A DNA stretch of 64,000 nucleotides, from positions 57,536,001 to 57,600,000 of the forward strand of contig OZ024745.1 of the NCBI GenBank assembly GCA_964016885.1. The letters run 5' to 3'. Shown here in pieces: positions 1 through 64,000 of the stretch. The notes under the pieces were generated by a model. That model had not been told where the DNA came from, searched no databases, and worked only from the letters and a program-made list of their open reading frames with translations. The first letter of the stretch is position 1; every line of letters starts with the position of its first letter. This DNA is from Eledone cirrhosa (lineage: Eukaryota). The translations under genes were made by a program, and so were the position numbers.

Positions 1-119
1 ACATGGACAGATTACGCCCCCTCCCGTTAAGTCAGCTGTCAAGTGACAGCGACTTAAATCTCGAGCGCACCAACACCACCGCTCCGACAACCATTACACA
101 CACCAACACCACATTAAGC

Positions 120-415
120 AATATCGCCAAACGTAGCACCAAGAAAAACAAAATAAATGAGAACAACAACGAATAACACCAATAACAACAAGACAAACAA
201 CAACAAGAACGGCGAGAAAACAAGTGAGAACAATAACGACAACAACATCAACAAAAAGTGCAATAATGACAACAACACCAAGAACAACAGCAACAACGAC
301 AATACCAACAAAAGCACGAACAACGTCAACACTGTCAGCAACAATGAAAAGCAGCAAAATAGCAGCAACAAAAAGAACGGCAGCAACAACAGCATCAACA
401 GTAACGTAAACAAAA
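120..415. repeat. Degenerate (AAC)n low-complexity tract
   Basis: Runs of aac/aacaac; the Asn/Thr-rich ORFs here are translations of the repeat. Confidence 0.8.
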
Positions 416-464
416 ATACTTTCGCAGCCACAGCAGCTAAGAGACAAACTATACAACTTTCATT

Positions 465-665
465 TGACAGGAAAAAAATGGGCGTAGTGACGTTGATAAG
501 GAAATATAAGCGCGTTAGACAACTTCATAACTCTGCTGAAACTCTGCTGAAAACAGATTTTAACATTTTGGCCAAGGTATTAACGAAGAGGTTAGCGTTT
601 GTCGATGAGGATTTGATAGGGGAGGCGTAAATTTGCGCATCCCGACCACGTCCACACAATATATC
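465..665 (+). mobile_element. Fragment of L1/Tx1-type LINE reverse transcriptase (decayed)
   Basis: GVVTLIRK...TLLKTDFNILAKVLTKRLAFVDEDLIGEA resembles the L1/Tx1 RT motif 'LLNxDYKILAKxLAxRL...LI'; a stop follows. Confidence 0.65.
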
Positions 666-689
666 ATTTTTCCAAAGCACTTCCTCTTG

Positions 690-1360
690 GTGGAATATAA
701 AGAAATGTGGGTAGTGGCTGAATTCTTAAACCAAAGCGATACAAGTATGCCACAACAGAACAGCTGAAATATTTCTACCTCATAGGAGATAAAATATTTA
801 AGGCCACCTAAATTCTGAAGCAAAAGAAATCCAATAATGGTAGACAGAATGCGAAGAATTATGACAGCTACACCCTCAAAAATATCCTTGACTGGACCTA
901 CAAACAGAGGTTTTGGAGAACCATCGTAAAACCACATATACATCCTCCCCAAAGTAAAGGTCTACCGGAGGATTTGAGATACTGAATATTCGTCAAGAAA
1001 GAAGCAAAAGCGTTTGAATGGCTAATTCTTTTAGAATGGTCGGAATGAATATGAGTTAGATGAGTGAACAAATTAACCTTATAAATTAAACTGACAGTTT
1101 TGAGTCCAGAATCTACAGTAACATCAACGTCTATACCGACTATATCAGCCGTAAGAACAAGGGAATGTCAAATCCACAAGAATTCTAACCATAAAATAGA
1201 CAAGAGAATCAGTACGTGCCACACAAATCACAATTTCAACATCGAATTTGAGGCTATAAGAAGGCCAACAATAACAATTAAAGATCATTAAACTTTATAT
1301 TGGAGAACTTATAACTATTCTAGTCGAGAGTGATGAAACATATGTTGAAGCTTATGTTTG
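690..1360 (+). mobile_element. Highly decayed Penelope-like 3' remnant (possible)
   Basis: Broken peptides such as KGLPEDLR (cf. PLE 'LPYxKGLSExL') and HTNHNF, ending in an HHR-like relic GTGATGA-aac-atat-gtt-GAAG at 1330-1350. Confidence 0.3.
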
Positions 1361-1600
1361 TTCTGTAACTTCTACTTCTTCGGGTGTACGTTTCCATAGT
1401 ATCGGTTTGTAATTACCTGTATATTTAATGAAATATTATGCATATTTAATGAAATAGTCATGTTATAATATTTAGTTGTAAGGAAATACTAAGATTTAAT
1501 TTTATTTCACATCATATATGTGGTGCACGATGCATAAGTGACCAAATTATATTCACCCACGGCATTCTGATTTATCTCAAATATTTTATCTAGAATATAC

Positions 1601-1697
1601 TTTAACTTTGCCTTTCATCCTTCCGGGGTCGACAGAATAAAGTACCAGTAATGCATTGGGTAATTGCTGGCCTTGTGCCAAAAGTAGAAACAATTAT
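1601..1697 (+). mobile_element. tRNA-derived SINE family A, 5'-truncated
   Basis: Matches the 3' half (taactttgcctttcatcctt...gtaccagtaat...gccttgtgccaaaagtagaaacaattatt) of the full copies elsewhere in the window. Confidence 0.85.
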
Positions 1698-3220
1698 TTT
1701 CCAAAACATGAATATTTTAGTGAAAACAAATTAGCTGCGATTTCTATCAGGCCGGGTTAGAATGCTACTACGTGGCGCAAATCATGGATGTCATGTCATG
1801 TTATATCTAATATTTCTAATATTTAACACAATATATTTAAAATATATATTTAATCAGGGCACATTGACGTAACTATTTCTTTTATATGTAATGATGATAC
1901 TCTTTGAGTGTTGTTCAGACGAAGATTTGAGATGTTATTCAATGTTTACATGTTTTTATAGACTACACTCTGAAGATACTGCATAAATACTTCTATTTTC
2001 GACCACCATCTTTCTGAATGAATTGTCTGATTTGTCTGACTTGTCTTTTCCTTCTTTTAAGGTGACATATTTTAATTTGATAGCAATGATATACAATACG
2101 TCAAATATTCTTCAAGTGTCTTCTGTTAAAATTCAAATACATTTTCTGAGAGTGAAATGAAACATTATTAATTAAAACTATTCATGATATTGATAATTAA
2201 TTCATTCTTAATAAAAGAAAATATATACATAGCATCGTTAGTAGCAATTATATAAAGAAAACTTCTCTTTTTCATTAGGTTTCCAATAGTGCTAATGTAT
2301 TCTGTTTGGATATGTATTTCATGTTTAGATATGTATTTCATGTCCTATGCAAAATCGTTCAAAATATAAGTACTTTGGTTTTCTCGATATTTGCATCTAT
2401 TGCCGATATAGAAAGTTACACAGACACGTACAAAAACACATACAAATACACAGAAATAAACAAACAACAACAAACATACTCATAAAAATATGTGTATGTT
2501 TGTGCGCACAATACTATAAATTTATCCGTAAATATATAGACAAGTTTCTGCTCATAGTTTTAGAAGAAGCCACTTTCACACGTCACTATGCAGTGAGATC
2601 GACACCGGAAATTATAATATATTCAATGGTTTGGGTTTTATTTTTATGTTAATGTCCATGGCATTAGGCTAAATATTACAAGATTAATACCTCATCAGAA
2701 ACAATGGTTATATAAAAAGAGAAATAGATGATTTCTACAAAATGCAGATAACAATTTATATTCTCCAAATGAATGTTTATCTAACTATATTAATACATCA
2801 CAATGACAGTGAATCTTATATTTTGTAATTTTCTATAGAATCAATTCTTCCTCAGGTAATGTTTTGTATTATTTTCTTTATATATAATTGTTGTAATCAG
2901 AAAAGCTTTATCTACTTACAGACGATGATAACATTTGAGACGTACAATTTCCAGCTACTTTCATTATTTAATCTCTAAAATATATTTCAATTTCAACTGG
3001 GAGCATGACCGACATTTCTCAGGAAATAAACCAATCAGTGGTTATTTTTAAGGAGGAACATGGAATGTCCGTAGAAACTAATCATCTTAAATAAGATAAT
3101 AATAGTCAATGTAATATATACATTGTACTAGAGATTTACTTCTTAATATATTGCGTTTCAATAACTCAACGTGAAAGGATTTATCACAGTCATTCAATCC
3201 ACAACAATGTATATATATAT

Positions 3221-3263
<43 letters not shown>

Positions 3264-3599
3264 TGTGTGTGTGTGTGTGTGTAAATGCGATCGTATGTGT
3301 TTATGTGAGTGTACGTGTGTGTCTGTGTAAAAAATATGTTGACATAACATCTTTAAGGTATTTAATGTAGTGTCGCAATAATCATCTACCTAAGCGTTTT
3401 ATTTACTTTACATGCAATTATTTCTTCCCAATTTGTTTCCAATTATGTAAGTGGAAACAGAGCAATGGAAAATATACATAATGTAAAACCATAGGTCGGA
3501 AATCTAGCATACAAGTCCTAAAACGAAACCTGAAAAGAAAATAACATCTGAAATCACATGTTTTAGTGGGGGGTAAGCAACAGATATTCTACTGAACAT

Positions 3600-4130
3600 A
3601 TAACATTTTCATTACACGTCACGGTTTGACAAGCCTCACATTTTGTCTGACACGACAAAATGGCCCCTCGAAATAGGGGCGCTTCCACATGAGATTCTGA
3701 AAAATATCTTAGATTTCATGTCTGTTCAACCAGGCACGGTCTCCTGTCGTACCGTTAACTCAGAAACGATGAGGTAAACGTCGTGGCTCTACCAGCTGCT
3801 CAATGAAGAGACATATATTGTGGGACAGCGTCATGGACTCGGAACTAATGCAGCAGCAGTTTTTACAAAGATGACCATAGGCCACATGCAGTAATTTGGC
3901 TTTTACCAAGGCATCTACTTCCTTCGTGGTATAGAAGGATTGAAAATATAGCATCTTTGTTGTAGAAGAACCATTCTTTTTTTTGGAGGTTACAGTTCTT
4001 CCAGCTCAGCCAGAGGAGCGAGAAGCAAAGTTGAATGCACTCTTGATCAAATGATACTAAATATATGTCATAGCAGTAATCCAATTGTTTCTCTAACGAC
4101 GGATTCAACGTGATTTTACGAACATATATT
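3600..4130 (-). mobile_element. Decayed RTE-type LINE fragment (APE-RT linker region)
   Basis: Minus-strand KKEWFFYNKDAIFSILL resembles the RTE 'DWFDENxxEIxxLL' motif; many stops and frameshifts. Confidence 0.35.
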
Positions 4131-5320
4131 CGGCAAAGATATTCGGAAGAACTCCTGGCCTTCTCAGCTTAAGCAATGTGGCCAGGTGTCAAAGCTGGCA
4201 ATTAGCACTGACTCCACTGGACCTGTTTGTCCCCTCTTCTGTGTAAATCAATGATCGACTGGTACTAATTTCGTTGTCAGTAAATCAGGACTAGTATCCC
4301 TGCAGGTGTTTTCTTATCGATCACACACAACCCATCTCGCTTCTTCTTCAAGCGACTAACTCCTCTTCGACTGCTACATTTGGAGAATGATGGGTTACCC
4401 TGATTTTCGGTATGAAATGATTTTTATCATTACTTCATTGCCAACTATGATTTTAGAAGCTAATATATTGTGTCGTTTAGAACTGTTAGCTGATGTTAAA
4501 TACAATAGGTTAGTTGAATGTGCCATTGGTCTGAATGCGGTTTATAATTGATATTACACAGGTCGAACATAAGCTGGAATTGGGCATTGTTTTTCATCCA
4601 GTAGTAATTGAAATTCACTCCATAACAATTTTGTAAACAAACCACAGTTAACATAAGCACGTGTGTTAACTGCCGGATAACTAACGCCCGTCTGAAACCC
4701 AAACATTATCCAGTATCTCGAATAGATACGTCTTTTCCACTTTCCATGATGTTAGCATCTTTTCGAAAATCGATCTCGTGTGGGTGTACGAACAGATTCT
4801 ATTGAGCCTAAATACATCCCGACTTCCCTCAATCTATTTTCAATATTCAAGAAGTATTTATTTTTTACGATAACAAAAGACCTTCAGCCATTTACATTTA
4901 TCCTAGCAGTTAAGAGTATAATAAAACACTCACATTGTGCTTTGGCAGCCTACATCAAAGAGAGCAACAGGCTGGAAATCCTAACACATAACCGCCACGG
5001 AAATCGTTCCTTAATAAGAGAACGAAATGGTTATACACCATTTTTAAATAGGTAAATATTTGTTTCTATTACTCAGGACATCATGGATACTACAAAGTAT
5101 ATTAAATTAAATTCAGCATAAACGTGAACTATTGAGTTCTGTGTACACTACATTGATTTCCATGAAGAGTTTTGAACAGCACTCATCTTCTGATGGGACA
5201 TCGTTATAATTCGAAATAATCATATATCGTTTTTCTTTCAACGCCTCAAATATTTTTCACTATCATGTAAAAACGTGTTTATTATCTCTGAAGTCCATCC
5301 ATTTTAGTATATATATATAT

Positions 5321-5518
5321 AGGAAAATGTTCAGGACTCCGAGGGCAGAGGTCAAGCCTTTTCGACGGCTATTTCTTTCCATAAATAGTCGTCGAAACGG
5401 CTTGAGCTCTGCCGTCGGGGTCCTGAACATTTTCCTATTACCACTCTACTACCCAAAGTATCGAGTACTCTGGTGCGGTATGGTCCACCTGGTTCCTTAC
5501 CACACTTCCTTCGTTTTT

Positions 5519-5520
<2 letters not shown>
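5321..5520 (+). mobile_element. Short PLE pLTR-derived insertion (HHR family A) with 5' inversion, in (TA)n
   Basis: Inverted arms ~5321-5374 and 5383-5436. Each carries the 3' half of the HHR seen complete at 7899-7995 (GAAA-cggc...gccg-TC-gggg). TA arrays on both sides. Confidence 0.75.
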
Positions 5521-5565
<45 letters not shown>

Positions 5566-5676
5566 TACTGTCTTTCACTGTTAGGGTTTAAAATATATAT
5601 AACTATAAAAAGTTTTAGTATATACATAACCATAAATAGTATCCTTAATACTATATATATATATATATATATATAT

Positions 5677-6042
5677 CGGTTGCTAGTTGCTAATCGCTTT
5701 ACCGTGTCGGTTGTCACAAACAGTCATGACCGGCATGGGCCGGTGTCTGGATTCTGTCGATCGATTGGTTATTGATTAGGCGATACCCGCTGGTGAAGCC
5801 GCATAAGCCGATTGTGAATTGTTGCATAATATATGCAGACAGATGGTGCAGTGCACCTTACTGCTGCATTAGGGCGGCAGAAACTCGAGTGCGGGAACCT
5901 TATAGGCACCCGTTTTACGTGTGTTGTGTTGAGGCAAATAACTATGTGTATACTCTGGTAATGTATCTTACATTGCCCATTGAGTGCGCTGAGATACAAC
6001 CGGTACTGGCATTGATAAATATGCTGGGTCCGTCAACCCTTA
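5677..6042 (+). mobile_element. ~365 bp non-coding HHR-bearing element (family B), copy 1
   Basis: Closely similar to 36061-36431 on the opposite strand; flanked by (TA)n on both sides. Confidence 0.85.
5784..5897 (+). ncRNA. Type I hammerhead ribozyme with extended stem II (mutated copy)
   Basis: tacccg-CTGGTGA-agccgc...gcggca-GAAA-ctcgag-TG-cggg. Core A6>G and cleavage C17>G relative to copy 2. Confidence 0.75.
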
Positions 6043-7247
6043 TTATATATATATATTTATATATATATATATATATATATACTAGCCGATGTACCCAGCC
6101 TCGCCAAGGTTACTGCAGAAGAGAAAACGTCTGTATTGAATGCATTGTCATGTTTACAGTGTGTCTGTGTATGTTTGTGTGTGTTTGTGTATATATATAT
6201 GAGTGTGTGTGCCTGTGTGTGTGTGAGTGTGTGCGCCTGTGTGAGTGCGAGTGTGTGTGCGTGTGCGTGTGTGTGTGTGTGTAAACCACCGTTGGAATCG
6301 AAGACATAGGCCGCGAAACACGATCATCACTGACAACGAACTGGCAGAGAGAATCCCTTATGGTTGATTCCCAAACTGCTAGAAATAGCAGTCAGGTTGG
6401 TTAGCATACGTGGTATGTCTTTCTTCTTCTTTGGTGTTATAAAATTAGTGTCAATAAACGTTCCTGGATATACTCTTATCCCAATTCTGTACATACTTTC
6501 CGATTGTAACTTTTCGTTTTTTTTTCATGTGATATGCGAAGGAACCAACCAACAAACATCTTTCTTTTATATCTCTTTTATTTGTTCATTCAAAATATTT
6601 TTCAGCTAATTCTGTCGTACAATGTACATCAGCAATCGTTATCTAATGCTTAAAACATATGAATAGCTGCGATATATGCACCATATCAATCAAAAACGAT
6701 ATGAAAATTGAATACCATACTAAAGCGCCAGTAAGCTTGCTAAGAACCTGCAGATAGAAATGTTATTAAATACATTTGGCTTGGGTAAACTTTAAGCCAG
6801 TACGTTAAAGAAAATTGATAGTTACAACAATAAAGGTTGAACGGAGTACACATTTTTTGACAAACTTTACAATAATTTGTACAACCATAATGGAAATTCC
6901 AAGTAACAGAAAATATATAAATTACATTGTTAGAGCCTCAGAGTATACGATATTTTTTGTTCGGCCCTCGGGATCAAAGATGAAGTGATTGTTTGGCGAG
7001 CTCACTTTAGAGCATCCTATAACAATTTTCCATGATTTTCCCAAATGAAGGCCAGCCACTTTTAGGGTTTGACCCTGAGCTTTGTCGATGGTAATCGCGA
7101 AGCTTAGTCGCCGTGTTGCTCTAGTAACATTTTTTCTTCCGGAAAATCTGATCTTGCCACGCTAGGACTTTTGGGGTGGCATATCGGCAGTAACAATGAT
7201 GATAAGCCGTCTGTGTTTTCGTGAAATAAATATGTTTGTTTACATTT

Positions 7248-7505
7248 TGTTTTTGTGTATGCAAAAGTATATCTACACGAATATATAATTATATATATAT
7301 ATATATAATTATATATATATTAAAATAACAGATTAAAGTTTAAGCAAGGAATCGCTGCTTTCACCCTTAACGCGTGTTTTTGTGTATGCAAAAATATATG
7401 TACACGAATATATAATTATATATATATATATATATATAATTATATATATATTAAAATAACAGATTAAAGTTTAAGCAAGGAATCGCTGCTTTCACCCTTA
7501 ACGCG
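7248..7505 (-). repeat. ~130 bp tandem duplication containing (TA)n and the 3' part of HHR family C
   Basis: tgtttttgtgtatgcaaaa...ttaaaataacagattaaagtttaagcaaggaatcgctgctttcacccttaacgcg occurs twice in tandem. Confidence 0.85.
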
Positions 7506-7518
7506 ATCTTCTGAAACT
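7468..7518 (-). ncRNA. Non-canonical HHR-like motif (family C, CAGAAGA core)
   Basis: Minus strand: agttt-CAGAAGA-tcgc gttaa gggt-GAA-agcag cgattcc ttgct-T-aaact. Stems I and III pair. The same motif recurs at 44561-44606. Confidence 0.5.
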
Positions 7519-7837
7519 AAAAAAAATCAATCTGTGAACGCAGAAGTAAATATTTCGAAAAACGTTGCAACGGAAAGAAAACAGGAAGATGATACTTTCG
7601 TTCGTGAAGACGTTAGGAATGTCGTATAACCGGAAGTGTTGACGTTTGAAAATTTTAAAGCAGGGAATATTTAAATAATGTCTTTTATCTTTTAACAAAA
7701 TTCAGTAAACAAAAATACCCTCACTTTCTTACTTGGAAAAAGTTACATCCATGGTGCAAAGTTGGTGCTTTTTGGCTCAGCCGCTTGGCGGAAAGTTTGT
7801 TACTTACATACGGCCGTCAGCTTTATAGTATAGATAC

Positions 7838-7886
<49 letters not shown>

Positions 7887-7888
<2 letters not shown>

Positions 7889-8440
7889 AAAAAGTATGAC
7901 CCCGACGGCAGAGCCCAAGCCGTTTCGACGGCTATTTCTGGACTAAATTAGAATTTTTAGTCTGGTGAATAAATAGCCGAACTTTTCAAGGGGGTACTTC
8001 CTTATATGGGAAGATTGTAGTTGTCAAGAGGATTGGTTAAAATGTGTTGTAAACACAAATAAGTCTATCATGACATTTGGTGGGAGGTAGGGGTGGCTGA
8101 ACTTGCCTGTAGAACAATAGGGGAGTGAGTGGAGCGGTCAAGCGTTGAAAGTGATATATATACCTTAAGTATTGAGTACTCTGGTGCAGAACAAAGGAAA
8201 GGCACAAAACAAAGAAAAGAATCCCCAGTCACTGGAGAGGTCACAGAATGTGTGACGAAAGAACTTTGACAATATATGAACAACCGTCCGGTTGTGGAAC
8301 CATTCAACGAACCGGAAATTTATAAAAAAATGTCTTTCTTTATTTGAAAAATAAAAAATAAAATTTTATTATTTTTTTTTATTTTATAATAAATTGGAGT
8401 GCGTGTGTTTCTTATTGGCAACATGGCCCTCCCAAAGTAT

Positions 8441-8445
<5 letters not shown>
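7887..8445 (-). mobile_element. PLE pLTR-derived insertion (HHR family A) in (TA)n
   Basis: Complete HHR on the minus strand plus a plus-strand segment (aagtattgagtactctggtgc, ~8167) shared with 5457 and 14520; bounded by TA arrays. Confidence 0.65.
7899..7995 (-). ncRNA. Type I hammerhead ribozyme, U3-A8 core variant (family A)
   Basis: Minus strand: cccc-TTGAAAA-g..cggctattt[long insert with hairpin]aaatagccg.c-GAA-acggc ttgggctct gccgt-C-gggg. GUC cleavage triplet and a 5-bp stem III. Confidence 0.8.
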
Positions 8446-8517
<72 letters not shown>

Positions 8518-8642
8518 AAAGTTCTCTTTAAAATTGTTGGGATACAAGTAAATATTTTATAACTGATATAAAGCACTCGACAAGTTTTTGGAGTAGATAT
8601 ACGATATTAAATAAATGGAAACTATATTTATAAAACCATATT

Positions 8643-8707
8643 TATTTCATTATACATATTTCAGGGATACCAAATTAAAATATGGTATGCCTTCATCAGA
8701 CAAAATA
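8643..8707 (-). ncRNA. Minimal type I HHR in the inverted pLTR
   Basis: tattttgt-CTGATGA-aggcatacca..tggtatccct-GAAA-tatgta-TA-atgaaata. Confidence 0.85.
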
Positions 8708-8757
8708 CAATATATAAACAGTTTTATAAATAATTTTGACGTACCCATTATATATTG

Positions 8758-8822
8758 TATTTTGTCTGATGAAGGCATACCATATTTTAATTTAGTATCC
8801 CTGAAATATCTATAATGAAATA
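8758..8822 (+). ncRNA. Minimal type I HHR in the 5' direct pLTR
   Basis: CTGATGA 8766-8772, GAAA 8803-8806, stem I tattttgt/atgaaata; predicted cleavage after 8814. Confidence 0.8.
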
Positions 8823-9002
8823 AATATTGTTTTATAAATATAGTTTACATTTATTTAATATCGTATATCTACTCCAAAAACTTGTCGAGTGCTTTACATC
8901 AGTTATAAAATATTTACTTGTTGTAACCCAACAATTTTATATAGAACTTTTGCATATATTCTGCTCCAGTATTGTTGAGCGCTTTACATTATAACTGAAA
9001 AA

Positions 9003-11226
9003 ATGGAATTCTTTAAGATCTCTTCTTCTCTAAAAGACATACCTCTACCTAGGAACAAAGATTTTATTAAACAATTAATAGAAAAATCAGACTCTTTTAT
9101 AAGAAAAATCAGGTGGCGTGCTTTCCACTTTGATAAATCTAATCTAAATGAAAATGTTTCAGATTTGGATAAAATTTTCAAATCTTAAAAAAATCCACCC
9201 CCCAACAAACTACTAATGGATTTTGAAAACGATATAATTTCTATCATCCAAGGCATCAAATTCAAGAGAAACTTCAAAGGCTAGGACTACTTAAGATGCA
9301 TTAAGGATAATATTGAAAGATTGGAAAAAACAGAGAAAATCTTAGTGAAATCGGACAAAACTAATAACCTTTATGGAGTACAAAAGGACATGTATAACGG
9401 CCTTATACTGAAAGAACTAAGGAAAAAGTACAAGATAGCAAGTAAGGACGAACTGGAAAAAATGAATACAGAGGCATCTTGTATAATGCATGAATTAGAC
9501 ATTGAGAATAAAACACAACCCTTCATGCCTAGGAAACCCAAGATCAATATGAAAGATCACAAAGGAAACTTTGAAAATGATTTGCCAGTCAGATTGATTA
9601 CACCATCAAAATCTGACCTGGGAAAACTTAGCAAAAACATTCTAGACAGGGTAATACAACAAATTAAAAACTTACATAATTTTCCTTACTTAAAGTTATG
9701 GAAGGGGACTGGTGAGGTTATTGAGTGGTTTAAAGAAATTAAATATAACTATAATAAGTTTATTCAGCTGGATATTGCTAACTACTATTCATCTATCACT
9801 CCTAATCTACTGAATAAGGCACTAAATTACGCATTTAAACATACTGACCTAACTAGCAATGAAATGCACATTATATTATCGGCAAGGAAAACATTGATAG
9901 AATTTAATAACCAACTATGGACTAGGGCAGATAGAGATAATAATTTCGACATAACTATGGGATCATCAGACTCAGCTCAGGTAACGGACCTTGTGGGCCT
10001 ATTTATAATTAATTCGCTACATAGAAAAATACCAGGTGTAACCGGAGGATTATATCGTGATGACATGATTTTACTTATTGAAAATAATAGCTGTGAACTA
10101 AATAGAAAAAGAAAACAAATTATACAATTTTTTAATTACCTTAATCTAAAAATAGAAATAGAGAATAAACATAGAATAGTCAATTTTCTGGATGTAACAC
10201 TAAATCTCAACACATGTCTTCATTATCCATTTCACAAACTAAATGAGAACTTGAATTATGTCAATTTTAACTCTAATCACCCCAGATCTGTTAAAAATAC
10301 TATAGTGAACTCTGTTCAAGAACGAATTTCAAGAATTTCATCTAATAAAAATATTTTTGATGAAAAAGTGCAGTATTACAATGAAGCGTTAGCTAGAGCA
10401 GGATATAGAGATAAAATTAAATACATCGATAATAATAATAAGCAAACTAACCAAAATAATAACAATTTTAATTACGGTAACAACTTTAACAACTATAATA
10501 GAAAACATTACAATAATTCCAAAAGCCGAAAAAGAAATAGAACTAGAAATATATTATGGTTTGCCCCCCCCCCTTCTCACTAAATATTAAAACCCATATT
10601 GCTAAACTATTCTTTAATGCTCTTGACAAACGCTTCCCTAGAACACATAAATATCACTCAATTTTTAATAGACACACTATAAAATTAACTTACTCGTCCA
10701 CCAAAAATTTAGCACAAAATGTTAACAGAATTAATAATAGGAATTTAAAACCTAACCAAAATACCAATAATCACCTAAACAATATTCAATTAAATAACTG
10801 TAACTGTAGAAATAAATCTAACTGTCAGTTAAATAACAACTGCTTAGCTAAAAATGTAGTGTACAATTGTAATGTTAAAACTAATTTAAATGCTTTCAAC
10901 TATGTTGGTTCCACCTCGACAGAATTTAAACTTCGCTTCAATAATCATAAGAATTCTTTCACAGATCCAAACAAAAAATCCTCAACTTCGCTATCTAGCT
11001 TACTCTGGCACCTTAAACGAGATAATGTTAAATATTCGATGATTTGGAATATCGTTTCAAAGGTATTCCTTTTAATTCCTCTTCAGAGAGTTGTGATCTT
11101 TGTATAGAAGAAATATTCTTTATATTAAAGTCCAAAAATTCCCTTAATTTAAGGAGCAATTTATTCAGTTGCTGCAGACATAGATTGAACTCAACGTTTA
11201 AATATAAATATAAATTTAAAATGTAG
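9003..11226 (+). pseudogene. PLE polyprotein (RT + C-terminal GIY-YIG endonuclease), disrupted
   Basis: Motifs KSDKTNNLY, KDHKGNF..RLITPSKS, LDIANYYSSI, FDITMGS.DSAQVTDLVG, GLYRDD, FLDVTL, WFAPP, CNCR..C....C, NVVY/YVGST..FKLRFNNH, CDLCIEE, CCRH. In-frame TAA (9186) and TAG (9282); frameshifts near 10570 and 11065. Confidence 0.93.
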
Positions 11227-12653
11227 TATAATTAATTAAGAAATTTAGTTAATATATGAAACCTGACGATAAATCATTAGATTCCTTCACCTTTTTCTTT
11301 ATAAACTTTCTTCCTAAATATAAACTACTCTAAAATGTATATGCTCCCAATGTATTAAATAAAATTTACGTAAGATAAATTTCTATACTAAATATAAGGG
11401 CATCCGTAGAATCACTGGGTCTTCTAAATCTTTTAAATTATTTTTATTTTTTTATTTGTTTTTGACTCCGATAGTTTCATATGTCTACCCTTGCAATATT
11501 TTGTTTGACATATAGGTAGGATAGATTTCTATAATAAATATATAAAACATATTATTTTAACTTGAGATACTCTATAGTGTTTTAAAGATATTTAATGCTT
11601 TGATATTTCTATATTAATATATGGATATTTGATTATCTCTATACAAAGGCCATATATGTGTATTAACATGCATATAAAAGGTTTATAGGGTTTATTTATG
11701 TGTTCGTATAGGTGTCTGTATATATGTATAACGATGCTGGAAAACTCACGTAGATATTTATTTATACATATGTATGTGTATGTATGGTTGTGTGTGTATA
11801 TGTTGATGTGTGTTGCAGATATGCATAATATTAAATACATGAACGGTAATCATATATATGAGGACATGAATATTAATCGTATTTTTATGTATATATACTG
11901 TGAAATTTTTATAACACAAGAAATGTATAGAAGTGATCAAGTGAAATCATTTGTGTGTCTATATTATCGACTGGAGTAGACATAATTTCTCTTTTTTCAA
12001 GACGTACATATGCGTGTATATATATGTATACATATGTGTATCCGTATTTTTATAAATAGGGTATTTTTTTAAGGTTTTAACTCAGATTTTGGTATATTGA
12101 CCTCAAGGTGTTAAACTAAACATATGGTCATTATTGAACAATGTTATTTTCTCATATTATATATCTATGTCCCATTCATGAATATTGATATTTACATTTT
12201 TATTATTCATTTCATATGAATTGTTAACTCAACTTAATATGACATGACGTAAAGTTGTCACTATATCCTCCTCTCTCTATTTAGTGTTTCCTCTCTCTTG
12301 AGTTTCTCTATCTGTATGATGAATTATTATCTCTCTGTTGCTTCCTTTTGTTTTTCTTGTATCTTCCTTTTTTCTTTCTTTTTCATTTCCTCCTATCTAT
12401 TTATATCTTTCTTTTCTGCATACATTCCTCTCTCTCTGCGGTATTTCTCCAGGTTTTCTTTTTCTCTCTCTCCTTCTTTTTCTCTCTCCTTCTCTCTCTC
12501 CGTTTTTTCTTTCTCTCCGTCTTTTTCTAACTGTGCTTAACACTATAACTAATAAAATAATTATAAACATTTCACTATCCAGACAGCTTCCAAAAATAAT
12601 GGTTGCATCTAATAGGGTACTTCAAAATTATTTATAAAACTATTTATATATTG

Positions 12654-12718
12654 TATTTTGTCTGATGAAGGCATACCATATTTTAATTTGGTATCCCTGA
12701 AATATGTATAATGAAATA
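12654..12718 (+). ncRNA. Minimal type I HHR in the 3' pLTR
   Basis: CTGATGA 12662-12668, GAAA 12699-12702; identical to the inverted copy at 8643-8707. Confidence 0.85.
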
Positions 12719-12758
12719 AATATGGTTTTATAAATATAGTTTCCATTTATTTAATATC

Positions 12759-12829
<71 letters not shown>

Positions 12830-12830
<1 letters not shown>

Positions 12831-13497
12831 GTGGGAAAGTAAAAAGTCGGAGAATAGACCGTTAAAACATGTTTATTTAAAATATCACCTACGTACGTTT
12901 CGCCCAGTTGGGCTTCTCAAGGGCATAAATAATCACAAGTGTTCCTTATATAGTTCGGAAAGAGTTTTGGGGGTTAAATCTACATCAAGATTCATTGCTC
13001 GCAAAAATATCTTGTTTTGATTTTGCAGCAGGTCAAGGGAGGTAACTCTGGCCGGTGTTAGGGCAGTCTTTCCCGGATAATTTTTTTTTTTTTTTTTTAT
13101 GCCGCATCCGTTTGTCTGAGGCTGGGTCTGGTATGCAAGGATTGTTTTCTGGGTGTTATTTTGCTGCGCCTGCCCGCCGGGGTGTTAAGACTTGTTGCAG
13201 GGAGATCCAGTGTACTATTTCACTCTTCATCCTTAACCCATCTAAAGAAGGATATTTTTAAGCGATGTGTACAACTTATCGCTGTTTCAGCTCTGCTGTT
13301 GATGAGATCGTGGGGTGCATTTATGATGTGGTAGAGCTCCATGAGGCAAAGATCGCATTTCCTCTTGAAGTTGTACGGTGCAGCCCTGCCGACAATCTCC
13401 CAGTGCGTAGAGAAGCTGATGTTTAAGTCCTTTAGTGATGTGATGTAGTCCGCGAGCGAAGTGGAGTGCCTTAGTTTTCTATTTGTGAAAGAGTGGA

Positions 13498-13500
<3 letters not shown>
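12830..13500 (-). mobile_element. 5'-truncated Naiad-like PLE (GIY-YIG C-terminus, 3' region and pLTR)
   Basis: HSFTNRKLRHSTSLADYITSLK...WEIVGRAAPYNFKRKCDLCLMEL...LINSRAE..SCTH parallels the C-terminus of the 9003-11226 protein. HHR near the 3' end; TA arrays on both sides. Confidence 0.85.
12883..12927 (-). ncRNA. Minimal type I HHR, U3-A8 core variant (UUGAGAA)
   Basis: Minus strand: atgccc-TTGAGAA-gccc aact gggc-GAAA-cgtacg-TA-ggtgat. Palindromic stem III ACGTACGT; stem I imperfect. Confidence 0.75.
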
Positions 13501-13592
<92 letters not shown>

Positions 13593-13596
<4 letters not shown>

Positions 13597-14480
13597 AGTA
13601 TTTCGCTTGAAGCATAGCTTTATACAAATATATATGGTAATTTCGTATTTCTAAAGTGACACGGTTTTTGGAAGCCGTAGTTATGTAAACACCAGGGATA
13701 ACGCCCTCTGGTGGTGTCCAGCAGAAGCAAGTGGGACAACCGTCTATGCATTTCAGACTTGACTGGCCTTCGTCAGGACGGTCCCTCATGTGTTGTGATA
13801 TACATATATTCGTTGATGCTGTACTAAATTGTGTATTATTATCTCCTAGAATTAACCATCAATTGATTAATTTAATTAGACAATTCTATTGATCGATTAA
13901 TTGTTTATGTTTGTTTGATAACTTCTAGTTGAGTGCTTAATTCGGTTTGTGTAGGAGAATTTTTATTCCTCTGTTCCAAATTTTGAATTGACCGCCAAAA
14001 TCGGGGGTTATCTCCCTTTGGGAAAACCATGTGTTTGCTAGCAGCGCTTACTCTAGCATAAAACACCCGAGTAGACCAGAATGAAAAACTTGTTGATGAA
14101 GTAAACTCCATTGTTCTATCTTCAAAAACCATTAACTTGCAGACCGCTGAAAGAGGATTTTGTTGATTTCGGATTTACAGAAACCTAGCGGAGATATTGT
14201 GGATTATATCTGATGTATATTATATGGTATATATTATATGTATTATGTGATATGTATGATGTCGACGCGATGGTCCAGCTTAGTCAAATTTTTCCTGCGT
14301 TCAGTCTTTTTTGTGGATATGGTCACTGCGGCCCTTCTATCGGTCTCTGTCTTCATTTTGCAAAGCTCTCTAAACGTAATGTTATAACTTTAGGTTTATA
14401 TACCCTATCGAGTGCTTAGCTGCACACCGAAACTGCATTCGTTATCTTGGCTACAACCATGGCTTCGATGATGCTGTATT
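13593..14480 (-). mobile_element. Decayed PLE 3' portion with canonical HHR
   Basis: Broken peptides SAASKHM and LEVIKQT..INR (PLE endonuclease C-terminus-like) upstream of the HHR at 13733-13785; lies between microsatellites. Boundaries approximate. Confidence 0.45.
13733..13785 (-). ncRNA. Canonical minimal type I HHR
   Basis: Minus strand: accgtc-CTGACGA-aggc cagtcaa gtct-GAAA-tgca-TA-gacggt. Perfect 6-bp stem I and palindromic stem III ATGCAT. Confidence 0.9.
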
Positions 14481-14500
14481 AAATTTTATATATATATATA

Positions 14501-14642
14501 TAACAAAGGAGGTGTGGTAAGGAACCAAATGGACCATAACGCACCAGAGTACTCAATACGTAAGGTAGTAAAGTGGGTAATAGGAACATGTCCAGAAATA
14601 GCCGTCGACACGGCTTGAGCTCTGTCGTCGGGGTTAAAATTA

Positions 14643-14646
<4 letters not shown>
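14501..14646. mobile_element. Rearranged family A pLTR fragment in (TA)n
   Basis: 14501-14590 is the reverse complement of 5428-5520; 14590-14636 is the plus-strand 3' half of the family A HHR. Confidence 0.75.
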
Positions 14647-14673
<27 letters not shown>

Positions 14674-15699
14674 CGCAATATCAACGTTGCTGGGATTCTA
14701 CATGAGTGTGTTTTCTATTTATGTATCTGTGTAAGATTATGTTTTGCTATATTTATCTCACCTTTTTTCTCAATGTGCTAGTGTGATTTCTCTATTGATA
14801 AACAAGTATGACTTTTTCTCTATTGATTTATAGGAGAATACTATCCTATTGTCCTGAAAATATCAGCTAATTTGTTGGAATTTATTTCAGGAAAAAATAG
14901 CCTTTTTATAAAAGTACAATCGTGGATATATATTTAGCGTACACTGAAGCATTTCATGAACAGAAATTCACGTTTAAATTTAGCATTACATAGATTTGCT
15001 TGCAAAAAAAATGTTCATAACTTAACTATGCTTTAACTACAGGAAATGATTTTCGGCTAAACTCTTCCTGCATATAATTTAATTTATAGTGACTCGACAT
15101 TTTTCTTAAATATACATTTGATTCAATGATATTATTTTCATTCCATTAATTTGAAGTAGGAGGAACAACATGCAACAATGTTGTAAATTAAGTTGTACTG
15201 TTAATATGATTGAAATATTTCTCCGGATTAGAGTTTAACATAGAAAAACATTCGTTATTTTTGTTTACTATTTTTAGTCACAGGAGGAATCGCAGACCAT
15301 ATGGCATTTTAGAGGGTGCCCTTGTCTGCGGAGTGTTAGGTAAATCTTACACTTTTACAAGAAACAATGATCGAATCAGTGGAGCTGTTATCGAATCATT
15401 AAAATATAAAAGGTCCGGTGATGTATCCTGAGGTCTCATTGCAACTTCACTCAATCATTTACTATCACTGACTATGGGTTATGCTCATAACACTTCTCAG
15501 AATGTGGTAAATTATTTAGTTTGCATGAATGCAGTGAATCGTCTTTCCTATTATAACGTGCCTCCATCCTTTATAATGAGTCTGGGTTAGGTGTTTACAT
15601 ATTATTTCATCTTTGAAACGAAAAGACGTACTATAGTGAGCTAGCGTAAGTTTTCAACACTTTTGTCGAGTAGTTTAGGATTGGTAGGATACCTGAACC

Positions 15700-15900
15700 G
15701 CCCCTGGGTGATTTGACCCCCCCCCCACCATTGGGGAATTTATTTTATATTTTCATAAACATTCTTATATTTTTACATATTTTTATACATTTTATTTTTA
15801 ATTATTTTTGTTATGTATTTTTTAATCGATTTCATTGTAAACTGTCCCTGTCTTTCTATTGCCCCCTATATGTCGGCCCTTGTGGCCAATAAATGAAATT
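15700..15900 (+). mobile_element. Possible retroelement 3' tail
   Basis: Short GC hairpins (cccccacc attgggg; ggcccttgtggcc) followed by AATAAA and an att-rich end. Confidence 0.3.
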
Positions 15901-16727
15901 ATTTTCATTACCACCACCATTACTGCCATTGTTATTAGTTTTGCGGCTGTCACAAAGGCACATCAGCCTTTTAGTTATCATTACCTCTCATATCTTTCTC
16001 AAATAATATTTTTCCAATATAATCTCTCGTTTATTGTAATTACTTGAGGATTGATATATCAATTTTGTCTCCAATTTTCATAAAACTATTTCATGATCTG
16101 ATAATAATCTCTCGTGACATATTCCCTGACTATTAACATGCAATAGGGTATTACTAATTGGTATATCGTTATTCTGAAACTTCTACACAAACACATTTCT
16201 ATTTTACGTGACAATAGTACTTTACAAGATATATTGTGCTATAAGCTACCGTCATTTACTGGCAAACTAAGAGCTGAAAGAATCAATAAAAACACAGGAA
16301 AAGACTATTTTTATCTGTATGTATTTGCTTGAATGAGTGAACTATATTTTCAGACAATAAAACTATAATTTAATGACAGGTATTGATTAAACATAATTAG
16401 TTCCCATCAATAATTATACACGCTTGAATAACATTTACAACCATTAATTTATATCGTAATATTAGGACCTGTGTTTATTATTTTTATCAACATAACTTCA
16501 ATTCTTTATACTCTTGTACATTTGCCATCGTGTAGCAAATATTCTATGTTAATTATATTCAGTTTCGTTTTGCAGTATTACACAGCTTTCATAGATTTAA
16601 TTTTCTTTAACTTTAAACAGCCATGAACGTAAGCATGAATATCATACTCACTTGCTTTCAAATGTATTTTCGAATCTGAATCGCAATTTACAAGATGTAA
16701 CGTAAGAATTACTGATTGATGTACACA

Positions 16728-17412
16728 TTCTTCTTCTTCTTCTTCTTCTTCTTCTTCTTCTTCTTCTTCTTCTTCTTCTTCTAACTGCTTGCCCCTAGTA
16801 TCGGAGTCACTAATCTCTCAATTCGGAGAAGTAGCGGCTCTACCTGCAGCGATTCTCTGATCTCCGAGCTACGCACTCTATCGAACAACGTTTCTCCAAT
16901 GACCCTCCGGAGGAACCCCATGTCGGCCGCTTGTATTCACAATCATATAGTTCCGGTCATCACTCAAGATTCATGACAATAGACAAGCGTGGCATGAATG
17001 CCGAATTAAAGATAGCGGCAGGTCTTTGAGAAATCGTGCGAGTTCGGCCGAGAGATGCATTCTTCCTTTGTAGACCTCAAAAAGCCATATGACCTCCTTC
17101 CACAGGACCTGATATGGAAGGTTCAGCAGGATTATAGGAGCCAAGTTTCTATAGGAATGCTCGAATTTTTTTTTCGGATAAATGATGATATTAACCATTC
17201 AATGTGGGAGAAGAACACTGCCAGGAGTGCGCAGTGTCACCTGATCTGTTCATTATTTTCCTGAATAGGATTGACAAGCGCAGTCGGGTTGGAAGGGATA
17301 TCACAATTGGCATGTGTAGAATCAGTTGTATGGAAATTGCAGACGACATGGTATTACTTAAATCGACAGATGATCTCCGACTTGCGCTTTATAGGTTTGA
17401 ATCCGATTACTG
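16728..17412. mobile_element. RTE-type LINE fragments in opposite orientations, with (TTC)n tract
   Basis: Minus 16783-16975: IQAADMGFLRRVIGETLFDRVRSSEIRESLQVEPLLLRIE. Plus 17055-17412: FVDLKKPYD, CQECAVSPDLFIIFL, IADDMVLL. (TTC)n at 16728-16782. Confidence 0.75.
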
Positions 17413-18399
17413 ATGTTCCCCACATTAGCAAAATATACTCTTAAAGTTGCCCATCACAAGATGTGTGATGCTCTAGCATTTATATAATAAAACCATGCCA
17501 TTTGCTGTGAAGAACTGGTTCGTGTGATGAATAGATTTAAATAAAAGAACATTGTTTAAATATATAGATTTGTCGTCATAGAATGTAATGGAAAACTTAA
17601 TCATTTCAGATAATAATTACATGATAATCTTTGTGATAATGTTAGTCAGGAATTTTATATAGTATGTATAGTCAGTGCATTTTGCTCTTGGGTGAGACAC
17701 ATATTTCTCTTTAATACTTTACGGTTGTATATGATAAATATATACTATATCATATAAACTATATCTTGGCACAGAGTGAAATCAACAGCATTTTCGATAT
17801 TTACGGCAGATAAGTTTCTTCTGCTTTCCTGAGTCATACTGGCAGTATACTTTGATTAGCTTAGGTTTTCCTGACTGATTTCAGGAAATAATTACTATTG
17901 ATATTTAATGATTTTTACATGTATAATACTGTAGGAACTGGTAGGGGTTTGTAAAATGTGTTTGGCAATTATCATTTAACAGCAAGTAATTACTGTCATA
18001 TATCAGGTATATGATTTATTTCATGCCGCCTAATGTATAAGCTTATCGCGGAGATTCCGTGTCATGTCATTTGCGTAAGCTTTTGTGATTGAATTCTTGA
18101 AAGATATCTCATAAATATACAAATTTATGCATGATTAATTTAAATTATATAGCTTTTAGTTTTGATCAATAATTTTTCCCGATATCTTCTCTCGATATGT
18201 CTTTCTTCATATTTTATCGGTAGTTTTACGAATATTAATTGTAATATCTACGCAATATATTAAGCAAATGAAATTCTGTCAAATATTTTCGTCTATTGTC
18301 CAGTGTAGGTGCTTAGATTTACCATCATTTCCGCCCATTCAGGCATCCACTCAATTTGCTAGTGTTAAACTTCATTTGTGGAAGTTGTTAGCATAGAAA

Positions 18400-19055
18400 T
18401 TGTAGTTAACACTTTTGGAGATGGCACTCATTGTAAAAATATACATATATGTCTACGTTGTTTCATGGGTTGAAAACGCATCCATGATCCTCGAAAACTT
18501 CATAACTATGTTAAACGTTAAACATCTGATCAAAATCTCATCAAATCCTGAACGGATGGGTAGCACCCACATAATTGGTATAATCACTTTAATTAACATA
18601 GAAAAAAATAAAGAATTTACGTGGACACAAATGGCATACCTAAAGAAAACTATGTCAATCTCACTCAACCAAATATTATTTCACTACCACTCAAATATTA
18701 TTTCACTACCACTCAAAATACTCCAACATTATCAAATCCGACTTGAAATATACGGTAAACTGCAAGCCTAAACAAACCGATAATTGTCATTTATTGGGTA
18801 AAGGCCTCTATAACAATATCAATTTTCGATTTAGAATTGATACGATCTTAGTAGAGTATAAATATGTGGGTGCTTTACCTAATATCTTCCAAAAGCAGCT
18901 ATCTGTACACATGAAATCATTTAAGAACCCAAATTTATGTAAGTCGACATAAAATATCTGGATCATTCCATCTTTATTGCGCCGGGAGGGGCAGGCAATT
19001 CCTCTGTCTGTAGTAAGAAAGCTGGAGATTTCGGAGAAATGAAATGCACGTTATT
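18400..19055 (+). mobile_element. Decayed Naiad-like PLE endonuclease fragment
   Basis: NCHLLGKGLYNNINF...YKYVGALPNIFQKQLSVHMKSFKNPNLCKST parallels NCQLNNNCL..YVGSTSTEFKLRFNNHKNSF..KKSST. Followed by an HHR-like relic CTGGAGA-tttcggagaaat-GAAA-tgca (19022-19048). Confidence 0.55.
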
Positions 19056-19189
19056 AAGGTGCTTTTGGTGATTAGGTTGATTTCGGATTTGCGGGATTCT
19101 TAAACTACCGCCGGGTGGTTTTCGATAATGTCATTTCCTGATACTGCAATAGCAGTATTAATATAATGAAATTCAATTCTTAATATCTA

Positions 19190-19445
19190 TTAATGGAAAA
19201 TATGAAATCAAAAGTGACACAGAGGAGACTGAGGTTAGCTGAACATGTCCACCGACATCCAGAGTTGACATTGCACTCAGTGCTCCTGTGGGAATCCCTA
19301 CATGGACACACTGGAAGGGGAAGACCAAGGTTAACGTATGTTGATGCCATAAGGACAGACACTGGTTTGTTGGAGACGCAGGACATGGCAGCGATGATGA
19401 GGGACAGAGACCGCTGGAGAGAACTCATTCATGGATCTCGGTAAT
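19190..19445 (+). mobile_element. RTE LINE 3' fragment
   Basis: RRLRLAEHVHRHPE...VLLWE..HG...RGRPRLTYVD.IRTDTG.....MAAMMRDRDRWR, a typical RTE C-terminus. Confidence 0.85.
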
Positions 19446-22400
19446 TTTATTCGCCCTAGAATAGAATGTATCATCATAATAATGCGCGGAATATAATATA
19501 TAATTACATGGAAGGACTGGTGGAATAATTTGAACAAGTTTATGTAGTGTGGTGCATCGGAAAAAGTGTGCGTAGCTTAGAGAGTATGTTAAAATTAATG
19601 ATAAAATGCATAAGTATTTATTAAATATCGCTTGTTATATGTTTGTAACTTTCACATTTTCCAGATAACCATCCGCTAACAATCGTAATAGGAATAGTTC
19701 TGTTTATTTTCAGTTCTTCTAGATGGGGGTGTATCAAATTAACCATGCAACGAAGTGACAGTGGGATTTGAAATCAAAATGCAATTTACTGGAACTAATA
19801 TACCAAGGTTTGTCGTATGAGGCATAAACAATATCGTCAATTCGTTGACATTTTGTGCTAATTTATTTTATCGATTTGAATATGAGGGAAATTAAGGTTT
19901 ACATCGGAATAATACGTAATTAGGGTGCAGATATCCACAATTAATACCTCAAGCTATGCTGTCTTACGCACCAATAAACCTGTGGATTCGCAGCTATGTA
20001 TCACCATAACAGTTAGTTTGTTATAATGTTGACTTTATTTGAACAGATAATTGTATTTTGTGTAGTATGGCTTGTTATATCTAGTTTTGGGCTAGAAGTA
20101 TCTATCACTGGTACGAAGAGCTTTTTATTGTGGATTTAATTTCCATCTTTATTCTATTTAATTATTTAATTTAGGTTTGGTATGTGTCATTGAATGGGTT
20201 TCTGTAAGACAAATCCTATATGTTATGCCACGCCTCGCATAATATGTAGTCAAAGGACTCTGGTGAAACGATTCCGCAACAATTCTTTTTTCATTGTGTT
20301 GCTCCAATTTTAATTTTATTTGACATTTTGATTGCATTTTGTGAGGTGTATTTTTATTAGAATTAGCTTCTTTTATTCTGCTGTTGGGTAAATGGAAATT
20401 TATTATATATTACATCATGACACTAATAGCGGGTTTATTAAAATCTCCGTTGAAAATTTTCCTGTAATAAGTTATTTTTTTTATTTCGGTTCTGGTAGTA
20501 ATCAGTATGAAAAGCAGCATAGAGTATTTGACACTGATTACTCCTTTTGCTAAATATCAATTGAAATTAAACTGAAATGATATCAAGTAGAATTTAAAAT
20601 GAAAATCGGAATTAAAATTAAACAAAACCCACCCATGCATTCGCAAATCTTCAGCCCCAAATCGGCTTAAATATCTAATATCGATTAAGCTGAGGCAACA
20701 TACTTAATCAGTATCATATACTCTAAAATTCCTTTATACTTTAGTGTAATCAGACGTAACTTTAGTTATTACATACATGGTGTATTATATATATGGTGTC
20801 GAAACCTTAGTGTATTATATGGGGTCAGGCGTAGCGTCAATATGATAAAAGAAGAGAGAATGTATCACGTATATATCTTCGGTTCATTACATTATTCTGT
20901 TATACACTTTTCAAAGACACCACAGTGCTTCTGTAACAATTATTTAAAGTCTTGTCATCAGACAGGTAGTTAGGTGTAATATTATTTTATATATATATAT
21001 ATGTACATCCTCATATATTAATATAAATTGTCTTAAAATATAATGATCCCCAAGAGAAATTCATTGCCGAAACAAATATGAAACACGGCCAAAAAATGAC
21101 AGTATTCCCTCTCTGTGTGTGTATCCAGGGTTCAATCGGGGGAAACCTCAGTAAGTAAGGTACATAATACATAGCAGTTCTATTCCTGTAGAAGCCATTT
21201 ATATATATATAAATATCATATATTTTTTTTTCTTTTTCTTATTGTTGATGATTTTGTTACGCACATGCAAATGCATATATATATATAATAAAACACTTTC
21301 ATATATATACGTACAAACATACCTGCGTACACTCATACGAAACCCATATATACAAACACACTTATGTATGTGTATCTGAGCATTTGTATGCATTCATATA
21401 CTTTTAGAGTAATTTTCGTTTAATCAATAGTATAGAGAGCGTGTTGATGTGTGAGAAAATGACAAAGAGACGGTGAAAGTAATTAACATTAAAGAAAAAT
21501 ATCTATATCATTCTGTAATTATAAACACATAAATGATGTTTTGATGCGAGAAGACACGCTAGACCACCGTTGATATTTCGTATAACTATTATCTAATTAT
21601 TGATTATACAGTTACGTAGTCACACAAATAAATTATCGTATCATTCTTCGAAAGAAAGTAATGTCTACTGTTTATGAACAAAGTTTTACTCGTTTTCGTT
21701 TTTCTAGTTAACGCTTATATTAATAATTACATTGCTCTTTCATATTTACTAAATAATGTGTATAATATTTACGAAATAAATGGGTATGAATAATAAAGCG
21801 TGTTCATATTTTCTGCGTAGATGACAGATTAATTAATAATAAATTAACTCCCTTCCATCCCCAAATTGTATTGCCTAACATTCTGTGAATATGAAGTCAT
21901 ACGATTCGATAACAATAACTGTTTTCTCTACTAGTATCCCTTATCTCGGTAGTGTTTTGCATACACCTAATCTATGCCTTGGTATAGTGTGTCGGGTGTA
22001 TGCTCAATTTGATTACAACTGGAATACTGGTAATTATATATTTGCTCATAACGAATGCTCTGGGACGAATCACAATAATATCTGTTGTAGATACATGTCT
22101 GTTAATTAATCATTCCTGCCCATATCTAGCTCACTCAATAATTAGAAATTTATTAATCTACATATTCTGATATATCATGAATTACGAGAACAGGAGATAA
22201 GTTCTTTCTCAAGTAATTATTGTGCATGTAATTAATTGTCATGAATAATTACTATCCTTTAGATAGTAATTAATGAGAGTATACAAAAATAAATAAAACA
22301 ACTACGAAGAAAATACATTCTCTAAACTGGCGTAAAAGCGATAACTTTATATGTAGCTATCACGATTCAGCTCATTATGTTTCGTTCCTTATATATTTCT

Positions 22401-25400
22401 AATTCTATGATTTACACCTAAAACATACTTATGAATAGAATGTTTCCTTCTCAGTAGAAGGATTCGTTTTTTTCTAGAGTTTCTCGATATCTTTTCACTT
22501 AGATTCCCATGATGAACCCTCTCATAGCCCGGAAGAACACGATACATTTAAGACGTTGTTCACGTCTAAGTTTCCATACATGGAGGAAACACGAAACAGT
22601 GCCATCCCTTTTATCCTGGGTTAATATTCTCATAATAATTTTCTATTGAATTATGCATCATCATATTGATGTCTGTATAACATACCACTGATAAAAAATT
22701 GCATTTTCTAAATCAAAGGCATTCATATTTATGTCAAAATAAATGTAAAAATCAATTTGAATAAATAATGTTTATATAGCTGAAATGTCCAGTTGTTTCA
22801 ACATTTTAAATGTAAAGTTGTAACCGTATTTTAATGGCACGGTGAGATACACTTCAAAATGTAAATATCTAACCTAGTTCTTATATTAATCTTTTTAAGT
22901 GTAATATATCTATCGTCAGCATCCAATTCAAGGACGATGACGTAATTACGTAATTAATTGTTCCTCGTGCAGTTTTTTAGATCACCTTTGTTTACTTATT
23001 TAACGATAATATGACTGGATGCATATTTAAGCAAACGTGAATCCTAATGAGTGACATTTTGAGTTTGTTTAATGCTGATAATACATACAGTATTGTATAT
23101 AGTTGAGGAGGCTATGCAATTTCAATCAACGTACGAAAATATTATGTAATGCATCCCTTAATATTTGCTTGTTATACACATGCCTGTTATACATTTGCTT
23201 GTTATTTCACTTACATTGCTGATGCCATTGCGAAGTGAATATTGTTTAGAAGTATTATAAGAATTATAACAGGGCTACACACATTAAAAGCATCTCTTTC
23301 ACAAATGATACTATAACACGTCAGATCCATATAAAACTTAACATTTGTTAATCCTCATTGATTGAATTCATATTATTTATTCTGTTTACGCAAGAGGTAC
23401 AAGTGGCAATCCAAACAATGAGGTAGCAGTATCCACTTCAGTAATATAACGCATTTATAATCTCCTAAGCTACATAAAACCCTTCCCTTGTCAGTCTCCT
23501 CGAAATTAGAGGCGTTTATGAAATATAATTGTTCGTGGGAAATATAATATTATCCGTATTGCATAAATGATGAATAGGTTTACGACTTGAAAATGCAAAT
23601 TACGTATACAGAAAAATAGTTTTTATTCATATTTTCATTTATTTTGAAAAGCGAGAAATATTTCCTACATTGACGTGACGGTATTCCGCAATGAATTACA
23701 TTGAAGCACAGAACACATATTAATATATTTACTAAACATAACTGAGTATAATGTTAATGATTTTAGAATAGAAGCATTCTTTCTTAATGCATTAGGATAA
23801 TATAACACAGAACGCAGGCATGGATTTAAGTTCCATTTTCATGTGTATAATTCCCTATAATAACTTCTTTATATCTCTGATTTGCAAACGGAGATTAACG
23901 TCATAGTTTGTTTAAGAAACTTCATTTATTCATAAAGCTTTCTTTATTGCCAAAGTTCTGATAAATATAAATCAATGTAATACTCAAAATGCGCATTAAT
24001 ATATTTGAATATGTTTCCCCTAATCTCTTTAGAAATAGAAATGCATTTCTATCAATTGCAACACATTAAAGAAACAATTCAAAGCGAAATGACATCGACA
24101 TTTCATAGCTATATGATAAACATTATTAGAAATATTTTATTGATAAACACGTTTGACGTCTCATTAAACTACTAACGACATTAATCTTGTTTTTCTTTCT
24201 TAAATTTATATCGATTAAAATTATAGGAAAAATTGAATTAAGTTTTACGTGAATATAAGAAAATGTTCATGTGTTTCCAATCATATATTTGTGAATAATA
24301 GTTTGTTGTTTTTTTTATGCATTTTCTCGGTATTAAAACAAAGGTGCAAAACTGATAAAAAGAAATATTACAGTAACTTTCTCTTTGTGGACAACGCTGT
24401 CACGTTTGTAAAATGGATCTGTGATTCTTGAATAACATAATGAAGATCACACATTCCCAATTCAATAACAGATAAAAGTGAATCGGAATGTCATTTGCTG
24501 TCATACTTCAAAATATAACGAAAATATATAATTTTGAAAATTAGTCAACTTTGGATATGTTCGGTAACCAATGCCATTGTGCTTTATATATATTACAATA
24601 TATTTCCTATATCATATTAATCACTCCTTTTCTCCATTTCCCTATATCTTCACTACTATGGGGTTTCCCAGTTCTTTGAATACATGAATTTATCAAAATA
24701 CGCATAATTCATGTTAAAAGAGATATGTTTCAGAGGAAATTGGCATGAATAATATAGGACATTACCCGATCCATTTACAAAATGAATCCGCCGGCAGTAT
24801 CGATGCTTGCTACAATACGAAGTTTGAAACATTGTCGTGCTCAAATCCAATTAACTTTGTCTATTTTAGACATTATGATAGTTACGGCAGTCTTTAGAGA
24901 TTGACTTTAATCTCAACCACACCCCATTGTATTCCGGTATGGAGAGGGATGAGATCTTGAGGTTGGCTTTACCTGATCGTGAAGATTGTAACTTATTCCT
25001 ATAAGATAGATCTTGGCATATAATGCAGCACAGAATTTAGTTGGTAGCAATCTATCCACGTCCTTATAATTGTCTCCAACACCTCGTTAGAGTGCACAGC
25101 AATGATCCTTAAATTCTGAGTAAAATGTGAATGCATGACATCTCACAATTGCCAGAACCCTTTTTGTGTACGACCATTGGAAAATATTTAGGGTCTCTGA
25201 ATATCTATCTGACACTCCTTTAGTCGAGGATTTTGTGGTGATCTTAGTTTTTCCCATCAGAGAAAAGCCAAAGCATGTCAGGCTCTTCATATTTCAATTT
25301 GTTCAACAAGTGGTTTGCATGGAACAAATGATTACTTCTTGTCCCTGCACACATGAATTGAATCGTCTATCATATATTACTTACATCGAAGGTTCTTCTG

Positions 25401-25748
25401 CAGGGTATTTCGATTATTATGCCTTGAATGTTTGAGGTTCCGACTTTAAGAGGGAAATCAGTAGTACTGTCAATGTGGATACCCCAGGTCTGTCATATTC
25501 TCTGAAGCTTATACAATATGCTTTTGTATGATGAACGTACATAGTCTCCTTGTGAGTATTTTAATCTGCCATTATATCACAGCTACAGATATAGCCATGT
25601 GAGAACGTCATCTACTTGTAGTTTAATATTATTAATCAACCATCACTAACTCTTAGTGCTGCTAACTAAATATATTCATACACTAGCATAAAGCACTTTA
25701 TCGTGAACAGCGCTATGTAATATATATAAATAAATATATTTATATATA

Positions 25749-25819
<71 letters not shown>

Positions 25820-25889
25820 AAAAAGAGATGAAATCGAAAATGCAACTGGAGTCTTATTTCTTTTTTTAAATATATATATTTATTTGGTT

Positions 25890-25927
25890 CCTTTACCGGT
25901 TTCGCAGTTCTTCTGCTTTTCAAAAGG
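25890..25927 (-). ncRNA. Minimal type I HHR, U3-A8 variant
   Basis: cctt-TTGAAAA-gcag aagaa ctgc-GAAA-ccgg-TA-aagg. Confidence 0.85.
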
Positions 25928-26139
25928 TGAGTTGAGATGGAGGGTCTGTGGTTTTTCTCACATCTGGTTGGTCTCTGAATGTTTTATATGGAAAAAGTGG
26001 CTCAAAAGCCAGGTTTTCGAGAAGTAATTTGATTGGTTTGTCAATAATTATAATAAATTTCGCGCCAGTTCGCGTTACAATAGTTCTTCAAATAAGAGGG
26101 GGGGGGTTGTCACAGGTTGTTTTTTCATATATGAGTGTT

Positions 26140-26430
26140 TGAATTTCTTTTTACTTGAAAAAAGGGGCTCACGAAGGCTTTTTTTTAGTTGGTTATAAAT
26201 GAAATTATGGCTGTCACGTGAACAAGTTTTCATTAAATTTTCGTGCCCTTATTTGGAAATCCAATCTGTAGCCTTTTTCGAGATTTTTATGATAAGTAAA
26301 AGATAATGATCAAGAGAAAGGGATGGGAGAATTGTTCTGGTTCAGTGAATATGGTTAGTTCGCTGGGGTGTCAGAATTCAGATTTTCTATTGAATAAAGA
26401 CAGTAAAGATATGTATGTTTATTTGTGTGC

Positions 26431-26523
<93 letters not shown>

Positions 26524-26860
26524 TGTGTGTGTGTGTGTGTGTTGTGTGTGTGTGTGTGTGAATTTCTTTACTTAAAAAAAAGGTGGTTCACGAAGGCTTT
26601 TTTTTAATAAACATGATTTGATTGGTTATAAATGAAATTTGGCTGTCACGTGAACAAGTTTTCATTACATTTTTGCGCCCTTATTTGGAAATCTATTCTG
26701 TATCCTTTATAGAGAATGTTATGAAAAGGTAAAGATAGTGGTCAAGAGAAATGGGATTGGGAGAATTGTTCTGGTTCAGTGAATATGGTTAGTTCGCTGG
26801 GGTGTCAGAGTTCAGATTTTCTATTGAAGTAAAGATATGTATGTTTATTTGTGTGCTTGT

Positions 26861-26926
<66 letters not shown>

Positions 26927-27240
26927 CTGTGTGTGTGTATTGGAAGATGATTCTATTAGTAGAAATGGGGGAGGGAGTTGTGTGTGTGTGTATATGGGTG
27001 TTATGTGTGTGTGTGCGAGCATGTTAAGATGGAGAGAATATATATTTTGTGTGTGTGTATATATGTGTGTAGGAAAGTGGTTCTATTAGTAGAAATGGGG
27101 GAGGGAGTTGTGGGTGTGGGGGTTGTTATGTGTGTGTATGGGTGTTATGTGTGTGGGAGTATGGTTAGCATGTTAAGATGAAGAGAATGTATATATATAT
27201 ATATTGTGTGTGTGTTTGTGTGTGTGTGTGGGAAAATGAT
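26140..27240. repeat. Nested tandem subrepeats with embedded (GT)n in the PLE 3' region
   Basis: A ~420 bp unit (gaatttc...gtcacgtgaacaag...gttctggttcagtgaatatggttagttcgctggggtgtcaga...(GT)n) occurs twice, then ~135 bp units; mirrored at 28070-29025. Confidence 0.85.
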
Positions 27241-27568
27241 TCCTTTAGTAGGAATATTTTTGAATGAACATATTTTCCTTACTTATTCGTATTTGTTCTG
27301 TTGTATTGTCAGTGCAAACGTATGTTAAGGTTTATTTAGTTCGGGTTTTTATTTTCTAAAGTAGAAGGTGTTATGTGTGTGTATGTCATATTATGGTGTT
27401 GACATAATGTATATTAAACCATATTTAATGCTGGTCTATATTTTTGAATAAACATATTTTCCTATTTATTCGTATTTGTTCTGTTATATTGTTAGCGCAA
27501 AGGTAAAATGGGAAGACTTGGAATTTGGGTGTCTTATTACTTGCGCAAATGTCTAGATGTGCACTTAG

Positions 27569-27897
27569 GACAAAATTTTACTGTAAAAAATCACTTCACT
27601 TGCTCATCAAAAAATCTAATTGATGCCATTAAATGTAAAGGATGCAATGATAATTATATAGGACAAACTAAACTCACACTCAGAAACAGAATGACAGTTC
27701 ATCGCCAACAATTACGAGATCCAACCACGAGACAGATACCACTAAGTGCACATCTAGACATTTGCGCAAGTAATAAGACACCCAAATTCCAAGTCTTCCC
27801 ATTTTACCTTTGCGCTAACAATACATCAGAACAAATACGAATAAATAAGGAAAATATGTTTATTCAAAAATATAGACCAGCATTAAATATGGTTTAA
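27569..27897 (+). pseudogene. GIY-YIG endonuclease domain of a Neptune-like PLE (5'-truncated)
   Basis: FTCSSKNLIDAIKCKGCNDNYIGQTKLTLRNRMTVH...LSAH...RINKENMFIQKYRPALN*. The predicted ATG at 27508 lies in the inverted arm and is not a true start. Confidence 0.9.
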
Positions 27898-28356
27898 TAT
27901 ACATTATGTCAACACCATAATATGACATATACACACACACATAACACCTTCTACTTTAGAAAATAAAAACCCGAACTAAATAAACCTTAACATACGTTTG
28001 CACTGACAATACAACAGAACAAATACGAATAAGTAAGGAAAATATGTTCATTCAAAAATATTCCTACTAAAGGAATCATTTTCCTACACACACACAATAT
28101 ATATATATATTCCCTTCATCTTAACATGCTAACCATACTCCCACACACATAACACCCATACACACACATAACAACCCCCACACCCACAACTCCCTCCCCC
28201 ATTTCTACTAATAGAACCACTTTCCTACACACATATATACACACACACAAAATATATATTTCTCTCCATCTTAACATACTCGCACACACACACATAACAC
28301 CCATATACACACACACACAACTCCCTCCCCCATTTCTACTAATAGAATCATCTTCC

Positions 28357-28393
<37 letters not shown>

Positions 28394-29240
28394 GCACACA
28401 AATAAGCATACATATCTTTACTTCAACTGAAAATCTGAACTCTGACACCCCAGCGAACTAACCATATTCACTGAATCAGAACAATTCTCCCAATCCCATT
28501 TCTCTTGACCACTATCTTTCCCTTGTCATAATATTCTCTATAACGGCTATAGAATAGATTTCCAAATAAGGGCGCAAAAATGTAATGAAAACTTGTTCAC
28601 GTGACAGCCAAATTTCATTTATAACCAATCAAATCACGTTTATTAAAGAAAAGCCTTCGTGAGCCGCCTTTTCTTTAAGTAAAGAAATTCAAACACACAC
28701 ACAACACACACACACACGCACACACACACAAGCACACAAATAAACATAGATATCTTTACTGTCTTTATTCAATAGAAAATCTGAATTCTAACACCCCAGT
28801 GAACTAATCATATTCACTGAACCAGAACAATTCTCCCATCCCTTTCTCTTGACCATTATCTTTCACATATCATAAAATTCTCTAAAAAGGCTACAGAATG
28901 GATTTCCAAATAAGGGCACAAAAATTTAATGAAAACTTGTTCACGTGACAGCCATAATTTCATTTATAACCAACCAAAAAAAGCCTTCGTGAGCCCCTTT
29001 TTTCAAGTAAAAAGAAATTCAAACACTCATATATGAAAAAACAACCTGTGACAACCCCCCCTCTTATTTGAAGAACTATTGTAACGCAAACTGGCGCGAA
29101 ATTTATTATAATTATTGACAAACCAATAAAATTACTTCTCGAAAAACCTGGCATTTCGAGCCACTTTTTCCATATGGAACAAGTAACATTCAGAGACCAA
29201 CCAGATGTGAGAAAAACCGCAGACCCTCCATCTCAACTCA

Positions 29241-29278
29241 CCTTTTGAAAAGCAGAAGAACTGCGAAACCGGTAAAGG
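29241..29278 (+). ncRNA. Minimal type I HHR, U3-A8 variant
   Basis: cctt(29241)-TTGAAAA-gcag aagaa ctgc-GAAA-ccgg-TA-aagg; palindromic stem III ACCGGT. Confidence 0.88.
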
Positions 29279-29417
29279 AACCAAATAAATATATATATAT
29301 TTTTTAAAAATAAGACTCCAGTTGCATTTTCGATTTCATCTCTTTTTCTTTATACTTTCACTCGTGTAGGACACCTCGGTTATTTTTCAATTTGTAAAAA
29401 AAAACCTCACTTTCTAC

Positions 29418-29460
<43 letters not shown>

Positions 29461-30257
29461 CTGTCTGTCTGTCTTTGTCTGTGGGTCAGCGTGTGTGTGA
29501 TCATGTATGGATTTTAAATATATTTCATTCACCAAACCTATTTGATTTTGTAGAATAAATTACAGAATACAATTTATAATGCTCATTGAACTAAGATATA
29601 TACTGTATTACATGTTATAGAGAGATGCAAAATCACTATGAATACCAACATTTCTGCAACTGTCCTTCCCTTCCATTAGTCACTTACATATCTTTTAAAG
29701 TATTAAATGTATATTCAAATTTCCATTATTTAATGCGTATTGGAAGTGCTTTTATCCAGTATTATATGATTAAAGAAACAAATGGGAATGTATTAGTCAT
29801 CAACACGCAGTGACATTTTACATTCCTTTTAGTTTTGCTCGTATATATATATATATATTATCGTATATATTAACCACCATCTACATCAATTGTGAATAAA
29901 ATATCTAACTGGAATCCTATTTTTGGTAAATGGATATATATTTTAGCAGAGAGGTTAAAATATCACTAATACCTGAATATATATTATACTGTAACTCTTG
30001 ATATCAAATAACAAAACTGAAAACAAAAAGTAGGATATAAATACCACGGAGCAGAATTTCGTGATATCACGCTGAAGTACAACTAAACCATATTCGTTGC
30101 TAAATAAATATAATAAATATAGTAAGTGATAATGAATTAAGTTTGGTTAAGGATCGTAAGATTTGATTAAAGTGAAACAAAAAATAAACGAAAAATATAC
30201 TTATTTCCTTTACTGTACATCACTGATAATTAAGTAATATTGAAATATATAGCAAAA

Positions 30258-30360
30258 TAAAGAACTATTAATGACAAAATAAAGAACTAATAATGACAAA
30301 ATAAATTTCTGTTAATGACAAAATAAAGACTCAATAAAGAACTATTAATGACAAAATAAC
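30258..30360. repeat. ~22 bp minisatellite (aagaactattaatgacaaaata)
   Basis: About four degenerate tandem copies. Confidence 0.7.
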
Positions 30361-30741
30361 ATTAATATACTCATACAAATTTGACGATTTGTAAAATAAT
30401 GTGGTGGTTGCTAATGTGATGGTGAAAACAAACCAAATGACTAAATATTATATGAGTAAAATATGTAATATAAATAGAGATCGAACACTCATTCAAAGAC
30501 TTCTGTTGATTCTTAAAAGGCAGAGTGAGCGGAAATATTAGATGAATTAGATTGATATTTATGTATTTTAGTGTGAAATGAAATGGAAATTCGTGCATGT
30601 GTATGTTAAATGATTAATTAAAATAATATGATGACGTACGATGTTATATTGACTCGGAAGAATTATAACATTTAAGTATTAGACACACACACACACATAG
30701 AACGCACACACACATACACGCACACACACGCACACACACAC

Positions 30742-30800
<59 letters not shown>

Positions 30801-31924
30801 CTATATATATATACATATACATATATACTATACATTACATACAGATTTATTTCGTCTCACGGAACAAGGTTTCGTTCTACCTTGTTTGAAAATATGTTTT
30901 TTATGCAAGACCATCACATTATTTCAGTCAGAAGCGATTTTAAATTCAATTGGAATGATGTACTCTGGGAAACTCAACTAAATACTTTGATCGATTGAGA
31001 TATTCACTGCGACCTTTCTTGCATTCTGTTTTCTATTTCCTCTGCTTGTAATATATCAATTATTCGACCCACCTAAGAGGAGGTCTGTTGTAGTCATTGT
31101 TTGGTTTAGAAATGTATTTGATATCATTGTAGGTAATGCAAATTTCGCCATTGTTTACTGGAGAGGTTTCAAAATATAACCCTTCAATCACTGAAGAAAA
31201 TAGTAATTTGATTCGTTTAAGTTGGTTAAAAAGAGATGATATTGTATTCATGTCGTTATGATGGGATGGGAAATGAAATATTTGCATTGTTGGATTCAAT
31301 ACCACATTTCTTGGCGTTTATTGTTCTTTGATTGAAATTCTTCTCACAAAATTCATACAATTCAAATATTATTATATTTAATTATTATATTTAATTATTA
31401 TATTTAATTATTATTATATTTAAATGTAGGTGAAATGAAAATAAATCATTTTGCTGATAGAGATTGCCTTGAATATTTAGGCACCTCAACTTGTATTCCA
31501 AATTGCATCACTCATGTTGGTCAAAATATATTTTGGGAAAAAGCATACTTACTTAATTCCATGTTATATACTGAAAAGGATACAATTCACTTTATCTCGC
31601 AATGTAAAAAATAGTCGCTTCAACTTCATAAGAATTAATCGCATCATATATTTATTATATATTCCATACATCTATATTTCCCTAAGTTATAAAATTCATT
31701 TGTATTATTTTTCTTTATTTTAAAACGGGATTTACAGGTGTCCTATAAAAAGTAATTTTAATTAATGTAAAATGACTAGCATCCGAGACGTTAAGACTCA
31801 TGTCCTACTATATCGAGTGTAACACTAATAATATACTTTTCCGTTGTACTGTGTCGTTCGCTGTGTTATTTTTGTTTGCATTTAGCATACATACATGTGT
31901 ATATATATGATATATCATTATCAT

Positions 31925-32108
31925 GAATTGGCAGTATCGGTAGAGGGTTGGATGCCATGCATTCTAGCATAGTTACGTCCCTTTACGTTCTGAGTTCAAA
32001 TCCCGCCGAGGTTAACTTTGCCTTTCATCCTTACGGGGGTCGATAAAATAAAGTACCAGTAATATACTGGGTAATTGCTGGCCTTGTGCCAAAAGTAGAA
32101 ACAATTAT
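31925..32108 (+). mobile_element. tRNA-derived SINE family A
   Basis: A-box TGGCAGTATCGG, B-box GAGTTCAAATC, conserved body gcctttcatccttacggggtcgataaaataaagtaccag. Confidence 0.9.
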
Positions 32109-32147
32109 CAAATATGTAACGTTGTTGGATGATATTAAATATTACTT

Positions 32148-32326
32148 TTGGCAGTATCAGTAGAGGGTCGGATGCCATGCTTTGCAGCATAGTTACGTCC
32201 CTTTACGATTTGAGTTCAAATCCCGCCGAGGTTGACTTTGCCTTTCATCCTTACGGGGTGGATAAAATAAGGTACCAGTAATGCACTGAGTAATTGCTGG
32301 CCTTGTGCCTAAAGTAGAGACAATTA
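32148..32326 (+). mobile_element. tRNA-derived SINE family A
   Basis: Second copy about 40 bp downstream of the previous one. Confidence 0.9.
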
Positions 32327-32749
32327 AATATTACTTTACATTCAAAATCCAATTCAAAATATCATTTCTGCCACAACAACACTGCTGATAATGATAGTAT
32401 TGTGAACATTTTAATACATATTTACTTGTTCTCCACTATAGGAGATTGAATGGTAAGGTACCGCCATTCTCCTGCTTTCTTCTTTTTCTGTAAACCCATT
32501 GATTATTAAACATTTCTCCTGCTGCAAGTTATCTCGAAAATCATTAATGTTAATAGCTAAAATATTTTATGATTGAGTGCGTTGGAAGTAATGCCCGCTG
32601 CAAGACTCCGAAGGTAGTACACAGTAAACTATATAGATATCTGTATGTGTGTGTATGCGTGTCAGATATGTGTGAGTATACGTATAAGCACACACACATA
32701 CACACACGCGCAAACACAGTGTCTGGATTATATATATATACACACACAC

Positions 32750-32822
<73 letters not shown>

Positions 32823-33544
32823 CCAGACACTTTAATATGCAGCATTAATATAGCTAGCATTAATGTGTGAATTTGACACATAATTATATTCCTAGGGACA
32901 CATAATATATTCGTTTCCATTTTCTATGTTGTTATAGGTCACTTTATAATTTATAGTTGCGGCAAGGTGTGGAATTAAGAGTCACATTCGTTCTCAAGTT
33001 AAGAAAATAATAACAGGAAATAATGAAAGTACAATTACATAGTTGTTAATTGCCCGATGCATTTTTGAAATATGTGACAACTTCTACTTTGAACAAATTA
33101 TTAAATATAACGTAAAAGAGAAACTATTATATTATGTTTTAGCTTTGAATAGGGAATGAACTACTGTTGCTCTTGACGAATTGGATTACGTGTGGTCGAT
33201 AAGTAGAATGGCTTACAGTTGCAGTAAATTCCATGATAGGCTTTTGATTAAAATATTTCATTTATTCTCTTCGCTCGCTCTTCAAGCCAATGCATTAACA
33301 TCTTGAATATTCCAATGAAATTTATCAGTGAACATTTTGTAAAAGTAAATATGAAATGTATTTTTTCCTTCTTTAATAACGAACATTAAAAGCACAATTG
33401 TTAAAATCTTCTTCAACACTATCATCAATCATTCTCATAATCTTCCAAAATTATGAGCAACTTCTTCGTTATAAGATACGTACAAAAACAATACTATAGT
33501 AGTCAACTTCGGAACTTCTTTATTTTGCTTTTCATACACATCGG

Positions 33545-33750
33545 CATCATGATCTTATCGGCTGCGACGTATAAGACATCATCATGGTCATCATGATGTT
33601 TATTATCATTATCATCCTCTTCACCAACATAGTCGACATCATCATCATTATCATAATCATCATCGTCGACATCATCATCATCATTATCCTCATCATCAGC
33701 GTTATTATCATTATATTTATCGCCAAGTAGCTTATCATCATCAATCATAA
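33545..33750. repeat. Degenerate (CAT)n tract
   Basis: catcatcat runs; source of the poly-Asp and poly-Met ORFs. Confidence 0.8.
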
Positions 33751-33865
33751 AAAAAGATATTGCTCTATTGGAAGTTCTTCGCATTAACAGACAAATAATA
33801 TCTGATCATCTAATTATTGATACTGTTTTGTGCTGTTACAAAATATAAGCTATGATCTCAACAAT

Positions 33866-34135
33866 TTCTATAGGACTAGAACTGTTTCATTCTTTAGAAA
33901 TCATCAGGAATCTGGCTTTCCAGAATAAATGTTGTGGTATTTATAACTTTTCAGGTGGTAGGAGAGGTGGGGAGTGGGATGGGTGGAGGTCATTGGTTGA
34001 AAGAAAAGGGAATTCATTAAAAGCTAATTCTTTAAGGCTATAATTTATATTTAGAGTGACAAAGGCAGAAAGAATTCTATAAACAAGTTCAGATTCGGGT
34101 ACCAATCCTTATTTTCAAGTTTCTCTTAAGCTAAC
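33866..34135 (-). repeat. ~270 bp HHR-bearing element; left member of an inverted pair with 35658-35930
   Basis: Reverse complement matches 35658-35930 with scattered substitutions. Confidence 0.85.
33874..33912 (-). ncRNA. Minimal HHR-like motif
   Basis: gattc-CTGATGA-t ttc taaa gaa t-GAAA-cagt-TC-tagtc; stem I imperfect. The partner copy (35882-35920) has CTGATAA and AAAA and looks inactivated. Confidence 0.55.
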
Positions 34136-34453
34136 AATGCCTATATTTCAGGTGTCTATAAAAGCTTCACGGTACAGGCATTGCTTTATATCTGGAGATC
34201 TCCCTGCACTTGTCGTCGCATGGAACCATGGGCCCAGCAATATATGTCAATAATTGTCACAAGTTTACTGTTTGTACCAGAGTTTTCAAGTCGCTGACTG
34301 GACTAAAAAGTCACACTCGTTCAGCACATTGGTAGGGGTTCTCCTACATGGATATAAAGTAGTGGCCGTACTCGGAAACGAGTTGGCAGCCGCCATGTGT
34401 ATATATATACGGTATTTTCCGTAGTATTGTAATATAAATATTACACACAGTAG

Positions 34454-34456
34454 ATG

Positions 34457-34505
<49 letters not shown>

Positions 34506-34506
34506 G

Positions 34507-34601
<95 letters not shown>

Positions 34602-34620
34602 GTATATATGTATATATATG

Positions 34621-34669
<49 letters not shown>

Positions 34670-34698
34670 GTATATATGTATATATATATGTACGTGTG

Positions 34699-34736
<38 letters not shown>

Positions 34737-34834
34737 GATATATATATATTATATATATGTATGTGTGTATATATGTATATATATATATATATATACATAG
34801 ATATATATATATATTATATATATGTATGTGTGTA

Positions 34835-34903
<69 letters not shown>

Positions 34904-34995
34904 CTGTATGTGTATTTATGTATATTATATATTTGTATATATGTGTATTTCTGTAGATGTGTTTGTATATGTTTGTATATGTGTATATTTATATG

Positions 34996-35078
<83 letters not shown>
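34454..35078. repeat. Long (TA)n/(TATG) microsatellite
   Basis: About 620 bp of TA-based repeat. Confidence 0.95.
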
Positions 35079-35079
<1 letters not shown>

Positions 35080-35632
35080 AGTACGTACACGTACATACAT
35101 ATATGTATACAGACGTACAGTAGTGTGTATATATATATACATACATGCACACATATATATATGTACGTATGGATTCACCGAACATTTATTATAATGCTCG
35201 GTATGTTTGTAAACAAATATCCCGTATTAAACCGTAGTGTCTAGCAACCATCGTTGCTCGTTTGTTCAATACTGACAAAGGAACGCTGTACTAGTTTCAA
35301 GCTTATTAGCTATCGTCAGCAAAGTATACCTTCCTGCAGATTGTTGAACGTATATACTTACCTTATGCATGTTAACGGCTGAGTAGCTCAATTTGCATAT
35401 CGAGTGGGTTAATCGGCCGGGTGCAGCGAAAACGATAAACGGAAAAAATGAAACTAAATTTCATTTCCCACTCTTAGTACGGCTGTTACTTAAATATAAG
35501 TATGTACACGTACATACATATATGTATACAGACCTACAGTAGTATGTATATATACATGCACACCTATATATATATGTACGTATGGATTCACCCAACATTT
35601 ATTATAATGCTCGGTGTGTTTGTAAACAAACA
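35079..35632 (-). mobile_element. Retrozyme-like element: ~419 bp monomer plus a partial second copy, with HHR
   Basis: Direct repeat 35079-35218 / 35498-35630 (period 419). HHR at 35284-35324; no recognisable coding content; abuts (TA)n. Confidence 0.65.
35284..35324 (-). ncRNA. Minimal type I HHR
   Basis: ctttg-CTGACGA-t agct aata agct t-GAAA-ctag-TA-cagcg; palindromic stem III ACTAGT. Confidence 0.8.
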
Positions 35633-35657
35633 ACCTGTGCCAAAAATAGAAACAATT

Positions 35658-35930
35658 ATTAGCTTAAGAGAAACTTAAAAATAAGAATTGGCACCCGAAT
35701 CTGAACTTGTTTATAGAATTCTTTCTGCCTTTGTCACTCTAAATAAAAATTATAGCCTTAAAGAATTAGCTTTTAATGAATTCCCTTTTCTTTCAACCAA
35801 TGACCTCCACCCATCCCACTCCCCACCCTCCCATACCACCTGAAAAGATATAAGTACCACAGCATTTAATTTGGAAAGCCAGATTCCTGATAATTTCTAA
35901 AGAATAAAACAGTTCTAGTCCTGTAGAATC
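35658..35930 (+). repeat. ~270 bp element; right member of an inverted pair with 33866-34135
   Basis: Reverse-complement match to the partner; immediately preceded by a SINE A 3'-end scrap (gtgccaaaaatagaaacaatt). Confidence 0.85.
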
Positions 35931-36060
35931 TCATCTATATTAAAACTTTTATACTGTGCTATGTATTTAGTACCTTACTGTGGTTACCTCCGAATCAACC
36001 CGGAATAACTTACCTATATATATATAATACCTATGTATATATAATACATATATATATATA

Positions 36061-36431
36061 TAATAAGGATCGACGGACTCAGCATATTTATCAATGCAAG
36101 TACCGGTTGTATCTCAGTGCACTCAATGGGCAATGTAAGATACATTACTAGAATATACACATAGTTATTTGCCTCAACACAACACACGTAAAACGGGTGC
36201 CTATAAGGTACCCGGATTCGAGTTTCTGCCGCACTAATGCAGCAGTAAGGTGCACTGCACCAGTTGTCTGCATATATTATGCAACAATGCACAATTGGCT
36301 TATGCGGCTTCATCAGCGGGTATCGCCTAATCAATAAGCAATCGATCGACAGAATCCAAACACCGGCCCATGCCGGTCATGACTGTATGTAACAACCGAC
36401 ACGGTAAAGCGTTTAGCAACTGGCACCCGAT
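36061..36431 (-). mobile_element. ~365 bp non-coding HHR-bearing element (family B), copy 2
   Basis: Reverse-complement match to 5677-6042; 3' end runs into (TA)n. Confidence 0.85.
36209..36322 (-). ncRNA. Type I HHR with extended, branched stem II
   Basis: tacccg-CTGATGA-agccgca...tgcggca-GAAA-ctcgaa-TC-cgggta; perfect 6-bp stem I and intact core. Confidence 0.85.
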
Positions 36432-36700
36432 AGGACTATCTCTCAACTAGCCACTGATTTACAAATTTTACGTGGGGACGGGAAGCTAAAAAGAATGAAT
36501 CTTTTAGTTCCTGTCAGAAGCGCTCAGCCAACGTGTCTCACACACAATTTATCAAGGGGTGAAAAGATGGCTATTAGAAATAGCAGTGTGTATGGATATA
36601 AAATAGAACGGTAGCATTCGGTTCATGTCTCCAAGCCCCATGGCTAGAGGAAAGCGATGGTAGCAATGGTAGTGCCAAGAACATATATGATATGTATATA

Positions 36701-36797
<97 letters not shown>

Positions 36798-36889
36798 ATA
36801 TACACACACTCCTTACTATCATTGCAATCATATTTCTACTGGCTTCCTTTTCTCATTGTATTTGTATATAAACAATTACACAGGTACAA

Positions 36890-37450
36890 TGAGAAGGGGA
36901 GGGCAAGGAGGAGAGGAGAGTAAGGAGAAAAGGAGAGCAAGAAAAAAGGAGACCAAAGAGAGGGATGGGAGTAAGGCGAAAAGGAGACCAAGGAGAGCAA
37001 GGTGGAAAGGAGAGCTATGAGAAAATGAGAGAAAGGAGAGCAAGGAAAGCAAGGAGAGCAATGAGAGGAAGGAGAAAACAGAGCAGGGAGAGCAAGGAGA
37101 GCAAGGAGAGCAAGGAGAAAATGAGAGTAAGGAGAGCAATGCGAAAAGGAGACCAAGGAGAGAGGGAGAGCAAGGAGAGCAATGAGTAAGAAGGGCAAGT
37201 AGAAAAGGAGAGCAAGGAGGAAAGGAGACCAAGGAGAAAATGAGGGCAATGAGAGCAAGGAGAGCAAGGACAGCAAGGAGAGAAAAACTGGGAGGAGGGC
37301 AGTGGAAAGTGTGGGAATAGAGATACAAGAGGAGGAAAGGGGTGGAAATGGAGGTAGGAGAAGAAGGGGTATAAGTTGAGGTACTGGAGGATGGGGAGGG
37401 TGAGGTAGAGGAGGAAGGAGAAGGGGAGGAATTGGATGATGAGCAGGGGA
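36890..37450. repeat. Purine-rich degenerate 9-mer minisatellite (ggagagcaa)
   Basis: Repeated ggagagcaa/ggagaccaa units with strong AG strand bias. Confidence 0.8.
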
Positions 37451-37551
37451 GGAACATATAGTGAAAATGCATTAAATATATTCCAAAGCCTTCGTTTTGA
37501 ATTCTTTTTTCTTAGCTTATATTAGTTATACTCTGTATCTGATTATCGATT

Positions 37552-37740
37552 GGTGGATTGGCAGTATCGGTAGAGAGTCGGACACCATGCTTTGAAGCAT
37601 AGAATTACGTCCCTTTATGATCTGAGTTCAAATCCCGCCGCAGTTAACTTTGCCTTTCATCCTTACGGGGTCAATAAATTAAAGTACCAGTAATACACTG
37701 GGTAATTACTGGCCTTGTGCCAAAAGTAGAAACAATTATT
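37552..37740 (+). mobile_element. tRNA-derived SINE family A
   Basis: A/B boxes, conserved body and tail. Confidence 0.9.
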
Positions 37741-38347
37741 TGAAATATAACCTCTACTATCAAAGATAACAAATTATATATATACTGTGTAGGAATGTTT
37801 CAAACATATGATTATAATTATTGCAATTGTGTACGTATTTTGTTCGGTATTAGACATATGAATCAGAACATGATATCATCTGATAAATAAGGATCTATAT
37901 GACGTTATCTAATTCTATATTTTTTAATTTTTATTTCACATTATCATGTCAATGTCCTCCTGAAATTGGTATTAATATAACAAAAATCATCAATACACTT
38001 TGTAGAGTTCAAAGATATTCTAAGTAGATTACGTTGTAATCACATGCAGATTAAATAAATACGTTAACGTGTCCCTTTGATTATTTGTTTTGAAATACAT
38101 TCTATAGAATACCAGGGTTGAAATGAATATTTACATGAATATGGAATCAAATGAATATTGATTTTGAGTGTATAATTAATTAATTGTAGATTATTTAAAA
38201 AAATCTGAATAAAATCATTAATAAACATTAAGTATATGTTTCCCAGCACCAAACATATTCTGCACACACAAACTTTGAATCAAATAAATTTTGTTTCTGC
38301 TCATGCATATTCTTGTTAAGCTGAATCGAGTGTATTTATATTAATAA

Positions 38348-39883
38348 GTAGCAGATTTACCCGGCGTTGCCCGGGTTTGAAATTATGCTAAGAATATACA
38401 GCTAGGAAGTAAAAGAAGAAAATTATTTGTCCCCAGCCTGTCAAAATAAGCAGAAGTCTTCAATAATTAATGCAAACGAATATTTAGTGCAATCTTTGTA
38501 CACATAAAACTATAATGATAATGAAGGAAAACACTGAACATGATGTAGTTATACAAATGATTAAAGACAATACACGTTGCAAATCTGTAAGAAAAAAAAA
38601 CAGGCAGTTTTGCTAAAGTACAAAAAGTTGTAATGAAAGCAGAGTTGTATGCAAACAAAAAAACAATGCGAGTAGAATAAGAGAAAATGTATGTATTCTT
38701 TGAGAGCATCCTTTTCTGTGTATGGTTAAATTTTGAACTTATAATCCAAAATATCATGCATAACATATCCATTGGTATGTTTTGTAATGAGTAAGGTGAA
38801 GTCAAGGCAGAGCTGTAATCGATTTTGTTATTGCTCAACGTGGGTCGATTTGAAAAATGTGCAACTTGCACAGAAAATTTGGTCAAATTCGGTTGAGAAT
38901 TGTAAAAGCCTTAGCTGTCCAAAGTTGTCCACATATACACAAACACACACATACTCGCTTTTATATATATAGATTTCGTAGCTCTAGCATCACTCCTTCA
39001 TAGTCAGCCGAAGAACTTTTCAACCCAGATTTGTGTACAATACTGGCTTCCATAATGTTTTCATCTCCTCACCCCTCTACTTTTTTCTCCTCCCCTTCAA
39101 CGTATCTTCCTACCTCTTTCTGCCACTCTTACTTACTCCGTTTCTTTTTTTCTGTTATTTTCTCTCTCTCTTTCTCTCTTTTTATATCTTATTTTCCCCA
39201 TCTCTCTCTGTTTGTGTCATTTCTCCTCTCTTTCTCTTTCTCCCTCCCTCTCTCTGTCTCTTTTTCCCTCTCTTTATATTTCCTCTGCCCCCTCTCTCTA
39301 TTAATAATGGCTTTCCGCTCTGACTCTTTTGTTTCACTCCTCTCTTTCTTTCTCTCTTTGTATCATATCTCCCTCTTTCTCTCTCTTTGTATCTCATCTC
39401 CCTCTCTGTCTCTTTTTATACCATATCTCTTCTCTCGCGCTCTCTCAATCTCTCTCGCCCTCGTGCTCTCTCACTCACTCTCGCTCTCTCTCTGTATCAT
39501 ATCTCCCCCTTTCTCTCTCCGTCTGTACTATATCTCCCCCCTCTCCCTCTCTACCACATCTTCTCTCTCTGTCTCTCTCTCTCTCTCTCTCTCGCTCACT
39601 CACTCTCTCAGTGTTTCCTCAATCACTGATTCTGACCCCCGTGGTCTTTCATACTCTGTACACACACATCCTCTCTTTTATATATATAGATAATTTTGCT
39701 ATCGATTTTGTATTGCTCAACGTGGATCGATTTGAAAAATGTTTGTGATGTGACCATCTTAGCGAAAGGTGCAACGTGCCCAGAAAATTTGGTCAAATTA
39801 AGTTGGGAATTGTAAAAGCCTTAGCCCTCCAAAATTGTCCACAGACACACACACACGTCCTCGCTTTTATATATATAGAAGAT
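38348..39883 (-). mobile_element. Non-autonomous Helitron-like element with stacked termini
   Basis: Hairpin acccggcgttgcccgggt next to the agtag terminus. The opposite terminus (ctc(g)cttttatatatataga) occurs three times (38973, 39690, 39880). 38818-38975 is duplicated at 39700-39883 around a (CT)-rich tract. Confidence 0.6.
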
Positions 39884-40315
39884 TATACCCAAAACAAAAT
39901 TAAATCCGTCGTACGTCAACTGTTATAAAACCAATCTCGTCAGTTACATAAGAAATAACCTATACAGAACATTACAACACTTCTGAAATAAATTACAACA
40001 GCAAGAAAATTGTAACATTAAAAAAGAAAAGAAATTAAAATCATTTCTAAAACCGGTTTACATAATTAAAATATATTTTAGCCCTATCTATATTTTTCCA
40101 TGATAATTCTTATTACTATCTTTATTGTTGAAGTGTAATTCATCATTGGCTTTGCAAGGCTACTTAATAAAGGGGATCTAATCATAAGAATGGTACCTCC
40201 ATTTATATAGCAGATTCCATTACCCAATTCTTAATTCTATATATTAGAGGGTAGATATGACGGTCTATGATGAAGAAAAGGAACACATTTTGTGGCATAT
40301 TTAGGGTTGACTTAT

Positions 40316-40531
40316 GAAGGCGTGTGGCTGAGTGGTTAGCGAATTGGATTCACAATCTTGAGGTTGTGAGTTCGACTCCTGGACCGGGCGATGCGCTATA
40401 TCCTTGAGAAAGATACTTTATTTCACGTTTCTCCTTCTACTTGGAGTTGCGACCGACAGATAGTATTAGCAACTGGAAGGACCAACGGAAACATTGCTTC
40501 CTCGGTCCGATTTGACGAAAGTCAATCCAGC
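40316..40531 (+). mobile_element. tRNA-derived SINE family B (CORE-like)
   Basis: TGGCTGAGTGG A-box, GAGTTCGACTC B-box, tccttgagaaagatacttta CORE-like segment; second copy at 60246-60460. Confidence 0.85.
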
Positions 40532-40773
40532 CTTTTTTTATGGTTAATTTAAATGCAGGAGTAAAGAAAGCACATCATGAATATGAAATATAGGTCACCT
40601 AAATGGATACAGATACATCCAAGATATACTATACTTAATGGAATCTTCACATATAAGTACAATTATATTGATTAATTATTGATCATATGGTATCGGTGAC
40701 AATATCGTAAAAGAGATTGACAGCGTAAAATTGTTTCGAATAGCACATGGTGTGAAACCAACTAACATATTAA

Positions 40774-41369
40774 GGGCAGTGGATTGGCAGTATCGGTAGA
40801 GGGTCGGACGCCATGCTTTGACGCATATAGTTACGGCCCTTGGTATTCTGAGTTCAAATCCCGCCAAGGTTAACTTTGCCTTTCATCCTTATGGGGTCGA
40901 TAAAATAAAGTACCAGTAATACACTGGTTATTGCTGGCCTTGTGCCAACAGTAGAAACAATTATTAAGCATATTAAGGGCGGTGAATTGGCAGTATCGGT
41001 AGAGGGTCGGACGCCATGCTTTCCAGTATAGTTACGTCCCTTTAAGGTCTGAGTTCAAATCCCGTCGAGGTTAACTTTCCCTTTCATCCTTACGGGGTCG
41101 ATAAAATAAAGTACCAGTAATGTACTGGGTATTTGCTGGCCTTGTGCCAAAAGTAGAAACAACTATTTCTACAGAAAATAGGTGGATTGGCAGTATCGGT
41201 AGAGGGTCGAATGTCATGCTTTGACGCATAGAATTACGGCCCTTGCCATTCTGAGTTCAAATCCCGCCGAGGTTAACTTTGCCTTTTATCCTTACGGGGT
41301 CGATAAAATAAAGTACCAGTAATTCACTGGTTAATTGCTTGTCTTGTGCGAAAAGTTGAAACTATTATT
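40774..41369 (+). mobile_element. Three head-to-tail SINE family A copies
   Basis: Copies at ~40774-40964, 40977-41168 and 41181-41369. Confidence 0.9.
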
Positions 41370-41559
41370 AAGCATATTATGCCATCCATGTGACGTAAAA
41401 TAATTTCAAGTAGTCTGAAATATTTTGCCAGATTGGAAATTCATGATCATAGTAAAATTAAATTGTCTCATTTACACTTTGTATGTATACACTTAAAACA
41501 AACACGCATTCACACATACTCGCATACTTGTATGTAAACAGACACACACACACACATAT

Positions 41560-41665
41560 ATCATCATCATCAGGTCGATCTTGCTCGGCTTTCTACGACA
41601 CGTTTCCTCCATCCATCTCTGTCTCTCATAGCGTTTGCCAGTTCTTTCGCAGTGCATCCATATGT
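41560..41665 (-). mobile_element. RTE LINE extreme 3' end with (TGA)n tail
   Basis: GCTAKELANAMRDRDGWRKRVVESRARST* followed by tgatgatgatga. Confidence 0.75.
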
Positions 41666-41880
41666 ATATATAGTATATATATATATATGCACACACACAC
41701 GTAGATATGTGTGTGCCTGTGTGTGTGTGTATCTGTGTGTTTGTGTGTGTTTGTGTGTGTTTTGTATTAGAAGAGTGCATGTGAAATGAGATACGTTATG
41801 ATTATGTATGATAAACATATATGGGTCTCACATTTTTATTGATTCCATGATCATCTCACAGCAGTCTCTGTAGCGGTGCA

Positions 41881-41927
41881 AATACCAGACAGCTGTTTAT
41901 GGATACTTATCCCTCATCAGTGACATT
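41881..41927 (-). ncRNA. Minimal type I HHR relic (G12 mutated)
   Basis: aatgtca-CTGATGA-gggataagtatcca-TAAA-cagctg-TC-tggtatt. 7-bp stem I, palindromic ACAGCTGT, GUC site. Confidence 0.7.
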
Positions 41928-44548
41928 TACTTATTCAGTAAATCCTATATAATTTTTGCATATGAAACATCGGCTTGATATGTTCATTTGCAATTCTTAT
42001 GAATTCGTATTGTTTAAAAGGGGGAAATTAGTTGAGCTTTAATATACCGTGGTTCATCATAGGGGTATATATAAAAACATATACGATATCCTTATGTATG
42101 ATATACATACGAGAAAATCGCTAAGGATTTTCTTAATGATTATGTCACAGCCTTCTAAATGACTGTGCGAATGCCTACCAGCTGCTTTTGGATTTTGAAC
42201 CGACACCGGTGATATTTAAACATCGCTATTACAACATAATCTGCTTAAGCTAATAGTGTATTTACGTTTCATGCATCATCTGGAGATATTCCAAAACCGC
42301 AATCTAATGACTGATTCCTGAGTTGTTTATAGTACGGAGATGGTCAAGTTTGAATAAGATCTAAAGGATTATTTTCATTCCTCTGATTGGCACACCCGTG
42401 CAGAAAAAATGTGTACTATCTTATACAGCAGGAGTGTATCAAAAGTAATATCATAGAATAATGATTTAGGAAATCAATAATTATCTCGTTGATCAAGAAT
42501 GAGAGTTTTTCCGTGACAATAATCAACATATTTTGTCTCCACTATTTTCTAAAACTTTAAAGAAAGACATGTGTTTAAATGAAAGACGCTTCATTAAAGC
42601 ATTTGCTGTTTTCAATATTAGTAGACACCCCAGAAGTCATTTTACGTATGGCTTTGGAATGCCCATCAACAGCTTCAATCTTTGCAAACTTTGACAACAA
42701 TCAAACGTCAACTTTCCGGAAGCGAGCAATCTTTAACTCACTATGCCCTTTCTTTAAGCGTACCTTTTTATTTGCTGAGTTAGATAAATGTCTTTCATCA
42801 TCAGGAAAAAATGCAAGAACAAACAACGCTTATTTCAAATTGACTCCAAAGGAGACAACAATGACTGACATGCTTAATGCTTTTGACGGGTATTGTTCTA
42901 TAACTTTACCAGTCATGATAGCAATTACTATTTCAGGATAATAATGTAGCTTTTATTACCAGAAGACAAAATATAATTTATTTTAGTGACAACTATTTGG
43001 AATTCTCAGCACTGAGCTGGAGAGTATACTTTCTGAAGTAACATAAATATTATTTTTGTTTCATTTGAGAGGATTAAATGAAGGGAAGATAAGCCTTTGT
43101 TAGAAATACAATGTAATACATGGCATTATATAAAGTAAGTGTGCTGTAAATCATATATTACTTTGTGCATTGACTTTAGTACATTTAACAAAACAGAAAG
43201 CATTCAAAATATTTTGCAAGTAACTGAAGTGTACTGTTTCTATATGAATTCCCTAAAACAATTCGGGATATCTTAACAAACCTTTTAAATACGGAAGGTA
43301 TTTTCTGTTCGAAATCTAAACCAAAAAACATTTGTGATTGGAGGAAATGTTATTTCCAAGCGACATCAAGTACTAGTGCTTAGACATAAAGTATAGTAAC
43401 TGTGATCAGTATATATATTCCTCTACATCTCACGTAAGGAACATTTCAAATCGATGTGGAGTGAAACAAATTTATGATTCCATGTAATATTTGGAAACAT
43501 TGGCGTCGTCATATATTTCCATGTCATTTCTAAAAGAAGGCAACGTTAAACAATGTACATATGAACTCAAAAAACATGTGTGGTGGTGTTTATATATGAG
43601 CGTGTCATCGTAGTTGTTGAAGATAGTTGCACATACTCCTAATCAATACATTATTAATTCATCTACTCGAGTTATTTAAACATTGAGTATTCACACGGAC
43701 GCAACTGTTAAACGTTGCAATTGTTTCATGAATTAAATTAAAGTTTAAGAATGGAAATTATATGTATCGTACAAGGATAGTTATGGTTATCTACCACAAT
43801 CACGTAAGGTATTTGAATGTTTCAGACGTTATATACGCTTGACAGGTCTCTTCTGGTAGGAACGGTTCCCAGGTGACGGTTAGTAATACGACTATCAGGT
43901 AAGCGTGGGCTCCTGCTGCACTAATAAACAATGCCAGAACAATAGAGTTATAATACTTGGGAAAATAGAGCAATAAATGACACTGATAGCTCTCTTTCTC
44001 GAAACCAAAAAAGAAGAATGCTAAATAAATTTTATAGACAAAGTATATTGTCTCCAAAGTTATACAACAACGTCTTGCGAAATGTCATATATTATTTCGA
44101 AAGAATATCATACACTGAAAGTTCCGCATGATTTTCGCCGTGATTGTCTATCGACAATATTGATTTTCTTATTAAACTAGTCAGACAATTTTTCAATGTA
44201 CACTAGTTTATCTTTATAATAGCATTATGCTATATGTATATATGGCTTATGAAAAAAAGGAATAAATTGTGCCTTTGTATAAGTCGTATATTTTATTCGA
44301 TATTTTTCTTCTTCCATCATTTCATAAAAAATAGCATCATTAGTTGATCAATCATGTGACATTCAAGAGAAAAGAATCGTTTCAAAGTTTTTAAATTGTA
44401 GTGTGTTAAAAGGCTTGTCTAGTATTTTGTTTTACTCATTATCATGGAGCAATTCTCTTCAAAATGAAGAGGTGAGCTGTAAAAATATAATTTACATTAT
44501 ATGCACATGCATACGGAGATATATATATATACATATTTATTAAAATAT

Positions 44549-44625
44549 GTATTAAAATAACAGAAGATCCCGTTAAGGGTGAAAGCAGCGATTCTTTGCT
44601 TAAACTTTAATCTGTTATTTTAATA
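44549..44625 (+). mobile_element. Family C HHR-like fragment with a 15-bp 5' inversion, in TA-rich repeat
   Basis: 44561-44625 is the reverse complement of 7450-7513; begins tattaaaataacaga and ends tctgttattttaata. Confidence 0.7.
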
Positions 44626-44924
44626 AATATATATATATATATATATAAAACGAAAAATCATTGATGCATCTGAAGTCAATTTATTGTGTGTTACAATTGT
44701 TTCGCCGGCAGACAGCTGGAGACGCGATCGTTGTATGGATCTGTCTGATTCTCGACCAGCAGGTTCGACAGACACGTCTAATGATTTCGGAGCATATACT
44801 TCCAGTGGATTGCAGGAGGCTGAATTAAGTGCAATAATTGCAGCCTCAGCATTCAGAATAAGTGGGTAGGTGTAAATGCCAAACCCACTGTCTTCCTGGT
44901 ATTCCTGCTAACTCTTACTGAGGA

Positions 44925-45330
44925 TCGTGAATCTTGAGCAATGACCAAAAGAATACAATTGCAAATAAAAGCGGCAGAAATGGGAGTAACCTTACTCGAT
45001 AAAGTGCGTAGCTCAGAGACTAGAGAGTCACTACAGGTAGAGCCGCTACTTCTCCGAATTGAGAGATCACAACTCCGATATTATGAGCATGTGGTTTGAA
45101 TGTCTCAGTAAAGAATCGCTGAACACATTTTACAGGCAAAAGCAATCATCAAGAGACCCAAAGGTAGACCCTGAGCAAGGTAGTTGGATAACATCCATAA
45201 GCTTGGCTGGTTATGCTTTGGGATCCAGCTGCATTAGTTAGAGATGTTTGCTTCTGGCAGACTCGCTAGAAGGAGTTTTGAGAAGGACTCTGCCACCACG
45301 ACCCTCTCACAAACAGGTGGACGACGAAGA
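44925..45330 (+). mobile_element. RTE-type LINE 3' fragment (same family as 16783-16975)
   Basis: MTKRIQLQIKAAEMG..TLLDKVRSSETRESLQVEPLLLRIERSQLRYYEHV. Confidence 0.8.
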
Positions 45331-46979
45331 AAATATTGTCAATTTACTTTTCAATTTACATATATATATAGTTGCGTATAATACCAATATACAAACTACA
45401 TATGCTAGCAGAAAACCAGTTTTTCTGCTTGTCGCAATAATAATAATTGTTAATAAATAGTTATGTTTTATTAGTTAGTGCTTCCATTATCCAGATTATA
45501 TCTGGGATCATGGTAACTAATGTTACTAATCATAAATTATATTCAGAAAAACAACATTTGTATACTATTATTTGTAAGCTTATCTTATTCCGTTTATGAA
45601 AGATTTCTTAGAGGATCAAAGCCTATTTTGGAACGTCATGACCACTGCAGTATAATGTATCATTAAACTTTACAATCAATACAATAACATATGTATATAA
45701 TCATATATAGTATCACGTATTATATATTATTGTATCTTTTACACTTTCCACAAACAATTACATAACATTACTTTAACATTTTCCTACTTTGTATTATAAA
45801 CTTGGCATAGACATATTTTCCTGGGAGAACATAAAATATTGCTCAAATTTTACAATCAAGTAAATTCACATCACCAGAAGTAATTAGTTAGCTTTAGTTT
45901 CATATAAACTTGTCCAAGAATTGGAACATATGTAATCCTATATAAAACAAATGTGTTAACCCCTCATTTGTTTGGAATTGTTCTAATACATACGGGAATT
46001 ATATTTTTTATGTAAAGAATAAAGCAGCATAACTAGTTGAAATATATATTGTTCTAAATTAGCATTACTTTCCGTCGCCAAAAATAATTTCGCAGATGTT
46101 TTAAAATCTTTTGTCTGGCAATTAATCATGATTTGAAATTCAGACTTATCTTAGTATTTCAAGTCTATACATTTTTTTACTATTTGTTTTGAAATACGAG
46201 TTCGTAGTGTTAAATGAATTTTATTAATTTCGTTTTTCGATAATACAGAAAATAGTAGTTGATTTATCTGCAGCAGTCTTTGTGCGGTTCCGAATATTGA
46301 ATAAAATAAATGAAAAATATGGACGAAACGGTCTACCAATATAAATCTCTTCAAAAATAAACAATTTTGAACCCAACGATTATTACCATAACGAAATTCC
46401 TACTTTATAATTGTGATTTCTGAATGTAAAATTAGATAGCCTGTGTATTATTCACAACGGCTATTCAGCGTATGAATTGAAATACATTATTCATAGATAT
46501 TGGGAAACGGTGCAATTTCTGTTATTCATCCATTTTATATCTTCTACCCATAGTATATATCAATGTTTATTCATCAATATTTTAAGGGATTTTTCTCATA
46601 TATTAAATAATATATATGCAAAATAACACGTTCGTATGTAATTTCATTCAAATTAGTAGATATCCCATTTCCAATTATTCACGTTATTCGATATTTTCAA
46701 AAAATATTCAACAAAGAGAAAATAGATTATTTTTCAAAAAAATTCTTTCAATGATCAATTCATAATATCATGGAATATTAGCAGTGTTAGGCATACACAA
46801 ATGATTTACATTTATTGTACCTAAAAAGAAAATTCCGAAACAAATATTGTACAAAAAGAAAATTCCGAAACAAATATAATCCCTATACAGATGAAAAGGA
46901 ATAATCTCTTTAACACATTTATTTATTCAATATACAAAATCTCTTGCCATGAAAAGCCATTGGCATTATATAAAAAATT

Positions 46980-48360
46980 ATTGAGCAGTATCCAATAAAA
47001 GCAAAACACATTCATAAAGAGAACAGAAAAGGGAGAAAAGAAGAAAACTAAATAGAGAAAAAGAAAGAAGGATCAAGGAACAAAAGCGAGAAGTGGATGG
47101 CGAAAGACTACACCCTAGCCAGAGCAGTAACTCAGTCGCGTCCCGCTCACAAATCCGCAAAAGCATTAACGTGGAGAAAGGCCAAAGACTCCAGCTGCAA
47201 AACCCATCCCACCTCAAGGGGCTTCCTCCTCAACCGAGAGACGCCGTATTCACGACGTTAGTGAGGGATTTGGCAGTGCGGGGAGCAAGGACGTCAGAAG
47301 TCGCGACGGAAGCATGTGCAATGAGAAAGTGGTCTGTCTTCCTCTCCTTCGCATTGTGAGCAGGGGAGCACGTGTTTGTGACCTAGGTGAGAAGGTTGGA
47401 GGCGGAGAACGAGTCGTTACAGGTCGCATCCCAAACCTGAGATTTGTCCTCCTCGAAAAGGGAGAGGGCTAACCCATTGGGGCGCGTGCCGTCGCCATCG
47501 GCGAGGACAAGCAGCTCCGATTGAGACTGGAAACCGGCTGCATCCAGGTTCCTTCTGAGAAGCCGGACGTACGAGCCGGGTGCAGAAGACGTCTTCGACC
47601 GCTGCTCCATACTATCCCTGTGTGGCACACAACCATGCAGGCCGAGCTGCTGTACCACTGCAATTCTGGTGCACACAGCATCATGAAGGGTACTGTTTGA
47701 TAGAGATGGCACTGAATTGAGCAAAACCCCAGTTTTGGGGTTCTGAGGCATGACTGGCACCACGTCCACCAGGTGACGTTGGATATCGTTGCATCTGGGT
47801 GACGGCTAACCTTCGTCGGTCCAATCAGCCAGAGATGACTCAAGATCCCGGGCGACGTCATGTTATATCGTGTTGCGAAAGGTCTCATTGATGTGTTGCG
47901 GCTTGAGAAGTTTGAGGAGAGAAAGATCTGCAGTGACAGGTCAAGTGTGGATTGGAGGTACAGGCCACTGAATCTCAAAAGGAGTTTAGCCTGTTGCCAG
48001 CCGGTGCTGCTGAAGCAAATATTGCAGATGGAATTGACAAAACGGCAGATGGTGATATCGACCTCGACAAATCGATCTGCTGGATGGTGGCATAGGGGCA
48101 TCTGGAAGCACGAAGAGAAATGTGAGGAGAGTGAACCAGTTCCCCAGGAAAAAGATCGTTGGGTGCGTGTCGATGAGGCGTAATCTCTCCCTCATCTTCA
48201 TCAGATATATATGATTGATCTCAAGAAATGGCGTACCTTGGATATTGAAATCAACGACGGCTTCACCTAGAAGATCGCAACAAGCTATGACAGAGACACT
48301 TCTTATTGACACATCTATCCTAGTAATAACAGCAAATTTAAACTGCATGGGACCAATTCT
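46980..48360 (-). mobile_element. Decayed CRE/R2-type non-LTR retrotransposon (RT C-terminus + restriction-like endonuclease)
   Basis: WQQAKLLLRFSGL (cf. WxQAxLPxRxGGLG), GVLLNSVPS..RIAV..LG, DGDGTRPNGLALSLFEEDKSQVWDATCNDSF (RPDG..WDxT PD-(D/E)xK motif); locally GC-rich. Confidence 0.75.
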
Positions 48361-49456
48361 TGATTCTAGTCGATTCGCACATGTTGCGTTCCCACAGATT
48401 TATTTCTACCAACGGTCATTCACACAAAACTCTCGGTTGATTTTTATATTTGATAAAGAATTTCTAAGTTTTAAATATTGTGAAATATTGGGAAAAGCTA
48501 TATAAATTGAAAAAAAACACACAGCCAGTCTGAGGGTTGAAGGTATCAAACGTTGTGTGTGTTTGTGATATTTTCTCGTTCATTTTCCCTTTATTATTTT
48601 TCTTCCTATCATTTCAGTGGGCCAAGATATTTCTATCCACTGATTTCTCTCTTTTGAAATAATTTTGCATTGAGCTTTTCTCATTATTCTATGGATTCTA
48701 ATACATTTCTGCTCCGTCTCCGCCTTCGAGTCAACATTGTTTGTATTTTGTTCTGTATTTCTTTAGACTTTTCGTCTACGTATTTCTTTAGACTTTTACT
48801 CAGTACGTTGTTAATGAAATATGCCATAATGCTCAATTAAACGTGGAAAACGGAGTACGCCGGGATTAAAAATTCAACGCCGAATATCACTACCATACCT
48901 TTACGACTAGATCAATGCAAATTTTTGTTATTTTATTTAATCTGATAAGAATCATCAATATGTCTGTTCCAGGAAGATATGTTCTTTGCGTGACAACATC
49001 TTCATATATTATGCACCAGCCTATCGTTAATTATAGTATGTAATTCATAAACTTAACAAAAATATTATTCAAATGTATATACAACTTTATCTTCAAAGCT
49101 GACATTGTTTACATAATATATTATAGATAATATATTTTGGTTTACATAATGTATTGAAAGTGTGAATTACAACACAAAATACACGGAGAATAAACTAATC
49201 GTTAATTATGTTGCTTTTATACACCATATACGTTTTATTCCTTAGTTTTAAAGAAATGTAATATCATACACTTTATAATATCCGTCTTCATTTATTTTCA
49301 GTCATTGGTGTTATTCAGTTTTAAAATCTGACAATATATCAATCATTTCTTCTGTATCGGAAAGTTGATTGAGTTCTGTATATTTGATAGAAGCTAACGT
49401 ATTTTGTTTACACTGAACACTGACATAAAAACAAACGCACCGACACAAACACACAT

Positions 49457-49530
<74 letters not shown>

Positions 49531-50870
49531 TAGTGAGAAATATATATATATATTCTTTTTCAGTTAGATCATATTGTTATCGATTTTTAAGTCTAGTGCA
49601 CAGCAATATCTAGTACGATTTTTGTTTCTCTGCTCTTAGATTTATATATCTCGTTACCATTTCTAAATTTGACAGTTGCTGTATAGACAGACAACCCATC
49701 AAATACAATCCTTATTTTCAAGTAGGCTCTCCTACTTTTTACATTTTCCTATTTCTGCTATTTAGAATTTTGCCCCAGTTTTTCTCTTCTATCTCCAAAT
49801 CCTTTACCTAATCAACCGATTTACTTTCATCAAGTCTTCTTTCAGTCAAATAACTAAAAGTGAATGTTCGTTTCTTTTCACTTGTCAAATATTGTATTTT
49901 CCTATAGTTTTAGAAATACCAAATACCAAATAACATAATCAGTACGCAACATATAATGTCATTAGACATCGGGTTGTATATTTTAAACCTGAACTCAAGC
50001 TGTATCGCTTTGCCTTTCAACGGTGAATTATGAGAATAAGGCGAAAATATATCAGAAATTAGATACCTTATCAAAGAAAAAAAAGTTTCTTCTCATAGTC
50101 CTTGTTATGGAAGGATTTAGCAACTAATTATTCCTTCATTTTGATTACATATATTCAAGAATTATTGAGAAGCAAAGTATAGCAGTTTTTAGTCATTCAT
50201 ATTTTGTGAGAGCAGGATGATGTGTATTTGTACATACCAAATGTAACATTTCAGAAGAAAAGAATTAAAGAAAATAATCTGGTGTGTGCGTGAGAGATTA
50301 GATATCGTTTGAAAAATACGTGCATTTTGTTCATATACACTAAGATTTATGGAGTTTGTTACATTGTCGGCAGAATCAAAGATTAGACCTTTTCAGAAAT
50401 GCTGGATTGTCAGACGTAGAGGACGTGTTCGTAGCTATGGTGTGGTCTGACAGAAAGACTGGAATGCAAGAGACGAAAGACGTTTGGAAACATATTATTA
50501 ATTGCTGAAGAAACGTTGGTAGTTAGTAGATGCACATAGTAAGATGTATGTTTTTGAAATTAGTAACACTGCAGCATATTTTAAAAGCACGGGATTTATT
50601 CAGGGAAATTTAGAGTTTAATGTGTCTGGAGATTAATGGTATTGGGTATATCATTCTCAAGTACTAGAAGTGGATTAGTTAGGGTCTCTGCTTTGGAGCG
50701 ACCTGTGAGTCTTTTCAGATATACGTTGTATGTATTATGAGAATAGTGGTGTGGAAATACATATGTTGGACGATACTTTCTTAATATGCGTATTATGGAT
50801 TTCCATGAGAAGCTGGCACTAAACAATGAGGGTTTTTGGTGGCATACAAGCATACATGTTATGAAATGTT

Positions 50871-51060
50871 AATAATTGTTTCTACTTTTGGCACAAGGCC
50901 AGAAATTACCTATTGCATTACTGGTACTTTATGTTATCGACCACGTAAGAATGAAAGGCAAAGTTAACCTTGCCGGGATTTGAACTCAGAATAGAAAGGG
51001 CCGTAACTCTTTGAGTCAAAGCATGGCATCCGACCCTCTACCGATACTGCCAATCCAGCG
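50871..51060 (-). mobile_element. tRNA-derived SINE family A
   Basis: Reverse complement of the family A sequence. Confidence 0.9.
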
Positions 51061-52524
51061 GAAATGTTAATAATGTATGCAAAAGCTATAGGTAAATTTC
51101 CTTATTCATGGTTAAATCCTCATGGACACTTTATTTATAGGACATTTCCTGTTGACAATATTTATATGAAATTCGACAATTTCCTTCAAAAATACTTATT
51201 TCATAGAAAATTGTGTTGGACGGTTTTAAACTTGATATCACCTTCATTTTTAACAATATCATCGGGATCGCACACATCACTTGTAATTAGATTCATGATA
51301 TTAATAGAAGCTAGATAAATTAGATGGTATGAAATTATTAAACCTAAAAGGATGGTTTCATTTGAAAACAAAGAATATTACAATATATTGAAAAACAAAA
51401 TCTATTGTTCATTTGGCTGTAAAAGTATAATTAAGTGCAATAGTCGCAATCGTAAAGAAAACAGATAAAACTATTAAAAAGAAGTTTTATATTAAAATAA
51501 ATAACTGTTCCCGTTTTATTTTCGTTTTCTTTTTGTTTCTTTTCTTTTTCGGGGAAATACGAACCGTACATCATACACTATCTGGTTGTATTTTCTGTTT
51601 TCGCAGAACTTGAAAACGTCTGAATGTTAGTGTACATGCACAGTCACATTGAAGATTATCATATTTTTATATATTCTTTTCATGAAATCATTAATTATTA
51701 GAGTATTGTCAGGAAAGCCTCCAAGGCGCATTCTAGGTCGTTACATGTTGGAGGATAAAACTAGAGAAACATAATCCGTGGGGAGAAAATCATCATTTGT
51801 AAAGCAATATATTTCAGGTCAAGATTTATGCAGGAAAATCGTGTAAACAAGTTGTTTCACCTGTTACACGTATATAAATACATATTTGTATAGCTGTATG
51901 TATTACATTTTACTTGTACTGTCATATCGTTTCTTTATTGATAACAAATATATTAAGTGCAATAGCTAGATCAATGACGAACTGGCAAAGTTCAGCTAGT
52001 ACATTACTTTCATAAGTATATTAACATAGTGTCTACATTAGGGAATATTATTATGAACTTACCTGATATGTGAAACGAAAGAGGTTAGAGTATCAAATAT
52101 TCTATCGGCGTTATTGATCATTTGTAACATATACAGAGATACTTAGGAATTACAATCCTGCATTGACTCTTAGTGAGAAAATAAAATATAGAGCATCGAA
52201 TTCAGTACTCACATATATATTATATCAACAATGGTGTGACAATAGGGTAAGGGTCAATAGTCGTTCAATACGTAGTAAAAGTGCATTAAACCTTCATAAC
52301 ACTAGACATAGTTCATTTGTTTTCACAGTTTGGGTTTAAAATATGAATGAGATATTAAATAGAATGGACATATACACAAGACAAAATGGGATGATCATGT
52401 CTGAAATTTCTTTGATGATTTCCTGCTAAGGAAATAGTTCCAGACACTTAAAAGGTAATCCAATATAAAATAAATATGCCACGTCTCTAGTAATGTATTG
52501 AATACATTATTTAACTGTGTATTG

Positions 52525-52712
52525 GTGGTGGATTGGCAGTATCGGTAGAAAGACGGACGCTATGTTTGTAGCATAAAGTTACGCCCCTTTAAGGTCTCAG
52601 TTCAAATCCACCGACGTTAACTTTGCTTTGATCCTTACGGGATCGATAAAACAAAGTACCTGTAATGCACTGTGATAATTGCTGGCCTTGTGCCAAAAGT
52701 AGAAACAATTAT
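52525..52712 (+). mobile_element. tRNA-derived SINE family A with target-site duplication
   Basis: attatttaactgtgtattg at 52506-52524 and 52708-52726. Confidence 0.9.
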
Positions 52713-52782
52713 TTAACTGTGTATTGTTTTCTGATCCCCTTTCGGAAATCCACCCATGAATACCACACACACACACACACAC

Positions 52783-54668
52783 CTTCTCGATTTAGTCGCT
52801 AACATTTCCTTTCGCAAACACACTAACACCTTTCAAATGAAATTCAGATATGATATTAAGAAATTTAGGTCTTCTAATAACACCTTCGTTCTTTCCGACA
52901 AAACTAATAATATTTACGAAGTCGACAACACCACTTTCCGCCACCTGGCCCAATACGCTATTACTTCTAAATATAAGAAAACTAACCCTATGGCCTACCA
53001 CGACATTAATACAGAAGCCAAGGAACATGCCGCCGACGTTAAGGTAGATAAAAAGCTACAATCTCTAGCTAAGCGGGAGGCGTTCCTCGCCCTGAAAGTT
53101 CACAAGGTAGACTTTACTTCTAACCCCACATGTAGACTAATAAACCCGGCACGCACATATATGGGACTAGTCAGTAAGTCCATACTTAGAAACATAGTTA
53201 AGACCATTAGGACCAAGTCCAACCTACCCCAGTGGGAGAACAGCGACTCCGTAATTAAGTGGTTTAACTCCTTAAAATCCCAAAAAGCGAATTTCACATA
53301 GTTCGACATTGTCGATTTTTACCCGTCTATCTCAGAGAACCTGTTAAACAAAGCGTTGGACTTTACTACCACTTATATCACCGTCGATGGTTTAGACGGG
53401 GAAACCATCGCTCACTACCGGAAAACCTTCCTCTTCAACGACGGAGTAGCCTGGACAAAGAAGTCTACAACTTCAGACCTATTCGACGTCTCCATGGGAT
53501 CGTTTGACAGTGCTGACGTATGTGAGTTGGTTGGCATATTTATCTTAGACATATTGCGTGTTAAATTCCCGGACTTCCACACGGGAATATACCGCGACGA
53601 TGGACTGACTCTATCGAGCCATAATAGTGGTCACGACCTCGACCGGTTTAAAAAAGACTTAGCTTCTACCTTCAATGAGTTAGGACTTAGGATAAGAGTA
53701 GCCACCAACCTCTCTCGCGTAGATTTCTTAGACATTAATTTAGACCTTCGCACACACACACACATACCCTTCCATAAGCTAAACGAGAAGCTCAATTACA
53801 TTCACAAGGACTCATGCGACCCTCCCACTGTTTTTAGAAACTTCGATAAGAATATCATTACTAGGATCTCAAACCTCTCCTCTAATAAGGCTATCTTTGA
53901 CAGGGCGGCACCCTACTATAACACGGTGTTGGCTAACAGCGGCCTCTCACAACCTATCACTTACTCTCCAACTAGCAACACCGCCATTAAAAAAAGTAAG
54001 CGCAACAATAGACAAACTATCTGGTTCTCTCCTCCCTTCTTACTCAACGTTAAAACCAATGTAGGAAAACAATTGCTAGCCCTCTTAGATAGACACTTCC
54101 CCATAGGTCATAAATACCGATCCATCTTTAACTGACACAAAGTTAAACTAGGATACTCCTGCGCTAAGAACATGAAGGCCCACTTCACCAGAAGCCCTAG
54201 GAGCAACACCCACCAGGGTGCTCTTGCCGTAAGCCTGAAGCTTGCCCCCTTCAACAGCAATGCAACACACAAGCTGTAATTTATGAAGCTGTGGTCACTT
54301 CCAACCGACCAAACGAACCACAGGAGGTCAAATCCTACGTGGGCATGGCGGAGGGCCGATTTAAGGAACGTTTCCTGAACCACTAGTCTACCTTCAGGTA
54401 CCCGGACAAACGTTCATCCACGAAACTCGCGAGCCACGTATGGCCCCTCAAGGACTCAAGTATAGACTACTCCATTCAATGGAAAGCCATCACTAAGTAC
54501 AAGCCATACGCAAGGGGAAATCCGACGTTTGGCTTATGTATTGACGAACGAATAACTATTCTAAAGAGGTTACGCAATAGTGATTGCCTAAACACGAGGA
54601 ATGAATTTTTCAGACGTTGTCCACACGTTGCCAAACACATATTGCATAACTACAAGGCTCCGGAATGA
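52783..54668 (+). pseudogene. PLE RT + GIY-YIG polyprotein, disrupted
   Basis: SDKTNNIY, LKVHKVDFTSNPTCRLINPA, FDIVDFYPSI, FDVSMGSFDSADVCELVG, GIYRDDGL, FLDINL, WFSPPF..NVKTNVGK, CSCR..CP, YVGMAEGRFKERFLNH, LNTRNEFFRRCPH. Stops at 53299, 54133 and ~54384, plus frameshifts. Confidence 0.92.
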
Positions 54669-54825
54669 TTCTTTGTAATTTTATTTTCAACCTAAAAGCA
54701 TTTCGGACTTTCGCAGTTATCTCCCTTACACCTCTTGCACGCAGTCTAGTATTGCCTGTGTGAAGTGACCGGGTTTATGCGCATGCGCGTTCGTACGGTT
54801 GTCCTTCCTGTTCCTATAACCATGC

Positions 54826-54875
54826 CCATTCCGAGCTGATGATCCGCTAAGGTGAAACAATTTTTCTCGGTATGG
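54826..54875 (+). ncRNA. Minimal type I HHR in the pLTR
   Basis: ccat.ccgag-CTGATGA-t cc gctaa gg t-GAAA-caattt-TT-ctcgg.atgg; stem III probably carries one mutation. Confidence 0.75.
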
Positions 54876-55200
54876 TGAACTAATTGTTGTGTAACCATTT
54901 CTACCTAACACGTCCCATGGACTGAGTGCTCTACCACTACGGATATTACCTTCCAGTGTTCCACCATTATATATATATATATATATCGTTTCACGCATAT
55001 ACGAGTGTGTATATATTTGTGGAATATTTTCTTCGTTTCGAAACTGAGTTGGCGTTAAATGTAAGCATTACAGAGGTTAAAAGCTTTTTTGGCATTGAAA
55101 TACATATATTTACATTTAACACGGACCACATTTAATATGGTGTATCAAAAGTATACATATGTATATGTGCGTCCTTACTTATGTGTCTGCAAATCAACAT

Positions 55201-55232
<32 letters not shown>

Positions 55233-55236
<4 letters not shown>

Positions 55237-55300
55237 ACGCCAAATACGTGTATTCTCGTTATGTAATATACTTGTTTATATATATATATCTATGTGTGTG

Positions 55301-55346
<46 letters not shown>

Positions 55347-55428
55347 ACGCCAAATACGTGTATTCTCGTTATGTAATATACTTGTGTATATATATTTATA
55401 TGTATGTGTGTGTACATATATATATATA
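55233..55428. repeat. ~110 bp tandem duplication anchored in (TA)n
   Basis: tacaacgccaaatacgtgtattctcgttatgtaatatacttg occurs twice. Confidence 0.85.
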
Positions 55429-56218
55429 GAATGTAATTTTCAATCGCAGAGATACTATAAAAAAGCTAATTATATAGGGGGGAGATCCTTAAAAGATGGA
55501 AAAATGAAGATGTCATCGGACGTTATGTATGAGGAATCGAACACAATATCTCCCAGATTCTGGCTAAGCGCTTTTACTCATTAAGCCAAGGGTACGTTAG
55601 AACACTTAGCGTTTTAAATTTGGTAGATAGATGAATCATTTTTCTCAAAGGTAATAAGACATCCGTGCATGAACTAAAAATCATTATGTATATGTTGCCG
55701 ATATCTCGGACATTATAGTGCTGAGAACATAACTTTAATATATAGAAGAATGTGCTCATAAGAAGATATGCAATAAAATCTGAACTATAATAAAGAAAGG
55801 AGTGAGTGATTGCGTCCAGAATATATTTTGTTATCCCGTTTGTAAAATTTGTTGGATTACTTTTAGTAAATAATGAATGAATATTAAATAATTTCTGTAC
55901 TAAATTTGGTAACACTTGAGTAAACATAAATAATGTTATTGCTTATTTAAAGTTTCGCTTCTTTAAAATATTCAAATGTCAACACTTCAGTTTAGCGTCC
56001 GTTATATTATAACACTTATAAAACATCGCATATATTTTCGTCGCTAATTTTCTCCTAATGCAGTTTATATATAATATCGTATTTTTTAAATGTATCATGG
56101 ATTACTTTACTGATTGCAGAAGAGAGTATAATACTGACTCGCTTCAATTTCTGTGGATATTGTAAATTACGATTTTATTTCACATATAATATCTACATGG
56201 TTTTTCTGCAATTGTATT

Positions 56219-56409
56219 ATAATTGTTTCTATTTTGGGCACAAGGCCAGCAATTTTCCCAGTGCATTACTGGTACTTTATTTTATCGACCCCGTAAGGAT
56301 GAAAGGCAAAGTTAACCTCGGCGGGATTTGAACTCAGATCATAAAGGGACGTAACTATGCTGGAAAGCATAGCGTCCGACCCTCTACCGGTACTGCCAAT
56401 CCGCCGCCC
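56219..56409 (-). mobile_element. tRNA-derived SINE family A with target-site duplication
   Basis: Full length; ttgtattataat at 56212-56223 and 56410-56421. Confidence 0.9.
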
Positions 56410-56742
56410 TTGTATTATAATATTGGGTGAACAGTAGTAAGGGCCCCATGTTTTAATGAGTTAAAGTGCCCAGCCGGTATTTGGTAACTACAGAGTTCGA
56501 TTCTTCAATTTTTTTTTCTGGTTTTATGGTATTCCCCCTATTTCATAGCATCTTCGCGCATGAGCACTATATTTTTTATATTCAATTCATACTCGCGGCG
56601 CTTTTTTTGTCTAAGAGATCAGCTACATATACAGTCCTTTACACACACATATATATATATACATATATATATATACATAGCTATATACATATATATATTA
56701 TATAAATAAATATAAATATATAAATATATATACATACACATG

Positions 56743-56825
<83 letters not shown>

Positions 56826-57108
56826 ATTATAAATCATGTCTACAGAATTATTAGATAAAAAAAATATATACTCCATTTCCTCTGCCAAACAGCACAATCA
56901 ACCATATAAAAAATCAATTATACTAAGCCATAAGGATAAAAGCTCCTATGAAGAAATCTCCGACAAATAAACGAGAGTGGCCTCTTCGCACTATACACAG
57001 CCGGTTATTTATCCAACATTTCGACAGCATGCATAAATCGACCAAGTACATAATTAACCATATGCCATTCGGTGTAAAATCAAACATAGAAGAAATGTGT
57101 ACATACCG

Positions 57109-57151
<43 letters not shown>

Positions 57152-57169
57152 CACACTCACACACACATA

Positions 57170-57213
<44 letters not shown>

Positions 57214-57240
57214 CACACTCACACACACATATCTATATAT

Positions 57241-57318
<78 letters not shown>

Positions 57319-59610
57319 ATTTATGTATTCAGAATAATAATAAATTAAGACATTCACATAATCAAAATATGCGTTATTTTTCAGTACGTCCTCGTCAGAT
57401 AAAATACATGAATTGATGTATGACATACCTCAACGGTCTTGAAAAATCAATTCCAGTATTGGCAGTATATATAAGTATATATATATATATGTATATATAC
57501 TTATACATATATATATATATGTGTGTGTATGTGTGTGTGTGCGCACGTGTGTTGAATTTTGATTCTGCTATAAAGACGAGAATAACGAGAATGAATCGAA
57601 TGAATTATGATGTTGAATTTGGAATTTGCATGCATATTATCTTACACATTTCTTCTGTGCTTCATATTTTATCACCAATATATACAAATGTATTTTATTT
57701 TAAGATTCATAGTATTATAAATTTCAATGAACATGAGATAATCATTTATGTGGTGCCCAAAAGGAAGTAACATAGAAACCCCTTTTTTATGTATCTTTTT
57801 TATGCATCATATTGCTGAAATAACATGGACAAAACCAGATATTATTCTTCATCAATTTTAAGTCTGTTTTCAATGAAAAATATTTCGTATTATGCCCCCA
57901 AACTAGACCACATATTTACAAATATTATAAAATTCAGCAATTTATGAAAATTAATTTCAATAGCAAAACCATCGCAGATGATTATTCGATGTGTCATTAT
58001 TTTCTAAATAAACAATATGTTTAATAGGAAATCGAGCACAAATATTATGTGTACCAGATTTCCTAATTCCCATGTTTCAGGCACGTATGCAATCGAAACC
58101 TTATGATATCTTTTTCCAATAAATATTATTTTACGGTCAGAAATTTAATTTACATTATAGATTTTTCAATGTAGTGAACACTTATAATGATTATATTCAA
58201 AGCAATTATCTATAAGTGATTTATTAAATTCTGCAGTTAAATGACTCGATAAGCTTGTAAAATTGATTTATACACTGTTGAAATTATCAACTTCACATGT
58301 AGAGAAGAAAACTTGTTTAATATTTAAATTTTAACGAGTTTTCGTTTGGTGTGATACATGATATCCATTAAGATATCATAATTATGTGTCTGTGTACAGG
58401 ATTTGTCCTAAGCTAAATATATATCCTGAATAATTCTGAAAGGGGGTCGGATATATAACATTTCAAGTGGTAGCAAAAATGACATATGATTCAAATATAT
58501 TTATTCTAGGATTATACAAAAAAAATAGAAATGAGTGGGTTTTCGAGATTTACGCTTAAGCTGCAGATTGCTTTTAAAAGTCAGCTCCTATATATAGTCA
58601 CCCATCAGCTTTTTATTATATTATCCGTGGTAGTGACGTTGAAAGTCAAGTATATCCTGGTGGAAGCACTGGCCTTGCTCTACTGATTATGCACCGGCTT
58701 TCACTTTTGCATCAGACAGCTAAGGGAAGAAGTCTCGAAGGTACATAAAGGCTGCTGACTCCTTATCTAGAACTGTCACAAACTGTCATAATTTAAGTGA
58801 AGCGGTGGGAACAATAACTTCCATGGATCAACCAGTGGCTGTCCAAGTCACAAAAGCAAAGATAGATGGGATTAATAGTCTTTTCCTCTGCTTTCTTCTG
58901 CCAAGAAAGCAGGAAATAGCACTTATTGATCAAAGAAAATAAAACGAAATTAAAATTGTTGTACATAGTGTAATTACATGGATGTGAAAAGTAGGACATA
59001 TATCTTTTCCTGCAAATAACAGAATCTGCAAATAACAGAAACTGGTTGTTAGTGAATATTCAAGCATCAACCTATTTTTATATTTTCTGAAAACTTTATC
59101 AACTTTATATGTGTGTATTCTATTTCCATATCTTTCTAATTCCTATTTTTGAAATAAACGCACAATTAACAAGAATTAACGTATATCTGACACTGGAAAA
59201 ACAACCTATTTTTGGGTGTAGCTTTCCTAGTGTAATATACATGAATTTTAGAAGGGGAATATTAGGTATAATGAGACCATCCAATTATCATGAAGATGAA
59301 CCAGCTTATACATCAGTAATTATCACAATATTCATTGTATTAATTAGGATATTTTCTAGATGTTCATTTTCTCTTTCTACACCAATCAAATATATAATTA
59401 AACACATCTTCCCATTTGTCTCGGATACCTAATTTTCTCTTCATACACAATTAAATCTCTCGGAGTGACCGACACAAATACACGGACAACACAAAACATA
59501 CACGAGGTTTTAAGTTAATACTAGTCGGCAGCTTAACGAAATTTGATGGAGAAATATCATACGTAACATTCTTGGTAGGAAATAGACTCAAGTCGTAAAT
59601 GGTTATGATT

Positions 59611-59794
59611 AAATAACTGTTTCTACTTTAGGCACAAGGCCAGTAATTACCCAGTGCATTACTGGTACTTTATTTTATCGACCCCGTAAGGATGAAAGAT
59701 AAAGTCAACCTCGGCGGGATTTGAACTCAGATCATAAAGGGACGTAACTATGCTGGAAAGCATGGCGTCCGACCCTCTACCGATACTGCCAATC
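59611..59794 (-). mobile_element. tRNA-derived SINE family A
   Basis: Reverse complement of the family A sequence. Confidence 0.9.
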
Positions 59795-60245
59795 ACCATA
59801 ACCCAATATATTTAGGCAGAAGCTCTACCCTTTCTAACATAATTTACGCGAAGTAAATGAGCAAATTGGGCCCTACGCGCTGACCACCCCGCGGCCTCGG
59901 TGGACAGGATGTAAAAGGCGTTGGCCCAGTCGATGGTGAAGGAAAGGCGCTGGAAGAGCCACTACGTCTGGTGAGGTTCACACTTGGGTGTAGCCAACAC
60001 TGTGCCGATTGTGGTGAGTAGGGAGCGGGCCCTAGGATCAAGGTCACAGACGTCTCCACTGGTGATATTCTGGTACACATACTTGCCACAGACACCTGTT
60101 GTGACGAAACTCTCCGGCAAAAGAAAAAATAGAAATAATTGAAAGTCAGAGCGAGATCACCAACGCGGAGAAGAGTGAAGTGCTAGGGTGTAAACCTAAA
60201 AAATCCCAGAAGGACAGCACACAAATATATATATATATAAAGGAA

Positions 60246-60460
60246 GACGATCGACTTTCGTCAAATCGGACCGAGGGAACAATGTTTCCGTTGGTCTTTC
60301 CAATTGCTAATACTATCTATCGGTCGCAACTCCAAGTAGAAGGAGCAACGTGAAATAAAGTGTCTTGCTCAAGGACATTACGCATCGCCTGGTCCAGGAA
60401 TCGAACTCACAACCTGACGATTGCGAATCCAATTCTCTAACCACTCAGCCACACGCCTTC
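60246..60460 (-). mobile_element. tRNA-derived SINE family B (CORE-like)
   Basis: Reverse-complement match to 40316-40531. Confidence 0.85.
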
Positions 60461-60496
60461 ACTTCATTTATATATATATATATATATATATACATA

Positions 60497-61222
60497 AGCT
60501 GGACCACGCATATAAGCAGCAAAGTTGACATGGCCCGCAGAATGTGTTCCTGGATCCTCAGAACCTTCCAGTCGAGAGATTCCCGCACCATTATCCTTCT
60601 CTTCTCTACTTTCGCCCGACCACACCTTGAATACTGTTGTCCACTGTGGTCTCCCCACACGAAACAAAGTATCATGAAACTTGAAGCTCCTCAAAGGGCA
60701 ATCACGAAAAAGATAGATGGCATGTCAGACCTTGACTACTGGGGTCGATTAGAAAACCTGAAACTTTACTCACTCCAACGTCGCCGTGAGCGTTATATTA
60801 TCTGCATGATGTGGAAAATGTTCTATCATCACTGCCCAAATGATGTTGGCATCGCCTTCAAGATACACCCAAGGCTTGGGCCCCGTGCTATCCGTCCCAT
60901 TCAAAAATCTAAATCGCAACTCATAACAACAATACGGCACAATTATTTCACCTCAATCGGCCCTGCTCTCTTCAACATCACACCAGGACACGTCAAAACA
61001 GAAACTGACCACACAAAATTCAAGAAGTCTTTGGACAAATTCCTCCGAGTAATCCCGGACAAACCACCCACACCCGGATATGTCTCCGCAAACAGTAATT
61101 CTCTTCTCGAATGGGCCATGGTGCCCAAATCCTGAATTGAAAGACTTCGCCAGGTGGTGCTATTAAGTTAGACATGGCCTGGGCCAATGCTGGCCAAAAC
61201 ATTTCAAAGTTATTCAAAGTTA
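60497..61222 (+). mobile_element. 5'-truncated CR1-type LINE in (TA)n
   Basis: Uninterrupted frame SWTTHI...RPHLEYCCPLWSPH....KLEAPQRAITKKI.GM..LDYWGRL..LKLYSLQRRRER..., stop at 61135, short 3' UTR and a (ttcaaagtta)2 tail. Confidence 0.9.
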
Positions 61223-61245
61223 TATATATTTATATATATATATAC

Positions 61246-61299
<54 letters not shown>

Positions 61300-61361
61300 T
61301 TATATATATATATACATTTATATATATATATATATATATGTATACATTTATATATATATAC

Positions 61362-61405
<44 letters not shown>

Positions 61406-61453
61406 TTATATATATATATACATTTATATATATATATATATATATATGTATAC

Positions 61454-61537
<84 letters not shown>

Positions 61538-61592
61538 ACATTTATATATATATACATTTATATATATATATATATATATACATTTATATATG
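61223..61592. repeat. (TA)n microsatellite with periodic CATT interruptions
   Basis: About 370 bp of TA repeat with recurrent 'tacattta'. Confidence 0.9.
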
Positions 61593-61594
61593 TA

Positions 61595-62472
61595 TGAGGT
61601 GTGTCAGAAAAGTTCCAGGACTGATGTCACAAAAGATTTATTTTAAACCCAAACTTCACAGACGAGTTTTCTCCTTCAAACTAATCCCGCTGGAGTCTAA
61701 TGCACTTTCCGATCCTTTTCTGCCACTCATGCATGCATTCCTGGAAGGATTCTTCCGAGATCCTCCGCAGTTCCGTTCACGGCCTTTTTGATGTCGTCCA
61801 CCTCTTACAAACGGGTCCACGCCGGGTCGTACTCGAAGACCCATGACTCATCACCGGTGATGACTGTCTCTAGCATGTCTGGTTCGGTTCCAAGACGATC
61901 GAGGATGTCCTGGCACACTTGTATGCGTCGACCCTTCTGGTCATCGTTCAGCAGTTTTGGCACCATCTTCACGCAGACTTTTCGCATCTCCAAATCTTCA
62001 GTGAGAATCTTCCAGACGCTGTCCCGATTCATGCCCAGCTCATTTGCCATCCATCAGTCGAACAGTCAGCCGACGATCGCTACTCACTCTCTGCCTGACG
62101 CGCTCAGCGTTGACCTCAGTCCTAGTTGGTGAGGGCCTTCCGCTCCTGGGGTCATCTTGCACCACTCAAAAACACGTGAGCCTGACATCGTCTCATCTCA
62201 ATAGACTTGCTGCAACAATCCCAGTGCTTCTGGCGGAGTTTTCAGAAACCGTACCAGAAACTTCAAGTTTGTTCGTTGCTCTATGCTCATTGCTTGAAAA
62301 AGAGGACATGTATATAAAATTATGAAGAAAAAAGTTTGATCGCTGCAGAGAGCTAAGATTACAGTTACATTCTCTAGGGGGATCCTTTGAAGGAGAACAC
62401 TCTTAGTGTGAAGTTTGGGTTTGAAATAAATCTTTTGTGACATCAGTCCTGGAACTTTTCTGACACACCTCG
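61595..62472 (-). mobile_element. Internally deleted mariner DNA transposon
   Basis: ~66 bp TIRs (gaggtgtgtcagaaaagttccaggactgatgtcacaaaagatttattt..) flanked by TA. Peptides EQRTNLKFLVR, MRKVCVKMVPKLL, VITGDESWVFEYDP, then a jump to the C-terminus; the second D and YSPDL region are missing. Confidence 0.92.
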
Positions 62473-62538
62473 TATATACATTTATATATATATATATATT
62501 TCTTTCTTTCTCACTCTCTCTTTCTCTCTCTCTCTCTC

Positions 62539-62592
<54 letters not shown>

Positions 62593-62636
62593 AATATATA
62601 TATATTTATATATATATTTATATATATTTATATATA

Positions 62637-62699
<63 letters not shown>

Positions 62700-62703
<4 letters not shown>

Positions 62704-63220
62704 TTATTTAAAAGAATAGAGGTTTAACACACGCGTTGTGATATATTAGTAAAAGAAAAAGAAAATGCTGACAAGTTTTTCCCAGTAAAAAATAGTTTAA
62801 TTAGGAATAAGTATAAATTAGTAATAAGTATTGGTTAGTATTCAGTTTTAGTTTTAAGTTTTTACCGGTTGCGCATTTCTAATGCTTTTCAAAAATAATT
62901 TAGAGATAGAGCGCTCGTGATGTTTGCTCTAATCTGATCAGTTTTGGAAATTCTTCCTGTTCTATGTGAAAAAAGTGGCTCCAGAGGTATTAAGATTTGG
63001 TTGATTGTTGAATGTCACGTGAATGAGTACTAAAAATTTCGGGCCAATTGTGTTGCAAAAATTCTTGTAGTCAAAACAATTTTGATTGGTCGGTAGAGGT
63101 CACGTGAATGTTAAAAATTGATTTTGCGCCAAATGTAGGTTTGTCGAAGAGTGTCCTTTTTCGCCTGATTGAGAAGTCACTGAAAAATAAGTTTATTAAT
63201 ACAAATATGTGTCAAATAGG
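62700..63220 (-). mobile_element. pLTR of a diverged relative of the Neptune-like PLE
   Basis: Collinear with 25860-26260 (ttaccggtt.cgca..tgcttttcaaaa, gagat.gag, aaaaagtggctc, gattggt, gtcacgtgaa); ends in (TA)n. Confidence 0.65.
62860..62895 (-). ncRNA. U3-A8 HHR variant with compensatory stem changes (A13>C, likely inactive)
   Basis: ttt-TTGAAAA-gcat tagaa atgc-GCAA-ccgg-TA-aaa. Confidence 0.65.
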
Positions 63221-63977
63221 TGTCAGAATTCAGATTTTCTATTGAATAAAACAAGCCTTCGTGAGCCGCCTTTTTTTTTAGGTAAAAAGAAATTCAAACA
63301 CACACAACACGCACACACACACACACGCACATACACACAAGCACACAAATAAACATACATATCTTTACTTTCTTTATTCAATAGAAAATCTGAATTCTGA
63401 CATCCCAGCGAACTAACCATATTCACTGAACCAGAACAATTCTCCCATCCCATTTCTCTTGACCATTATCTTTTACTTATCATAAAATTCTCTAAAAAGG
63501 CTACAGAATGGATTTCCAAATAAGGGCGCGAAAATTTAATGAAAACTTGTTCACGTGACCGCCATAATTTCATTTATAACCAATCAAATTACGATTATTT
63601 AAAAAAAGCTTTCGTGAGCCCCCTTTTTTAAGTAAAGAGAAATTCATACACTCATATATGAAAAAACCACCTGTGACACCCCCACCCCCTCCCTTGTTTG
63701 AAGAACTTTGTAACGCGAACTGGCGCAAAATTTATTATAATTATTGACCAACCAATCAAATTACTTCTCGAAAAACCTGGCATTTCGAGCCACTTTTTCC
63801 ATATAAAACAAGTAACATTCAGAGACCAACCAGATGTGAGAAAAACCACAGACCCTCCATCTCAACTTTACTTTTGAAAAGCAGAAGAACTGCGAAACCG
63901 GTAAAGGAACCAAATAAATATATATATTGTTTTAAAAATAAGACTCCAGTTGCATTTTCGATTTCATCTTTTTTTCT
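63221..63977 (+). mobile_element. Second insertion of the Neptune-like PLE 3' end with a 30-bp 5' inversion
   Basis: 63252-63977 matches 28650-29348; 63221-63250 is the reverse complement of 63372-63402; ends in (TA)n. Confidence 0.88.
63871..63906 (+). ncRNA. Minimal type I HHR, U3-A8 variant
   Basis: ctt-TTGAAAA-gcag aagaa ctgc-GAAA-ccgg-TA-aag. Confidence 0.8.
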
Positions 63978-64000
63978 ATATATATATATAGCTTCGTTAA

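Follow-up and report, generated by a model that had tools for sequence, protein, structure and literature searches.

Introduction

The closest described counterparts of the element analyzed here are the non-LTR retrozymes of metazoans, whose unit range is given as 150–450 bp in PMC7229834 and as 51–972 bp in bioRxiv 10.64898/2026.07.22.740005. Ligation by an RtcB-type ligase was shown in vitro for other retrozymes in the experiments of PMC7229834, and PMC7761336 states that retrozymes seem to lack promoters, their arrays being transcribed by read-through. Two kinds of motif are described in PMC4209133: the canonical metazoan type I hammerhead, with a helix I of 6 bp, a helix II of 4 bp and a helix III of 1–2 bp closed by a palindromic loop of 2–4 nt, and the minimal motif of Penelope-like elements (PLEs), with little or no helix III, a helix II of 7–8 bp and a helix I of 4–5 bp. 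Among the marks of PLE insertion listed in PMC8557442 are inverted and 5'-truncated copies, a tail that often stands at one end only, and a bias towards (TA)n and other microsatellites. A purified PLE enzyme, predicted to act as a dimer, cuts and extends both strands, and its reverse transcription starts at two internal sites that bound the tail (PMC11167929). Finally, the hammerhead satellites of newt and schistosome are reported in PMC2220036 to be driven by promoters of different kinds, of the snRNA-type Pol II class in the newt and of the Pol III class in the schistosome. Our literature searches returned no paper on cephalopod retrozymes or on U6-type retrozyme promoters, with the reservation that supplements may list cephalopod hammerheads; in PMC5680766 the word "promoter" is absent.

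The window analyzed here is a stretch of 64,000 nucleotides from Eledone cirrhosa (contig OZ024745.1 of assembly GCA_964016885.1, positions 57,536,001–57,600,000). Our preferred reading, to which we give a probability of about 0.7, is that its retrozyme copy is truncated and likely inactive, and that it belongs to a very abundant family of non-coding hammerhead retroelements, likely copied into TA microsatellites by a PLE enzyme and likely transcribed from a built-in U6-type promoter. Directly supported are the copy number, the tandem and back-to-back arrays, the conserved hammerhead fold, the pair of fixed 3'-end sites, of which each arm uses a different one, and the sequence identity of the box with that of host type-3 Pol III genes.

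Anatomy of the window copy

The window copy consists of approximately 1.35 units of a non-coding repeat at positions 35079–35638 of the minus strand. In the following list, site 1 designates the unit end and site 2 lies at unit position ~55–63.

35079–35638, minus strand: whole insertion, 5'-truncated and one-armed, with its 3' end at site 1 (the unit end), followed by (TA)n
35498–35638, minus strand: 5' partial unit, unit positions ~273–419
35079–35497, minus strand: full unit, 419 bp in the window copy (420–422 bp in the family)
35435–35497, minus strand: tail, between the two preferred 3'-end sites, with predicted hairpins; loose ends into TA at 35435
35443–35448, minus strand: T6 run within the tail, a putative Pol III terminator
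35382–35399, minus strand: upstream box, with ATGCAAAT at 35398–35391; 11 bits in the window copy
35350–35357, minus strand: TATA-like box, 41 bp past the first position of the upstream box; a transcription start set by the TATA is predicted near 35327
35272–35339, minus strand: canonical type I hammerhead with an extended helix I and a U.U at the base of helix II, predicted cut between 35289 and 35288
35323, minus strand: rare helix-I change giving a U.C mismatch, found in 2% of loci
35093–35173, minus strand: purine-pyrimidine (TA/CA-rich) long hairpin of the unit, of variable length
34457–35077, no strand: (TA)n target tract, adjoining the insertion on its 3' side

The sequence-only reading had described direct repeats of ~135 bp placed 419 bp apart in an element reaching 35632. 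The repeats are real: aligned with each other, 35079–35225 and 35498–35638 are identical in 131 of 139 columns, and two indels fall in their TA-rich part. They measure 141–147 bp, though, are offset by 419 on the 3' side but by 413 on the 5' side, and belong to an element that starts at 35638. Its 419-bp monomer agrees with the window unit, but not with the family unit of 420–422 bp. On the other hand, the entry of the 3' end into (TA)n was correctly seen, as was the lack of coding content: on a trimer, no M-to-stop frame is longer than 47 aa. The hammerhead string with its palindromic stem III is found as it had been quoted, on the minus strand and with the predicted cut listed above: CUGACGA occupies 35319–35313, helix II 35312–35299, GAAA 35298–35295 and the palindromic helix III 35295–35290. 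The term "minimal" does not apply to it; the helix I of 6 bp, the helix II of 4 bp plus a U.U, the helix III of 2 bp and the palindromic loop are those of a canonical type I motif. A scan of 33000–38000 against Rfam did not find the hammerhead, and returned only microsatellite-driven matches of miRNA type.

The window copy differs from the family majority at 10 of 337 scored positions. At 35323 the family base makes up ~99% of the depth in three sequencing runs, all from one sample that is possibly the assembly's own. Judged by its single ribozyme and its helix-I mismatch, the copy is likely dead; since it has only one ribozyme, excision of a monomer by itself is impossible.

Neighbouring elements

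The retrozyme is bracketed by the inverted arms of another hammerhead family, family E, for which the search gave 6,633 candidates. Its left arm (33866–34160, minus strand) has no tail and an intact core at 33907, and its right arm (35655–36013, plus strand) has a tail and a mutated core. This flanking inverted repeat was considered as a partner of the retrozyme and rejected, as it is a separate hammerhead family. Positions 34161–34409 of the plus strand hold what is likely the 3' end of a LINE, with a short frame ending in a zinc-finger-like motif and a TA tail that forms the tract entered by the retrozyme. Between the 5' end of the retrozyme and family E lies a 25-bp piece (35636–35660) of a SINE-like repeat of ~200 bp that also occurs at 37716–37740 and 40766–41379; the piece is perhaps filler from a template switch. 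Other families contribute at least seven more hammerhead-like cores to the window (8699, 8766, 11086, 12662, 13776, 54836 and 57398).

Size and subfamilies of the family

The assembly searched comprises 3.0 Gb. A 34-letter pattern of the ribozyme core has 11,847 and 11,215 exact matches on the two strands, 23,062 in total, and its reversed control has none; the window copy lacks the exact core pattern because of its rare change, and the total is therefore a lower bound. With this number of matches on many chromosomes, the possibility of a single-copy element, by which the sequence-only reading would have fallen, does not hold. A DNA search gave 2,425 candidates, 40 of which were scored, with identities of 95–100% and locations on many chromosomes. 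The copies are dispersed, tandem and back-to-back, with up to 7 full units on one arm, and arrays with a spacing of 420–424 bp were among the results of the genome DNA search.

Four subfamilies can be distinguished: A, to which the window copy belongs (~420 bp), B (~430 bp, ~85% identical), C (456–516 bp, ~72% identical) and the remote D (~466 bp). Most A and B units measure 416–441 bp, C units 456–516 bp and D units 465–474 bp, and 62 distinct cut-to-cut units were recovered from the family. The coding test, performed on trimers of subfamily A, gave longest M-to-stop frames of 47–51 aa. Circles predicted for six units are 62–71% paired, with z-scores of −5.4 to −10.3 against 40 shuffles each, and the GC content of the units is 0.36–0.38. 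The ragged 5' ends together with the pure unit arrays argue against an LTR structure. By the features testable from sequence the element is a non-LTR retrozyme, as had been proposed: a multi-copy family with tandem arrays and no ORF.

The hammerhead ribozyme

Helix I has 6 bp in the family and covaries across the four subfamilies. In an alignment of 15 hammerhead sequences 93.9% of the cells are paired, compared with 30–46% in slid controls, and 8 of 22 pairs are changed on both sides, one helix-I position showing four pair types, with the caveat that much of the covariation comes from one split (A–C vs. D) and that the shuffle control is inflated by related rows. Position 17 is A, U or C; G was never seen. 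The hammerhead is the best-conserved region scored, with 1.6% non-majority bases. By E-value, the best Rfam match of a family copy is HH9 (E 0.0045); its 20.5 bits fall short of the gathering score, which is 52. The family shows the canonical type I features of PMC4209133 and not those of the minimal PLE type. In most copies of subfamily D (L108–L127) the cut site reads GUU, in L110 GUC or similar, and a G-C pair stands at the place of the U.U of A–C. A U.U at the base of helix II is likewise present in HHR_Amex2 of the axolotl, which is described in PMC7229834 as cutting better as a dimer.

Insertion ends

The ends were analyzed in 55 distinct loci, obtained from the first 100 listed core matches of one chromosome after overlapping loci had been dropped; this sample is biased to copies with an intact core. 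Among the 98 arms uncut by the edge of a locus, 42 end at the tail (unit ~48–66), 41 at the unit end and 15 elsewhere. Thus 83 of 98 3' ends fall at two sites ~60 nt apart, neither of which is the ribozyme cut, and the freely permuted copies expected by the sequence-only reading are not what the family presents. Nearly all ends at the two sites enter (TA)n. The 5' starts are scattered, and in subfamily A none lies within 5 nt of the cut. Of the 98 arms, 40 are longer than 500 bp, 11 of them longer than 900 bp; the template was therefore longer than one unit or circular.

The two-armed insertions follow a stricter rule. From 33 complete head-to-head pairs, 32 distinct ones remained after removal of L223, a local duplicate: 22 combine a tail end with a unit end, none has both ends at the same site, and 10 have one other end; the lone "unit + unit" pair, L069, runs on for ~26 nt. 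If the two sites were chosen independently and evenly, 22 mixed pairs out of 22 would arise with a chance of ~2e-7. Less strict best-hit sets gave 16 mixed, 3 same-site and 13 other pairs.

Within an insertion, units diverge by 1.7% on the same arm and by 2.1% on opposite arms, and between loci by 4.3%. Rare variants are common to units in 31% (same arm) and 26% (opposite arms) of cases, vs. 1% between loci; the variants common to both arms come from only 9 of the 21 two-armed loci, L031 and the duplicated L223 supplying most of them. Long arrays may be nearly homogeneous across both arms, as in L031 (0.4–0.8%). As possible traces of A-to-I editing, which would point to an RNA template, A>G changes were counted: they make up 12 of 61 shared variants and 37 of 505 singletons (p 0.003). 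T>C, however, accounts for 8 of the shared variants, and several of the shared A>G changes are subfamily markers.

Relation to Penelope-like elements

The family bears the marks of PLE insertion, namely 5' truncation, inverted 5' arms, a one-ended tail and microsatellite targets, and the mobilization by PLEs put forward in the sequence-only reading is in agreement with them. From this insertion shape, on which the link rests, it is likely that a PLE enzyme copied the family into TA microsatellites. An autonomous partner sharing the unit or the tail was not found among the fetched loci, either by tblastn with PLE ORFs or by clustering of the flanks. None of 59 one-armed copies continues 5' into a shared RT + GIY-YIG ORF, which disposes of the constant attachment to a PLE ORF that had been named as a refutation. 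PLE-type ORFs are present at less than 1.5 kb from several copies, and in the window PLE-type RT/endonuclease ORF regions lie at ~9500–11100 and ~53000–54900. With the PLE-type ORFs, an Atlas search gave GIY-YIG clusters (look-alikes), and Pfam and PDB searches gave no match.

Four loci were considered as composite elements. L005, L200 and L215 were rejected as retrozyme–PLE units, their PLE ORFs being neighbours, and L216 was rejected as a chimera, being an insertion into a PLE ORF with a target duplication of ~8 bp; its junction has been recopied as an inverted arm (L216:4250–7080). As the retrozyme of L216 lies within a PLE ORF, PLEs can carry retrozymes as passengers.

The upstream box

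All four subfamilies keep the sequence ATGCAAATT(A/G)G upstream of the ribozyme, with a GTATA-type box 40–42 bp later. This distance is found in all 209 subfamily copies for which both boxes were scored (a count that takes in overlapping loci), and across subfamilies indels occur only just after the TATA. The same box is found at −76 to −79 in host U6, U6atac, MRP and tRNA-Sec genes. U6 genes at three separate loci have it at −76 to −78, with a TATA at −31, and it likewise stands ahead of the one RNase MRP gene and of the best U6atac gene. An 18-bp matrix built from five host genes recovered both true tRNA-Sec genes out of sample, with 26.0 and 21.8 bits. Subfamilies B, C and D score 19.9–20.3 bits with this matrix and two A units 11.0–11.3 bits, the 99th percentile of the background being 9.4 and one of 500 background tiles reaching 19.9 bits.

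The host genes have 45–47 bp between box and TATA (7 of 7), and the subfamilies fall 4–6 bp short of this spacing. The unit holds a run of T6 (A) or T7 (C) that would stop Pol III ahead of the next ribozyme, and the B unit tested has T4 only. The box lies inside a predicted hairpin stem; its strand is constant, and its pairing partner differs between A/B and C/D. Among A copies it has 4.1% non-majority bases vs. ~3% in its neighbours, and is no better conserved than these. In the host, the box is missing at its place in 15 of 19 distinct U6 upstream regions, at 7 of 8 U6atac loci and in the single RNase P gene. Most box-less U6 loci have altered 5' ends or TA flanks, and are read here as probable retrocopies; one has a SINE-like insert that splits the promoter. 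The U1, U2 and RNase P genes have no U6-type box and carry a different one. A U1/U2-type promoter in the unit was rejected, the corresponding matrix giving 3–4 bits vs. 13.5–15.8 bits in host genes.

Several observations concern the host genes themselves. U1 and U2 promoters (L143–L182) have a common TCAGT box at −56 to −58 and a TATA-like sequence near −33; a TATA therefore cannot tell Pol II snRNA genes from Pol III ones. RNase P RNA has a single gene (L241:1380–1500, G000:C24), whose upstream box is of the U1/U2 and not of the U6 type, which suggests transcription of RNase P RNA by Pol II in Eledone cirrhosa. In the U6 cluster (L134–L140, G000:C19) a SINE-like insert of ~190 bp stands at the TATA in several genes and has moved the upstream box to −270. 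Retrocopies of U6 and U6atac (L141, L185, L186, L234) lie within (TA)n tracts or the tail region of family E, and were possibly made by the same machinery as the retrozyme.

Proposed mechanism and alternatives

In the mechanism that we propose, transcription of an array might start ~38–55 nt ahead of the first cut, from the internal box and TATA, or else result from read-through; the internal start is a tentative step, with chances slightly below even. With a start set by the TATA as in U6 genes, the transcript would begin immediately before helix I. The hammerheads would very probably cut once per unit, presumably as dimers formed through the palindromic helix III, and the unit-length RNA would reasonably be expected to be closed into a circle by a host RtcB-type ligase. 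We are most confident of the last step, in which a dimer of the PLE RT-endonuclease would nick a (TA)n tract on its two strands; the DNA ends would each prime at one of the two sites flanking the tail and be extended round the template, to give two 5'-truncated head-to-head arms, or one arm as in the window. A linear template terminated by Pol III was rejected as sole source, as A-type tails end ~8 nt past the T6 and arms run through it.

The main alternative as regards the template retains the same element and the PLE machinery, and supposes an uncut linear multimer transcribed from genomic arrays, with the ribozyme as a passenger and no need of a circle. It agrees with the experiments reported in PMC11167929, where insertion by the purified PLE does not need the ribozyme, its mutants being without effect, and where unprocessed RNA is the main substrate; moreover, the absence of 5' ends at the cut is as compatible with uncut RNA as with a circle, and 12 of the 21 two-armed loci have no rare variant common to the arms. 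We nevertheless judge it unlikely, given that the hammerhead is the best-conserved region scored and covaries, that the L031 array is nearly homogeneous across both its arms, and that related retrozymes are abundant as circles in coral, mussel and axolotl, according to the data of PMC7229834. That the copies are solo or truncated pseudo-LTRs (pLTRs) of an autonomous Penelope-like element appears very improbable: the relationship of Xenopus retrozymes to pLTRs stated in bioRxiv 10.64898/2026.07.22.740005 and the closeness of PLE ORFs to several copies speak for it, but none of the 59 one-armed copies enters a shared ORF, and the four loci that came close are explained by neighbouring elements or, in L216, by insertion into a PLE ORF. 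Arrays made purely of units are also common, and the ribozyme has the canonical form, not the minimal one of pLTRs. Historically, the unit may nonetheless descend from a pLTR, as has been proposed for the retrozymes of Xenopus. A local duplication, or a DNA-level satellite with a chance hammerhead-like string, could be imagined from the TA/CA-rich nature of the repeated part and its microsatellite-rich surroundings; against the exact cores on both strands of many chromosomes, the fixed 3' and ragged 5' ends and the covariation, its probability is negligible.

The alternative that concerns the promoter is of another weight. The box may be retained because it binds a POU factor or belongs to an RNA hairpin, the arrays being transcribed by read-through, and to this explanation we attribute a chance not far below one half. 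The short spacing, the T6/T7 run in the unit, the predicted stem and the low score of subfamily A all favour it, as does the view of PMC7761336 that retrozymes seem promoterless. What opposes it is that the match exceeds an octamer, extending over an 18-bp matrix with ~20 bits in three subfamilies including the remote D, that the box strand does not vary although the strand it pairs with is different in A/B and in C/D, and that a TATA-like box stands at a fixed distance which would place the start just before the ribozyme. Taken by itself, the function of the box as a promoter is a possibility that we would put at a little less than evens. A broader and more speculative proposal, which we regard as rather doubtful, is that retrozymes are self-sufficient transcription units which captured the gene-external U6-type promoter of the host. 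They would retain it across retrotransposition only thanks to a circular template: copying over more than one turn rebuilds the promoter, the ribozyme and the next ribozyme. From its two fixed start sites, a PLE dimer would copy a single circle into the two ends of a break. If true, such self-sufficient retrozymes would overturn the promoterless view and explain why more-than-unit copies are the rule.

Comparison with known systems

The retrozyme class is known; what makes the Eledone family a variant is its host type-3 box and its strict use of two end sites. With the metazoan non-LTR retrozymes, as they are presented in PMC7229834, PMC7761336 and bioRxiv 10.64898/2026.07.22.740005, it shares non-coding tandem units of a few hundred bp, a GC content of 0.37, below 50%, a single canonical type I hammerhead in each unit, a highly paired predicted circle and coexistence with PLEs. 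It differs from them by its unit of 420–500 bp, its two fixed 3'-end sites, its two-armed insertions and its internal type-3 Pol III box; moreover, circles were observed in those systems and are predicted in the Eledone family. The comparison with EN+ PLEs (Poseidon PAc of Anolis, PMC11167929; PMC8557442) concerns the insertion process. Partial tandems, 5' truncation, inverted 5' arms, a one-ended tail, AT-rich or (TA)n targets and ends away from the ribozyme cut are common to both in the copies described there, whereas the Eledone unit has no ORF, a tail of ~55–63 nt vs. 30–40 in PLEs, and a canonical instead of a minimal hammerhead. With its thousands of young, short insertions, the family also makes the integration of PLEs testable: the use of one site per DNA end, out of the two internal RT starts observed in vitro, predicts a dimer acting on one template.

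As for transcription, newt satellite 2 and the schistosome satellite, in the works cited by PMC2220036, are likewise hammerhead tandem repeats with internal promoters; unlike in these, the Eledone box is of the host U6/U6atac/MRP/tRNA-Sec type, not U1/U2, and is a candidate promoter. It resembles the host type-3 Pol III promoters in having the same upstream box followed by a GTATA-type TATA, and departs from them in its spacing of 40–42 bp vs. 45–47 bp and in its location inside the repeated unit, not outside the transcript. With a type-3 Pol III box just ahead of the ribozyme in four subfamilies, the family makes retrozyme transcription testable against the read-through model as formulated in PMC7761336.
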